From: an uncultured delta proteobacterium
GTDB taxonomy: Bacteria; Myxococcota; Myxococcia; SLRQ01
Direction: 5' to 3'
NCBI GenBank assembly: GCA_963727485.1
Contig: CAVSGM010000003.1
Coordinates: forward strand, 352,001-416,000
DNA: 64,000 nucleotides
Part shown: positions 1-64,000 of the stretch, piece by piece
Layout of the letters: each line of letters starts with the position of its first letter
Position numbering within the stretch: the first letter of the stretch is position 1
The notes under the pieces: model-generated
What the model was told of the DNA's origin: nothing
What the model saw: the letters and a program-made list of their open reading frames with translations, nothing else
Database searches by the model: none
Made by a program: the position numbers and the translations under genes

Positions 1-1104
1 GGCGATGGGCACGTACTGGCTGATCTCCTCGAAGAGCAGTTGCTTCGCCTCGTCCTCGGGGACGTCCTGGAGGGTGACGAAGTTGGAGGAGATGAACGAC
101 AGGGTGGTCGTCGTCTGCCCCGGCCAGAGGTTCGTGACGTCGATGAACGAGAGCCCGTAGCGCCCGCCGTGGAGGAAGCAGTGCTCCCGGGGGAGGTCGT
201 GGAGGGTCCGGTTGAGGGTGATGTGGAGGCTGGCCATGGGCGCCGCCTGGAGGTGCTCGATGCGCCCGAGGTCGGGGTCGAGGCGCTGGACGTCGGCGCC
301 GAGGAGCTTGCGCGTCACCTCCAGGGGCGTGGTGAGCACGTAGTAGTCGGCGACGTGGTGCCGGCCGTCGGCGGTGGTGACCGAGCTGATCCGGCCGCCG
401 CTGGTCTCGACCGACGCCACCTGGGTGTTGATCTCGATGGGCGTGCCCTGGCTCTCGACCAGGTGGGTGAACGGCTCGATGAACGACGTCTGCAGGTCGT
501 TGGGGAGCACCGAGAGGAACGGGCTCGGCGCCTTCACCCAGTAGGCGGAGATGAGCTTGGCGGTCATCGCCGACATCTCGAAGGCGGGGATGGCGCTGGC
601 CTTGAGGATGTTCTCGCGCTCGAGCTGGGCCACCCCCTCGGTGACGTACCAGCGGTCGCGCATCATCCCCACCCGCGACACGTGATCGAGGAAGGCCTTG
701 CGGTGCAGCGGCACCCCGAGCATGTCGAGGACGAAGTACCAGTAGAGGAACTGCTCGGGCCAGGGCACCAGCCCGCCCTGGAGGCTCTTGAGGGCGCCCA
801 GGAGGGTGTGGGGCACGGTGACGGTGATCGGGTGATCGATGTCGCCGGGCTTGAGGTAGTGCCAGCGATCGAAGTCGATGAGGGTCACCCCCAGCTCTTC
901 GAGGATCGGCCGGGTGTTCACGTACCACGCCGGGAAGATGTGGTAGCCGTGCTCCCGCCGGTACCCGCGCACCTCGTCGGCGCCGGCCTTGCCGCCGGTG
1001 CGCGTGTCGGCCTCGAGGATCTTCACCTCGAAGCCCCGCGGCTTCAGCTGCTTCGCCACCGTGAGGCCCGCGAGCCCCCCACCCACCACCAGTACGCTTC
1101 TCAT
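1..1104 (-). CDS. FAD-dependent oxidoreductase (amine oxidase/phytoene-desaturase-like), 3' end runs off the window
   Basis: Read manually on the minus strand (absent from the ORF track). GGAGGAG RBS, then MRSVLVVGGGLAGLTVAKQL...KILEA...GGKAG...EHGYHIF: GxGxxG dinucleotide fold plus the downstream GG and E-H-G-x-H motifs. Frame stays open to position 1. Confidence 0.8.
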   Translation of the reverse strand, partial: MRSVLVVGGGLAGLTVAKQLKPRGFEVKILEADTRTGGKAGADEVRGYRREHGYHIFPAWYVNTRPILEELGVTLIDFDRWHYLKPGDIDHPITVTVPHTLLGALKSLQGGLVPWPEQFLYWYFVLDMLGVPLHRKAFLDHVSRVGMMRDRWYVTEGVAQLERENILKASAIPAFEMSAMTAKLISAYWVKAPSPFLSVLPNDLQTSFIEPFTHLVESQGTPIEINTQVASVETSGGRISSVTTADGRHHVADYYVLTTPLEVTRKLLGADVQRLDPDLGRIEHLQAAPMASLHITLNRTLHDLPREHCFLHGGRYGLSFIDVTNLWPGQTTTTLSFISSNFVTLQDVPEDEAKQLLFEEISQYVPIA

Positions 1105-1182
1105 CGGTCTCCTCCCGTGAGACACTCCCTAGACCATTTCATGGGGAAAACACCACCCCCATGTGTGGAAAACGGGTGTCAC

Positions 1183-3757
1183 GTGAACGCTGCGCAGGCG
1201 TCGGACCGGGTCGCGAGCTGGGATGGGGCGTACCGCGCCCACGCCCGCGCCGAGCTTCTGGGCCGGGTGCGGGTCGGCGCCCTCCTCGCCGCCATCCTGG
1301 TCCCGGCCGGCGCGGTCCTGGAGCTGGTGATCGACCCGGGGATGGTCCGCACCCTGCTCCCGGCGCGCCTGGTCTTCGGGGCGGTGAGCCTGGCCATCTA
1401 CGGCGCCACCCGCCTGCCCCGGGCGGTGCGCTTCGCCCACCCGCTCTCCTGGCTCATGGGGCTGCAGCTCGCCACCGGGGTGGAGCTGGTGCTGCTCATC
1501 GGCCCGGGGGTGGCCTCGCCCTACTACGCCGGCCTCTCGGTGGTCATCATCGCCCTGGGCCTGCTCTTCACCTGGACCACCCTCGAGGCCCTGGCGGTCA
1601 ACCTGGCGATCCTCGCCATCTACGTGGTCCCGGCCCTCCTCCTCGGAGAGCAGGCGTCCTGGCGGACCCTCTTCTCCAACGTCTACTTCCTGGCGAACTG
1701 CTCGCTGCTGGCGGTCGCCGCCAGCTGGATCGGGGCCCGGCTCCGGCGCCGCGCCTTCTACGGCCGCCTCGCCCTCGAGGCGCGCACCCGGGAGCTCGAC
1801 GACGCCTCGGCGCGGCTCTCCGCCTCCCTCGATCGGCTCCAGGAGCTCGACCAGCTCAAGAGCCGGTTCTTCGCCCACATCGACCATGAGCTGCGCACCC
1901 CCCTGACCCTGCTCCTGGCCCCCCTCGAGGAGCTCCTCGGCGACGAGGAGACCAAGCTCCCCAGCCCCGTGGTCGCCCGCCTGGAGCTGATGAGCCGCAG
2001 CGGCGCGCGGCTGATGCGCCTCATCGACCACCTCCTCGACATCACCCGGCTCCAGGCGGGGCGGACGGTGCTCCGGCCCCAGGCCATCGAGCTCTCCAGC
2101 TTCGCGGGGAACCTGGTCGAGCAGTTCATCCCCCTCGCCACCCACCGGCGCCTCGACCTCGCCTTCACCGCCGCCGAGGAGATCAGCCTCCTCGCCGATC
2201 CCGAGAAGGTCGAGACCATCGTCCGCAACCTGGTGGGCAACGCCATCAAGTTCACCCCGCCCGGGGGCCGGGTGCGGGTGCGCCTCCGCTCCGAGGGGGC
2301 CGACGCGGTCATCGAGGTCGAGGACACCGGCGTGGGCATCCCCCAGGAGCGCCGGGAGTCGATCTTCGAGCTCTTCAGCCGGGTGGAGGAGACGCCGGGG
2401 AGCGGCCCCGGGGGCACGGGCATCGGCCTGGCCCTGGTCCAGGAGCTGGTGGGCCTGCACCAGGGTCGCATCGAGCTCGTCTCCGAGCCCGGCGCCGGAT
2501 TCCACCTTCCGGGTCTTCCTGCCCCGGGGCGACGTCGCGGACCTCGGCACCGCCCTCACCGCCCCCTCGCCCAACTACGAGCTCCTCCGGGCCGAGGGCG
2601 AGGCGGGGCTCGCCGAGGTCGAGCCCGAGCCCCTGCCCCCCACCGCCGCCACGATGCCCCAGGGCCGGGAGCGGATCCTGGTGGTCGAGGACAACCTCGA
2701 GCTCGCCAGGCTCCTCGCCGGCTTCCTCGGCCGCCACTACCGGGTGGACACGGCGGCCGACGGCAACGCCGGCCTAGAGGAGGCCCGGCGTCTGCATCCG
2801 GAGGTGGTGGTCTGCGACGTGATGCTCCCGGGGCGCTCGGGCCTCGAGGTGGTGGAGGCCCTCAAGTCCGACCCGCGAACGGCCGATATTGCGGTCATCC
2901 TCCTCACCGCCCGCCACGAGTCGGCCACCGTCCTCGAGGGCTTCGCCCGCGGCGCCGACGACTACATGGAGAAGCCGTTTCGCCCCCAGGAGCTCCTGGC
3001 GCGGATCCGGGCGCAGCTGCGCCTGCGGGCCATCGCCGGCGAGCTCGCCGAGGCGCAGAAGATGGCGATGCTCGGCACCCTCGCCGCCGGCCTCGCCCAC
3101 GAGGTGCGCAACCCCGCCGGAGCCATCCTCGCCTCGCTCCCGGTGATCCGCCGGGCCCTGGGACCCGACGAGACCGGCCGGCCCACGCCTGCCCCGGAGC
3201 GGGTGCTGGAGCTGGTGGCCGTGGTCGAGGACAGCACCCGGCGGATCACCGCCCTGGTCGACGACCTCCTGCGCTTCTCCCACGTGGAGCGGGCGGCGCC
3301 GGTGCCCTGGGAGCCGGACGCGGCGGTGAAGCGGGTGGTCCACCTCTTGGGCCACCGGTTCCAACGGGTGAAGGTCGAGGAGGACCTCTGCTATGCTTCG
3401 GAGGTAGAGGGGCAAGGGGGCCAGTTGGACCAGGTGCTGATGAACCTCCTCGACAACGCCCTCAAGGCGATCGGGGACGGGGGAACCCTGCGCGTGGCGA
3501 CCCGGGACGCCGGGGACGGGGTCCGGATCACCGTCGACGACGACGGCCCCGGCATCGATCCCGACGACCTCCCCCGGATCTTCGATCCCTTCTTCACCAC
3601 GAGGGGGGTGGGCGATGGCACCGGCCTCGGCCTCTACCTCTCCCGGCGCATCGTCGAGGCCCACGGCGGCCGCCTCGAGGCGCAAAACCTCGACGGCGGT
3701 GGGGCCCGCTTCGAGCTGTGGCTCCCCGGGGCCCCGGCGGCGGCGGCCGAGGCATGA
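1183..3757 (+). CDS. Membrane hybrid sensor kinase (multi-TM, HisKA, HATPase, REC, HisKA, HATPase); one +1 frameshift at ~2500
   Basis: About 5-6 hydrophobic helices, then HELRTP, NAIKF, DTGVGI and GTGIGL boxes. Removing one T at 2498-2502 (GATTC->GATC) gives EPGAGSTFRVFLP, which joins the ORF 2654-3757 (REC with VVEDN/CDVMLP/KPF, then HEVRNP and a second HATPase). Start may be 1141. Confidence 0.85.
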
Positions 3758-4884
3758 GCCCTTCCTTCGACCCGGACCGCTACCCGGTCCTCTACGTCGA
3801 CGACGAGCCCAACAACCTGTTGGTGTTCTCCACGGTCTTCGGTGACGAGTTCCGGGTGTTCACCGCCGGGACCCCGGAGGCGGCCTTCGAGATCCTCGAC
3901 GCCGAGCCGGTGGCGGTGGCCCTCTTCGATCAGCGGATGCCCGGCATCAGCGGCATCGCCCTCGCCGAGCAGGTGCGGGCCCGCCACCCCTCGGTGGCGC
4001 GGATGATCGTCACCGCCTACTCCGACACCGCCGAGGCGGTGGAGGCGATCAACCGCGGCGGGATCTCCCAGTGGATCCGCAAGCCCTGGGAGGCCGAGGA
4101 GGTCGCGGCGATCCTCCGCGCCGCCCTCGAACGCCGGGCCCTCCAGGACCTGGTGGGCGACCTCCAGTCGAAGATGATCCAGACCGAGCGCCTGGCGCTC
4201 CTGGGGGTCGCCACCGCCAGCGTCGCCCACGACCTGCGCTCGCCCCTGGCGGTGCTGCGCTCGGGGTTGGGCTTCGCCCACGAGCGGCTCACCGAGGACG
4301 GCGCCCTCGACCGGGACGAGCTCCTGGCCCTCGTCGGCGAGCTCCAGGGGGCCTGCGAGCAGATGACCGGGCTGGTGCGCACCGTGGGGATGCACGCCCA
4401 GACCCCGCGGTCGCGCCGGTCGCGCCTGGCCCTGGCGGAGATCGTCGCGTCGATCCTGCCCCTGTGCCGGGTGGAGATCGAGCGGCGGGCGGTGCTGCGG
4501 TTGGAGCTGGGGGAGGCGCCGGTGGTCCTCGGCGACCCGGTGGGCCTGGGACAGGTGCTCCTGAACCTCCTGGTCAACGCCGGGCAGGCCATCGCCCCGG
4601 GTCGGCGGGCGGAGAACGAGGTGAAGGTCGTCCTCGGCGCCGACGGCGACCGGGCCTGCCTCGAGGTCCACGACACCGGCGAGGGCATCCCCGAGGCGCG
4701 CCTCGAGACCATCTTCGAGCCCTTCTTCACCACCCGGGGCGAGCAGGGCACCGGCCTCGGCCTGGCCATCGTCCGGCAGACCCTCGAGGCCCACGGGGGC
4801 ACCGTCCACGCCGAGTCCACCCCCGGGGTGGGCACCCGGTTCCGGGTGTGCCTCCCGGGGGCGGCGGACGGAGACCCCGACTAG
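3754..4884 (+). CDS. REC-HisKA-HATPase hybrid response regulator/kinase
   Basis: ATG overlaps the upstream TGA. YVDDE, DQRMPG, KPW receiver motifs, then HDLRSP, NLLVNA, DTGEGI, GTGLGL. Confidence 0.9.
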   Translation: MSPSFDPDRYPVLYVDDEPNNLLVFSTVFGDEFRVFTAGTPEAAFEILDAEPVAVALFDQRMPGISGIALAEQVRARHPSVARMIVTAYSDTAEAVEAINRGGISQWIRKPWEAEEVAAILRAALERRALQDLVGDLQSKMIQTERLALLGVATASVAHDLRSPLAVLRSGLGFAHERLTEDGALDRDELLALVGELQGACEQMTGLVRTVGMHAQTPRSRRSRLALAEIVASILPLCRVEIERRAVLRLELGEAPVVLGDPVGLGQVLLNLLVNAGQAIAPGRRAENEVKVVLGADGDRACLEVHDTGEGIPEARLETIFEPFFTTRGEQGTGLGLAIVRQTLEAHGGTVHAESTPGVGTRFRVCLPGAADGDPD

Positions 4885-6134
4885 CGGTCGGGCCAGTTGT
4901 TCCAGGGCGGGTCGGGGTAGCGGCCGGTGAGCCCCTCCCGGAGAAAGGTGAGCAGCGCCGCCCGGTCGGCGTCGGAGAGGGCGTGGGGCTCGAGGAGGGG
5001 ATCCACCTGCGCTCCGGCGCCGCCCTTCAGGTGGAAGTCGACGACCGCCTCCAGGGTGTCGAAGACACCGTCGTGGCCGTAGGGCGCCGAGAGCGCCACG
5101 TTGCGCAGGGACGGGGTGCGGAAGGCGCCCTCGTCCGCGGGCCGGCCGTCTCCCGGCGCCGGAGGATCCTGGGGCGCCGGGCCGTCGTAGTAGGGCCCGT
5201 GGTCGTTGAAGATGCTCCTGGCGAGGAGGATGCGGCCGGCGTCGCGCCCGGGGTCCGCCGGGGAGCCCGGTGGTTGGGGGACGCCGAGGTCGTGGAAGCC
5301 GTGGTCCGAGAGGGTGGGGCCGCTGTGGCACTTCAGGCACCCCGACTCGGCGAAGACCACCAGGCCCCGCTGCGCTTCGGGCGAGAGGGCCTTCCGATCC
5401 CCGGCGAGGAAGGCGTCGAGGGGTGCGGGCCCGGCGGCGATCTTGCGCATGTAGGCCTCGAGGGCCTTGCCGTAGTTGGCGAAGATCAGGTTCACCGTGT
5501 CCTGGTCTGCCGTCGCCATCTGGTCCCAGTCGGGATCGCCGGGGCGGCCCGCCGCCGGGAAGCGGGTGGCGTCGGAGAGGTCGGGCAGCGGCCCGAAGAC
5601 CTTGGCGTAGGCGTCGGGGAAGGCCCGGGCCAGGAGGTGGGCGACGCCCAGACGCGTGAAACCCATTTCAGCCGGGTTCTCGGTGGGGTAGAGGGGCTGC
5701 GACCACAGGGAGTCGGCGCGCCCGTCCCAGAACTGCCAGCGGTTCCAGGCGGCGTCGAGGATGGTGGGCGCGTTGCGCGCGGTGGTGCCCATGCCCTGGG
5801 AGAGCGGGAGGGCGTCGCCGAAGTCCGCCTCGGGCTTGTGGCAGGTGGCGCAGCGGACGTTGGCGTTCCCCGAGAACCGGGCGTCGTAGAAGATCTCGAA
5901 GCCGAGGAGCGCGGCGTCGGAATTCTCGGCCACGTCGTTGCCCCGCGCCGGGGGCAGGCTGTCGGGGAGCTTGAGCGCTTCCACCCGGCGGCACAGGGTT
6001 GCCGGGAGGTCGGGGGACACGGCGCAGCTGGCGCCGGTGGAGGCCTGGGGCGGCGGGGCGCCGCAGGCGGTGAGGAAGAGAACCAGGGACAAGGCGCAGA
6101 GCGCCGGTGAAACGAGCTTCCGCGAGCGTTCCAT
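4881..6134 (-). CDS. Di-heme cytochrome c peroxidase / MauG-family lipoprotein
   Basis: Lipobox LTAC; two CxxCH motifs (CATCH, CLKCH); RNAPT, QFWDGRA and FRTPSLRNV..APYGHDG family motifs. Confidence 0.88.
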   Translation of the reverse strand: MERSRKLVSPALCALSLVLFLTACGAPPPQASTGASCAVSPDLPATLCRRVEALKLPDSLPPARGNDVAENSDAALLGFEIFYDARFSGNANVRCATCHKPEADFGDALPLSQGMGTTARNAPTILDAAWNRWQFWDGRADSLWSQPLYPTENPAEMGFTRLGVAHLLARAFPDAYAKVFGPLPDLSDATRFPAAGRPGDPDWDQMATADQDTVNLIFANYGKALEAYMRKIAAGPAPLDAFLAGDRKALSPEAQRGLVVFAESGCLKCHSGPTLSDHGFHDLGVPQPPGSPADPGRDAGRILLARSIFNDHGPYYDGPAPQDPPAPGDGRPADEGAFRTPSLRNVALSAPYGHDGVFDTLEAVVDFHLKGGAGAQVDPLLEPHALSDADRAALLTFLREGLTGRYPDPPWNNWPDR

Positions 6135-6256
6135 ACGTCTACCTCGCTGCGGGTGGGGGGAGTGACGCCCTTGCGACAGGGCGTCGGTCGAGACTATCAC
6201 GGTCGGAACGGCGAGGCGCGACGTTGCGCCTTACGCCGCACCGAGAGAGGTCAAAG

Positions 6257-8242
6257 ATGTATCGCAGTTTCCCTACCCTCCTCGTTTCCATCTCGTTGTC
6301 ACTCGTATGTGTTTTCGGCACAGCGTGTGGAAACGTGGGTGGGAGCAACGGCAACGGCGGCAACGGCGGGGGCGCGGTCAGTGATGGCGGCGGGACGGGC
6401 GGCGGTGGCGGCGGTGGCGCCTCCGACGGCGGCACCCAGGGCGGGGTCACCGACGGGGGCGGCGGCCAAGTGAGCGACGGCGGCACCGGCGGCAGCGTGG
6501 ATGGGGGGAACGGAGCGGGGGACGCGGGTACTTCCGGCGATGCGGGAAGCGGCACCGCGTCCGACGGGGGGAGCCCTGATGCTGGCCCACTTCCGGTGCC
6601 GGATCCAGTGGTGCAGGTTCCCAATCCGGTACCTGCCCCTGTAGACAACAATCCGACATCGCCCGCCACCGACGACGGCAGCGCCCTCTCGTGGCCGACG
6701 GCGCCGGAGATGACCGGGGTGCAGGTGGCGGTGGGCCGTGACAGCGCGGTGGTGGTGGTGCCGGCGGTGACCGGCGCCCGGGACTACCGGGTGTTCCCGG
6801 TGCCCGCGGGCACCAGCCTCAACACCGACGCCAGCGGCGCCGAGGCCGTCGACGGCACCCGGATCTTCTGCGCCGGCCTCCGGCAACACAACGACGTGGC
6901 GGTGGGCGCCGGCGAGCTGATGCGCGCCATCGAGGTCTCGGGCCTCACCGGACCCACCCGCCTGGTGGTGGAGGCCGTGGACGCGCCCTGTCCCTTCCCG
7001 GGCGTGATGGGCCGCGAGCACCACCTGGTCCCGGTGCACAACAGCGCGCTGTCGGCGAGCGAGGCGGTGGACTTCTCGGTCTACACCGCGGACGAGATCC
7101 AGCAGACCTACGGCAGCGTCATCTACAACGGCCAGGGGCCGGCGGCGACCCTGGGCCAGCCTGCGCCCCCGGTGGCGCCCCACGTCCTGGCGCGGACCAC
7201 CGTGGTGGTCACCCCCGAGGGCACCGGCACCTCACCGGGCCTCGACTACTTCGACGACTTTGCCGCCAACGACGAGCCGCAGCTGGTGGGCCAGGTCGAC
7301 AGCGGCGGTCGCTCGGCGGTGCCGGGCCTGTTGTGGCAGAACCAGAAGTGGAGCTTCTACAGCTACGCCTACGCCTACAGCGACGTGTTCATCGAGCACG
7401 GACAGCTCCACACCCTCCTGGCCGACTGGGCCCAGGACGTGTTCGGCTCCAACGTCATCTACCCCCGGCGGACGGTGACGGTGCCGAGCAACGGCTACCT
7501 CCGGGTGGTCTACGACGTCGACTCCGACGCCACCTCCCGGCGGTACTGGTGGATCTCGCTCTGCGGCGCCGACCAGCAAGGCCAGACCATGGACGCCCAG
7601 GGCCAGCTCCTCTCGCCCATCGTCCAGACGCCATTCTTCTATCAGCCCGACGGGCACAACCCGAGCCTCGCCCACTGGAACTGCCTCCAGGTCTTCCCCC
7701 GGGACGGCACGCCCTTCGGCCTGGCGCCCTCCGGCAAGCGCCCCCAGTCCGACATCCGGGTGATGCTCAACGTCCCCGGCGCCCCGGCGCGCTCGAGCGT
7801 GGTCAACCTCTCGCCGGACCAGTTCCACAACGCCACCCTGGCGCGGCCGAGCTGGTTCCGGATGCAGGACGGCCAGGGCAACCTCCTCGGCCCCATCCTC
7901 GACGACCAGATGCTGATCTCGCCCCGGACGCACTTCGAGCTCTACGTGCGCCGCGACCGGGTGATCCTCTACGTCAACGGCCAGCAGCGCCTCTGCGACG
8001 ACTTCCCCTCGATCCCGCTGACCATGGCCGAGGGGGCGCTGGGCTTCGGGCAGGTGCTCTACCACTCGGCAGCCGAGCGCCACGAGTTCTTCCAGTCGTT
8101 CAACGACCGCACCGGCCAGCGGTACCTCATCCACGACACGCCCTACATCGACGCGCGGACCTGGGACAACCTGGGTTTCCAGGAGGACGTGGGGGCACCG
8201 GCGGGCTTCGATCCCAGCCAGTGCTACACCTACGCGCCCTGA
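6257..8242 (+). CDS. Large lipoprotein of unknown function with Gly/Asp-rich linker
   Basis: Signal peptide ending GTAC, repeated (S/T)DGG linker, then a ~520-aa beta-rich globular region with strong GC3 codon bias. Confidence 0.75.
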   Translation: MYRSFPTLLVSISLSLVCVFGTACGNVGGSNGNGGNGGGAVSDGGGTGGGGGGGASDGGTQGGVTDGGGGQVSDGGTGGSVDGGNGAGDAGTSGDAGSGTASDGGSPDAGPLPVPDPVVQVPNPVPAPVDNNPTSPATDDGSALSWPTAPEMTGVQVAVGRDSAVVVVPAVTGARDYRVFPVPAGTSLNTDASGAEAVDGTRIFCAGLRQHNDVAVGAGELMRAIEVSGLTGPTRLVVEAVDAPCPFPGVMGREHHLVPVHNSALSASEAVDFSVYTADEIQQTYGSVIYNGQGPAATLGQPAPPVAPHVLARTTVVVTPEGTGTSPGLDYFDDFAANDEPQLVGQVDSGGRSAVPGLLWQNQKWSFYSYAYAYSDVFIEHGQLHTLLADWAQDVFGSNVIYPRRTVTVPSNGYLRVVYDVDSDATSRRYWWISLCGADQQGQTMDAQGQLLSPIVQTPFFYQPDGHNPSLAHWNCLQVFPRDGTPFGLAPSGKRPQSDIRVMLNVPGAPARSSVVNLSPDQFHNATLARPSWFRMQDGQGNLLGPILDDQMLISPRTHFELYVRRDRVILYVNGQQRLCDDFPSIPLTMAEGALGFGQVLYHSAAERHEFFQSFNDRTGQRYLIHDTPYIDARTWDNLGFQEDVGAPAGFDPSQCYTYAP

Positions 8243-9264
8243 TCCGCCGGGAGGGGCCAGGGGGCCTCGAGGCCGTCGGTGCCGTTGGCGCCGGCGGTCT
8301 CGGCCGCCAGCCCCTCCGCCGCCGGCCACCGGATGGGCACCCTCGGCTCATAGCCCAGCACCTCCCGGGCCCGGGTGCCGTCGAGGACGGCGCTGAAGTG
8401 GAAGCGCCGGTAGTTCTGGTCGTAGCGGAAGCTCATCCCGGTGGCGCCCGCGCGCCACTGGTAGAGGGGCACCAGCAGCGGGCCCGGCACCGGGATCCCC
8501 AGCCGGCCCCAGAGGGCCACCGCCCGTGAGAGGGGCAGGGTGTCGGCGCCGCCGATGTTGAACACCCCTTCGCCCTCGCCCTCGAGGGCGAGGATCAGGG
8601 CCCGCACCGCGTCGTCGATGGACAGGAGGTTGACCATGGGATCGAAGCCCAGGGGCCGGAAGCAGACCCGGCTCCCCAGGTAGTCGTAGAGCTGGCTGCC
8701 GGTCCGCGGCGCCAGGATCTCGGCGCAGCGCAGGACCACCAGGCGCAGCGGTGTGAGCCCCATCCGGGTGCAGAGGGTGACGTCGGCCTCCACCCGGTCC
8801 CGCACCCGCGGGGGGGCCGTGGGCGCGAGCTCCAGGGGATGGGTCTCGTCCATCAGCGTCGGCTCCCGGGGGTCGATGTGGTAGACGTCGGCGCTGCTCC
8901 GGTAGACCAGCCGGCGCAGCGTGGGGTGGTCCTCGGCGAGCTCGACGATGGCCCGGGTGGAGGCCACGTCCAGGGCGCGCGCCCGGCGGAGGTGGCGACG
9001 GCCGTCGCCGGAGAGGGCGGTGTGCACCACCCGGTCGATGCCCAGGTCCCGGGCGGGGCCGAAGAGGAGGGTGCGCACGTCCCGGGGGCGGGCCATGTCC
9101 ACCTGCACGTAGGTGAGGCGCCCGTCCCGGCGGAGGTCGAGGCCCACCGGCTCGGGGCCCGCGCCCTGGGCCAGCACCCGGTCCACGTTGGGGTGGGCGA
9201 GGAGGGCGCGCACCAGGTGACAGCCCACCGGATCGGTGGCGCCGGTGACCAGCACCCGCATCAT
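8230..9264 (-). CDS. NAD-dependent epimerase/dehydratase-family (extended SDR) protein with degenerate motifs
   Basis: MMRVLVTGATDPVG, VVHTA, SSADVY, GVFNIGG; start overlaps the stop of the upstream acyltransferase. Confidence 0.75.
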   Translation of the reverse strand: MMRVLVTGATDPVGCHLVRALLAHPNVDRVLAQGAGPEPVGLDLRRDGRLTYVQVDMARPRDVRTLLFGPARDLGIDRVVHTALSGDGRRHLRRARALDVASTRAIVELAEDHPTLRRLVYRSSADVYHIDPREPTLMDETHPLELAPTAPPRVRDRVEADVTLCTRMGLTPLRLVVLRCAEILAPRTGSQLYDYLGSRVCFRPLGFDPMVNLLSIDDAVRALILALEGEGEGVFNIGGADTLPLSRAVALWGRLGIPVPGPLLVPLYQWRAGATGMSFRYDQNYRRFHFSAVLDGTRAREVLGYEPRVPIRWPAAEGLAAETAGANGTDGLEAPWPLPADQGA

Positions 9265-10076
9265 CGGAAGAGCCCCCGGCGCCGGGACCGGCCCCGATCG
9301 AGGAGCGCCTGGACCCTCGCCCTGACCTCGAAGGCGGCGGCGGCGGCGACCTCGGGATCGTCGGCCTGGTCCGCGGGGAAGCGCTCGGCGAGGTCCAGGG
9401 GCGCGCCGTAGTGGATGTGGAAGCGCACCGGCAGGGGCAGGGGCGTCGCCGGGATCGGCAGGTGGGGCGCCCCGAACCAGTGGAAGCTGCGAATCCGGCC
9501 CAGCTGGGGCCAGGCCTCCTCGGCGCCGACGATGGCCACCGGGATCACCGGCACCCGGAGGCGCAGCGCCAGCTCGGCGTGGCCCACGTTCCAGGTCTGG
9601 AGCTGGTAGCGCTTGGAGAAGCCCTTGGCGATCCCCCGCACCCCCTCGGGGAACACCGCCACCAGCTCGCCGCGCTGGAGGAGGTGCCGGAGGTTTCCGC
9701 GGCTCCCGCTCACCGCCCCGCCGCCGGTGAACAGCGGGTTCACCACCGGCATCCGCGGCACGAACACGTCCATCACCACCCGGAGCACCCGCGGGGGCTC
9801 GGTGTGGACCAGCACGTCGTGCCACAGCATCAGGGCGTCGAGGGGGAGCATCCCGCTGTGGTTGGCGGCGAGGAGGGCGGCGCCCTCGGCCGGGAGGTGG
9901 TGGCTGCCGTCGGAGGTGACCCGGAGGTAGTGGCGGTAGAGCGGAGAGGTGAGGGCCGCGCCGCGCTTGAGGCCCGCGCGGTGGAGCCCGAGCACGTCGT
10001 AGCCGTGCCCGGCGTCGTCGATGCGGGCCCGGTCGAGGCGCGCCTTCAGCTCCGGCGTCATCCTGGCTTCCCCCAT
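9261..10076 (-). CDS. PlsC-family (lysophospholipid) acyltransferase
   Basis: NHSGMLPLD (HxxxxD) and VFPEG motifs, PVIPVAIVG. Start uncertain (10076 or 10109). Confidence 0.85.
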   Translation of the reverse strand: MGEARMTPELKARLDRARIDDAGHGYDVLGLHRAGLKRGAALTSPLYRHYLRVTSDGSHHLPAEGAALLAANHSGMLPLDALMLWHDVLVHTEPPRVLRVVMDVFVPRMPVVNPLFTGGGAVSGSRGNLRHLLQRGELVAVFPEGVRGIAKGFSKRYQLQTWNVGHAELALRLRVPVIPVAIVGAEEAWPQLGRIRSFHWFGAPHLPIPATPLPLPVRFHIHYGAPLDLAERFPADQADDPEVAAAAAFEVRARVQALLDRGRSRRRGLFR

Positions 10077-10217
10077 GGAAACCTGGGGTCCCCGGGTCGT
10101 CGCGGCCACCGCCGGCGTGCTGGGGCAGGTTCCTCAGGGTGCTGACCCGTGGTGGCGCCCGCCGGGTCGGTACCTACCCTTGGATGTCGTCCGGGGGGCC
10201 AGAGGGGGACCACAGCG

Positions 10218-12222
10218 ATGTCGGTTCAGGTGCCGCAGGCGGCGCGCGCGGCCACGGCTGTCGCGCGCCTCGCCCACCGGGCGCTGACGCTCGGGGCGGA
10301 CGCCGACGCCCTCTTCGAGGAGGCGGTGGCGGTGCTCCGGGAGGTCCTCGACGCCGACAGCGCCACGGTGCTGGAGCTGCTGCCCGCACAGCAGCGCCTG
10401 GAGCTCCGGGCCGCCAGCGGCTGGGAGCACCGCTCGGGATCGGTGGACGCCGCGGCGCCCGAGGCCTCCCTCGCCGCCTTCGCCCTGGCCCAGGGGCGCG
10501 CGGTGCGCGTCGACGACCTGGTCATGGAGACCCGGTGCGACCACGCGGTCCTCGACCAGGCGGGCTATCGGAGCGACATCGCCGCCCCGGTGGAGGGCGT
10601 GGCGGGCCCCTACGGCGTGGTCGGGGTCCACAGCCGCGAGCCGCTGCACTTCGACGACGCGGCGGTCGACTTCGTCACCTCGGTGACCGCGGTCCTCGCC
10701 CAGGCCATCGACCGGGCCCGGGCCGAGGGCGAGCTGCGCACCCGGGCCCAGCTCCTCGATGCGGTGGGCGAGGCGGTGATCGCCGTCGATTCTCGGGGGC
10801 TTCATCCGCTACTGGAACCGCGCGGCGACCGACCTCTACGGGTGGGCCGCGGACGAGATCCTGGGCCAGCCGGCGGAGCTGCTGAGCACCACCGAGGAGG
10901 TCCGCCGGGCCCAGGCCGCCATCCGCGCGCACCTCGCCGCCGGTCGGCCCTTCACCGGCGAGATGGTGGTGCGCCGCAAGGACGGGGGCCAGGTGCCGGT
11001 GCAGGTCACCTCGACCCCGCTCCTCGACGCCCAGGGGAACCTCACCGGGGTGGTGGCCGCGGTGGCCGACCAGACCCAGCGCCTGGCCCTCGAGTCCCGG
11101 ATGCGCCACGCGGTGAAGATGGAGGCGGTGGGGCGGCTCGCCGGGGGCGTGGCCCACGACTTCAACAACATCCTCGGGGCCATCCTCGGCCACGCCGAGC
11201 TCCTCCTCCGGCGCCCGGACCTGCCCCAGGGCGCGCGGCCGGACGTCGCCGCCATCCGCCGCTCGGTGGAGCGCGCCGCGGTGCTCACCCGCCAGCTCCT
11301 CGCCTTCGGTCGCCGGCAGCTCCTCTCGCCGGTGGTGGTGGACCCGGCGGTGGAGCTGCGCCGCCTCGAGCCGGTGATCCGCCGCCTGGTGGGTGAGGAC
11401 GTGGAGGTCCGGGTCGCCGTCGCCGACGACTGCGGCCACCTGCGGGTGGACCGCAACCAGCTCGAGCAGGTGGTGCTGAGCCTCGCCGCCAACGGCGCCG
11501 AGGCCATGGACGGCCGGGGCACCCTCACCGTGACCCTGGAGGCCGTGGTCCCCGACGCGGCGCTCCGGGCCCGGGTCGACCACCTCCCCGAGGGGCCCTG
11601 CCTCGCCCTCTCGGTCACCGACACCGGGGCGGGCATCGACCCCGCCGACCTGGGCCGGATCTTCAATCCCTTCTTCAGCACCAAGGGTCTGGGCCACGGT
11701 CTGGGCCTGGCGGCGGTCCACGGCACGGTGCGCCAGAGTGGGGGCGCGGTGGGGGTCGAGGCCCTCCCGGGCGGGGGCACCCGGTTCACCGTCTACCTCC
11801 CCCAGGTCCCGGCCCCGGTGGCCACGCCGCCCCCGCCGCGGCCGGCTCCCCGGGTCCGACCGGCGAGGCTGCTCCTGGTCGAGGACGACCTGCTGGTCCG
11901 CCGGGTGGTGCAGCGGATCCTCGAGGCCGCCGGCTACGTGGTGGAGGCGGTCCCGAGCGCCCCCGAGGCCCTCGCCCGGATCGAGGCCGAGGGACGGCTC
12001 CCGGAGCTCCTGGTCACCGACGTGGCCATGCCCGGGACCTCGGGCCCGGCCCTGGCCACCGCGCTCCGGCGCCAGGGGCCGCTGCCGGTGCTCTTCATCT
12101 CCGGGTACGCCGGCCACCCGGCCCTGGAGGCGGCGGCGGGCCTCGAGGACACCGAGCTGGTGACCAAGCCCTTCACCCCCGAGGCGCTCCTGGAGGCGGT
12201 GGCGCGGCTCCTCGGGGGGTGA
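10218..12222 (+). CDS. GAF-PAS-HisKA-HATPase-REC hybrid sensor kinase; one +1 frameshift at ~10790
   Basis: N-terminal GAF; removing one T at 10788-10792 gives the PAS sequence AVDLGGFIRYWNRAATDLYGW; AGGVAHDFNN H-box; C-terminal receiver (VEDD, TDVAMP, KPF). Confidence 0.88.
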
Positions 12223-12238
12223 GTAGGATGGCGCGGTC

Positions 12239-12562
12239 ATGCCGCCGTCCTTCGTCCCCGCCGCCCGCGTCGACGCCCTCCCCGAGGGGCGGGGCCTCAC
12301 GGTGGAGGTCGGGGGGCGGCCGTTGGCCCTGTTCCGGGTGCGGGGCCGGGTGTGCGCGGTCGCCGACACCTGCCCCCACCGGGGGGCGAGCCTCGGCGAG
12401 GAGGGCCGCCTCGACGCCGCCGGCCACCTCACCTGCGCCTGGCACGGGTGGACCTTCGACCCGGTGACCGGGGTCCGGGTGCGCACCGGCGCGCGGTGCC
12501 TCGCCACCTACCCGGTGCGGGTGGACGACGGGATCATCTACGTGGGGCTCGAGGCGCGGTGA
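12239..12562 (+). CDS. Rieske [2Fe-2S] ferredoxin
   Basis: CPH...CAWHG Rieske ligands in a 107-aa protein. Confidence 0.9.
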   Translation: MPPSFVPAARVDALPEGRGLTVEVGGRPLALFRVRGRVCAVADTCPHRGASLGEEGRLDAAGHLTCAWHGWTFDPVTGVRVRTGARCLATYPVRVDDGIIYVGLEAR

Positions 12563-14223
12563 TCCAGATGTCCTCGGGCTGCCACCAGAAGATGCTCGGG
12601 CGCACCCCGCGCAGCCGCCGGGAGACCAGGGTCGGGTTCGACTGGACGTAGAGGAAGTCCACGGGCTGGGCGGCGAAGATGCGGCCGGTGAGCTTCCGGT
12701 AGAGGGCGTGGCGCCTGGCCGGGTCCAGGGTGCGCCGCGCCTGGTCCATGATCCGGTCGGACTCGGGGTCGCGGTAGGCGAAGTAGTTGGACCCGTGCTC
12801 GACGCTGGAGCTGGCCCACTGGGGCACCGGGTCCATCCGCGGGCCCGGGTCGGCGGCGAGCGCGGTGGCGTCGAACTCCCCGTGCTGGTAGCGGGTGACG
12901 ATGCTGGACCACTCGTTCTGCTGGATGCGCACCTCGATGCCCGCCTTGCCGTAGGCGTCCTTCATCAGGGTGGCGATCTTCACGCTCACCGGGGACGCCG
13001 GGTAGATGAGCAGGGAGAAGCGGAACGGGTGCCCGTCGCGGTCGAGGATCCCGTCGCCGTCGTGGTCCTTCCACCCGGCCGCCGCCAGGAGCCGGACCGC
13101 CGCCTCGGGATCGTGGGGCAGGGGTTTCAGGGCCGGGTCGCAGTCCGGGCCCCGCTGGTAGAAGGGGCAGGTCGACGGGGTCACGAGGTTCCGCTCGATG
13201 TCCCGGATCAGGGCGCTGGCGGGGAAGAGCATCGCCAGGGCCCGGCGCACCCGGACGTCGGAGAACATCGGGCGCCGGGTGTTCCAGCCCACGTAGACGA
13301 AGGCCGTCTCCGGGGCGAGCACCCGGTGGTACTGGCGCGCGAGATCCCGGTCGGTGGTCATCTGCGCCCAGTCGGCGGGCTGGACCGCGTCGGCGAGGTC
13401 GAGCTCGCCCCGGAGGCAGAGCTGGTGGGCGATCTCGTTGTCCGGGAGGATCCGGTAGATGACCCGGTCCAGGTAGGCCTTGCGGCCCCAGTAGCCCGGG
13501 TTGCGCTTCAGGACGATGCGCTCGGCGGTGTCCCAGCGCACGAAGGAGAAGGGCCCGGTGCCCACCGGGTGTCGGTTGAGGGGGTTGGTGGCGGCGTCGT
13601 CGTACTGCCGGCCGGTGAGCCTGGCGATCACGTGGGCGGGCTGGATGGGCACCTGGGCCACCGCGTCGAGGACGAAGGCGTAGGGCTGGTGCCACACCAG
13701 CTCCACCGTGTGGGGATCGACCACGACCACCTGGTCCAAGAGCTGGAAGAGGGGCCGCAGATTCGAAGGCCTTCACCGCCGGGTCCCGGAGCTTGGCGAA
13801 GGTGGCGGCGACGTCGGCGGCGGTGAACGGGGTGCCGTCGTCGAAGCGCACCCCGGGGCGCAGGTGGAAGGTCCAGGTGCGGCCGTCCTTGGAGACCTCC
13901 CAGCGCGTGGCGAGCTCGGGGACGATCTTGTAGTCCGGGTCGTCGTAGGGGTCCCGGCGCACCAGGGCCTGGGTCACGTGGTGGAGGACGATCCAGCTCG
14001 CCATCCCGCTGCCGGCGGTCAGGGGGTTGAGGGACGACGGCTCGTAGTAGGCGCGGACGGTGAGGGTGCCGCCGCGCCGGGGGGGGCCCTGGGTCTCGGA
14101 GGCCGGCAGCCCGCCGCGCACCCACAGGGGATCGGCGGCGGCCTTCGGCTTCCCGTGGCCCTCGCAGCCGTGGCAGGCGGGAGCGAGGGCCAGGAGCATC
14201 AGGAGGGCGGCGAGGCGGCGCAC
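12534..14223 (-). CDS. ABC transporter peptide/nickel-type substrate-binding lipoprotein (family 5); one +1 frameshift at ~13762
   Basis: Signal peptide with Cys, PELATRWEVS.DG.TWTFHLRPGV.F.DG, PVGTGPF, VRRALA. Removing one T at 13760-13764 restores KAFDLRPLFQLLDQ. Confidence 0.85.
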
Positions 14224-14301
14224 GCCGGGAGCGTCGCCGGTGCGGGCGGTCGTGGCAAGGGCCCAGGTGCGGGCGTGGATCGCCGGTGCTAAGTAGTCTC
14301 C

Positions 14302-15511
14302 ATGCGACTCTATCGAGCCCCGAAGGTCTTCGTCGGTACCGGCGCGCCTCCCCTCGACGACGGCGCGGTCCTGGTCGGCGACGACGGGCGCATCGCCGCG
14401 GTGGGCCCGGCCCGGGAGGTGAGCGCCCCGGGGGCCGAGGTCATCGAGACCCAGGGCACCCTGATGCCCGGCCTCGTCGACTGCCACGTCCACCTCTGCC
14501 TCTCCGGGGGCACCGACCCCGGGGGCGAGGTCCAGGTCACGCCGCTGCCGGTGGTGGCGCTCCAGGGCGCGGCGGCGCTCCGGGCCCACCTCGCCGCCGG
14601 CGTGACCACCGTCCGCGACCTGGGATCGGTGGGGGGCATCGCCGTCGCCCTGGGGCGGCTGGTCGACGCCGGGCGCCTCCCCGGGCCCCGGGTGATCGCC
14701 GCCGGCCGCGCCCTGTGCATCACCGGCGGCCACGGGGCCTTCATCGGCCGGGAGGTCGACGGGCCCTGGGAGGTGGCCGAGGCGGTACGCTCGGAGATGA
14801 AGGCCGGGGCCACCTGCATCAAGGTCATCGCCACCGGGGGGATGATGACGCCGGGGGTCGAGCCCGGCGCGCCCCAGATGACCCTGGAGGAGATGCGCGC
14901 CGCGGTCTTTGAGGCCACCCGCGCCGGGCGCCGGGTCGCGGCCCACGCCCAGGGATTCCGCGGGCATCGCCGACGCCCTGCGCGCCGGGGTCGCCACCAT
15001 CGAGCACGGGATCTTCATCGACGCCGACTGCCTCACCCTCTTCCAGGAGACCGGCGCGTATCTCGTGCCCACCTTCAGCGCCACCGACGGCATCCTCTCG
15101 GGGAAGGATTGCGGGGTCCCGGACTTCATCGTCGCCAAGATGGAGAAGGCGGCGGGGAGCCACGTGGCCTCGTTCCAGAAGGCGCTGGGCGCCGGGGTCC
15201 ACGTGGCCGCGGGCACCGACGGGGGCACGCCGCTGAACCCCCACGGGAACCTCGCCCACGAGATCCAGGCGATGGTGCGCTACGGGATGCCCGTCCTCGA
15301 GGCCCTGGCGGCGGCCACCGGCCACGCCGCCGCGGCGCTCGGGCGCGACGACGTGGGCGTGCTGGCCCCCGGCCGCCGGGCGGACCTGGTGGCCCTGGAC
15401 GGCGATCCGGTGGACGACGTCGAGGCGGTGGAGGCGGTCACCTGGGTGATGAAGGACGGCCGGGTCTTCGAGCCCGCCGACCTCACCCCCGCAGAAGGGA
15501 TGCTCCTGTGA
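14302..15511 (+). CDS. Metal-dependent amidohydrolase (Xaa-Pro dipeptidase-like subgroup); one +1 frameshift at ~14956
   Basis: PGLVDCHVH, IKVIATGG, AAHAQG, TIEHG, GTDGG, G.LAPGRRADLV. The two halves join if GATTC at 14954-14958 is GATC. Confidence 0.85.
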
Positions 15512-16551
15512 GCGACACCATGAAGGCGGCCTACCTCACGGGCCACGGCGGCCTCGAGGTCCTTGCGTATGGCGACCTGCCGGTCCCCGAGCCCGGCCCC
15601 GGCGAGGCGCGGGTGGCGGTCAGGGCGGTGGCGCTCAACCACCTCGACGTCTTCGTGCGCCGGGGGTGGAAGGGCCTGAAGCTCGCCTTCCCCCACGTGG
15701 TGGGCTCGGACGCCGCCGGGGTGGTGGACGCGGTGGGCCCCGGGGTCGAGGGCCTGGCCGTGGGCGACGCGGTGGTCCTCGCCGCCGGGTGGAGCTGCGG
15801 CCGGTGCCGCGCCTGCCTCGCGGGCAACGAGCACCTCTGCCGGCAGTACCATCTGTTCGGCGAGCACCGCGGCGGCGCCGGGGCCGGGCGCTTCGTGGCC
15901 CCGGCGCGAAACCTGCTCCCCAAGCCAGACGGGCTCTCCTTCGTGGACGCGGCGGCGGTGGGCGTCGCCTACCTCACCGCCTGGCACATGCTGGTGACCC
16001 GGGCGCAGGTGCGCCTGGGCGAGACGGTGCTGGTCCACGGGGCCTCGGCGGGGGTGAGCGTCGCCGGGATCCGAATCGCCCGGCGCCTGGGGGCGCGGGT
16101 CATCGCCACCACCAGCAGCCCCCAGAAGGCCGCCCGGGCCCAGGAGCTCGGCGCCGACGCGGTGATCGACTACACCCGCGAGGACCTCAAGGCGCGGCTC
16201 AAGGCCCTGGCGCCCGAGGGGGTGGAGGTGGTCTTCGAGCACCCCGGCGCCGCCACCTTCGACCTCTCGGTGAAGGCGCTGGCCCAGGGCGGGCGGGTGG
16301 TGACCTGCGGGGCCACCACCGGGCCCGAGGTGGCCCTCGACCTGCGGCGCCTGTTCATGAAGCAGGCGTCGCTGCTGGGCTCGACCATGGGCACCCGCGC
16401 CGAGCTGATGGCGGTCTTGGACGAGGTCGCCGCCGGGAACCTCCGGGTCGTGGTCGACCGGGTGCTGCCCCTCTCGGAGATCCACGAAGGCCACCGGGCC
16501 CTGGAGTCCGGGGCGCACTTCGGCAAGATCGTCCTCGAGCCGCCGGCCTAG
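15508..16551 (+). CDS. Zinc-binding dehydrogenase / quinone oxidoreductase (MDR family)
   Basis: ALNHLD, GSDAAG, structural-Zn CGRCRAC..C, VHGASAGVS, GKIVL C-terminus. Confidence 0.88.
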   Translation: MSDTMKAAYLTGHGGLEVLAYGDLPVPEPGPGEARVAVRAVALNHLDVFVRRGWKGLKLAFPHVVGSDAAGVVDAVGPGVEGLAVGDAVVLAAGWSCGRCRACLAGNEHLCRQYHLFGEHRGGAGAGRFVAPARNLLPKPDGLSFVDAAAVGVAYLTAWHMLVTRAQVRLGETVLVHGASAGVSVAGIRIARRLGARVIATTSSPQKAARAQELGADAVIDYTREDLKARLKALAPEGVEVVFEHPGAATFDLSVKALAQGGRVVTCGATTGPEVALDLRRLFMKQASLLGSTMGTRAELMAVLDEVAAGNLRVVVDRVLPLSEIHEGHRALESGAHFGKIVLEPPA

Positions 16552-17549
16552 GCGAGGTCCCGGGAGGGCGGCGCCATGAACTCGGGCCCCACCGGGTCGG
16601 TGATGGTCTCGGCGAGGATCCGGTCCACCTCCAGGCGCACCTCGGGGTCGAGGCACCAGTCCCCCGCCACCGCAGGCACCGGGTCGAGCTGCTCCGGGCG
16701 CCGGGCGCCCCAGAGGGCCACGCTCACCCCGGGCTGGTCGAGGACCCAGCGCACCGCGAGATCGAGGACGCCGCGGTTGAAGCGCCTCTTGGCCAGGGCG
16801 TCGAGGCGGCGCACCGCCTCCAGGTACGAGGCGTAGCGCGGCGGCTGGAACTTGGGGTCGTCCTGGCGCAGGTCGTCGCCGGTGAAGGCGGTGTCCTGGG
16901 ACATCCGGCCGCTGAGCAGGCCCCGGCACAACGCCCCGTAGGTGAGGGTGGCGATCCGGTACTCGTGGCAGTAGGGGAGCACGTCGTCCTCCGCCTGCCG
17001 CTCGAAGAGGTTGTAGGGGGGCTGGGCCACGTGGATCGGCGCCACCCGGCGGAAGGCGTCCATCTGCGCCGGGGAGAAGTTGCTCACCCCGATGGCGCGG
17101 ATCTTCCCGGCCTCGAGGAGCGCGGCCATGGCCTCGGCGGTCTCCTCCACCGGGACGAAGGGATCGGGCCAGTGGACCTGGTAGACGTCCACGTGGTCGG
17201 TCTTCAGGCGCTCCAGGGAGTCGTCGATCTCGGCGAAGATCCGCGCCCGGGTGGCGTTGCGCCGCACCTGGTGGTCGGCGGTCCACTCCAGGCCGACCTT
17301 GGTGCACAGGACCACGCGATCCCGCCGCCCACCCTCGGCGAGCGCCCGGCCCACCAGCGCCTCGCTCTTCCCGAAGCCGTAGGCGGGGGCGGTGTCGATG
17401 AGGGTGATGCCCTGATCGAGGGCCCGGCGGACGGTGGCGATCGAGGCCTCGTCGTCGGTGCCCCCCCACATGGCCCCGCCGATGGCCCAGGTGCCCAGGC
17501 CGATGCGGGAGGCGACGAGCTCGGTGCCGTCGAGATGGATGGTCTGCAT
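16548..17549 (-). CDS. Aldo/keto reductase
   Basis: GLGTWAIGG, IDTAPAYG, TKVG, DVYQVHWPD, IGVSNF. Confidence 0.93.
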   Translation of the reverse strand: MQTIHLDGTELVASRIGLGTWAIGGAMWGGTDDEASIATVRRALDQGITLIDTAPAYGFGKSEALVGRALAEGGRRDRVVLCTKVGLEWTADHQVRRNATRARIFAEIDDSLERLKTDHVDVYQVHWPDPFVPVEETAEAMAALLEAGKIRAIGVSNFSPAQMDAFRRVAPIHVAQPPYNLFERQAEDDVLPYCHEYRIATLTYGALCRGLLSGRMSQDTAFTGDDLRQDDPKFQPPRYASYLEAVRRLDALAKRRFNRGVLDLAVRWVLDQPGVSVALWGARRPEQLDPVPAVAGDWCLDPEVRLEVDRILAETITDPVGPEFMAPPSRDLA

Positions 17550-17600
17550 GGTCCGAAGGTTAGGGACGCCGGACCGGAGGGCAACGGACCCCGCGCCGGA

Positions 17601-19061
17601 TCAGGCGAGGTTCACCCACACGCTCTTGGTCTCGGTGTAGAGCTCGAGGGCGTTCTCCCCCAGCTCCCGGCCGAAGCCCGACGCCTTGAACCCGCCGAAG
17701 GGCAGGGCGGGGTCGTAGAGGTTGTAGGTGTTGATCCACACGGTGCCCGCCTTGAGGTTCTGGGCGACCCGGTGGGCCCGGCCCACGTCCCGGGTGTGGA
17801 TCCCCGCGGCCAGCCCGTAGGGGTTGGCGTTGGCGAGCGCCACCGCGTCGGCCTCGTCGTCGAAGGGGATGACCGCCAGGACCGGCCCGAAGATCTCCTC
17901 CCGGGCGATGGTCATCTCGTTGTTCACCTCGGCGAAGACGGTGGGCCTGACGTAGTAGCCCTTGCCGCCCACGTCGGCGCGCTCGCCGCCGGCGGCGACC
18001 TTCGCCCCCTCGGCCTTGCCCTTCTCGATGTAGCCGAGGACCCGCTCGAGCTGCTTCTGGCTGACCACCGGCCCCATGCGGGTGGTCTTCTCCCGGGGGT
18101 CGCCGAGGACGTACTTGTCGGCCTTCTCGGCGAGCGCCGCCACCACCTCGTCGTGGATGGGGCGCTCCACCAGCAGGCGCGAGCCGGCGGCGCAGACCTC
18201 GCCCTTGTTGTAGAAGATGCCGGTGAGCGCGGCCTTCACCGCCGCGCCCACGTCGGCGTCGGCGAACACCAGGTTGGGGCTCTTGCCCCCGAGCTCCAGG
18301 CTCACCCGCTTCATGGTGCCGGCGGCGGTCTGCATCACCTTGCGGCCCACGGCGGTGGAGCCGGTGAAGGCGACCTTGTCGACCTCGGGGTTCTCGACCA
18401 GGGCCTGCCCGGCCTCGTGCCCGTAGCCGGGGACGACGTTGAGGACCCCGTCGGGGACCCCGGCCTCCTTGGCGAGCGCTCCGAGCTCCAGGGCGGTCAG
18501 CGGCGTGAGCTCGGCGGGCTTGAGGATCACCGAGCACCCGGCGGCGAGCGCCGGGGCCACCTTCCACATGGCCATGAGCATGGGGAAGTTCCAGGGCACG
18601 ATGGCGCCGACGACGCCCACCGGCTGGCGCAGGGTGTAGGTCAGGGCGCCCGGCTTGTTGAGGCTGGTCATCCCGTGGACCTTGGTGGCCCACCCGGCGT
18701 AGTAGCGCAGGAGCTCGGCGGCAAACGGGATTTCGATCTTCCCCGAGTCGAAGAGGGTCTTCCCGGTGTCGAGGGTCTCGAGCATCGCCAGGTGCTTGAC
18801 GTTGGCGTCGATGAGCTCGGCGAGCTTCCACAGGATCCGCGCCCGGTGCGAGGCGTCGAGGCCCGACCAGCGCCCGTCCTCGAAGGCCACCCGGGCGGCG
18901 GCGGCGGCCCGGGAGATGTCGGCGGCGTCGCCCCGGGCGATGTTCGCGGTGGTCTCCTCGGTGGCGGGGTTCACGGTGGCGAAGGTCTCGCCGCTCGCGG
19001 CGTCCTGCCAGGTGCCGTCGATGAAGAGCTTCGTGTAGCGGACCTCGGTGGCGTCGGCCAT
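17601..19061 (-). CDS. NAD-dependent aldehyde dehydrogenase
   Basis: PWNFP, LKPAE, FTGST, LELGGKSP, catalytic GEVCAAG, EEIFGP; AGGAGG RBS. Confidence 0.95.
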   Translation of the reverse strand: MADATEVRYTKLFIDGTWQDAASGETFATVNPATEETTANIARGDAADISRAAAAARVAFEDGRWSGLDASHRARILWKLAELIDANVKHLAMLETLDTGKTLFDSGKIEIPFAAELLRYYAGWATKVHGMTSLNKPGALTYTLRQPVGVVGAIVPWNFPMLMAMWKVAPALAAGCSVILKPAELTPLTALELGALAKEAGVPDGVLNVVPGYGHEAGQALVENPEVDKVAFTGSTAVGRKVMQTAAGTMKRVSLELGGKSPNLVFADADVGAAVKAALTGIFYNKGEVCAAGSRLLVERPIHDEVVAALAEKADKYVLGDPREKTTRMGPVVSQKQLERVLGYIEKGKAEGAKVAAGGERADVGGKGYYVRPTVFAEVNNEMTIAREEIFGPVLAVIPFDDEADAVALANANPYGLAAGIHTRDVGRAHRVAQNLKAGTVWINTYNLYDPALPFGGFKASGFGRELGENALELYTETKSVWVNLA

Positions 19062-19164
19062 GGGTGCCTCCTGGAGTGGGTGGGTCCGGGTGGGACCGGG
19101 GGCCGGACGGTAGAACGTGAGGTGGGGTCGGTCAACGGAGGGGGCCGGTGCTACGCTCGGACCC

Positions 19165-19405
19165 ATGCCCACCGGCGATCCCCAGCGCACCCGCCGCCCC
19201 GTCATCGCCGTCATCGGCGGCGGCGACGGCGGCGACGGCGCCGGCGGGCCAGGCCCTCGACGGCCGGCGCGGGGACACGGTGCGCGGCCCGCTCTCCCCG
19301 GCCGAGGCGGTGGCCGAGATGGGGCGGATCACGCGCTGGGAGCCCGCGCTTCCTCGAAGGTCGGAAGGGCGACTTTCGATCTTCGAGGATCCCCGCCGGC
19401 GGCCC
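19165..19405 (+). pseudogene. Internally deleted remnant of a TIGR00725/LOG-family protein
   Basis: N-terminus RRPVIAVIGG is followed, in another frame, by AGQALDGRRGDTVRGPLSPAEAVAE, which resembles the family C-terminus. The core (GGxxGxM, GTLxE) is absent. Junction lies in a GGCGGCGAC tandem. Confidence 0.45.
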
Positions 19406-20047
19406 TCACCCCCGCACGAAGGGGTTCGTCTGCTTCTCGCGCCCGATGGTGGTGTCCGGGCCGTGGCCCGAGTGGACCACCGTGTCGTCGGGGAGCGTGT
19501 AGAGCCGGGCCTTGATCCCCTGCTCCAGCGCCTCGTAGCTGCCCCCGGGGAAGTCGGTCCGCCCGATGCTCCCGGCGAAGAGGGTGTCACCGGTGATCAC
19601 GTGGCCGGGGAAGACCAGCGCGCAGCCCCCCGGCGTGTGCCCGGGCACCTGGCGGATCTCCAGCTTCAGCGACCCCACCTCGAGCACCTGCCCGTCCTCG
19701 AGCCACCCGTCGACCTCGGGCTCGGGGATCGGCGGGAAGCCGAAGAGGGCGCACTGCTGGGCCACCTGCTCGATCCACATCTTCTCGCCGGGGTGGATGT
19801 AGAGCGGTATGCCGTAGCGCGCCTTCACCCGGTGGATGCCGGCGATGTGGTCGATGTGCCCGTGGGTGTTGACGATGGCCTTGGGCTCGAGGCCGTGGCG
19901 GGTCAGCGCCGCCTCGACGAGGATGCTCTCCCGGTCGTCGAAGTTGCCGGGGTCGACCAGGATCGCGTCGCCGGTCTCGTCGTCGCCGACGATCCAGGTG
20001 TTCTCCTGGAACGGGCCGACGACGACGCACTCGAAGTGGAGCGCCAT
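19406..20047 (-). CDS. MBL-fold metallo-hydrolase (glyoxalase II/GloC-like)
   Basis: THGHIDH, PGHTPG, GDTLF.GSIGRTD, GHG motifs. Confidence 0.92.
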   Translation of the reverse strand: MALHFECVVVGPFQENTWIVGDDETGDAILVDPGNFDDRESILVEAALTRHGLEPKAIVNTHGHIDHIAGIHRVKARYGIPLYIHPGEKMWIEQVAQQCALFGFPPIPEPEVDGWLEDGQVLEVGSLKLEIRQVPGHTPGGCALVFPGHVITGDTLFAGSIGRTDFPGGSYEALEQGIKARLYTLPDDTVVHSGHGPDTTIGREKQTNPFVRG

Positions 20048-20060
20048 CGCGAACGCAGGG

Positions 20061-20439
20061 CTAGGCGAAGGAGCTGCCGCAGCCGCAGGTGGTGGTGACG
20101 TTGGGGTTCTGGAACTTGAACCCCGAGCCCATCGGCGTGGTGGCCCAGTCGATCTCCGCAGCCGGCGAGGTAGCCGATGGAGAACCGGTCCACGAAGACC
20201 TTGAAGCTGCCCAGGTCCCACTCGCTGTCGCCGGGGCGCGGGGCGGCCTCGAAGTCCAGGGAGTACTGGAACCCGGCGCAGCCGCCGCCGACCACGCCGA
20301 CGCGCAGCCCGACGGCAGCCTCCCCACCCTGCTTCGCCCGGGTGGCGTTCTCCTCGTCCAGGGCGGTCTTCACCTGGGCGATGGCGGACTCGGTGAAGCG
20401 GACGGGGGCGTCGGTGGGGACATTCGCGGTTGCTTCCAT
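20061..20439 (-). CDS. HesB/IscA/ErpA A-type Fe-S carrier; one +1 frameshift at ~20158
   Basis: LRVGVVGGGCAGFQY and C-terminal CGCGSSF lie in different frames; total length is 3n+1. Confidence 0.9.
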
Positions 20440-20512
20440 GGCGGTCTCCAGTGTGGTCGCGGGGCCGGGGGTCGTCAAGCGGGCCTCGAGGGATCCCCGG
20501 GGGTCGGCGCCC

Positions 20513-20698
20513 TCAGCTCTCGGCGTCGCGCTCGGCGCGGCGGGCCTCGCGCTCGGCGCGCCGCTTCTCCCGGGCGGCGTCGCGCTCCTTCTGGCGCGCG
20601 TTGTCCTTCTGCACCGCCTTCCCGCCCCAGACCCAGCCAAGCGCCAGGCCGAAGAGGAAGATCGCGGGGATGTAGATGATGTGCTCAGGGGTCGGCAT
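20513..20698 (-). CDS. Small single-TM membrane protein, last gene of the ccm operon
   Basis: 61 aa: HIIYIP + hydrophobic helix + charged coiled tail; co-oriented with ccmD and preceded by a GAGG RBS. Confidence 0.7.
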   Translation of the reverse strand: MPTPEHIIYIPAIFLFGLALGWVWGGKAVQKDNARQKERDAAREKRRAEREARRAERDAES

Positions 20699-20707
20699 CG
20701 GGGGACC

Positions 20708-21085
20708 TCACTCGCTGGCGGCCTTCTCCAGGCGTCGGGTCAAAGAGGCGATCTCGTCCTCGACCTTCTTCTGCCGGCTGCGCAGGTAGATGACATAGAG
20801 GACCGTCATGGCCCAGATGAAGAGGTAGGCGATGACCACCAGGGGGGTGGCGCGGATCTGCGGCTGCGTGGCGGCGGCGCCGGAGACCGCCTGGAAGCCC
20901 GGGGGCGGCTTGGGGGCGGCGACCTCGGCGCCCGGGGGCGCCTTCTTGGCGGCAGCCGGAGCCGGGGCGGCGGCGGGCCCGGTGGCGGCCGCGGGCGCGG
21001 CGGCCGCCCCGCCGGTCTGGGCGAGGGCGGCGAGGGGAGAAACGGACAGCGCGAGGACGACGGCGAGGGCGAGGCGGGGCATCAC
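20708..21085 (-). CDS. ccmD: CcmD-like heme exporter subunit with N-terminal signal/Ala-Pro linker
   Basis: C-terminal LVVIAYLFIW...Y...L plus charged coil is typical of CcmD; lies directly after ccmC. Confidence 0.65.
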   Translation of the reverse strand: MMPRLALAVVLALSVSPLAALAQTGGAAAAPAAATGPAAAPAPAAAKKAPPGAEVAAPKPPPGFQAVSGAAATQPQIRATPLVVIAYLFIWAMTVLYVIYLRSRQKKVEDEIASLTRRLEKAASE

Positions 21086-21771
21086 GGCTCCTCCAGTCCG
21101 GCCTCCTCCGCGAGGAGGTGCAGCTCATCGACCCGCGCACGGGAGCGGGCGATGGCCAGACGGGCGTAGTACAGGGCGAGGAAGATCAGCAGGAAGGCAA
21201 GGGCACAGACCACCAGCGCCTCGCCCATGCCGGGCGCGAGGCCGTTCTTCTCGGTGGTGATCCTGGGCGGGTGGGTGCCCCGCCAGATGTCCACCGCGAA
21301 GTAGATGAGGGGCACCTGCACCACCCCGAAGATGGCGATGCCCGCCGAGAGGGACCGGGCGCTGGTGCCGCCGAAGGCCCGGACCAACAGGTAGGCGAAG
21401 AGCACCATCTCCAGGAGCAGGGTCATGGTGAGGCGCACGTCCCAGACCCAGGGGTGGCCCCAGGCCTTCCAGGCCCACAGGGGCCCGGTCACCAGGACCA
21501 TCACCCCGAAGAGGGCGGCGAGCTCGCCGGCGGCGCCGGCGGCGCGGTCGGCGCTCTCCTTGTGGCCCACCAGGAACACGATGCTCGCCACCGCGCAGAT
21601 GATGACGGCGATGAACATCACCCAGGCCGCGGGCACGTGGTAGTAGAAGATCTTCTGCACGAAGCCCATCTTCATCTCGAGCGGCGCCACGTAGAACGCG
21701 AGATACGTGCCCCAGATGAGCAGGCCGAGGCCAGCGAGGATGGTGACGAGGAAGAGTGCTTGCTTCTTCAT
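21082..21771 (-). CDS. ccmC: Heme exporter / cytochrome c biogenesis protein CcmC
   Basis: YYHVP, tryptophan-rich WAWKAWGHPWVWDVRLT, second His in RGTHP. Confidence 0.92.
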   Translation of the reverse strand: MKKQALFLVTILAGLGLLIWGTYLAFYVAPLEMKMGFVQKIFYYHVPAAWVMFIAVIICAVASIVFLVGHKESADRAAGAAGELAALFGVMVLVTGPLWAWKAWGHPWVWDVRLTMTLLLEMVLFAYLLVRAFGGTSARSLSAGIAIFGVVQVPLIYFAVDIWRGTHPPRITTEKNGLAPGMGEALVVCALAFLLIFLALYYARLAIARSRARVDELHLLAEEAGLEEP

Positions 21772-21779
21772 GGCCGGTC

Positions 21780-22610
21780 CTAGTCCAGGGTGATCAGCCG
21801 CTCGAAGGTCCAGAGGCTCACCACCAGCATCACCAGGTCGAACACGGCGAGGAGGGCGGTGAAGAAGTGGAGCTGGGTGAGGTTGGGGTGGTCGGCGAAG
21901 ACCTGGCTGGTGCCCATGACCCCGGAGATGAACAGGGGCATGAGCAGGGGGTAGAGGACGATGAACAGGAGCAGGTCCCGGGCGCGGCTCTTGGCCATCA
22001 GCGCTCCGAAGAACCCGCCGACGATGCTGAAGCCGGCGAGCCCCAACGCCACCAGGCCCACCACCCGGCCGTGCATCGCCAGGATGTCCACCTGGAAGAG
22101 CACGCCCACCAGCGGCACGATGAACACGCTGGTCACCGCGAGGAACACGAAGATCCCGACGACCTTGCCGAGGTAGATCCCCGGGCGGCTCGCCGGCGAG
22201 AGCAAGAGCGCGCGCAGGCCGTCGGCCTCGCGCTCCCGGTCCCAGGCCCGGGAGAGCCCCAGGGTGCCGGCAAACGCCAGCGCCACCCAGAGGATCCCGG
22301 CGGCGACGTCGGGGAGCGGCGCCCCGCCCCGCACGAAGGCAAAGGCGAAGACCAGCACCACCAGCACCGCGAAGAGCAGCATCGAGAGCAGCACCTCGCC
22401 GCTGCGCAGCTCGGCGAGCAGGTCCTTGCGGAGGATCGCCGCCGCCTGGCGGATCATCTCGATCACGCCGCCGGCTCCTGGGTTCGAAGGGCGCTCATCG
22501 GAAGCCCCTCCGGGTACCACGGTCGGGCCCGCCGGCGAAGCCTCACGGGCGACCAGGTCGTCGGGATCCGGGTCCCGGGCCGCCGGGGCCACCTGCTCGA
22601 GGCGGGTCAT
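21780..22610 (-). CDS. ccmB: Heme exporter protein CcmB
   Basis: KDLLAELRS, GILWV...FAG, ERE...L..LLL.P, LYPLLMP; between ccmA and ccmC. Confidence 0.9.
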   Translation of the reverse strand: MTRLEQVAPAARDPDPDDLVAREASPAGPTVVPGGASDERPSNPGAGGVIEMIRQAAAILRKDLLAELRSGEVLLSMLLFAVLVVLVFAFAFVRGGAPLPDVAAGILWVALAFAGTLGLSRAWDREREADGLRALLLSPASRPGIYLGKVVGIFVFLAVTSVFIVPLVGVLFQVDILAMHGRVVGLVALGLAGFSIVGGFFGALMAKSRARDLLLFIVLYPLLMPLFISGVMGTSQVFADHPNLTQLHFFTALLAVFDLVMLVVSLWTFERLITLD

Positions 22611-23341
22611 CGGGCCCTCGCCCGGGCGGCCACCTGGGCGGTGTGGGTGCGGTAGAGCTCCCCGAGCTCGGGGCCGTCGACGGCCTCCTCCACCAGGTGC
22701 GAGACCCGGCCCCGGGCGAGGATGGCGGTGCGATCCGCGAGCCGCGCGGCGCCGTCGAGGTCGTGGGTCACCAGGACCACGATGCGGCCGCGGCCCCGGG
22801 CCTCCCGGAGGATCTCCATCAGCCGCGCCGAGGCGTCCCGGTCGAGGCCGGTGAACGGCTCGTCGAGGAGGAGCAGCCGTGGGTCCGGGAGGAGCGCCCG
22901 GGCCAGGGCCAGGCGCTGGAGCATCCCCCGGCTGTAGGTGGAGGCGGCGCGCTGCCAGGCGGGCTCGGCGAGGCCCACCCGCTCCAGCACCGCCGCCGCC
23001 CGCTCGGGGAGCTGGTCGAGGCCGTAGAGGCGCCCGAAGAAGTGGAGGTTCTCCAGGGCCGAGAGCTGCGGGTAGACCAGCGCCGCGTGGCTGACCAGGC
23101 CGATCTCGCCCCGGAGCGAGGTGGCGGCCTCGTCGTGCCCCGCCTCGCCGTAGCGCACCTCGCCCGCCGAGGGCCGCAGGAGCGTGGAGAGGATCGAGAG
23201 CAGGGTGGTCTTCCCGGCGCCGTTGGCCCCGAGGAGCGCGGTCACCTCGCCCACCCGGAAGGTCAGGTCCACGCCCGCGAGCGCCCGGGTCCGGCCGTAG
23301 ACCTTGGTGACACCCCGGCAGACGACGGTGTCGAAGCCCAT
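22607..23341 (-). CDS. ccmA: Heme ABC exporter ATP-binding protein CcmA
   Basis: Walker A GANGAGKT, YSRGM signature, LLLDEPFTGLD; operon context. Confidence 0.9.
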   Translation of the reverse strand: MGFDTVVCRGVTKVYGRTRALAGVDLTFRVGEVTALLGANGAGKTTLLSILSTLLRPSAGEVRYGEAGHDEAATSLRGEIGLVSHAALVYPQLSALENLHFFGRLYGLDQLPERAAAVLERVGLAEPAWQRAASTYSRGMLQRLALARALLPDPRLLLLDEPFTGLDRDASARLMEILREARGRGRIVVLVTHDLDGAARLADRTAILARGRVSHLVEEAVDGPELGELYRTHTAQVAARARAR

Positions 23342-23347
23342 GGTGAC

Positions 23348-24487
23348 CTATCGCTCCAGACTGCGCAGGACGTTGGCGAGGCGATCGAGGATCTCCTGGC
23401 GATCCTCCCGGTAGTCGTCGTCGCCGACGCTGCCGTCCTTCTTGTCACGCTCGAGCTGCTCGAGGTCGGCGAGGAGCTCGTCGCGCTCGGCCTCGAGGCT
23501 GGCCTTGAAGGCCCGGTCCTGGCTGCGCTCCTTGCCGCCACCGAGCGCCATCACGAAGCCCATCAGCACCAGGAACCCGGCGAGCCCCGCGGCGACCCAC
23601 CGGCTCCGGTAGGTGCGGTGGGGCAGCCCGTCGAGGGTGAAGGCGATCTTTCCGCCGTTGGTGGACAGCTGCACCGCCCGGAACTGCCGCCCCTCGCTGG
23701 AGCGGGTGTCCTGGCCCATGACCGCCGGTCCGGTGACCTTGAGGTCCTTGGCGTCCTCGATGATCGCCTGGGTGGTGCCCATCTTGATCTTGAGGGGCTG
23801 ATCGTAGGCGAGGTGGTGGCCGGCGTGGGGCACCTTGAAGGTGACCACCACCTGGGTGCGGCCGGGCAGAAACGGCCCCGGGGCCCGGGCGCCCACGCCG
23901 TCGACGGTGTAGACGGGCTTCCCATTGACGCCGTTGACGTCATAGAAGCCGGTCGGGAGCGGGATCACCAGGCCGCCCTTGGGGTCGTAGGTGTCCTGGG
24001 AGCCGTTGACCACCGAGAGGACCTCGGTGAAGTCGAGGTAGTCGTCGCCGAGCTCGGCCACCAGGTGGCTCTGGGGCCCGAACGACAGGTCGTCCAGGGT
24101 GGCGCCGCCGGCGGACTTCTCGAAGACCTTGAGGGTCAGGGCCAGGCCGAACTTGGGGCTCCCGGCGTAGCTTCCCTCGGGGCCCTTGTACTGCACGCCC
24201 TCGTAGGTGGTGTAGGCGGTGAGGACCAGGCCGGGCCGGAAGGGGATGTGGAAGGTGGCGACGCCCTGGGCGTCGGTCTTCTGCTCCCCGTAGCTCACCT
24301 CGCCGCCCCCCGGCGGCACGCCGATGACCTTGATGGTCTGGGCGGCCAGCGGCTTGCCGTCCTTGGAGACGTGGACCAGGACGGTGTCCTTGGGGATGGC
24401 GTCCTCGGCGGACGCGGTCAGCGGCACCAGGGCCACGAGCCCGAGGGCGAGGGCGGCGACGAGGCCGGAGCGGGTGAGCCGTCTCAT
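23348..24487 (-). CDS. Periplasmic/membrane ccm-associated protein (N-terminal prealbumin/carboxypeptidase-regulatory-like beta domain, C-terminal TM and CcmI-like coiled coil)
   Basis: Signal peptide, TDAQGVATF, C-terminal TM, then LLADLEQLERD..G.V..DDY...R. Confidence 0.65.
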   Translation of the reverse strand: MRRLTRSGLVAALALGLVALVPLTASAEDAIPKDTVLVHVSKDGKPLAAQTIKVIGVPPGGGEVSYGEQKTDAQGVATFHIPFRPGLVLTAYTTYEGVQYKGPEGSYAGSPKFGLALTLKVFEKSAGGATLDDLSFGPQSHLVAELGDDYLDFTEVLSVVNGSQDTYDPKGGLVIPLPTGFYDVNGVNGKPVYTVDGVGARAPGPFLPGRTQVVVTFKVPHAGHHLAYDQPLKIKMGTTQAIIEDAKDLKVTGPAVMGQDTRSSEGRQFRAVQLSTNGGKIAFTLDGLPHRTYRSRWVAAGLAGFLVLMGFVMALGGGKERSQDRAFKASLEAERDELLADLEQLERDKKDGSVGDDDYREDRQEILDRLANVLRSLER

Positions 24488-25437
24488 GCCTCCGCCTCCT
24501 CGAGCTTGGTCCCGCAGCGCTTGCAGAACCGGGCGTCGGCCTCGTTCTCGGTCTCGCAGGAGGGGCAGGTCCGGGGCACGGCGACCAGCCGCCGTCCGCA
24601 GCCCACGCAGAAGACCGCGTCGGGATCGTTGTCCCGGCCGCACCCGTCGCAGGTCAGGCCTTCAGGACCACTCGGCGCCTCGGCGGCCGCCGGCGCTTCG
24701 GCACCCGCGCCCCTCGGCGCCTCGGCGGCCGCTTCCTTCGCGCCCGCCGGCGCCGTCGCCTGCGACTGCGTCCCGTTCTCCGCGGCCGCGTCCCGAGCCA
24801 TCCGCTTGTCCTCTTGCCCGGGATCACCCGGCGCCCTGGCCGCCGCCTCGGCGTCCTGCTGCTTCTTCTGCTTCTTCGGCGCCTCCGCCTCCAGCACCTT
24901 GGCCACGTCGCGCTTCCGGCGCAGCCCCGGCACCGGCGAGAGGGTCAGCCCGGCCTTCGCCAGGTGCCCCTTGGCCACCTCGGTGGCCTTCTTCTCCCAG
25001 GCCCGCCGCTCGTCGTCGATGGCCTTGAGCACCCGCAGGGCCTCGGCCTCGTAGCGGTTCCGGAGGTCCCGGTAGTCGCGGTCGTCGATCTTGTTCATGT
25101 CGTGGTCGAAGTCGATCTCCTTGATCGCCGCCAGGACCTGGACCTTCTCCTCCTCGAGGGCCGCGTGGGTCGGCATCTCCTCGAGGTAGGGGAAGCGTCG
25201 CTTCCCGCGCAGGGTCAGGATGATCTGGCCCACCAGGACGATGGCCACCGCCACCGCGGCTCCGCCGACCCCGAGCACCACCCGGGGCAGGGTGCCCGCG
25301 GTCTGGTCCCCGAAGCCGATGACGAAGGCGAAGCCGAGGGCAGCGGCGACGTAGACGGGGAACCAGCCGGACTTCTTTCGATGCAGGCCGACTCCCCCCT
25401 CCAGGGCTGGAAGGGTGTCGGACGCGATGTCGCTCAT
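24484..25437 (-). CDS. CcmI-like membrane protein with C-terminal double zinc ribbon
   Basis: Two TMs, IKEIDFDHDMNKIDDRDY..LR.RY coil, four CxxC pairs (CDGC, CVGC, CPSC, CKRC). Confidence 0.7.
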   Translation of the reverse strand: MSDIASDTLPALEGGVGLHRKKSGWFPVYVAAALGFAFVIGFGDQTAGTLPRVVLGVGGAAVAVAIVLVGQIILTLRGKRRFPYLEEMPTHAALEEEKVQVLAAIKEIDFDHDMNKIDDRDYRDLRNRYEAEALRVLKAIDDERRAWEKKATEVAKGHLAKAGLTLSPVPGLRRKRDVAKVLEAEAPKKQKKQQDAEAAARAPGDPGQEDKRMARDAAAENGTQSQATAPAGAKEAAAEAPRGAGAEAPAAAEAPSGPEGLTCDGCGRDNDPDAVFCVGCGRRLVAVPRTCPSCETENEADARFCKRCGTKLEEAEA

Positions 25438-25449
25438 GGTGCGCCTCGG

Positions 25450-27933
<2,484 letters not shown>

Positions 27934-27965
27934 CTGGGAGACTCCGAACTACCCGATGCCGGGCG

Positions 27966-28409
27966 TCAGCTGCCCGGGGAGGTCATCGGGATGTTCTCGG
28001 GATGGGTGAGACCTTCGGCCTTGGCCGCCTGGTACTTCGAGGGGCACTTGGCGATGACCTCGTTGGCGTCGAAGTAGCCCTGCTTCGTCATCTTCCCGGA
28101 GACGACGACGATCGCTCCGTCCTTGAAGGTGTCGGGCACGACGCCGGTGTAGTGGACCACCGCGGACTTGCCGTTGCGGGCCACGGTGAACTGGTACTGC
28201 ATGGTGCCGGGCTTGTTGAAGATCGAGCCCTTGACCACCTTGCCGCCCATCTTCAGGCGGGGACCGGTCCACTTGGCGAGGTGGGCTTCCACTTCGTCCA
28301 CCTGTTTGTAGTACTGCAGGTTGTCCCCGAGGCTGGCACCAACGAGATAGGCGAGACCGCCGCCAATGATGACGACGCTGGCGACGACCTTCAGGAGTTT
28401 CGGGAACAT
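27966..28409 (-). CDS. ccmE: Heme chaperone CcmE, CxxxY variant
   Basis: N-terminal TM, YY, V.Y.G.VPDTFKDG...VV.G, AKCPSKY. Confidence 0.92.
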   Translation of the reverse strand: MFPKLLKVVASVVIIGGGLAYLVGASLGDNLQYYKQVDEVEAHLAKWTGPRLKMGGKVVKGSIFNKPGTMQYQFTVARNGKSAVVHYTGVVPDTFKDGAIVVVSGKMTKQGYFDANEVIAKCPSKYQAAKAEGLTHPENIPMTSPGS

Positions 28410-28528
28410 GTGGGCATTCTCCCTTTGCGCAGTCGGGACGGTCAAGGCACCGGCGCCCTCGCAACCCTTAGGTCCGGTTGCATCTTCCGGCCGGGTGGAG
28501 GAATGTGCGCCATCGGCTGGGAATTGCC

Positions 28529-28545
28529 AGCAACAATCGTACCGG
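28529..28545 (-). promoter_or_regulatory. Candidate sigma54 (-24/-12) promoter of the ccm operon
   Basis: Minus strand CCGGTACGATTGTTGCT has GG-N10-GC spacing and TTGCT, ~120 nt upstream of ccmE. Confidence 0.5.
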
Positions 28546-28626
28546 ATCCGCCCCGGGGCACCCGGTGGCTGGACCGGGAGCCTGCCCGGAAGTGAAGATC
28601 GACGCAAGGAGACCGTCGTGGCCACC

Positions 28627-29643
28627 ATGCACCCCTCCCGAAGCCTCGCCCGCCTCGCCCTCCTCGCCTCCGTCCTGGCCCTCCCGGGCCTCGCCCGGGC
28701 CTCGGTGACCAGCGCCCAGATCTACGTGAAGACCCGGGACGCCAAGCGCCTCCAGGCGGCGGTCTCCGACTACCTCGGCGGGTGGATGAAGCACCCCGGG
28801 GCGATGAACGATCCGGTCTGGCTCCCAGGGGCCGGACGCCGCCTCATCGTGCTGCCGCCCCACCACGGGTGGGCAACCCTGATCGAGGGCAGTGATCGGG
28901 CCGCGGACCCCTCCCTGGCTGAAGCCCTGAGCAGGGCCCTGAAGACCCGTGTGGTGTGGCTGGAGGTGCTCGGGGACAGCCTCTCGTGGCGCTACGTGAT
29001 CCTCGAGAAGGGGAAGATCATCGGCACCCGGGCCGAGCCGGTGCCGGGGTTCGCGGCGAGCCCGGTCAAGGGGGCGATGCCCACCTACCACGACGTCGAG
29101 ACCCTCGCCTGGAGCCTCCTCTCCAAGGAGGGAATCCCGGCCGCCTACCGCTTCCTCCGGCAGGCCGACGTCCACGTCTCGAAGCACCCCAAGCAGGGGC
29201 CCCAGGCGACCATCTTCCGGGTGGTCGATCACGAGCAGAAGCTCCAGGCCGGGACCGGGCACTTCGGCTTCGCGCTCCCCGACCGGGGGAAAACCCCACC
29301 CGTGGTCATCGACACCTTCGTCCCCCAGAAGGGGATGCCGGCGCCGGGTCTCGGGGTCGATCTCCTGCGCCTCACCGGGGCCCCGACCCCTGAAAGACTT
29401 GCAAATCTTGCGCAAGTCCTGCGCGAAGTGCGCAAACGTTACAGCCTCGGGGGGAAGGTGCACTTCTGTCACCTGGTCTCCGGCCCCTACCAGGTGCCGG
29501 TCTACCAGGTCCTCGCCAAGGCGCCCGGGGACTGCCAGCCGGTCTACCGCCGCCTCCTCGGGCGGGCCCGGCAGGCGGCGGCGAAGGAGGCCAAGGCGGC
29601 GGCGGCGAAGCAGGGCCCGCAGCCGAAGAAGGCCAAGAAGTAG
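28627..29643 (+). CDS. Secreted hypothetical protein
   Basis: GGAG RBS, signal peptide ending ARA, GC3-biased codons, Lys/Ala tail. Confidence 0.7.
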   Translation: MHPSRSLARLALLASVLALPGLARASVTSAQIYVKTRDAKRLQAAVSDYLGGWMKHPGAMNDPVWLPGAGRRLIVLPPHHGWATLIEGSDRAADPSLAEALSRALKTRVVWLEVLGDSLSWRYVILEKGKIIGTRAEPVPGFAASPVKGAMPTYHDVETLAWSLLSKEGIPAAYRFLRQADVHVSKHPKQGPQATIFRVVDHEQKLQAGTGHFGFALPDRGKTPPVVIDTFVPQKGMPAPGLGVDLLRLTGAPTPERLANLAQVLREVRKRYSLGGKVHFCHLVSGPYQVPVYQVLAKAPGDCQPVYRRLLGRARQAAAKEAKAAAAKQGPQPKKAKK

Positions 29644-29649
29644 CCCAAG

Positions 29650-29870
29650 CTACCAGAATCCCAGGGAAAGACTGGTGACGAGGTAGCTGGAGGCCACGTC
29701 GAAGGCGAAGCTCGCCCGCCAGCGGTAGCCCAGCAGCGCGAAGAGGTAGACGTCGATCCCGCCGGTGAGGTGGAGGCGCGGCCCCACCCCGGCGAAGCGC
29801 GAGGGCTCGAGGCGGAGCCCCCGAGGCGCAGGCCCCAGCGCAGGGCCTGCGCAACCTCCTGGCGGCCGGG
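29650..29870 (-). pseudogene. C-terminal remnant of an outer-membrane beta-barrel-like protein
   Basis: Startless frame LEPSRFAGVGPRLHLTGGIDVYLF...WRASFAFDVASSYLVTSLSLGFW*: amphipathic beta strands ending in an aromatic residue. Confidence 0.5.
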
Positions 29871-29881
29871 CCGCTTGCGGG

Positions 29882-30763
29882 TCAGGGGGCGCCGGGGTCG
29901 TCGGGTCGGCGCTCGCCCCGGGCGGCGGCGAGCTCGGTCTCGAGGTGGTCGATGCGCCGGGTGAGGCGGGCGAGGGCCTCGGCCACCGGGTCCGGGAGGT
30001 CGGCGTGGGCGTGGTCGGCCAGCGCCGAGACCCGGCGGCCCTGCTCGTCGATGACCACCCGGCCCGGGACCCCGACCACCGTGGCGCCGGCGGGGACGTC
30101 GTGGATCACCACCGACCCCGAGCCCACCTTGGCCCCGTCGCCGAGGTGGATGCCTCCGAGGACCGAGGCGTTGGAGCCCACCACCACGTTGCGGCCGAGG
30201 TGGGGGTGGCGGACGGTGCGCTCGAGGCTGGTGCCCCCGAGGACCACGCCCTTGTAGAGCAGGCAGCCGTCGCCCACGTAGGCGGTCTCGCCGATGACGA
30301 TGCCCATGCCGTGGTCGATGAACACCCCGCGGCCGAAGGTGGCGCCGGGGTGGATCTCGATGCCGGTGACGAAGCGGTTGGTCTCGGAGACCGTGCGGGC
30401 GGCCAGGGGGTGGCCCCGGCGGAAGAGGCCGTGGGCGAGGCGGTGGAGCCAGAGGGCGTGGACCCCCGGGTAGGTGAGGGCGACCTCGGCCCGGGAGCGC
30501 GCCGCCGGGTCGTTGTGCATCGCCGCGTCGAGGTCCTCGACCACGGTGGCGAGGCCCCGGCGCACCCGGCCGACGAGGCCGCCCCGGGCGGGGGGCGCCT
30601 CGCCCTTGGCGTCGGTGCACCTCGGGCAGGGGACCGGGCCCTCGTCGCGGGCCTTCTGGGCCACCGGGTCCGGGGGGACGGCGGCGCCGGGGTGGTCGCC
30701 GTCGCCGGTGATCTCCCTCCAGCCGTCGGAGGTGTGGAACGCGTGTCGCCTGGGGGTCGCCAT
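29882..30763 (-). CDS. cysE: Serine O-acetyltransferase with N-terminal extension
   Basis: DPAARS..EV.L.YPG.HA, TGIEIHPGA, FIDHGMG.VIGET, RHP, hexapeptide repeats, VGVPGR. Confidence 0.9.
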   Translation of the reverse strand: MATPRRHAFHTSDGWREITGDGDHPGAAVPPDPVAQKARDEGPVPCPRCTDAKGEAPPARGGLVGRVRRGLATVVEDLDAAMHNDPAARSRAEVALTYPGVHALWLHRLAHGLFRRGHPLAARTVSETNRFVTGIEIHPGATFGRGVFIDHGMGIVIGETAYVGDGCLLYKGVVLGGTSLERTVRHPHLGRNVVVGSNASVLGGIHLGDGAKVGSGSVVIHDVPAGATVVGVPGRVVIDEQGRRVSALADHAHADLPDPVAEALARLTRRIDHLETELAAARGERRPDDPGAP

Positions 30764-30840
30764 GGTGCGCCCCAGGATAGGGCACGGGCGGGGCCGCGTG
30801 CTAGAAGGGGACCGGGCCCCAGGGCCCGAAAGAGGTGCAG

Positions 30841-31937
30841 ATGCCCGCGACCGACGACAGCGCGGCCCCCGGGCCCACGGCCCGGGCCGTCGTCGCCCGG
30901 GACACGGCCACGGTCAAGCGCCTGGCGGTGGAGGCCGGCTTCGACCTGGTGGGCGTCGCCCGCTACGCGCCCCTCGATCCCGCGGCCCTCGACCGGTGGC
31001 TCTCCCGGGGGATGCACGGGCGGATGGCGTGGATGGCCGAGGGCCGGGACGCCCGGGTGGATCCGGCGGTGCTCCTCCCGGAGGTGCGCTCGGTCGTCGC
31101 CCTGGCCGCCAACTACTGGCACCCCGGGGACACCCGGCTGCCCGGGGGCGGGCGGGTGTCGCGCTACGCCTGGGGACGCGACTACCACAAGGAGCTCGGG
31201 GGCGCCTCTCGCGCCTGCGCCGGCGTCTCGCCGTCGAGTACCCCGGGCTCGAGCACTGGGGTGGCACCGACCCGGTGCCCATCAAGGAGAAGGTGTGGGC
31301 CGAGCGGGCGGGGCTCGGGTGGATTGGCAAGAGCGGCAACCTGGTGACCCGGCGCTTCGGCACCTGGGTGCTCCTGGCGGCGCTGCTCGTGGACCTCGAG
31401 CTCGAGCCCGACGCCCCCCACGCCGATCACTGCGGCTCGTGCACCGCCTGCCTCGACGCCTGCCCCACCGGCGCCATCGTCTCCCCGGGGGTGGTCGACG
31501 CCAGGCGGTGCCTCTCGTACCACTCCATCGAGCACCGGGAGGCCTGGCCCGACGAGGTCGCCGAGCGGGCCGGCGGGTGGATGTACGGCTGCGACGTGTG
31601 CCAGGACGTGTGCCCCTGGTCGGTGAAGTTCGCCGAGCCCGGGCGCCTGGCGGCCTTCGCCCCGAGGCCCGAGGTGACGACCCGGCGCCTCGCCGGGTGG
31701 ATTCCGCCTGGGGGCCGAGGCGTGGTCGGCGGCCACCGCCGGGAGCGCCCTGCGCCGGCCGGGGCACGCGGGCCTGGTGCGCGACGCCTGCGCCGCCGCC
31801 GGCACCGCGCCCGCCGACGCCGACCTCGACGCGGCGCTGGCGAGCCGGGTGGACGACCCGGATCCGCGGTGCGGCGGATGGCGCGCTGGGCCCTCGGCCG
31901 GCGGCGCGGCGAGGGCGACGACGGCGCTACCAGGTGA
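30841..31937 (+). CDS. queG: Epoxyqueuosine reductase; three apparent single-base frameshifts (~31200, ~31702, ~31866)
   Basis: G.HG.M.WM, SRYAWGRDYH, AERAGLGWIGK, CGSCTACLDACPTGA, CLSY, GCDVCQDVCPW spread over alternating frames. Confidence 0.88.
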
Positions 31938-32500
31938 CCTCGTAGAGGCAGCGCCCGTACCCGTGGAACCGGCACTCGAGGTGCTCGACCCGGGCGCTCT
32001 CGGAGCCGGTGAGGGTCACCGCGTGGCGCAGCCAGGCGCAGGCGCCCTGGTTGCAGGAGATCTCGCAGGGGCCCTCGTCCTCGCCGGTGGGCGCGGTGAG
32101 GGTCACGTGCCACCGGCGCTTCTCGACCTCCTTGGGATCGAGATCGCCGGTGGTGTAGTAGCGGCGCCAGAAGCTGGTGGCGCGCTTGAGCATGAACGCC
32201 GGGTCCCGGGTCTTGAGGAAGACCCGGAACACCACGTTGAGGTCGTGGTCGGCGGTGTAGCGGGCCAGGTCCTCGGCCTCGCGCTCGAGGCTGCCGGCGT
32301 GGGCGCGCATGTAGGCGGTGAGGGTGCGGTTCCACAGGCCCATGGGGTACCAGCCGCTGGCGAGGATGAGCCCGCCGAGGGCCTCCCGGTCGCCTCCGGG
32401 AGAGGCCGTCGACCACGGCCTGCCACGCCGCCTCGCCCTGGCGCTCCCGCGCGTAGTTGGACAGATGGACCAGCAACCCCCCTTTGACCTCTGCGCCCAT
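31927..32500 (-). CDS. TIGR02265/V4R-like small-ligand-binding protein; one +1 frameshift at ~32398
   Basis: EVKG...G..AW...L....R......LASGWYP, W..YY..G, C-terminal C...G...C.Y...W. Confidence 0.65.
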
Positions 32501-32540
32501 CCTCCCGATTGGACCAGAGGCGGCGCCTGGGGGCAATGCG

Positions 32541-33503
32541 TCAGGGCACGAAGGGCGGATCCACCACCTCGGCGCCCACGCCCTCGACGTCGAGGCGGGT
32601 GCCGGGCTCCCCGACCTCGTGGCGCAGGCGCGCGAGGGCGACGGTGATGCCCAGGGTCGGCGAGCGCAGGGCGCTGGTCACCTTGCCCACCCGCTTGCCG
32701 TCGGGGCGGGTGACCGCGGTGCCCGGGGCCGGGGGCTCGGCGCCGTCGAGGAGCAGGCCCCGGACCAGCCAGTTCACGTGGCCGCGGCTGCGGACCCGGA
32801 CCACGGTCTCCTGGCCCACGTAGCAGCCCTTGGTGGCGTGGAGGATGGGGCCCAGGCCCGCCTCCATGGGGAGGGTGTCGGCGGTGAGCTCGGCGCCCCA
32901 GGCCGGGAGGCCCGCCTCCACCCGGAGGACCTCGCCGGCGGCGGGATCGCCCGGGGCGACGCCGGCGATGGCCAGGGCCGAGACGATGGCGTCGACGTCG
33001 GCGGGGGCGCAGAGGACGGTGGCGTCGGGGACGCCGTGGAGGCCGAGGCGGGCGACGATCACCGGGCGGCCGGCGAGGGTGCCCGGGCGGTGGGCGTGAT
33101 CGCCGTCGGGGAGCGGGGCGCCGAGGAGGCCGGCGATCTTCGCCGGCGCCTCCGGGCCGAGGACCGGGAGGGTCTGGCGATCGGTGAGGGCGAGCTCCAC
33201 GTCGTCGGCGATGACGTAGCCGTCGAGGGCCGCGAGGACGGTGTCGCCGAGCGACGCCGGCACCCCGAGGTGCACCGCCTCCTCGGCGACGAGCACCTCC
33301 ACCGGGGCCACCATCCGCCCCTTGTCGGTGAGGAGCACCGAGCGGTTGCCGGCGCCGGGGGCGACCCCGAGGACGACGTTGGAGAGCAGGGCGTGGAGGA
33401 AGCGCAGCCGGTCGGCGCCGGTGACGTCGATCCAGGCGAGCGACGTCGGCGGGAGGCAGACGAGGTGTTCGCGCGCGGCGCGCACGGTGGCGTCGGTGTC
33501 CAT
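32541..33503 (-). CDS. ygfZ: Folate-binding Fe-S repair protein YgfZ (GcvT-like)
   Basis: VTGADRLRFL, LRVEAG.P, signature KGCYVGQE. Confidence 0.92.
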   Translation of the reverse strand: MDTDATVRAAREHLVCLPPTSLAWIDVTGADRLRFLHALLSNVVLGVAPGAGNRSVLLTDKGRMVAPVEVLVAEEAVHLGVPASLGDTVLAALDGYVIADDVELALTDRQTLPVLGPEAPAKIAGLLGAPLPDGDHAHRPGTLAGRPVIVARLGLHGVPDATVLCAPADVDAIVSALAIAGVAPGDPAAGEVLRVEAGLPAWGAELTADTLPMEAGLGPILHATKGCYVGQETVVRVRSRGHVNWLVRGLLLDGAEPPAPGTAVTRPDGKRVGKVTSALRSPTLGITVALARLRHEVGEPGTRLDVEGVGAEVVDPPFVP

Positions 33504-33773
33504 GGGCTTCGATTTAGAACAACGCGCGCCGCCCGGCCATGGGGCGCGTGTCAGGCGCCTGCGACAGGGGCGCGCGCGGCGCCTAGCACTGTGGGCCGCA
33601 GGGCGCAAGGGTCAGAACGATCCGGTGCGCCTCTCGCCCCCTTGGAATCATGCCGAAAGTGGGTTGACGCTTTGGATCCCCGTGTGATCTAAACACGCGT
33701 GCCATCGGCGAGCGCGGATCGCGATCGGGACCAGGTGGCGACAACACTCCATACCTTTTGTGGGGAGAACGAT

Positions 33774-34088
33774 ATGACCCAGGGTCAGTTCAAGAAGGAT
33801 TGGGCCGTCATGGTCCAGAAGCGGTTCGAGGGCGCCACCAAGAAGGAGGCCACCGGCCTCCTCGAGGACCTCGTCGGCTACATCGCCAAGAACAGCAAGA
33901 AGGCCGAGAAGGTGAACATCCCCGGCCTCGGCATCTTCACCGTGCGCAGCCGTCCGGCGCGCTGGGGCCGCAACCCCCAGACCGGTGAGAAGATCCGGAT
34001 CAAGGCGTCGAAGAAGATCGCCTTCCGTGCCGCCAAGGCCTTCAAGGAGGCCACCGGCACCGCGAAGAAGCCCGCCGCCGCCAAGTAG
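33774..34088 (+). CDS. HU/IHF-family DNA-binding protein
   Basis: IPGLGIF...R.AR.GRNPQTGE.I.I.A....F.A.K.FK. Confidence 0.93.
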   Translation: MTQGQFKKDWAVMVQKRFEGATKKEATGLLEDLVGYIAKNSKKAEKVNIPGLGIFTVRSRPARWGRNPQTGEKIRIKASKKIAFRAAKAFKEATGTAKKPAAAK

Positions 34089-34112
34089 GGCGTCGGTCGC
34101 TTCGCGACTGCG

Positions 34113-34152
34113 AGAGGGGTCCCGGGTTCGCCCGCGGACCCCTTTCTTTTTT
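34113..34152 (+). terminator. Rho-independent terminator after HU gene
   Basis: GC stem (AGAGGGGTCCCGGG / TTCG loop / CCCGCGGACCCCTTT) followed by a T-rich tract. Confidence 0.8.
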
Positions 34153-34169
34153 CCGTCGCCGCCCTACCA

Positions 34170-35640
34170 ATGGACGCCATGGAGACACGCAGCTTCAAGC
34201 ACTTCGTTGGCGGCGAGTGGGTCGGCTCCGAGAAGACCCGCGACGTCGTCTACCCCTGGGACGGCTCGGTGGTGGGGACGGTGCAGCTCGCCGGCCCCGA
34301 GTCGGTGGAGCGGGCCATCGAGGCGGCGGTCCACGTGGCGGACGAGCTGGCGCGCACCCCGGCGCACCGGCGCGCCGCCTGGCTCGAGGGGATCGTCGAC
34401 GGGATCCGCGCGCGGCGCGACACGCTCGTCGACCTCATCATCCACGAGGGCGGCAAGCCCCGGCGCTTCGCCGAGGGCGAGGTGGCCCGGGCGATCCAGA
34501 CCTTCACCCTCGGCGTCGAGGCGGCGCGATCGCTGGGCGGCGAGGTGATCCCCATCGACGCCGTCCCCAGCGGCGAGGGGCGGATTGGGATCACCCGGCG
34601 CTTCCCCAAGGGGCCGGTGGCGGCGATCACGCCCTTCAACTTTCCCTTGAACCTGGTGGCCCACAAGGTGGCGCCGGCGCTCGCCGCCGGGTGCCCCCTG
34701 GTCCTCAAGCCCGCCGACGAGACCCCGCTCTCGAGCCTGGTGCTCGCCGAGATCGCCGAGGAGGCCGGCGTCCCGGCCGGGGCCTTCAACGTGATCCCCT
34801 GCGAGGTCGCCGACGCGGCGCCGCTCACCGAGGATCGGCGGATCCAGGTGCTCACCTTCACCGGCAGCGCCCGGGTGGGCTGGCAGCTCAAGCGCCAGGC
34901 GGGCAAGAAGCGGGTCCTCCTCGAGCTTGGGGGCAACGCCGCCGCCATCGTCCACGCCGACGCCGACCTCGACCACGCCGTCGAGCGCTGCGCCTACGGC
35001 GCCTTCGCCCACGCCGGGCAGGTGTGCATCTCGGTGCAGCGCGTCTACGTGCACCGCTCCGTCTATGAGCCCTTCGTCGACGCGCTCACGGCCGCGGCGA
35101 AGGACACCCCCGTCGGCGATCCCGACGACGGCGCCACGGTGTGCGGGCCGCTGCGGGCGGACCAGGACGCCGACCGCCTCGAGCGGTGGATCACCGAGGC
35201 CCGGGACGCCGGCGCCACCATCCGCTGCGGCGGCGAGCGCCACGGCCGGATCGACCCCCCCGACGGTGATCACCGGCGCCGACCCCAAGCTGCCCATCTC
35301 CTGCCAGGAGGCCTTCGGGCCGGTGGTGGTCGTCTACCCCTACGACGACCTCGACGCGGCGATTGCCGAGGTCAACGACTCGGACTACGGGCTCCAGGCG
35401 GGGATCTTCACCAACGACCTGGCCGCGACCTTCCGCGCCTTCGAGCGCCTCGCCGTCGGCGGGGTGATCCACAACGACGTGCCGACGTTCCGCGTGGACC
35501 ACATGCCCTACGGCGGGGTGAAGGACTCGGGGATGGGGCGCGAGGGCGTGCGCTACGCCATCGACGACCTCACCGAGCTCCGGGTGCTGGTGCTGAAGCC
35601 CCGGGCCAGGCCCGGGGCGGTCAGCGTGCTCAGGGGCTGA
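34170..35640 (+). CDS. Aldehyde dehydrogenase; one +1 frameshift at ~35255
   Basis: TPFNFP, FTGS, LELGGN, GQVCIS; then EAFGP, YGLQAG, PYGGVKDSG.GREG in the next frame. Confidence 0.9.
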
Positions 35641-36871
35641 CGTCGCCGGTGGCGTTGCCGGAGTAGGTGTTTCCCGCTTCCTGCAGGGCGCCCTTGGTGT
35701 CACCGGGGTTGGCCGGATGCAGGAACACGCCCCAGCCCGCGCTGTCGCGGACGGTGCTGCTGTTCATCACCAGGCGGCTGCCCGAGTCCACGCCGATGTT
35801 GGTGGGCTCCGAGCCGTCGCTGAGGACGGTGGGCCCGCCGCCGTAGGCGATCTCGGCGAAGCCCAGCTCGTTGGCGGTGGAGGCGGTGGCGAAGTTGATC
35901 CCCCGCCAGGAGCCCGCGGTCTCCACCACGCCGGTGATCACGATGGGGGCCGCGGCGGTGCCCACCGCGTGGAAGGAGCCATCCCCCACGGGGTTGCCGA
36001 TGTGGATCGCCGAGTCGCGCGCCATCGCGAGCTGGGCGCCGGCCTCCACCACCACGTTGCCCGAGATGCCGACGTCCCCGGTCACCTGGTAGGGCACGTC
36101 CAGGGCGTGGATCGTGAGGTCGTCACCCACCGGCCCGCCAACGATGCTCACATACGGGGCCGCGGTGTTGCCCGCGAAGGTGGACGCGCCGTCGGGGACG
36201 CCGAGCATCGCGGCCGGCAACACCATGGCGGCGCCGGCGTTGCCCTCAAACGTGTTTCCCGAGAAGGCGGGGATCTGCGGGGACTCGCCGGCCAGGGTGG
36301 TCACCTGGATGCCGGCGGCCGCGCCGTCCGTGAAGGTGGCGTTGGCGATCTTGAGGCGGCCGCTGAAGCTGATGCGCACGCTGGCCGGGTCCTCGTAGCC
36401 GACGCCCATGGAGCCACTCCCGGCGTCCGCCACCGTCACCCGGTTCAGCTCGTTCGCGGTCGACGCGGAGCCGAAGGCGATGCCCTTCCAGAACCCGGCG
36501 CTCTGCGTCTTGCCGCGGAAGACGATGGGCGCGGCGGCGCTCCCGACCGCGGAGAGCGACCCCTGGCCGGTGGCGTTGCCGACGATGAGGCAACCATCCC
36601 GCTGGAACTCGATGACCACCCCCGGATCCACCACCAGGTTGGCGCTGACGGCGAGGCAGCCGGAGACCTCGTAGTCCGGGACGGTCCCCGGGCGGAGGTC
36701 GGTGAGCGTGGTGTCGGTGTCGATGTTGGCGTCGATGAGCTGGGGGCCCGACGGAGTGCCGGGGCCACCGGGCCCGCAACCGGTGCTCCAGGCGCCGATC
36801 AGAATCGTGGCGCCGAGCCGGGCCACCTGCCTCAGACGCGCACGCACGTGTCCTGCGGATGAAAGCTTCAT
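35630..36871 (-). CDS. Lipoprotein with right-handed parallel beta-helix-like repeats, internally duplicated
   Basis: Lipobox STGC; two copies of G.GS..AVG.AAAPIV..G....AG.W.GI.F..ASTANEL. Confidence 0.75.
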   Translation of the reverse strand: MKLSSAGHVRARLRQVARLGATILIGAWSTGCGPGGPGTPSGPQLIDANIDTDTTLTDLRPGTVPDYEVSGCLAVSANLVVDPGVVIEFQRDGCLIVGNATGQGSLSAVGSAAAPIVFRGKTQSAGFWKGIAFGSASTANELNRVTVADAGSGSMGVGYEDPASVRISFSGRLKIANATFTDGAAAGIQVTTLAGESPQIPAFSGNTFEGNAGAAMVLPAAMLGVPDGASTFAGNTAAPYVSIVGGPVGDDLTIHALDVPYQVTGDVGISGNVVVEAGAQLAMARDSAIHIGNPVGDGSFHAVGTAAAPIVITGVVETAGSWRGINFATASTANELGFAEIAYGGGPTVLSDGSEPTNIGVDSGSRLVMNSSTVRDSAGWGVFLHPANPGDTKGALQEAGNTYSGNATGDVSP

Positions 36872-37080
36872 TGGTCCTCCCCAACGGGTGTAGGTGCACC
36901 TAGGCAGTGAGCACCCCACCCCCGGGGTGTCTCGCGACCACTGCCGAGGAGACGCTACCGGATAGGGCGCCCTGCTGCCAGCAAGCGGCGCCTCCATAGG
37001 ACCCCTACGCCAAGACCCGGGACCGGGTGCCGCGCGTCGCGCGATGGCACGGGCCGGTGCCTCGGCGTATCCTGGTCGAG

Positions 37081-38139
37081 ATGCCCTGGCGTCCCCGAAA
37101 GCCCCTGCTCCTCGCCGGCGCGGCCCTCGACCAGCTCTTCGTCGCCGCCACCTTCAAGAGCCCCCGGGCCGTCCGCCGGGCCCTGGACCAGGTCACCGTG
37201 GAGAAGCTCGACCGCCTCGGCGAGCTCTACCGCGCCGCGGACACCGAGGGCCGGCTCTTCCCCGAGGTCGACACGCCCTGGCCCTCGACCACCCCGGTCC
37301 GCGACCTCGAGGGCGGCCAGGTCGTCGACCTCGCCTGGCCGAGCGCCTGGAAGCCCCTGCACCCGGACTACGGGCGGATCCTCGACGCGGTGCCCCAGAC
37401 CCGCACCGCCCACGCGAGGTGGCTCAAGCACCGCACGCCGGCGCCGGCGATCATCACCATCCACGGGTGGGGCGCCGGGCGCTTTGGCCTCGAGGAGCGC
37501 GCGTTTCGCGCCGAGTGGCTCTACCGCCGGGGCCTCGACGTGCTCCTGTTCACCCTCCCGTTCCACGCCCGGCGCGGGGCCGGGGGCCTGGCGATGCCGG
37601 CGTTCCCCTCGACGAACCCGGTGCGCACCAACGAGGGCCTCGCCCAGGCCATCGGCGATCTTCGCGGGTTGGTGCAGCTGTTGAAGGATCGCGGCGCGCC
37701 GTCGGTGGGGATCATGGGCATGAGCCTCGGGGGGTTCACCACCTCGCTGGCGGCGACGGTGATCCCGGACCTCGCCTACGCGATCCCGATGATCCCGGTG
37801 GCGTCGCTCGCGGGGCTGATGTGGCACAACGGCGACGGCACCGAGGCGCGCCGCGACGCCGAGCGCCAGGGGCTCACCAAGGACCGCTTCGTCGACGCCT
37901 TCGCCGCCACCGCGCCCACCGAGCGGGCGCCGAAGGTCGATCCCGACCGGGTGCTGGTGATCGCCGGGAAGCGCGACCGGGTGATCCCCGGCGAGCACGC
38001 CGAGCGCCTCAAGGGCCACTTCGACGCCCGGGAGGTGGTGCTCTTCCCAGGCTCGCACCTGATGCAGACCGGGCGCGACGTGGCCTTCGGGGCGGTCCTC
38101 GATCTCCTCGAGGAGCTGAAGGTCGTGCCGCGGGGCTGA
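37081..38139 (+). CDS. Alpha/beta hydrolase (ABHD18-like)
   Basis: IHGW, LPFH..R, nucleophile GMSLGG, D (RDRVI) and H (GSH). Confidence 0.85.
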   Translation: MPWRPRKPLLLAGAALDQLFVAATFKSPRAVRRALDQVTVEKLDRLGELYRAADTEGRLFPEVDTPWPSTTPVRDLEGGQVVDLAWPSAWKPLHPDYGRILDAVPQTRTAHARWLKHRTPAPAIITIHGWGAGRFGLEERAFRAEWLYRRGLDVLLFTLPFHARRGAGGLAMPAFPSTNPVRTNEGLAQAIGDLRGLVQLLKDRGAPSVGIMGMSLGGFTTSLAATVIPDLAYAIPMIPVASLAGLMWHNGDGTEARRDAERQGLTKDRFVDAFAATAPTERAPKVDPDRVLVIAGKRDRVIPGEHAERLKGHFDAREVVLFPGSHLMQTGRDVAFGAVLDLLEELKVVPRG

Positions 38140-38385
38140 GCCGACCGGGCCCGCGCTCGCCGCCGGCGACGATCCCCGTGACATCGTAGAGGCACAGGGA
38201 GCACTGGTCGAGCACACCGGGTTCACCGGCGGTGCAGGCGGCGGCGTTGGTGAGGGTGAGGTCGAAGCTCTTCGCGGTCTCGTCGCCGTTGGCAAAGACG
38301 AGGTTGTTGAAGAGCTCGAAGGACTGGGCCCTCGGCGCGTCGTGCTCTACCCCGTGGCCTGTGTTGCTGGCGATGAGGTCGTACT
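38140..38385 (-). pseudogene. Fragment of a beta-helix-type secreted protein
   Basis: Startless coding-like stretch LIASNTGHGVEHDAPRAQSFELFNNLVFANG...CTAGEPGVLDQCSLCLYD with GC3 bias. Confidence 0.4.
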
Positions 38386-38761
38386 CGCGGTGGAGGCCGG
38401 TCGGCTCACCTACAGCGGGGACGTCTCCACGCTCCATGGTTCCTTCGTTGCGTCTGACACGGTGGGCCTCAACGGCTCCTCGGTGACGCTCAAGTGGGTA
38501 ATGGGGGACGCCTTCAATCAGTACGCAACGACGGTGTATCTGCGCACCCACACCACAAGCGACCCGAACCCCGAGCTCAAGGGCGTGGCGACCCTCACCG
38601 GGAAGCTCTCCGGCGCCACCCTGAGCCTTCACGGCGTGGACACCTACACCGATGCGAGCACCGGCAAGGTCCTGGAGACCGACGACTGGCCGAGGCTGAA
38701 GCTGTTTCGGGTAACCGCGTGCCCGTTCACCGGGGCGCCGCCGTGGCCTCGGCATGGGTGA
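38380..38761 (+). pseudogene. 5'-truncated paralog of the downstream lipoprotein
   Basis: LTYSG...VTLKWVM.DAF..YAT...SDP...TG.L...TLSLH....TDASTGKVLET aligns with the C-terminal two-thirds of 38758-39348; no signal peptide; TGA overlaps the next GTG. Confidence 0.55.
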
Positions 38762-39348
38762 CGTGGCGCGTGCACCGGCTCGCGGGCGTAGTCCTCGTCC
38801 TCGCCATCGCCTCCTGCGGCAGCGGCCCCACCGGCTTCGACGGCTTCTGGTGGGCGTCGTACCAGGACAACGGCGGCCGGGCCTTGTGGCTTGCCGCCGG
38901 CCAGGGCCGCAGCGGGCGCGTCTGGACCATGGCGGCCTTCCCCCTCGACTTCGCCCACACCGAGACCGTCGCCAACTGCCGGAACCAGTGGGCGCAGCAT
39001 GGCGCCGAGGTCACGTACACGGGCGCGCCCGACTTCATCGAGGCCCAAGGGGAGGTGGCCGAGTCCCGGCTCACCGTCTCCCAGGGCGTCGCTACCCTCA
39101 CCTGGAAGATGAGCCAGGCGTTCGAGGACCAGGCCACGCAGGCGTGGCTCGCCGACCACCCCTCGGCGGACCCCAGCCTGAAGGTGCACACCAAGCTGAG
39201 CGCCACCGGGCTGCTCCCGGACCCCAACACCCTGGACCTCCACCTCGAGGTCCTGGTCACCGACGCCCGCACCGGCAACGTGCTCACCACCGAGGCCTCC
39301 GACTGGCGGTTCCACCGCCTCGGGGCCTGTGCCCTCTCTCCCATGTGA
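38758..39348 (+). CDS. Lipoprotein of unknown function
   Basis: Signal peptide with lipobox IASC; beta-rich; GTGA overlap with the upstream paralog. Confidence 0.7.
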   Translation: MTWRVHRLAGVVLVLAIASCGSGPTGFDGFWWASYQDNGGRALWLAAGQGRSGRVWTMAAFPLDFAHTETVANCRNQWAQHGAEVTYTGAPDFIEAQGEVAESRLTVSQGVATLTWKMSQAFEDQATQAWLADHPSADPSLKVHTKLSATGLLPDPNTLDLHLEVLVTDARTGNVLTTEASDWRFHRLGACALSPM

Positions 39349-39454
39349 GCGGGTATCCGGGCGACCCCGCGCCGGTGCCTCTCGCCCGCGTGTCCCGCGC
39401 CCGAGCGTGCCCTACCTTGAAGCCGATGGGGGGGCGCCGGGGACCGGGCCCGGC

Positions 39455-39483
39455 TTGACGCGGTGCATCATCCTGCCTAGCGT
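39455..39483 (+). promoter_or_regulatory. sigma70-type promoter with overlapping palindrome (EMC operon 1)
   Basis: TTGACG-N17-TAGCGT; contains TGACGC-GGT-GCATCA. Confidence 0.7.
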
Positions 39484-39547
39484 ACCCGGCACCGCGATCG
39501 CCGATTGGGAGCGGTCAGCGCCAGCCACCAGACCAACGGAGGAACCA

Positions 39548-40702
39548 ATGGCCTACAAGGCAGACGCCTGGGTGCTCTACGCCGGCAAGTCGGACACCCC
39601 CGAGCGGGCGAAGCTCGTCCGGGAGACCATCGAGATCGACGCGCTGAAGGCGAACGAGGTCCTCGCCGAGCCCCTCTACGGGTGCTGGGAGGGGAACATG
39701 GGCCACGCCCTCGATCGCACGCCGGTCGACATCTGCAAGCAGCGCGGCGAGGAGAAGGTGGTCCTCGGCAACGCCGGGGTGGTGCGCATCAAGGAGGTGG
39801 GCAAGGACGTGAAGAACGTCGAGCCCGGCCAGCGCGCCATCATCTTCTGCAACGGCGAGGAGGACGAGTGGGGCTACCCCAAGAAGATCATGGGCTTCGA
39901 CGCGCCCGGGTCCATGGGGTGCCTCGCCACCAAGATGAAGATGACCGAGCGCCAGGTCATCCCCATCCCCGACGACACCAAGCACTCGCTGGCCCAGTGG
40001 GCGGCGTTCTCGCTTCGCTACGTCACCGCCTGGAGCAACTGGGAGCTCGCCCACGGGACCTTCCGGCTCCTGGTGAGCTGGGACGAGATGGCCTCGCCGC
40101 ATGTGTGGGGCTGGGGCGGCGGGGTGACGCTGGCCGAGCTCGACCTGGCGCGCCGCCACGGGTGCCGCACGGTGATGCTCTCGGGGAACGAGAAGCGCCT
40201 CCAGACCATCGCCAAGGTCGGGGTGACGCCCCTGAACCGCAAGCAGTGGGGGCCCCTGTCCTTCGACGAGGCGCGCTACAAGGCCGACCCCGAGTACAAG
40301 AAGGCGTACCGGGAGGCCGAGCAGGGCTTCCTCGAGGCGGTCACCGAGAAGACCAAGGGCCGGATGGTCCAGATCTTCGTCGACTACGTGGGTGGCCCGG
40401 TCTACCGGCCGACCCTCAAGGCGCTCTCCCGCGAGGGCATCATCACCACCGCCGGCTGGAAGGAGGGGATGAAGCTGTGGGACCTCCGGGCGGTGGAGTG
40501 CATCGAGCGCCACCAGCACATCCACACCCACTACGCCCGCTACCCCCAGGGGTGGAAGGCGGTGGCCTACGCCGAGGCCAACGGGTGGATGCCGCTGGTC
40601 GACGATTGGGTCTACGGCTTCGACGAGGTCCCCGAGCTCGCCGAGAACTACGACTGCGGGAAGGTCGACTGCTTCCCCACCTTCTCCATCAACGCCGAGT
40701 AG
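39548..40702 (+). CDS. Divergent crotonyl-CoA carboxylase/reductase-like MDR enzyme
   Basis: MDR layout without zinc ligands. CWEGN, IMGFD, YVTAW, VWGWGGG and HTHYA match by eye the Ccr motifs VNYN, IWGFE, STAY, IWGASGG and GSHFA. First gene of an operon with mcl- and mcd-like genes. Confidence 0.65.
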   Translation: MAYKADAWVLYAGKSDTPERAKLVRETIEIDALKANEVLAEPLYGCWEGNMGHALDRTPVDICKQRGEEKVVLGNAGVVRIKEVGKDVKNVEPGQRAIIFCNGEEDEWGYPKKIMGFDAPGSMGCLATKMKMTERQVIPIPDDTKHSLAQWAAFSLRYVTAWSNWELAHGTFRLLVSWDEMASPHVWGWGGGVTLAELDLARRHGCRTVMLSGNEKRLQTIAKVGVTPLNRKQWGPLSFDEARYKADPEYKKAYREAEQGFLEAVTEKTKGRMVQIFVDYVGGPVYRPTLKALSREGIITTAGWKEGMKLWDLRAVECIERHQHIHTHYARYPQGWKAVAYAEANGWMPLVDDWVYGFDEVPELAENYDCGKVDCFPTFSINAE

Positions 40703-40724
40703 TCACGAGATTCCAGGAGACGTC

Positions 40725-41867
40725 ATGACCGACTTCACCGAGGTCCGGGAGCAGATCCGCGCCGCCCAGAAGATCCACCGCGCCGAGGCGGAGATGATCC
40801 GGGGCGCCAAGGTGCCCTACTACCGCCGCGGGGAGATGAGCATCCCGGGGTTCAAGATGAAGGCCGGGGGCGACCCGGAGAAGGACGCCCGTCAGACCTC
40901 GCTCAAGCTCATGGGCAAGGCGGCGACGCTGCCGGTGGACTTCTTCTTCTACGACCTCGAGGACGCCTCCCCGGACAACCCCGACTTCAAGCCCTTTGCC
41001 CGGCGCTTCGTGATCGAGGCCTTCCAGGAGCTTCAGTTCGGCGACCGGGTGCGGGCGTTTCGGCCCAACAACATCCGCACCGCCTACTTCGAGGACGACC
41101 TGGTGGAGGTGGTCGGGGCCATCGGCGACAAGCTCGACGCCATCGTGCTCCCCAAGAGCGAGAACGCCGAGGAGGTCGCCGACGTGCAGAAGGCGCTGCG
41201 GGCGATCCAGAAGGCGGCCGGCCGCGACCACCGCATCGCCATCGAGGTGCTCATCGAGTCGCCCAAGGCCTTCACCCAGATCGACCGCATCGCCGCCCTC
41301 GACGACGTCTCGGCGCTGATCTTCGGGGCCTGGGACTTCGCCCGGACCATCGGCGGCCGGGTGGAGCCGGAGACCTGGCTCGCCGACCAGGGGACCGCGC
41401 GCCAGATGCTCCCCATCGTCGCCGCCGCCCATGGCAAGGACGCCGTCGACGCGGTGACCGCGACGCTCCCCATCCGCGCCAAGGACCCGAACGACACCGA
41501 GGCCGCCGAGCGGCACCGCCGGGCCCTGGAGCTGGCCCGCCGCGACGCCGACGAGGCCCGGCGCATCGGCTACGCCGCCAAGTGGATCCTCCACCCGGAC
41601 CAGATCGCGCCCATCCAGGGGGCCTGGACCCCGGAGCAAGGCGTGGCCCAGGCGGCCCTGAAGCTGGTGGCCACCTACGCCCGCGCCGCGGAGACCGGCT
41701 CCGGCGCCGAGGTCCACGGAGAGCAGCTCGCCGACAAGGCGGTGGTCGGGACCGAGTGGTGGAACGTGCGCGCGGCGCTCAAGGCCGGGGTCCTCACGGA
41801 CGCCGACGTGCAGGCCACCGGCTACACCCTCGACAAGCTCGAGCGCACCGTGAGGACCCGGGACTGA
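40725..41867 (+). CDS. CitE/HpcH-family CoA-ester lyase, likely malyl-CoA/beta-methylmalyl-CoA lyase
   Basis: DLEDA, RPN, LPK, IES, G..DF, KWILHPDQI and a C-terminal Asp (LADKA); EMC context. Confidence 0.75.
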   Translation: MTDFTEVREQIRAAQKIHRAEAEMIRGAKVPYYRRGEMSIPGFKMKAGGDPEKDARQTSLKLMGKAATLPVDFFFYDLEDASPDNPDFKPFARRFVIEAFQELQFGDRVRAFRPNNIRTAYFEDDLVEVVGAIGDKLDAIVLPKSENAEEVADVQKALRAIQKAAGRDHRIAIEVLIESPKAFTQIDRIAALDDVSALIFGAWDFARTIGGRVEPETWLADQGTARQMLPIVAAAHGKDAVDAVTATLPIRAKDPNDTEAAERHRRALELARRDADEARRIGYAAKWILHPDQIAPIQGAWTPEQGVAQAALKLVATYARAAETGSGAEVHGEQLADKAVVGTEWWNVRAALKAGVLTDADVQATGYTLDKLERTVRTRD

Positions 41868-43492
41868 TGGCCGCCACCGTGGCGAAGGCCGAGGCGGCGC
41901 TGAAGCGCGCCCGGGAGGTCCTGGATCGGGTCGCGACGCATCTGGCGAAGCAGGTCGACGGCGGCGGCCGGGTCTCGACCAAGAAGCTCGACGCCATCCA
42001 GCCCGAGGCCTTCGGCTTTGCCCGGCGCCTCGCCGAGCTCACCGCCGCCGAGGCGCTGCTCGCCTGGGGGAAGGCCCACGGCGACCACGAGCAGGCCCTG
42101 GCCATCACCTACGCCGCCACCGTGAGCGCCGAGCTGGCCAGGTGGCTGCGGTTCCAGGAGGCCGAGCTCGGCGCGGTTGCCGCCACCCTCGACGCCGACG
42201 CGTCCTTCGTCACCGCGGCCCTGTCCACCGCGCGCCTGGTGTCGCTGGGCGGCGCGCTCCTCGATCGCGACGCCGACCCCGAGGGCGCCCGGGGCCTGAC
42301 CGAGGACCACCTGCCCATCCAGCGCGAGTTCGCCCGCTTCGCCGACGAGCAGGTGGCCCCGGTGGCCGAAGAGATCCACCGCCACGACCGGCTCATCCCC
42401 GAGCCGCTCTTGAAGGCCATGGGCGAGCTGGGGGTCTTCGGGATCTCGGTCCCCGAGGCCTACGGCGGCACCTACATCGACCACACCACCATGATCGTCG
42501 CCACCGAGGAGCTGTCCCGGGCGTCGCTGGGGGCCGGGGGCTCGGTGATCACCCGCCCGGAGATCGCCGCCAAGGCGGTGCTCGCCGGGGGCACCGAGGC
42601 GCAGAAGCAGACGTGGCTCCCCCGCTTCGCCTCCGGGGAGAAGATTGTCAGCGTCGCCGTCACCGAGCCCGACGCCGGCTCCGACGTCGCCCGGGTGAAG
42701 GTCACCGCCCGGAAGGTCGACGGGGGCTACGCCATCAGCGGCGAGAAGACCTGGTGCACCTTCGCGGGCCGCGCCGACGTCTTCGTGCTCCTGGCGCGTA
42801 CCGGCAGCGCCGACGAGGGCCACCGGGGCCTCACCCTCTTCCTGGTGGAGAAGCCCGGGCAGCCCGCGGGAGAGGGCGACGAGTACCACTTCGTCCACGC
42901 CCAGGACGGCGGCGGCCGCTGCGAGGGCCGCGCCATCCCCACCGTGGGCTACCGGGGGATGCACAGCTTCTCGGTGAGCTTCGAGGACTACTTCGTCCCC
43001 GACGAGAACCGCCTCGGCGACGAGGGCCGTGGCTTCTACCTCCAGATGAAGGGCTTCGAGGGCGGGCGCATCCAGACCGCGGCCCGGGCCGTGGGGGTGA
43101 TGGAGGCCGCCTTCCGCGCCGCGCTCCAGTACGCCCGCGACCGCAAGGTCTTCGGCCAGGCGCTCGCCGACTACGCCCTGACCCGGGTGAAGCTGGTGGA
43201 GATGGCCACGCGCATCCAGGCCGGCCGCCAGCTCGCCTACGTGGTCGGCGCCCTGATGGACGACGAGCAGGGCGCCATGGAGGCGTCCCTGGTGAAGTTC
43301 CTCGCCTGCCGCGACGCCGAGTGGGTGACCCGGGAGGCGATGCAGCTCCACGGGGGCATGGGCTACTCCGAGGAGTACCCGGTCTCGCGCTACTGGCAGG
43401 ACGCCCGGGTGCTCTCGATCTTCGAGGGCGCCGAGGAGGTGCTCGGCCTGCTGGTCATCGCCCGGCAGGCCCTGGGCGCGAAGCTCGGCTGA
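41867..43492 (+). CDS. mcd: (2S)-methylsuccinyl-CoA dehydrogenase-like acyl-CoA dehydrogenase
   Basis: 541 aa with the ~140-aa N-terminal extension of Mcd; EELSR, TRPEIA, TEPDAGSD, GYRGM, RIQTAARA, DARVLSIFEGA. Confidence 0.8.
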   Translation: MAATVAKAEAALKRAREVLDRVATHLAKQVDGGGRVSTKKLDAIQPEAFGFARRLAELTAAEALLAWGKAHGDHEQALAITYAATVSAELARWLRFQEAELGAVAATLDADASFVTAALSTARLVSLGGALLDRDADPEGARGLTEDHLPIQREFARFADEQVAPVAEEIHRHDRLIPEPLLKAMGELGVFGISVPEAYGGTYIDHTTMIVATEELSRASLGAGGSVITRPEIAAKAVLAGGTEAQKQTWLPRFASGEKIVSVAVTEPDAGSDVARVKVTARKVDGGYAISGEKTWCTFAGRADVFVLLARTGSADEGHRGLTLFLVEKPGQPAGEGDEYHFVHAQDGGGRCEGRAIPTVGYRGMHSFSVSFEDYFVPDENRLGDEGRGFYLQMKGFEGGRIQTAARAVGVMEAAFRAALQYARDRKVFGQALADYALTRVKLVEMATRIQAGRQLAYVVGALMDDEQGAMEASLVKFLACRDAEWVTREAMQLHGGMGYSEEYPVSRYWQDARVLSIFEGAEEVLGLLVIARQALGAKLG

Positions 43493-44276
43493 GCGCCCGG
43501 GCCGAGCGGACGCAGGCCCGGGGCCGGCCGTTCAGGAGCCGCGACCCCTCGAGCCACCTGGGGTCGGGGGCGTAGGCGAAGAGCAGTCCCCCGTGCTTCA
43601 GGTCGTCGATGAGCAGGCGCGAGACGTCGTCGTCGACCGCCGGGCAGCCCCAGCTGCGCCCCAGCTCCCCGTGGGCCTCGATGAAGTCCTCGCTCACGTA
43701 CCAGGCGCCGTGGACCACGATCCGCCGTCGCGCCGCCTGGTCGTTGAAGCCGGGGTCGAGCCCCCGGAGCGCCAGCGAGTACCCGTGGCGTCCCTCGTAG
43801 GTCGCCGTGGCGAGGTAGAGCCCCAGGCTCGTCTGGAGGCTGTGCTCCCGGTTCGAGAACCGGGTGGGCGTGAGCTCCCCGCTCCCCCGCCCGTGGGCCA
43901 CCCGCAGGTGCAGGAGCAGCCGCCGGCGCACCAGGTCGAAGACCCACATCCGCCGCCGGGTCGACGGCAGCCCGTAGTCGATGACCGCCAGGGTGGGCCG
44001 GGGCGCCAGCCCCTCGGCGCGCACGTGGCGCACCGCGCGCAGGGCCAGGCGCAGGACCGCCGGCTTCAGCCCCGGCGCCTGGGCCAGGAGCGCCGGCGCC
44101 AGGGTGGCCCAGTCGATGCGCCGGTCCACCCGCACCCGCTCCGCGTGGGTCCAGCGTTGCGTCGGGGCGCCGGCGACCGCGGCCCGCCCCCCAAGGCCCA
44201 CCATTCCGCACACGAGCGCGGCGATCGCGAGCCGCAGCAAGGTCCGGGGGAGGTGGCGATCCCGAACCCGGCTCAA
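43455..44276 (-). CDS. Murein L,D-transpeptidase (YkuD_2 type)
   Basis: IDY.LPS...R.WV.D, VAHGRGSG, FSN...S..TSLG, IVVHGA.YV, GRSWGCPAV. Confidence 0.88.
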   Translation of the reverse strand: MSRVRDRHLPRTLLRLAIAALVCGMVGLGGRAAVAGAPTQRWTHAERVRVDRRIDWATLAPALLAQAPGLKPAVLRLALRAVRHVRAEGLAPRPTLAVIDYGLPSTRRRMWVFDLVRRRLLLHLRVAHGRGSGELTPTRFSNREHSLQTSLGLYLATATYEGRHGYSLALRGLDPGFNDQAARRRIVVHGAWYVSEDFIEAHGELGRSWGCPAVDDDVSRLLIDDLKHGGLLFAYAPDPRWLEGSRLLNGRPRACVRSARALSRASRPGPAGR

Positions 44277-44974
44277 GGCCCCCCCGAGCCGGGCGCCGCC
44301 GGCGGGCGGTGGGTCGCCGCGGGGAGGTCCCGGGGGGCCGGGGACGGCGTGACCTCGGGCGCCGGGCCGGTGAGGATGAGGCCGAGGCCCACCAGGAGCA
44401 TCCACAGGACCACGTCGCCGGTGACCGCCCGGTTCAGGTGCTTCCTGGCCTCGGCGGCCCCGGCGGCGAGGCGGTCGTTCACCACCGCCGCCACCGGGGA
44501 GAAGTCGGCGATCCCCCGGCGGGGCAAGAGGAAGATCTGGCCGTCCTCGTCGAGGAGGTAGATGGCCTCGGGGGCGGAGACCGCGAAGCGCATCCGCGCC
44601 CAGGGGCGCTCGAAGCGCCGGCCGCCGCCGTCCTCGACCACCAGGCCGAGGACGTCGACGGTGGCCCGGATGCGTCGCTCGTCCTCGGAGAGCATCGCGA
44701 ACACCCGGCGGCTCAGGGCGTGGCGCCTGGCGTAGAAGAAGTAGACCGTCAGCAGGCCCAGGCCCATGGCCAAGGCGACGATGAGCGGCCCCTGCACCGC
44801 CCAGCGATCGACGGCCAGCCGGGTCATGGCCCAGAGGATGATCCAGATGGCCACCGGCCACCGGAGACGCTCGGCGCGGACGCCGGGCATCGCCGTCATC
44901 GACTGGTAGAGGTCGTCCTCGGTGACCTCGTACTCGAGGACCAGGGGCGCCCCGAGAATCCACCGACCCGCTGG

Positions 44975-44978
<4 letters not shown>
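44273..44978 (-). CDS. YcxB-like membrane protein; one +1 frameshift at ~44958
   Basis: ATG overlaps the upstream stop; removing one base at GAATC 44956-44960 gives MTSGSVDLGAPLVLEYEVTEDDL; two TMs, then W..........YL........LPRR. Confidence 0.65.
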
Positions 44979-46792
<1,814 letters not shown>

Positions 46793-46899
46793 GAGGACCT
46801 CCTGAGTGCGGAAAAACGGCGCCCAGGAGCGCCGCGGACGGGGGGTCTCTATCATAGGAGCACGGGTTCGGCGAGCACGCCGGCGGGGGCGGGACCGCG

Positions 46900-46928
46900 T
46901 TGACGCGCTGCGTAACGCTGTCTATCGT
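46900..46928 (+). promoter_or_regulatory. sigma70-type promoter with overlapping palindrome (EMC operon 2)
   Basis: TTGACG-N17-TATCGT; contains TGACGC-GCT-GCGTAA; 22/29 identical to 39455-39483. Confidence 0.7.
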
Positions 46929-46991
46929 CCGCCTCACGCCGCCCGGCCGAGGGGCCGGCGCCTGGGAACCGCGAACGGAGGGGAGACGACG

Positions 46992-48023
46992 ATGGCCACC
47001 GAGGACAAGGGCTGGCGGGGGAACTTCTTCGAGGACTTCGAGCTGGGGCAGCGGATCGTCTGCCCCACGCCGCGGCGGCTCACCGAGGGCGACGTGGCCG
47101 CCTACCTGGCGCTCACCGGCGACCGGACCCCGGGGTTCTGCGGGGCCGACGCGGTGATCCATCCGCTCATCGTCTTCCACGCGGTGATGGGCCAGACCGT
47201 GCGCCCCATCTCGCTGAACGCCCGGGCGAACCTCGGCTACGCGGGGATGGTCTTCCGCCGCCCGGTGCGCGTGGGCGCCACCCTCACCACCACCGTGGAG
47301 ATCCTCGGCCTCAAGGAGAACTCCAGCAGGAAGACCGGCATCGTGTGGGTGCGCACCGAGGGGCGCGACGACGACGGTGAGAGGGTCCTCGACTACGTGC
47401 GCTGGGTGATGGTCCACAAGCGCGGCGAGGCGGAGACGAGGTGGCTCGCCGAGCCGGTGGTCCCCGAGCTCCCCAAGGTGGTGGCGCCGGCCGAGCTGCC
47501 CACCGGCCACCTCGCCCTGCCCACCGCCGAGGCCACCGGCGGCCGGTTCTTCTTCGAGGACTACGAAGAGGGCGAGCGCATCCACCACGTGGACGGGCAG
47601 ACGGTGAACCACTCGGACCACATGAGCTTCACCCGCCTGTTCCAGAACAGCGCCAAGGTCCACTTCGACGCCCGGCTCACCGGCGGCGACCCCCTGGTCT
47701 ACGGCGGCTACCCCATCTCGCTGGGCTACGCCCAGGCGTTCAACGGCCTGGAGAACCGGGTGGGCCTCGCCGCCATCAACGGCGGCACCCACGCGAACCC
47801 GGTCCACGCCGGCGACACCCTCTACAGCTTCACCGACGTGGTCGCCAAGGACGACCTCGGCGACGCGCCGGTCGGCGCCCTGCGCTGCCGGCTCCTGGTG
47901 GTGAAGAACCTCGACCTCGCCGAGCGCCCCGACTTCGATCCCAGGCCCGGGGGCAAGCACGACCCGGCGGTGGTCCTCGATCTCGACCTCTGGGAGCGGG
48001 TGGTGAAGCAGGGGGCCGCCTGA
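46992..48023 (+). CDS. mch: Mesaconyl-C1-CoA hydratase (double MaoC/hot-dog)
   Basis: Two FFED(F/Y) repeats, ISLNA.ANLGYA, ENSS.KTGIVWV, QN.AKVHFD, LVYGG, INGG.H.NP..AGDT. Confidence 0.88.
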   Translation: MATEDKGWRGNFFEDFELGQRIVCPTPRRLTEGDVAAYLALTGDRTPGFCGADAVIHPLIVFHAVMGQTVRPISLNARANLGYAGMVFRRPVRVGATLTTTVEILGLKENSSRKTGIVWVRTEGRDDDGERVLDYVRWVMVHKRGEAETRWLAEPVVPELPKVVAPAELPTGHLALPTAEATGGRFFFEDYEEGERIHHVDGQTVNHSDHMSFTRLFQNSAKVHFDARLTGGDPLVYGGYPISLGYAQAFNGLENRVGLAAINGGTHANPVHAGDTLYSFTDVVAKDDLGDAPVGALRCRLLVVKNLDLAERPDFDPRPGGKHDPAVVLDLDLWERVVKQGAA

Positions 48024-49933
48024 TGCGCCTCGGCGACCGGCCTCCCTGGATCGTGCGCACCTACGCGGGCTTCGGCGACGCCGAGGCCACCAACGCGCGC
48101 TACCGGGCGAACCTCGACCGGGGCCAGCGGGGGCTCTCGGTGGCCTTCGATCTGCCCACCCAGAACGGCTACGACGCCGACGACCCGCTCGCCGCCGGCG
48201 AGGTCGGGGGCACCGGGGTCGCCATCAGCCACCTCGGCGATCTGGCGCGGCTCTTCGAGGGCATCCCGCTGGGCGAGGTGAACACCTCGATGACCATCAA
48301 CGCCACCGCCCCCTGGCTCTACGCCCTCTACCTGGCGCTGGCGGAGCAGGAGGGGGTGCCCTGGGGGGTGCTCCGGGGCACCACCCAGAACGACCTGATC
48401 AAGGAGTTCGTGGCCCGGGGCACCTACGTCTTCGACCCGGAGACCAGCCTGCGCCTCTCCCGGGACCTGACCACCTTCGCGGTGACGCACACCCCCAAGT
48501 GGAACCCGGTGAACGCCTGCGGCTACCACTACATGGAGTCGGGGGCGACGCCGGCGGAGGAGGTGGGCTTCGCCATCGGCGGGGCGGTGCTCCTCCTCGA
48601 CGCCATCCGCCCCAGGCTCGAGGCCGAGGCCTTCACCCGGGTGGTGGCCCGGATCAGCTTCTTCGTGAACAGCGGCATCGAGCTGGTCCCGGAGATCGCC
48701 AAGCTCCGGGCCTACCGCAAGCTGTGGCAGCGCACCTGCGAAGCGCGCTACGGGGTGCCCGACGTGCCGTTTCGCGCCGGTTGCCAGGTGCGGTCGCTGA
48801 CCCTGACCGCCGCCGAGCCCGAGGTGAACATCGTGCGCATCGCCTACGAGGCCCTGCCCGCGGTGCTCTCGGCCTCGGCCCGGGTGGGGGCGCTGCAGCT
48901 CCCGGGGTTCCGCGAGGCCCTGCAGCTGCCCACCGAGAGCGAGCAGGTGCTCTCCCTGCGCACCCAGCAGGTCCTGATGTACGAGACCGGCCTCGGCGAC
49001 TGGGGCGACATCTTCGAGGGCTCCACCATCGTCGAGCGTCTCACCGACGAGACCGTCGCCGCCGCCGCCGCGGTGGTGGAGAAGATGGTCGGGCTCGGCT
49101 ACGCCGGATCCATCCCCTACCTCTCCCGGCGGCTCACCGAGGGGCTCGTCTCCTGGCGGCGGAAGGTCGACGCCGGGGAGCAGGTGTGGATCGGGGTCAA
49201 CGCCTTCGAGGACCCGGTGGACCTGGTGCCCACCGGAGGCGCCGAGCGCGAGGGCGCCGACCCCGAGGCGGTGAGCCGGCACCTCGAGCGCCTCGCGGCC
49301 CACCGGCGCACCCGCGACGCCGCCCGGGTCGAGGCCGCCCGCGCCGCCCTCGCCGAGGCGGTGCGCGCCGGTGACAACGTCCTCCCGGCGTCCATCGAGC
49401 TGGCCCGGGCCGGGGGCACCACCGGCGAGTGGACCGCCACCATCGAGGCGGTGGTGGGGACCCGCTACGCGGCGCCGCTCGGGGCCGAGGGCGGCGGCGG
49501 CGAGGACCTGGGCGTCCCCCGGGCCCCGCGTCCCCTGCGGGTGGTGCTCGCCAAGAGCGGCCTCGACGGCCACGTGAACGCGGTGAAGCTCCTCGCCGCG
49601 GCCTGCAGCCAGGCGGGGATGGAGGTCGTCTACACCGGCCTCAAGCAGACCCCCGAGGCCATCGTCGCCACCGCCCTCCAGGAGGACGCGGACCTGGTGG
49701 GCATCTCCAGCCTCTCCGGGAGCCACCTGCACATCGCCCGGGAGGTGATGCGGCTGCTCGGGGAGAAGGGCGCCACCGACCTCCCGGTGATCCTCGGGGG
49801 CATCGTCCCCGAGGCCGACCGCGCGCCCCTCGAGGCCATGGGCATCCGCGCGGTCTTCACCCCCGCCGACGCCCGGGTCGGGGAGATTGTCCAGCGGATC
49901 ATCGATCTCGCCCTCGCCGCCCGCCCGGGATGA
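48023..49933 (+). CDS. ecm: Ethylmalonyl-CoA mutase (MeaA/Ecm), B12-dependent
   Basis: PW..RTYAG, GLSVAFDLPTQ.GYD, NTSMTINATA, GTTQND..KE; Ecm-type Gly (FRAGCQV) and Pro (LQLP) where methylmalonyl-CoA mutases have His/Asn; C-terminal DGH and SSLSGSH B12 domain. Confidence 0.85.
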   Translation: MRLGDRPPWIVRTYAGFGDAEATNARYRANLDRGQRGLSVAFDLPTQNGYDADDPLAAGEVGGTGVAISHLGDLARLFEGIPLGEVNTSMTINATAPWLYALYLALAEQEGVPWGVLRGTTQNDLIKEFVARGTYVFDPETSLRLSRDLTTFAVTHTPKWNPVNACGYHYMESGATPAEEVGFAIGGAVLLLDAIRPRLEAEAFTRVVARISFFVNSGIELVPEIAKLRAYRKLWQRTCEARYGVPDVPFRAGCQVRSLTLTAAEPEVNIVRIAYEALPAVLSASARVGALQLPGFREALQLPTESEQVLSLRTQQVLMYETGLGDWGDIFEGSTIVERLTDETVAAAAAVVEKMVGLGYAGSIPYLSRRLTEGLVSWRRKVDAGEQVWIGVNAFEDPVDLVPTGGAEREGADPEAVSRHLERLAAHRRTRDAARVEAARAALAEAVRAGDNVLPASIELARAGGTTGEWTATIEAVVGTRYAAPLGAEGGGGEDLGVPRAPRPLRVVLAKSGLDGHVNAVKLLAAACSQAGMEVVYTGLKQTPEAIVATALQEDADLVGISSLSGSHLHIAREVMRLLGEKGATDLPVILGGIVPEADRAPLEAMGIRAVFTPADARVGEIVQRIIDLALAARPG

Positions 49934-49942
49934 CCGGCGCCC

Positions 49943-50038
49943 TCCGGCGCCCTGGCCGGCGGCACCGGACGGCCCCGGGGCGGCGGGACATGACGGCGCC
50001 GGGGGAGCGGAACCTGACGTCCCCGGGGCGGCGGGACT
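49943..50038 (+). repeat. Three to four imperfect 24-bp tandem repeats, intergenic
   Basis: Units 49967-49990, 49991-50014 and 50015-50038 (first and third 21/24 identical), plus a weaker unit at 49943-49966. Confidence 0.6.
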
Positions 50039-50049
50039 ATGCTCCGGCC

Positions 50050-50709
50050 ATGCGCCGCACCCGCCTGCCCCTCGTCGCCCTCGCCGCCGCCCTCGGTCTC
50101 GCCTCCACCGCCTGCGGGGTCCAGAGCGCCCCCACCACCGGCGACCTCACCCTCCACTACACCTTCGACCAGCAGACCTGCGACGCCGCCGGGGTCACCG
50201 AGATCGACATCACCGTGGACGGGGTGTCGGTCAGCGACGGGGCGACCCTCAAGGTCGACTGCGCCACCTACGCCGCCGGCGCCGCCATCCAGGCCCTGTC
50301 GCTGGGCACCTACTCGGTGGAGATCCAGGGCCTCGACGGGAGCGGGAACGTCCTCTACGACCTCGGCGCCCAGACCGTGGACCTCAAGGGCGGGAGCAAC
50401 GTGTTCAGCTTCGACCTCCCGGCGGTGACCGGGAAGCTGACCCTCTACTGGCTCTTCGCCGGCAGCTCCGCCTGCGGCCAGGTGGCCCAGGTCCACGTGG
50501 TGGTGCTCGATCCCCAGGGCAGCAGCTTCGACGACCAGACCTACCCCTGCACCGACGCCGGGATCGTGTACGACGCCGCGGCCGCCGGGACCTACACCGT
50601 GAGCATGCAGGGCCTCGACAGCACCAACCGGGTCCTCTACAGCGCCTCGGACAAGACGGTGCAGGTCCTCGCCGGCCAGGACAACCAGTACCAGATCCAG
50701 CTCAACTGA
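50050..50709 (+). CDS. Lipoprotein with two tandem disulfide-containing beta-sandwich-like domains
   Basis: Lipobox STAC; two copies of G.LTL...F....C...V......C...G......GTY.V..QGLD....VLY. Confidence 0.78.
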   Translation: MRRTRLPLVALAAALGLASTACGVQSAPTTGDLTLHYTFDQQTCDAAGVTEIDITVDGVSVSDGATLKVDCATYAAGAAIQALSLGTYSVEIQGLDGSGNVLYDLGAQTVDLKGGSNVFSFDLPAVTGKLTLYWLFAGSSACGQVAQVHVVVLDPQGSSFDDQTYPCTDAGIVYDAAAAGTYTVSMQGLDSTNRVLYSASDKTVQVLAGQDNQYQIQLN

Positions 50710-50865
50710 CGGCGCCGGCGGGCGAGGGGCCCGGCCCCGGGGGGATCCCCGGCACCCCGCGCCCGCCCTGGTCGAAGGCCCCCGGCCGCACTATGCTGAT
50801 CGCGCTCCGGGGGCCCGGCGTGGGGCGCGCCCGCGGCCGGTGGCTCCCCGGGCGAAGGACGCACC

Positions 50866-52587
50866 ATGCAAGCCACCGCCGCCCCGACCCATCCCCCCGA
50901 GTCGAAGCACGCCGACCTCGACCGCTCCATCGGCATCCTCCAGGAGCACAAGGACGCCTGGGCGTCGCTCCCCCTCGACCGGCGGATCCGCTACCTCCGG
51001 GGTCTGCTCGACGGCTCGGCCAAGGTCGCCGAGCGCCACGTCCGGGCCGCCTGCGCCGCCAAGGGCATCCCCTTCGACGCCCCGGTCGCCGGCGAGGAGT
51101 GGCTCGCCGGGCCGGTGATCCAGGTGCGGGTCATCCGCCTGCTCCTCGAGACCCTGGAGAAGCTCGCCCGTGAGGACGGGCCGAGCCTGCACCCGGGGGC
51201 CATCCACCCCCGCCCCGACGGGCAGACCACCGTCGACGTCTTTCCCCTGACCACCCTCGACAAGCTCCTCTACCAGGGGTTCACCGCGCGCATCTGGCTC
51301 CCCCACGGCGTCGGTCCCGGCGAGGTCACCGACCACATGGCGGCCTTCTACCGGGAGGCCGGCCCCAAGGGGAAGGTGGCCCTGGTCCTCGGCGCCGGGA
51401 ACGTGGCGAGCATCGGGCCCCTGGATCTGGTCCACAAGCTCTTCGTCGAGGGGCAGGTGGGGCTGCTCAAGTTCAACCCGGTCAACGACTACACCGGGCC
51501 CTTCGTGGAGGAGGCCTTCGCCGAGCTCATCCGCGACGGCTTCGTCCAGACCTGCTACGGCGGCGGCGACGTCGGCGAGTACCTCACCCAGCACCCGGGG
51601 ATCGACGAGATCCACATGACCGGCAGCGACCGCACCCACGACGCCATCGTCTTCGGCGTCGGCGACGAGGGGAAGCGCCGAAAGGCCGCGAACGACCCGC
51701 GGATCACCAAGCGCATCACCTCCGAGCTGGGGAACGTCAGCCCCATCATCGTGGTGCCCGGCGAGTGGTCGACGGCGGACATCGACTTCCACGCCCAGAA
51801 CGTCGCCACCCAGCTGGCCCAGAACGTGGGCTTCAACTGCAACGCCGCCCGGGTGATCATCACCCACGCCGACTGGCCCCAGCGCAAGGTCTTCATCGAG
51901 CGGATCGGGCAGGTCCTGGCCTCGCTCCCCCAGCGGCCCGCCTACTACCCGGGCGCCGAGGGGCGCCTCGACAGGTTCATCGGCGCCCACCCCGACACCG
52001 CGGTGAAGGTGGGCAAGCGCGAGGGGCAGGTGCTCCCCTGGACCCTGCTCCCCTCGGTGGACGCCTCGAACCCCGGCGACATCACCTTCACCACCGAGGC
52101 CTTCGCCCCGGTGACCGCCGAGACGCCGCTTTCGGCCGAGAGCCCGGCGGCGTTCCTGGAGAAGGCGGTGGCGTTCGCCAACGACACCCTCTGGGGCACC
52201 CTCAACGCCGAGGTCATCATCGACCCGGCGGCGGCGGCGCGCCTGGCCGCCGAGCTCGATCAGGCCCTCGCCGATCTGCGCTATGGGAGCGTGGCGGTGA
52301 ACCACTGGCCGGCCCTCTCCTACGCGCTGGGGAGCACCAGCTGGGGCGCCTTCCCGGGCCACACCCTCGACGACATCCAGAGCGGCATCGGGGCGGTGCA
52401 CAACACCCTGCTCTTCGACGCGCCGGAGAAGACGGTCATCCACGGGCCCTTCCGGGTCAGGCCCAAGCCGCCCTGGTTCGTGACCCACGCCCGGGCCCAC
52501 GAGGTCGCCCGGCGGATGCTCACCCTCGAGCACCGGCCGTCGATGGCGAAGGTGCCGGGCCTGCTCCTCCAGGCGATCCGCGGCTGA
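50866..52587 (+). CDS. Divergent aldehyde dehydrogenase-family protein
   Basis: LGAGN, LK.NPVN, HMTGS, ELGNVSP, GFNC, EAFAP, LWGTL. Confidence 0.8.
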   Translation: MQATAAPTHPPESKHADLDRSIGILQEHKDAWASLPLDRRIRYLRGLLDGSAKVAERHVRAACAAKGIPFDAPVAGEEWLAGPVIQVRVIRLLLETLEKLAREDGPSLHPGAIHPRPDGQTTVDVFPLTTLDKLLYQGFTARIWLPHGVGPGEVTDHMAAFYREAGPKGKVALVLGAGNVASIGPLDLVHKLFVEGQVGLLKFNPVNDYTGPFVEEAFAELIRDGFVQTCYGGGDVGEYLTQHPGIDEIHMTGSDRTHDAIVFGVGDEGKRRKAANDPRITKRITSELGNVSPIIVVPGEWSTADIDFHAQNVATQLAQNVGFNCNAARVIITHADWPQRKVFIERIGQVLASLPQRPAYYPGAEGRLDRFIGAHPDTAVKVGKREGQVLPWTLLPSVDASNPGDITFTTEAFAPVTAETPLSAESPAAFLEKAVAFANDTLWGTLNAEVIIDPAAAARLAAELDQALADLRYGSVAVNHWPALSYALGSTSWGAFPGHTLDDIQSGIGAVHNTLLFDAPEKTVIHGPFRVRPKPPWFVTHARAHEVARRMLTLEHRPSMAKVPGLLLQAIRG

Positions 52588-52621
52588 CGGCGCGGCCGGT
52601 GGCGGGCGCGCGGCCCCGGCG

Positions 52622-52949
52622 TCAGTCCCCGACGCCGGGGAAGTGGTGCACGTACTTCACCCGGAGATCGGGGAAGTGCTTCACCACCTGCACCTTGAGG
52701 TCGGGGAAGTGCTTCACCCGCTGCCACTTCCCGCACTGGTCGGGGAAGTGCTCGACCTGCTCCACCTTGAGGTCGGGGAAGTGGTCCACGATCTGGATCT
52801 TCAGAATCGGGGAAGTGCTTCACGAACTCGATCTTGCCCCAGAGCTTGTGGCCCTTGTAGGTGCAGTCGGGGCCGACCTTGCCGGCCAGCGCCGCGGAGC
52901 TCGCGGTGACGAAGACGAGGGCGAGGAGCGCCCGGACCAGCCTGCGCAT
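52622..52949 (-). CDS. Small secreted (V)xHFPD-repeat protein, candidate 7(1)-knot family; one +1 frameshift at ~52806
   Basis: GGAGG RBS; after removing one base at GAATC 52804-52808: MRRLVRALLALVFVTASSAALA-GKVGPDCTYKGHKLWGKIEFVKHFPDLKIQIVDHFPDLKVEQVEHFPDQCGKWQRVKHFPDLKVQVVKHFPDLRVKYVHHFPGVGD. Confidence 0.8.
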
Positions 52950-53049
52950 CGTGGCCTCCCTGGCGATGCGGGTGAGCCTCGGTTGTAGCGACTCGGGGGC
53001 GGCGTCGGCAAGGGGACCTACGGCTCCCGGGGTCGTGTACCCTGGCACG

Positions 53050-54438
53050 ATGGCGGAGCTCGGCGAGGCGGCGGAGCCGGCGCAGCGGCCGGCCGGGGAG
53101 GACGGCGAGGGCGCCGGGGGAGGGGATCCGGCCCGCCCCGCCGCCGGCGACCTCGCCATCACCCTCGGCGGCCTCGAGCGCTTCTGGCGCGAGCACGTGG
53201 TCTACGCGGACTGGACCGCCGAGGAGGAGCGCGCCTTCCGGGTCCAGGCCCGGAAGGTCACCGCCGGCCTGCTTACCGGCTTCCTCCTCGCGGGCCTCCT
53301 CGCCCTGGTGCTCACCTGGCCCACCGACGAGGTCCTCCTCCGGGGCCGGGTGCCGGCCCTGGCCTTCAACCTCTGGCGCTCGGTGTTCCTGGTTACCGGC
53401 TCGCTGCTGGTGCTCATCCTCCGGCTGCCGCGCCTCGCGGAGGCCGGCTGGACCCACCCGGTGGCCATCGCCGTCCTCCTCCTCGACGCCGCGGTCGCCG
53501 GCTACGCCAGCGGGTGGATGGGCGGGCTGCACCTGCCCTACTTCTACATCGTCTACGCCCTGGGCGGGGTGGGGCTGGTGTTCCACATCCGCCTCCTCAA
53601 CCGGATGCTGGTCACCTTCGGCCTCACCGTCGCCTTCGCCGGCGCCTTCTTCCTGCCCTTCCCGGCGAACCTCGAGGGGCCGTTCCTGGTGTCGGTGGGC
53701 CTGGTGGTCGGGGTCCTCGATCTCCTCTTCATCTGCATCGGCCACTTCATCTACGACCAGAGCCGGGTGAACTTCCGGCAGCGCCTCGCCATCGAGGAGG
53801 CCCACGACCGGAACGAGGCGCTGCTCCTCAACATCCTCCCGGCGCCGATCGCCGATCGCCTCCGCGCCGAGCAGCGCCCCATCGCCGACGCCTTCCCCGC
53901 GGTCACCGTCCTCTTCGCCGACATCGTGGGCTTCACTCCGCTCTCCGACGCCCTGCCGCCGGAGCAGCTGGTGGCCTTCCTCAACCGCCTCTTCTCCGCC
54001 TTCGATGGCCTGGTCGACCGCCACGGCCTGGAGAAGATCAAGACCATCGGCGACGCCTACATGGTGGTCGGCGGGCTCCCGGCGCCGCGGCCCGATCACG
54101 CCGAGGCGGTGGGCTCCCTGGCCCTGGAGATGCTGGAGACCGCGGCGGCGCTCGAGGGCCCCGACGGCACCCCGGTGCGCCTGCGCATCGGCATCCACAC
54201 CGGCCCCGCCGTCGCCGGGGTCATCGGGGTGCGCAAGTTCAGCTATGACCTCTGGGGCGACACGGTGAACACCGCCAGCCGCATGGAGTCCCACGGGGTC
54301 CCCGGGCGGATCTGCGTGTCGGAACAGACCTTCCACGCCCTCGAGGGGCGCTTCTGCTTCGAGCCCCGGGGCGAGGTCGAGGTCAAGGGCAAGGGGCGCC
54401 TCGCCACCTGGCTCCTCACCCGGCGCCGGACCGGGTAG
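53050..54438 (+). CDS. Membrane class III adenylate cyclase
   Basis: About 6 TMs, LL.NILP..IA, LFADIVGFT, KIKTIGDAYM, YDLWGDTVNTASRMES; the Lys/Asp pair suggests ATP specificity. Confidence 0.92.
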   Translation: MAELGEAAEPAQRPAGEDGEGAGGGDPARPAAGDLAITLGGLERFWREHVVYADWTAEEERAFRVQARKVTAGLLTGFLLAGLLALVLTWPTDEVLLRGRVPALAFNLWRSVFLVTGSLLVLILRLPRLAEAGWTHPVAIAVLLLDAAVAGYASGWMGGLHLPYFYIVYALGGVGLVFHIRLLNRMLVTFGLTVAFAGAFFLPFPANLEGPFLVSVGLVVGVLDLLFICIGHFIYDQSRVNFRQRLAIEEAHDRNEALLLNILPAPIADRLRAEQRPIADAFPAVTVLFADIVGFTPLSDALPPEQLVAFLNRLFSAFDGLVDRHGLEKIKTIGDAYMVVGGLPAPRPDHAEAVGSLALEMLETAAALEGPDGTPVRLRIGIHTGPAVAGVIGVRKFSYDLWGDTVNTASRMESHGVPGRICVSEQTFHALEGRFCFEPRGEVEVKGKGRLATWLLTRRRTG

Positions 54439-54922
54439 CCCGCCGCGGGGCAAGTCGTCGCTGCGACCAGAGGAAGAGCGCCACCCCGCCGACGATGCAG
54501 ATGTCGGCGACGTTGAACACCGGCCAGTGGTGCAGGTGGATGAAGTCGACCACGTGGCCCACGGTGATCCGGTCGAGGAGGTTGCCGGCGTCGCCGGCGA
54601 GGACCAGGGCGCAGGCGAGCTGCTCCAGCCCCGAGGCCTCGCCCCGGCGCCGGCGCACCACCCAGAACCCGGCGACGCCCAGCCCGAGCAAGAGCTCCAG
54701 GCCGAGGATCAGCGGGAAGCGCGCGGGCTCGGGCACCAGGCGCAGGAGGCCGAAGCTCACGTCGCGGTTCTCGGTGTAGGCGAGGTCGAGGAACCCCGGG
54801 ACCACCGGCACCGGGGCCCGGGCCTCGAGGCGGGTGACCGCGAGGTGCTTGGTGACGTGGTCGCAGCCGACCAGGCCGACCATGAGCGCCGCGAGGACGA
54901 GAAGGGACAGGTGCTTGCGCAT
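54416..54922 (-). CDS. lspA: Lipoprotein signal peptidase II
   Basis: D..TK, N...SFG, GNLLDR...G.VVDFI, WPVFNVAD. Confidence 0.88.
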   Translation of the reverse strand: MRKHLSLLVLAALMVGLVGCDHVTKHLAVTRLEARAPVPVVPGFLDLAYTENRDVSFGLLRLVPEPARFPLILGLELLLGLGVAGFWVVRRRRGEASGLEQLACALVLAGDAGNLLDRITVGHVVDFIHLHHWPVFNVADICIVGGVALFLWSQRRLAPRRATRSGAG

Positions 54923-54952
54923 GGAGGCCTCCGCGCCGGCGAGTCTACCGCT

Positions 54953-56041
54953 TCAGCCCCAGAGCCGGTCGATGCGCCCGACCTCGACGGCCCGGTCGGC
55001 GGTCTTCCCCAGGACCGTGACCCCGAGGATCATCGCCTGGAAGCGCGGGTCCTGGGTCAGCCCCTGCTTGAAGCGCGCGTAGATCTGCTGGGCGATGACC
55101 GCTACCTTGAACAGGCCGAAGACGTAGTAGAAGAGGATGCCGGCGACGTCGTCGCCGCTCTTCTCGGCGTAGCGCGCCACCACCTCGGCGCGGGTGAGGT
55201 TCCCGGGGAGCGTCGTGGGCCCCACCGGGAGCATCCGCATCTCGGGGCTGTCGTCCGGGTCGACCCAGTAGCCGAGGCTGGTGCCGAGGTCCATCAGCGG
55301 GTCGCCCACCGTGGCCATCTCCCAGTCGAGGACGGCGACGATGCGGGTGAGGTCGGCGGGGTCGAGGACCAGGTTGTCGTACTTGTAGTCGTTGTGGATG
55401 AGCGCCGCCCCGCGCTCGGGGGGCACGTGGTCGAGGAGCCAGGCGGCGGCCCGCTCCACCTCGGGGAGGTCGTCGGTGCGGGCGGCGGCGTAGCGCCGGG
55501 TCCACCCCTCGACCTGCCGGCGCACGTAGCCCTCGGGGTGGCCGAGGTCGCCGAGGCCGCAGGCGGCGAAGTCGACCCCGTGGAGCTCGGCGAGGCCGTC
55601 GACCAGGGCCTCGGAGAGGGCCCGCATCCGCTCGGGCGGCAGCGCCACGCCGGCTGGGGCCTGCTGCTTGCGGAGGATGACGCCCTCGACCCGGTCCATG
55701 AGGTAGAAGGGCGCGCCGAGGACCGCCGGGTCGTCGCAGTAGAGACGGGCCCGGGGCGCCTTGGGGTAGACGTCCGCGAGCCGCGAGAGGATCCGGTACT
55801 CCCGGCCCATGTCGTGGGCGCTCTTGACCTTGGTGCCGAACGGCGGGCGCCGGAGCACCAGCTCCCGGCCCCCGGCGCGCACCAGGTAGGTGAGGTTGGA
55901 GTGGCCCCCGGGGAACTGGAGGACCTCGACCTCGCCTTCGGCCTCGGGCATCCGCTCGGCGATGAACGCCGCCAGGCGCTCGGTGTCCAGGGCCTCGCCC
56001 TCGCGGACCGCCCGCGCCTGGTCCACCGGGCCCTGGCTCAT
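54953..56041 (-). CDS. APH-family phosphotransferase (ACAD10/11 kinase-domain / LvaA-like)
   Basis: [36 protein letters not shown]...GDPL.DL. Confidence 0.88.
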
Positions 56042-57246
56042 CGGCGGGTCTCCATCCCGTGGCCCCGGAGGATGCGCCGCGCCACCGCCGACTTGTGGAC
56101 CTCGTCGGGGCCGTCGTAGATCCGGGCGGCGCGCTCGTGGGCGTACCAGGAGGCCAGCGGCGTGTCGTCGGTGACCCCCAGGCCCCCGTGGACCTGGATG
56201 GCCCGGTCGAGGACCCGGTTCAGCACCCCGGCCACCTGGAACTTGATGATCGAGATGTCGCTCTTCGCGGCGTAGGCGCCCTCCCGGTCGATGCGCCAGG
56301 CGGTGCGCAGGACCATCAGGCGCGCGGCGTCGATCTCGGCGCGGCTCTCGGCGATCCAGTCCTGGACGTTGCTCCGGGTCCCGAGCGGCTTGCCCGGCGC
56401 CAGCTCCCTCGTCGCGGCCCGGTCGCACATCAGGTCGAAGGCGCGCTCGCAGATCCCGATCCAGCGCATGCAGTGGTGGATGCGTCCGGGCCCGAGGCGC
56501 TCCTGGGCCAGGAGGAAGCCGGCGCCCTCGGCGCCGAGGAGGTTCGCCCTGGGGACCCGCACCTGGTCGAAGCGGGTCTCGCCGTGGCTCGCCCAGCCGC
56601 CGCCGGCGTGGCCCATCACCGAGATGTTGCGCACCAGGCTGTAGCCCTCGGTGTCGGTGGGCACCAGGATCTGGCTCGCCCGGGCGTAGGGGCTCTCGGC
56701 CTCGGGGTCGGTGACCGCCATGCAGATGGCGAGCTGGGCGCCGTCCGCCGAGGAGGTGAACCACTTGTGGCCGGTGATGACGTAGTCGTCGCCGTCATGC
56801 TCGGCCACCGTCGACATCCACACCGGGTTGGAGCCGGCGTGCTCGGGCTCGGTCATGGCGAAGCAGCTGCGGATCTTCCCGGCCACCAGCGGCCCCAGCC
56901 ACCGGTCCTTCTGCTCGGCGGTGCCGTGCTCCAGGAGCAGCTCCATGTTCCCCACGTCCGGGGCGGCGCAGTTGAACACGAAGTGGCCGATGGGGGTGCG
57001 GCCCAACACCTCGCTCAAGTGGGCGAACTCCGAGAGCGAGAGCCCGGCGCCGCCGGCCGCCTTGGGGATGTGGGGGGCGAACAGGCCCATCTCCCGCACC
57101 TGGTCGCGCAGGCCCTCCAGGCGCTCGGCCGAGGCCACGAAGCCGGCGGCCATCACCTCGCCCTCCACGGGGATGAGCTCGGTGTCCACGAACGCGCGCA
57201 CCCGGCTCACCAGCTCCCGGGTCTTCTCCTCGATGCCAAAGTCCAT
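56038..57246 (-). CDS. Acyl-CoA dehydrogenase (ACAD10/11, LvaC-like)
   Basis: [45 protein letters not shown]. Confidence 0.92.
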
Positions 57247-57270
57247 GACGCCTCCTGCGAGAGTCGGGGC

Positions 57271-57984
57271 TCACCTCCCGGTGAGCAGCTCCGCGGTAAG
57301 ATGGGGCACGGCGTTGAACCGGGCGAGGGACAGGCGCCCGGTGGTGAAGCGCAGCTCGGTGAACGCCGCGTTGACGTGCACCCAGGACAGCCCGAAGACC
57401 TTGTGGGGGTCGGTGGCGCCCACCGCCTCGCCCACCGCGGCGCCGATGGCGCCCCCGGAGGTGAACGCCAGGATCCGCTGCCCGGGCGTCGCCGCCTCGC
57501 ACACCGTGTGGACGCCGGCGGCCACCCGCGCCCGGAAGGCGGCGAAGGGCTCGAGGCCTTCGGCCTCGAGGCGCCCCTCGACCCAGGCGTCGGTGATCAC
57601 CCGGAACACCCGGCCGAAGGCCCGGCGGGCCTCGAGGCTCCCGGTGCCCATGGCGCTGACCGCCTGTTGAAGCGACGGGTCCCGGGCGAGGGCCCAGGGG
57701 ACGCCCCGGGCGATGAGGACCTCGGCGTCGTACTCGTCGAAGGCGGCGTCGAGCTCGGCCTCGGGCCAAGGGCGACCCACGTCGTGGAAGGCGGCGGCGA
57801 CGGCGGCCTCGGTCTCCCGGTGCCGGGCCCGGGGCCCCACCCGCACCCGGTCCACCGCCGCGGGATCGAGGGCGAGGTGCCGCCCCAGGGCCTCGGCCTG
57901 GCGGCGGCCCAGGTCGGTGAGGCCCAGGTAGCCCTCGGGGGCGAAGCGCGCCTGCCCGTGGCGCACCAGCACCAGCTCGCCCAT
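57271..57984 (-). CDS. Histidine phosphatase (phosphoglycerate mutase-like) family protein
   Basis: LVRHGQA, LT..G..QA, R..ET, FDEYD, FTSGG, FN..PHL. Confidence 0.85.
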   Translation of the reverse strand: MGELVLVRHGQARFAPEGYLGLTDLGRRQAEALGRHLALDPAAVDRVRVGPRARHRETEAAVAAAFHDVGRPWPEAELDAAFDEYDAEVLIARGVPWALARDPSLQQAVSAMGTGSLEARRAFGRVFRVITDAWVEGRLEAEGLEPFAAFRARVAAGVHTVCEAATPGQRILAFTSGGAIGAAVGEAVGATDPHKVFGLSWVHVNAAFTELRFTTGRLSLARFNAVPHLTAELLTGR

Positions 57985-58745
57985 CAGACCACGTGCCCGC
58001 CGTCGACCATGTAGACCCCGCCGGTGCAGTAGGCGGCGGCGCCCGAGGCGAGGAAGACCACCGTCCCCGCCACGTCGTCGGGCTCGCCGATGCGGCCCAG
58101 CGGGAGGTGGGAGACGAACTCGCGGGTGATGGACTCGTTCTCCCACAGGGCCCGGCTGAACCGGGTCTTGATGAGGCCCGGGCACACGGCGTTGACCCGG
58201 ATCCCCGACGGCCCCCACTCGCGGGCCAGGACCTTGGTGAGGCTCACCAGGCCCGCCTTGCTCACGCTGTAGATCCCCAGGCCCGGCTCCGGGCGGATCC
58301 CGCCGATGCTGGAGATGTTCACGATGCTCCCGCCTCCGCGCGCGGACATGGAGGGGTGCACCCCTTTGGCGAGCTCGAAGGGCGCCTCGAGGTTGACCTC
58401 CATGATCTTGCGGAAGGCGGCGGCGTCGACGTTGAGCGACGGACCGAAGACCGGGTTGGTGGCGGCGTTGTTCACCAGGACGTCGACGCCGCCGTAGGCC
58501 TCGAGGGTGCGGGCGACCAGGGCCTCCCGGGCCTCGGCGTCGCCCACGTGGCAGGCGATGGCCGTGGCCTCGCCTCCGTCCGCGCGGATGGCCTCGGCCA
58601 CCTGGTCCACCGCCGTCTGCTTGCGGCTGCTGACCACCACCTTGGCGCCGGCCGCCGCGAGCCCCCGGGCCACGGCCTCGCCGATGCCCTTGGACGCCCC
58701 GGTGACCACCGCGACCTTGCCTTCGAGGGAGAAGCGATTGGCCAT
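57984..58745 (-). CDS. Short-chain dehydrogenase/reductase (DHRS4-like)
   Basis: TGASKGIG, NNAATNP, ISS, YSVSK, PGLIKT.FS, VDGG. Confidence 0.93.
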   Translation of the reverse strand: MANRFSLEGKVAVVTGASKGIGEAVARGLAAAGAKVVVSSRKQTAVDQVAEAIRADGGEATAIACHVGDAEAREALVARTLEAYGGVDVLVNNAATNPVFGPSLNVDAAAFRKIMEVNLEAPFELAKGVHPSMSARGGGSIVNISSIGGIRPEPGLGIYSVSKAGLVSLTKVLAREWGPSGIRVNAVCPGLIKTRFSRALWENESITREFVSHLPLGRIGEPDDVAGTVVFLASGAAAYCTGGVYMVDGGHVV

Positions 58746-58855
58746 GGCGGCCACCGTACGGAGCCGGCGGCCCGCGGGCAAGGGGCGCGTGGGGAGGGCG
58801 CCCCCGGGGCGCTTCGGGGGGCGTGGCGGCGGCGCGTGTCTAGGCTTCGTCCGAC

Positions 58856-60343
58856 GTGGACCCCCCGAAGCCTCCGCCGGGCCGCTCGCGGATCGCCGAC
58901 GTCGGGCTCTTCCTGGGCCCGGCGCTGGCGGGGGTGGCCTGGTACGCGCTCCCGGGTGGCTACCTCGGCGACGGCGGCGCCCACGTGGTCCTCGGCCCCG
59001 GCGCCCGGGCCACCGCCGCCACCGGCGCCTGGATGGCCACCTGGTGGCTCACCGAGGCGATCCCCATCCCCGCCACCGCGCTCCTCCCCATCGCGCTCCT
59101 GCCCACCCTGGGGCGGATGAAGGTCGGGGCCGTGACCGCCGCCTACGGCCACCCGCTGATCTTCCTGTTCATGGGCGGGTTCATCCTCTCGCTGGCGATG
59201 CAGCGCTGGGGCCTCCACCGGCGCTTCGCCCTCACCGCGCTCGCCCGGGTGGGCTCACGCCCGGACGCCCTGGTCGCCGGGTTCATGGCGGTCACGGCGC
59301 TCCTGTCCATGTGGGTGTCGAACACGGCCACCGCCCTGATGATGCTCCCGGTGGGCCTCTCGGTGGTGGCGCTGGCCGAGGAGGAGGGCGGGGCGGAGCG
59401 CCTGGGACCGGCGCTGCTCCTGGGCATCGCCTACGCCGCCTCCATCGGCGGCACCGGCACCCTCATCGGCTCGCCGCCCAACGGCTTCTTCGCCTCCTAC
59501 GCCGAGCAGCGCTTCGGCCACCCGGTGGCCTTCACCGACTGGATGCGCTTCGCGCTGCCCTTCATGCTGGTGTTCCTGCCCCTCGCCTGGTGGCTCCTGG
59601 TGCGGGTGCTGGAGCCGGTGGGGCGCCGGCGCCTGCCCGGGGTCGACGCCCTGGTGGCCGAGGCGAAGGCGGGCCTCGGCCGCGCCGACCCCGGCGAGCG
59701 CTGGACCCTCCTGGTCTTCGGCCTCACCGCCCTGGCGTGGATCGTCCGCCCGTTCCTGGCCCGGCTCGGGGCCGGGGGACACCATCCCCTCGCCGGCCTC
59801 TCCGACGCGGGCATCGCCATGACCGCGGCGGCGCTCCTCTTCGTGCTCCCGGTGGACTGGAAGCGCCGGGTGTTCGTCATGGACTGGGAGACCGCGGCGC
59901 GGTTGCCCTGGGGCGTGCTCATCCTCTTCGGCGGCGGGCTGGCGCTGGCCCACGCCATCGACGCCACCGGCCTCGGCGCCTTCGTGGGCCACGCCCTCGG
60001 GGGCCTGAAGGGCGTCCCGGTGTGGGTCCTGGTGCTGGCCGTGACCACGGTGGTCGTCTTCCTCACCGAGCTCACCAGCAACACCGCCACCGCGGCGACC
60101 TTCATCCCCATCCTCGCCAGCGTCGCCACCACCCTCGGCCTCGATCCCTACCTGCTGATGGTGCCGGTGGCGCTCGCGGCGAGCTGCGCCTTCATGCTCC
60201 CGGTGGCCACCCCGCCCAACGCCATCGTCTTCGGCTCCGGGCGCATCTCCATGCGGTCCATGGCCCGGGCGGGGATGGTGCTCAACCTGGTGAGCATCGT
60301 CCTGGTGACCGCGGTGACCCTGCTCCTGGTCCGCGGTCCCTAG
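58856..60343 (+). CDS. SLC13/DASS sodium:dicarboxylate/sulfate symporter
   Basis: WW.TEAIP, SMWVSNTAT, GT.IGSPPN, LFGGG, ELTSNTAT, FMLPVATPPNA. Confidence 0.93.
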   Translation: MDPPKPPPGRSRIADVGLFLGPALAGVAWYALPGGYLGDGGAHVVLGPGARATAATGAWMATWWLTEAIPIPATALLPIALLPTLGRMKVGAVTAAYGHPLIFLFMGGFILSLAMQRWGLHRRFALTALARVGSRPDALVAGFMAVTALLSMWVSNTATALMMLPVGLSVVALAEEEGGAERLGPALLLGIAYAASIGGTGTLIGSPPNGFFASYAEQRFGHPVAFTDWMRFALPFMLVFLPLAWWLLVRVLEPVGRRRLPGVDALVAEAKAGLGRADPGERWTLLVFGLTALAWIVRPFLARLGAGGHHPLAGLSDAGIAMTAAALLFVLPVDWKRRVFVMDWETAARLPWGVLILFGGGLALAHAIDATGLGAFVGHALGGLKGVPVWVLVLAVTTVVVFLTELTSNTATAATFIPILASVATTLGLDPYLLMVPVALAASCAFMLPVATPPNAIVFGSGRISMRSMARAGMVLNLVSIVLVTAVTLLLVRGP

Positions 60344-60352
60344 AGGGCCCGC

Positions 60353-61096
60353 CTAGCGCTGGTCGCCGTGCCACTGGGCCAGCGGGTGGCCGTAGTGGGC
60401 GCGGACCAGCTCCCGGTGGCGCCGGCCCAGGAACGGGCGGATGGCGAGGAGGCCGAAGAGGAACCCGCCGACGTGGGCGAACACCGCGATGCCGCTGCCC
60501 TCGGCGGCGGTGTGGGAGAGCGCCATCGAGGTGCCGTAGAGGAACTGCTGGAGGAACCAGATGCCGAGGAAGAGGATCGCCGGGATCTCGAAGAACAGCG
60601 GGATGAACACGATGAGGATGAGCATCCGCACCCGGACCAGGGGGAAGAGCAGGAGGAAGCCGCCCATGATCCCGGAGATCGCCCCGGAGGCGCCGATCAT
60701 GGGGACGTTCGACGCCGGCGCCATGAGGATCTGGGCGTGGGCGGCGAGGACCCCGGCGAGGAGGTAGAAGACCAGGAACCGGACCCGGCCCATCCGCCCC
60801 TCGAGGACCGAGCCGAAGACCCAGAGGTAGAGCATGTTGCCGCCGATGTGCAGCCACCCGCCGTGGATGAACATCGAGGCGAAGAGGGGCAAGAGCCACA
60901 GATCCACCCTTGCTGGGGCCTGGGTCAGCGCCGCCAGGTAGTGGTGGGGCACCAGCCCGTAGACCTCGATGAACCGGTTCAAGAGGGGCTTGGGCAGCGA
61001 GATCTCGTGGAGGAAGACCACGAAGTTCGCGGCGATGAGCAGCCCGGTTACCAGGGGCAGGTGGAGGCGGCGGATGTAGACGCGCAGCGGGAACAT
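60353..61096 (-). CDS. Rhomboid intramembrane serine protease
   Basis: SMFIHGGWLHIGGNM, GASGA, AHVGG. Confidence 0.93.
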   Translation of the reverse strand: MFPLRVYIRRLHLPLVTGLLIAANFVVFLHEISLPKPLLNRFIEVYGLVPHHYLAALTQAPARVDLWLLPLFASMFIHGGWLHIGGNMLYLWVFGSVLEGRMGRVRFLVFYLLAGVLAAHAQILMAPASNVPMIGASGAISGIMGGFLLLFPLVRVRMLILIVFIPLFFEIPAILFLGIWFLQQFLYGTSMALSHTAAEGSGIAVFAHVGGFLFGLLAIRPFLGRRHRELVRAHYGHPLAQWHGDQR

Positions 61097-61108
61097 GACC
61101 CTCTAGGG

Positions 61109-63119
61109 TTAGGCCCGCGGCGCCCGGCTGGCACGCGCGATCAGATGGGCCACCCGCTCGAGCTCCGCCCGGCGCTGCTCCTCGCGCATCGGCGGCCGGC
61201 CCCGAACCAGGGAGCGCACCGCGCCGGTGTCCGGGGCGAACCACACCGGGAGCGCCGAGCTCCGGCTGCCCCGGAGCAGGGTGAGGGCCGCCTCGGCGAT
61301 CCGGGCCATCGCCTCCCGGGGCGCGGGCCGGGGCCACCACCCGGGAACGCCGGCGGCGGTGGCGGCGGCCTGGATCAGGGGCGCCGCCTCCCGCTCCAGA
61401 AAGGCGAAGGCGGCGTCCCGGCGGTCGTGCCGGCCGAGGGCCTCGGCGACCAGGACCTGCTCCACCCGTGCGGCGTACCGGGTGCCGTGGATCTCGCAGG
61501 CCCGATTCGAGGGCGTCGGCTGCCTCGGGGAGCCGACCCAGGCGCCACAGGGCCTCGCCCTGGTACATGGGCATCGAGGCGCCCACGTAGCCGAGGACCT
61601 CCCGGCCCCGCTCCAGGGCCTCGAGGGCAGCCTCGGGCTCGCCGCTCCGGGTGAGGGTGGCGCCGAGGCCGAACCAGCCCCAGGTGGTCCGGGCTGCCCG
61701 CTCGAGCACCGCCTCGAAGCAGGCCCGGGCGTCGTCGATGCGATCGGCCCAGAGGAGCAGCTCGCCCCGGTAGCACTCGGCCACCGGCGAGTGGTCGACC
61801 TGGTCCAGGAAGCGCTCGAGGGCGGCGAGGGTGTCGTCGATGCCCCGCCAGGTGATCTCGTGCTGGAGGTCCCGGGCGCGGCGCCGCACCGTCGGGAGGA
61901 CGGGCACCGCCTCGAGCCCTCCGGGCCGGGGCCGGGGCCGGGTCGGCCAGGGCGTCAGGTTGTTGCCCAGCGCGGCCAGGCAGGCCTCGGCGGCGGCGAC
62001 CAGGGGCGCCGTGGAGCCGCCCCCGGGGGGCACGGTCACCGGGAAGCCCGCGGCGGTGAGCTGATCGGCGAGCCACTCGTAGCCGCGGGCCTCGAACCAC
62101 CGGGGCGCTCCCCGGGCGAGGTGCACCAGGGCGTGTCTTGCCTTGGCGGCCAGGTAGTCCGGGCGGCGGTTCTTGGCCTCGAAGATGTCGTCGGCGGCGC
62201 CCGCGAGGTCCCCGAGGAGGCGGCGGTGCTCCGCCCGCCAGAGCCACGCCTCGGGCCAGTCGGGGGCGGCGGCGATCACGGCGTCGAGGCGGGTGCCGGC
62301 GTCGTCGGCCCCCCGGCGCACGGCCACCGCCGCGTCCACCAGCTGCGCCAGGGTCGTCTCGGGTGCGCGCGCCAGGGTGTCCCGGGCGAGGCGGCCGGCC
62401 TCGTCGAGGTCCCCTCGGAAGAGGGCGAGCTCGGCGGCGATCGCCTGGGCCGCCGGCACCTCCGGGTGGGCGGCGGCGAGGGCGGCGAGGCGGTCCGGGC
62501 GCCCCTGCTCGAGGTGGAGCTCCCGGGCGGCGGACCAGTCGCCGGTGCCGCTGCGGAGATGGGCGGCGAGGAGGTCGGCCACCGCTTCGGTGTCCCCGGC
62601 GGCGGCGGCCGTCCTGGCGGCGTGGAGGTGCAACCCGGTCCGCTTCGCCTCGGGGAGCCCCTCCTGGGCCAGCCGCTCCCGGATCAGCTCCAGGGCCCGT
62701 GCCGGGGCCCCGGTCCGGGCGAGGAGGAGCGACGCGGTCTCCAGCAGGGCCGGATCCCGAGGCCCGGCCAGGTGCGTCTCGAGCTCGGCGCGGGCCTCCT
62801 CCAGATAGTGGAGGCGGATGAGCCAGGCGAGGCGCATGCGTCGGGGGTAGGCCGGATCCGGTGCCATCCGTGCGGCCGCCTCGAGGTCGGCGAGGCCCTC
62901 GTCGAAGGCGCCGGTGGCCAGGCGCGTCCTTGCCACGAGGAGCCGGGTCGTCGCTCCGTCGGGATCGGCGTCCACCGCCTCGGCGAGACCGGCGCGCAGC
63001 GCCTCCGGGTCCCCGGCGTCGGCGGCCCCCAGGGCCCGCCGGAGGGCCCTGGCAGCGGGCAGGGGCAGGGCTGCGACGGGGAAGCGGGGGCCTCGGCGGC
63101 CGGGCGGCGAGCCAGACAT
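61109..63119 (-). CDS. TPR-repeat protein; one +1 frameshift at ~61506
   Basis: Repeated A..LG..A helical TPR-like units; removing one T at 61504-61508 gives ADALDRACEIHGTRYAARVEQ, which joins ORF 61109-61465. Confidence 0.7.
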
Positions 63120-63216
63120 TGAGCCATGATCCGGGGAATCCGGGGCCCTGTCGAGCGACCCCGGGCCACCGATAGGGATTGGCGAGCCGGTGGGCGCCAT
63201 GGTAATTGGGCGGCCC

Positions 63217-64000
63217 ATGACACGCACCCGGATCCCGTTCCTCGTCCCTGTCTGCGCCCTGCTCGTCGCGGCGGGCTGTGCCACCACCCAGTCCCAGGGT
63301 CCCTCGGGCGCCGAGGCCGTCACAGCCAAGGCCAAGGGGCCCACCCAGAGCTTCAAGTTCGATTGGCCCAAGGAGGCCAAGATGAAGCTCACGGTCCACC
63401 GCACCCAGACCACCGAGGGTGGCGGCAAGACCAACACCTGGGACGGCACCAGCGCCATGCTCCTCACCGCCGAGCACCAGCCGGGCGGCGGGATGGTCGT
63501 GCACGCCACCGATCAGGCCTTCGAGGGCAACCCCAAGGCGCCCTTCCCCGAGCTCCTGGCCCGGGTGGCCACCACCACCATCCCCACCCTGGTGATCAGC
63601 CCCGCCGGGGACCTCGACCGGGTCGACGGGGTCCACAAGATCCTCGACATCTACGCCAGCGCGGCCGGCATCGACCTCTCCAAGGTCCCCGCGGCCCAGA
63701 TGCAGCAGATTGACGCTGCGGTGCAGAAGGCCATGCACTCCACCGCCTCGGACCTGTGGAACAACATGGTGGCCTTCTGGGCCGGGCGGACCGCGCCGGT
63801 GGGCCAGAAGATCACCAAGAAGAACCTGGTGCCCATCCCCGCCCTCGGGGGCGGCCGGGTGACCATGAACCTCGACTACCAGGTGGTGGGCAAGGTGCCC
63901 TGCGTCGCCGGCGAGACCAAGCCCGACTGCGTGCAGGTCGAGCTCGACAGCCACCCCGACGCCACCGAGGTCCACAAGCTCCTCGACCAGCAGCTCAAGC
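63217..64000 (+). CDS. Lipoprotein of unknown function, 3' end runs off the window
   Basis: Read manually: MTRTRIPFLVPVCALLVAAGCATTQSQGPSG...FKFDWPKEAK...; lipobox AAGC; frame open to the end. Confidence 0.75.
   Translation, partial: MTRTRIPFLVPVCALLVAAGCATTQSQGPSGAEAVTAKAKGPTQSFKFDWPKEAKMKLTVHRTQTTEGGGKTNTWDGTSAMLLTAEHQPGGGMVVHATDQAFEGNPKAPFPELLARVATTTIPTLVISPAGDLDRVDGVHKILDIYASAAGIDLSKVPAAQMQQIDAAVQKAMHSTASDLWNNMVAFWAGRTAPVGQKITKKNLVPIPALGGGRVTMNLDYQVVGKVPCVAGETKPDCVQVELDSHPDATEVHKLLDQQLK

Follow-up and report, generated by a model that had tools for sequence, protein, structure and literature searches.

The ethylmalonyl-CoA pathway is recognized by its marker gene, which encodes crotonyl-CoA carboxylase/reductase (Ccr). 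To our knowledge, no carboxylases are faster than the enoyl-CoA carboxylase/reductases (ECRs), which drive synthetic CO2-fixation cycles. The CO2 pocket of Ccr is formed by Asn, Phe, Glu, and His residues (N81, F170, E171, and H365 in Kitasatospora setae numbering).

A second group of reductive carboxylases has been described by Xie et al. (bioRxiv 10.1101/2022.11.22.517467). According to the available text of that preprint, IcuL, TgaD, and Leu10 make up a noncanonical CCR family of ~380 amino acids with 18% identity to CinF, and the IcuL-like members share 49–53%. All three proteins carry out reductive carboxylation of C6–C8 SNAC esters in vitro, with reduced products formed as well. The same text stresses strict chain-length specificity, with IcuL almost inactive on a C5 ester, and reports that TgaD accepts both NADH and NADPH and takes octenoyl as its sole substrate. 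The network presented there comprised 11 proteins and was limited to predicted biosynthetic clusters. In the accessible parts of other reports, a TgaD homologue is noted in the polyoxypeptin cluster (PMC3943440), an Enhygromyxa homologue is proposed as an ethylmalonyl-CoA source for polyketides (PMC6226438), and a near-complete ethylmalonyl-CoA pathway with ccr (K14446) is described in one Myxococcota group (PMC10576062). Our literature searches, which had most subscription journals outside their reach, returned no paper that places IcuL/TgaD-type CCRs in the ethylmalonyl-CoA pathway.

Family assignment of the protein encoded at 39548..40702

The window (the whole stretch of DNA that was analysed, 64,000 nucleotides in length) carries at 39548..40702, on the plus strand, a gene for a predicted IcuL/TgaD-type noncanonical crotonyl-CoA carboxylase/reductase of 384 amino acids, here called P0001, an assignment based on sequence identity, profile searches, fold, and alignment. 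The open reading frame begins with ATG, contains no internal stops, and has a GC3 of 0.98 all along. A Shine–Dalgarno-like GGAGG (39538..39542, plus strand) lies 5′ of the ATG.

Pfam recognizes solely ADH_N and ADH_zinc_N in P0001. Zinc-dependent MDR alcohol dehydrogenases are distinguished by a catalytic Cys/His(GHE)/Cys pattern and by structural four-Cys zinc ligands. P0001 is a zinc-less MDR protein, in which LGNAG stands at the GHE position (ILGHEAAG in the aligned 5k1s), and the four-Cys lobe, when looked for in its sequence, proved absent. The motifs CWEGN, MGFD, WGWGGG, and HTHYA are present. These features, together with the gene order described below, agree with the initial annotation of a 384-amino-acid MDR protein that lacks zinc ligands and leads an mcl-mcd operon.

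The top NCBIfam match of P0001 is TIGR01751, which aligns over nearly the full length of the protein at 51.9 bits, compared with a cut-off of 378.55 and with 625 bits for a control ccrA. The standard Ccr model thus misses this protein, as the initial annotation had anticipated. IcuL and TgaD, at 40.8 and 48.6 bits, both fall under the cut-off as well, and the best TIGR01751 E-value among 108 members of the P0001 family is 8.8e-22.

A single-sequence search of the PDB with P0001 did not show kinship with Ccr (3krt, E 0.13). When a profile of 108 homologues was used, Ccr structures ranked first (4gi2 at E 2.7e-12, then 3krt and 3hzz), Streptomyces Ccrs were also aligned, and the family profile aligned full length to Methylorubrum extorquens Ccr 4gi2. 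The AlphaFold model of P0001 has a pLDDT of 95.7. Its top 10 structural matches by VIA-align are all ECRs (Z 36.9–40.4, 345–366 residues aligned), whereas alcohol dehydrogenases reach Z values up to 36.3 with at most 337 residues aligned, a small margin behind the ECRs. The whole fold superposes on 6OWE with Z 38.1 and an rmsd of 2.4 Å over 360 residues, and structural alignment with CinF (4a0s/4a10) yields 18% identity.

Among 3925 candidates, 1423 are homologues of P0001 at E<=0.001, and those at E<=1e-30 fall into 78 clusters at 50% identity. P0001 is 64% identical (244/384) to IcuL (P0337) and 46% identical (176/385) to TgaD (P0280, UniRef100_D7P5Z6), and the two are 49% identical to each other, close to the 48.6% given in the available text of Xie et al. 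The sequence taken here as IcuL is SOCE836_041200, because the locus range in the accessible portion of the published record makes it the final icu gene and its identity to TgaD is 49%; the IcuL used in the assays was from a different strain. Of the described IcuL-like CCRs, this family comparison covered IcuL and TgaD. On sequence grounds, P0001 belongs with the IcuL-like CCRs rather than with canonical Ccr. The P0001 gene lies outside biosynthetic clusters, a location that was the selection criterion of the Xie et al. survey and is not a sequence feature.

The initial annotation had proposed a separate carboxylase subfamily. P0001 and its relatives do cluster apart from canonical Ccrs, but the subfamily is not new, given that IcuL, TgaD, and Leu10 have already been described and, as stated in the available text of the preprint, carboxylate their substrates. 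The designation "undescribed subfamily" was therefore dropped once TgaD and IcuL had been identified as relatives.

Gene order and pathway content in the window and in related genomes

The gene mcl (40725..41867, plus strand) starts 22 nt downstream of the P0001 gene and, based on its PDB matches, likely encodes a divergent, CitE-like β-methylmalyl-CoA/malyl-CoA lyase of 380 amino acids. Its top matches are malyl-CoA lyases (4l9y, E 2.5e-23; 5ugr, E 6.9e-21), and it is the sole PF03328 gene found in the genome to which the window belongs. The mcl stop overlaps (TGATG) the start of mcd (41867..43492, plus strand), whose product is a (2S)-methylsuccinyl-CoA dehydrogenase-like protein of 541 amino acids with an N-terminal extension. 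The top PDB matches of this protein are methylsuccinyl-CoA dehydrogenases (8ciw, E 1.6e-138; 6es9, E 7.1e-88), with the next acyl-CoA dehydrogenase at 1.2e-69.

Between mcd and mch, the cluster is interrupted by three genes on the opposite strand (43455..46855), which by Pfam encode a YkuD_2 transpeptidase-like protein (~43455-44198), a YcxB-like membrane protein (44273-44899), and a long-chain acyl-CoA ligase (44975-46855). These genes are probably unrelated to the pathway; a ligase homologue occurs at the corresponding place in 0 of the 34 operon loci defined below.

Two further genes, unmentioned in the initial annotation, are located 3.5 kb beyond mcd on the plus strand and likewise overlap at their junction (TGATG). 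The first, mch (46992..48023), encodes a mesaconyl-CoA hydratase-like protein of 343 amino acids (PF19315; PDB 8hgn, E 7.1e-81, and 4e3e, E 2.2e-78). The second, ecm (48023..49933), encodes an ethylmalonyl-CoA mutase-like protein of 636 amino acids with a fused B12 domain, as recognized by MeaA-type matches. A weak sigma-70-like site upstream of mch (46900..46928, plus strand) is a consensus match only and constitutes weak evidence; one such site was found over 39300-50200, where shuffled sequence gave 0.2 on average (sd 0.6).

The best plasmid matches of ecm are MeaA-type at 43–45%, compared with 36–37% for ScpA. A Gly/Pro signature of Ecm reportedly goes back to Erb et al. in 2008. Like MeaA, the ecm product carries G254 and P295; H/N is read in ScpA and in the two other mutases of the genome, and this check was made solely against annotated MeaA, ScpA, and those two mutases. 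Across the operon mutases, neither the G nor the P varies (20 of 20).

Of 102 genome loci, the 80 best were kept for the comparison of relatives, and a locus was counted as an operon locus when an mcl or mcd start occurred within 560 nt downstream on the same strand. By this definition, a P0001-type gene lies directly 5′ of mcl or mcd in 34 of these best 80 loci, and the fetched flanks of the 34 contain mcd in 31 cases, ecm in 23, mcl in 15, and mch in 13. The operon records are labelled Myxococcota (14), Bacteroidota (10), or Pseudomonadota (6), with four bearing no label, and the six Pseudomonadota-labelled rows group with Myxococcota rows in the tree. Because the published network was restricted to proteins inside biosynthetic clusters, at least as the available text describes it, these operon members would have been invisible to it.

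Among the remaining 46 loci, 20 lie next to PKS/NRPS genes (14 of them confirmed by Pfam, 11 with ketosynthase domains), 10 belong to FabH-type clusters (Pfam was used to check one), and eight have less than 600 nt of contig downstream, these three sets overlapping slightly. There are also orphan loci, comprising L001 (72% identical) and Bdellovibrionota-labelled members, in which the C-I-Y triad discussed below is kept without EMC or PKS neighbours; no operon-type Ecm was found in five orphan-type genomes searched.

A canonical Ccr over the TIGR01751 cut-off was found neither in the window's own genome (93% complete) nor in any of the 34 operon genomes, which are mostly MAGs with completeness not given. 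The best TIGR01751 match of the own genome (109.6 + 66.3 bits), at 15568-16530 of the window, was rejected as a Ccr: it is a zinc-type MDR protein with the four-Cys lobe, fused to an amidohydrolase by an apparent frameshift. In both respects, synteny with EMC genes and no canonical ccr found elsewhere in this 93% complete genome, the proposal that the gene occupies the ccr slot holds up.

In a sample of 301 genomes from the window's phylum, the P0001 family is present in 28 and canonical Ccr in 23, one of which (G455) is unpublished and carries no weight in any conclusion; both types occur together in one genome (G522). The cut-off of the Ecm search in this sample was too loose (252 of 301 genomes matched, mostly through other mutases), and a score gap (>1000 versus <=551 bits) was used instead. 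The operon-type Ecm clade is thus confined to two of the 301 genomes, both with the P0001 family and without canonical Ccr. The operon is thus broadly distributed across lineages but rare among well-assembled genomes.

We propose that P0001 is a crotonyl-CoA carboxylase/reductase that stands in for Ccr in an ethylmalonyl-CoA pathway in uncultured Myxococcota and in genomes labelled Bacteroidota, and we put the probability of this reading at roughly 80%. Here, we show family membership, conservation of residues, gene order, and co-occurrence, and infer the crotonyl-CoA substrate, the stereochemistry, the cofactor, and the physiological role of the enzyme. During acetyl-CoA assimilation, thiolase, Hbd, and crotonase would supply crotonyl-CoA, which P0001, in place of Ccr, would convert with NAD(P)H and CO2 into ethylmalonyl-CoA, presumably the (2S) form. 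An epimerase and Ecm would then yield methylsuccinyl-CoA, Mcd would oxidize this to mesaconyl-CoA, and Mch would produce β-methylmalyl-CoA. Finally, Mcl would cleave the latter into glyoxylate and propionyl-CoA, and Pcc and Mcm would lead on to succinyl-CoA.

The own genome contains six thiolases over cut-off, three carboxyltransferases, two mutases beyond ecm, and, as recognized by eye from translations, a cluster of hbd, crotonase, and acyl-CoA dehydrogenase genes. The one epimerase candidate it has, a VOC protein at C1:585592-586041, reaches 49 bits, where the cut-off is 115; epimerases over cut-off occur in 17 of 35 genomes, and most of the others have a weak full-length match. Isocitrate lyase was found neither in the own genome, at 93% completeness, nor in the 34 operon genomes (mostly incomplete MAGs). 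Because this makes 0 of 35 genomes, an anaplerotic route would be needed.

One alternative is that P0001 acts as a short-chain reductive carboxylase that feeds Ecm and Mcd with no acetate-assimilation cycle. The substrates could be C4/C5 acyl-CoAs to be assimilated or acrylyl-CoA to be carboxylated, or the cluster could form a methylsuccinate/mesaconate shunt that leaves by a different exit. Among the 34 operon genomes, 17 have a close Mch and 15 an operon-type Mcl, and the 11 with neither would suit such a role. So would the results for the exit from the cycle, as searches of the 93% complete own genome found no malate synthase and no second CitE-like gene or malyl-CoA thioesterase (Mcl2), and malate synthase exceeds the cut-off in two of 17 Mcl-less genomes. 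However, Mch and Mcl are both present in the own genome and in nine of the 34 others, and the need for an anaplerotic route also favors a complete cycle. Moreover, a distant double-hotdog (Mch-like, PF19315) gene occurs in five of the five Mch-less genomes searched, of 17 (28% in the three compared). We therefore consider this alternative unlikely.

CO2 pocket and acyl pocket

Sequence alignment with K. setae Ccr (numbering counted on chain 6OWE) equates N50, F117, D118, and H328 of P0001 with N81, F170, E171, and H365, and a joint alignment with nine canonical Ccrs gives pocket columns identical to those of the profile alignment. The by-eye reading in the initial annotation, in which Asn, Phe, and His are kept, Glu is replaced by Asp, and the nucleotide loop is WGWGGG, was thus accurate. 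These residues are conserved well beyond P0001. Among the 120 closest homologues, Asn is found in 119 (with one gap) and F/Y, Asp, and His in all 120, and among 39 full-length proteins (330-500 amino acids) from 150 listed distant representatives, Asn is found in 35 and F/Y, Asp, and His in 38 each.

Glu occupies the E171 column in two of 100 family rows, compared with nine of nine canonical Ccr rows. IcuL and TgaD have Asp there too, and both read YDAP. For K. setae Ccr, the available text of PMC6628652 gives 97% carboxylated product with a 17-fold lower kcat for E171A, 100% for F170Y, 19% for N81L, and 17% for F170A. Because the E171A enzyme retains 97% carboxylation and the assayed IcuL and TgaD carry Asp, the Glu-to-Asp change should be no obstacle to carboxylation. 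Judging by these alignments, it is a trait of the IcuL/TgaD family and poses no open problem.

By analogy with Ccr, hydride would be transferred to C3 to form an enolate, N50 would anchor CO2, and F117 would exclude water. H328 and D118 would hold an ordered water, possibly aided by the invariant E48. The alignment also reveals that the P0001 family is ~10 residues shorter between C101 and I114, so that the loop bearing E151 and N157 of the K. setae enzyme is missing. This loop is tied to fast catalysis in primary-metabolism ECRs in the accessible part of PMC9413435.

Another possibility is that P0001 is a plain enoyl-CoA reductase that makes butyryl-CoA from crotonyl-CoA, with a biotin carboxylase acting on butyryl-CoA to give ethylmalonyl-CoA. 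The reduced products noted above for IcuL, Leu10, and TgaD are compatible with this scheme, as are the replacement of Glu171 and the three carboxyltransferase genes in the genome. However, the pocket Asn, aromatic, and His residues are conserved throughout, the assayed carboxylases carry the same Asp, and no biotin carboxylase was recognized (by cluster identity only) beside the P0001-type gene in operon loci. A purely reductive enzyme is thus highly improbable, and carboxylation of crotonyl-CoA by P0001 remains our preferred reading.

Residues predicted to set substrate size point to a small acyl group. In the available text of PMC8360864, the C146P/I169A/F373G changes open Caulobacter Ccr to large substrates. 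Alignment and spacing place C101, I114, and Y329 of P0001 in the corresponding columns. This C-I-Y triad is found in 34 of 34 aligned operon rows (the window plus 33 loci, with L027 dropped as broken), although these rows are related by descent and do not represent 34 independent cases. Eight of nine canonical Ccrs read C-I-F, and C-I-Y appears in four of 20 PKS/NRPS-adjacent rows, one of nine FabH rows, and 21 of 36 unassigned rows. The C-I-Y triad fits a predicted crotonyl-sized pocket in the operon enzymes, where C101, I114, and Y329 would limit the acyl chain to approximately four carbons. The near-inactivity of IcuL on a C5 ester weighs against the proposed role, as do the missing E151/N157 loop, the orphan loci that keep C-I-Y, the low-scoring epimerase candidate, and the genomes without a close Mch or an operon-type Mcl.

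The triad also bears on the idea that the product of P0001, like that of IcuL, is an unusual alkylmalonyl extender unit used by a PKS encoded elsewhere, the adjacency of the gene to mcl and mcd being incidental. IcuL is the closest characterized relative, 20 of the best 80 of 102 loci are PKS/NRPS-adjacent, and a PKS-like region is present in the own genome (C2 near 412-417 kb). However, the position before mcl or mcd is kept in 34 loci, down to ~52% identity, the triad predicts a small pocket, and no PKS lies beside the P0001 gene within the window. We regard this idea as scarcely credible and retain the proposed assignment of P0001 to the ethylmalonyl-CoA pathway.

Evolutionary history and comparison with known carboxylases

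In a 109-row tree that includes nine canonical Ccrs, every one of the 34 operon rows belongs to a clade of 52 rows (SH-aLRT 95) shared with PKS-linked rows, and the nine canonical rows are set apart by a long branch (SH-aLRT 100). A second tree of 53 rows, built from a chosen subset plus IcuL and TgaD and rooted on the TgaD group, places IcuL and P0001 in a 16-row clade (100/100). This clade is nested in a larger one of 21 rows (100/98), in which the five additional rows are all operon-linked. The operon-linked enzymes do not form a group of their own: their monophyly is rejected (p-AU 3e-8; 20 rows versus 33), since IcuL and PKS-linked rows are placed among them.

The initial annotation had suggested recruitment into primary metabolism. 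For the IcuL branch, the nesting of IcuL and PKS-linked rows within the operon lineage points in the outward direction. Because IcuL sits among operon-linked rows, its lineage was likely recruited from an operon enzyme, out of primary metabolism. TgaD and many PKS-linked members lie outside the operon-linked lineage. Support for the deeper nodes is weak, and a very long branch leads to the outgroup.

We also lean slightly toward a broader interpretation. These uncultured Myxococcota and Bacteroidota-labelled lineages may possess a second, independently assembled ethylmalonyl-CoA pathway, built on an IcuL-type carboxylase that the Ccr model misses and on an Ecm clade of its own. The housekeeping enzyme would be the ancestor of IcuL and several PKS extender-unit carboxylases, which would have arisen through pocket opening (Ile114 to Ala/Met), and would offer a compact, crotonyl-specific, possibly NADH-accepting CO2-fixing scaffold.

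If this is true, surveys based on ccr overlook the pathway, together with its CO2 co-assimilation, in uncultured bacteria, predatory and aquatic or sediment-dwelling, in which isocitrate lyase is lacking too. The IcuL/TgaD family, known solely from polyketide clusters, would gain a primary-metabolic branch and IcuL a likely origin. Because TgaD, in the available account, uses NADH but takes octenoyl alone, a natural crotonyl-specific member of its family would be worth assaying. P0001 would also allow a test of CO2 control by an Asp-containing pocket without the E151/N157 loop.

Canonical Ccr (EC 1.3.1.85, TIGR01751; 6OWE, 4GI2) and P0001 have in common the fold, the pocket Asn, aromatic, and His residues, a C-I-aromatic acyl pocket, and linkage to ecm, mcd, mch, and mcl. 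In contrast, identity to canonical Ccr is 17–19%, and P0001 is 40–60 amino acids shorter, scores far under the TIGR01751 cut-off, and lacks the loop just mentioned. Specifically, P0001 has D118 for Glu171, E48 for Asn79, N75 for Ser119, and M51 for Thr82, and reads GWGGG where canonical Ccr has GASGG. In several other Myxococcota, a mutase gene lies only a few hundred bases from the canonical ccr, but these genes belong to a different Ccr family and a different mutase clade.

The IcuL-like CCRs named in the available literature are IcuL (icumazole), TgaD (thuggacin), Leu10 (leupyrrin), AsmB6, and polyoxypeptin Orf5. IcuL and TgaD share with P0001 a length of ~380 amino acids, an identity of 16–18% to canonical ECR structures, the motifs GCWEGN, [YF]DAP, GWGGG, and THYA, and low TIGR01751 scores. 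The described members belong to biosynthetic clusters and act on C6–C8 chains, whereas P0001 stands at the head of ethylmalonyl-CoA pathway genes, and the acyl triad reads C-I-Y in P0001, C-A-Y in IcuL, and G-A-Y in TgaD. Both the enzyme family and the pathway are known; it is their combination that appears to be undescribed.

Upstream and apparently frameshifted reading frames

Two neighbouring plus-strand ORFs immediately 5′ of the CCR gene (window 38342-38761 and 38754-39348) are lipoprotein-like and seem to resemble each other, and neither has a Pfam match.

The top match of the genome to TIGR01751, the canonical Ccr family model, is a 749-aa plus-strand ORF at window 14302-16551, yet this protein is not a Ccr. 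From the look of the ORF, it joins an amidohydrolase (Xaa-Pro dipeptidase-like) part to an MDR part of the zinc type, apparently fused via a frameshift; GC3 falls to about 0.5 in its mid-part. An aldehyde dehydrogenase gene (window 34170-35666, plus strand) also carries an apparent frameshift close to its 3′ end, and this and other cases seem to reflect indel errors in the assembly.

Candidate epimerase and hydratase

A 150-aa VOC-fold protein encoded in the window's own genome (G000 C1:585592-586041, minus strand) matches the methylmalonyl-CoA epimerase model at 49 bits and is a candidate divergent epimerase. Weak full-length matches to this model also occur in about 15 operon genomes without a canonical epimerase. 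Double-hotdog proteins with 28% identity to the window Mch (L134-L136, match about 1500-2450) are candidate replacement hydratases. Their genes are unlinked to the operon and come from operon-bearing genomes with no close Mch.

Other settings of the CCR family

In seven loci (L047, L053, L060, L062, L069 (Pyrinomonadaceae-labelled), L059 and L065), the CCR gene lies immediately 5′ of a fatty acyl-AMP ligase-PKS gene. The pocket residues of these proteins are A/S-V/I-G, which suggests long-chain substrates. The next gene in L047 combines luciferase-like, dehydratase, carrier, and condensation domains.

A conserved Myxococcaceae/Archangium cluster (L050-L052, L055, L063, L064, L067, L073) runs from the CCR-family gene through hexapeptide acyltransferase, FabH, ACP, SDR, and FabH to AMP-ligase. 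This arrangement suggests a small lipid product derived from alkylmalonyl, which by analogy might be beta-lactone-like.

In orphan members (L028, L032-L036, L054, L001) the pocket is of the small type, C-I-Y, and the neighbouring genes belong to neither the EMC pathway nor a PKS. Five genomes holding such orphans were searched for an operon-type Ecm, and none was found.

Sequence variants and distant homologues

Records L040, L048, and L058 are labelled “uncultured Enterobacteriaceae,” but the proteins cluster with Myxococcota-labelled rows; these labels look like placeholders. Two family members, L085 and L086, retain Glu (GYEAP) at the E171 position and represent natural controls on the Asp/Glu question. 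Four distant homologues (L099, P0199, P0202, P0267; 21-29% identity) carry the motifs EHN and HTHYE. These proteins, which should be helpful in rooting, possibly form a third ECR-like group, and they fall between the IcuL/TgaD-type family and canonical Ccr.
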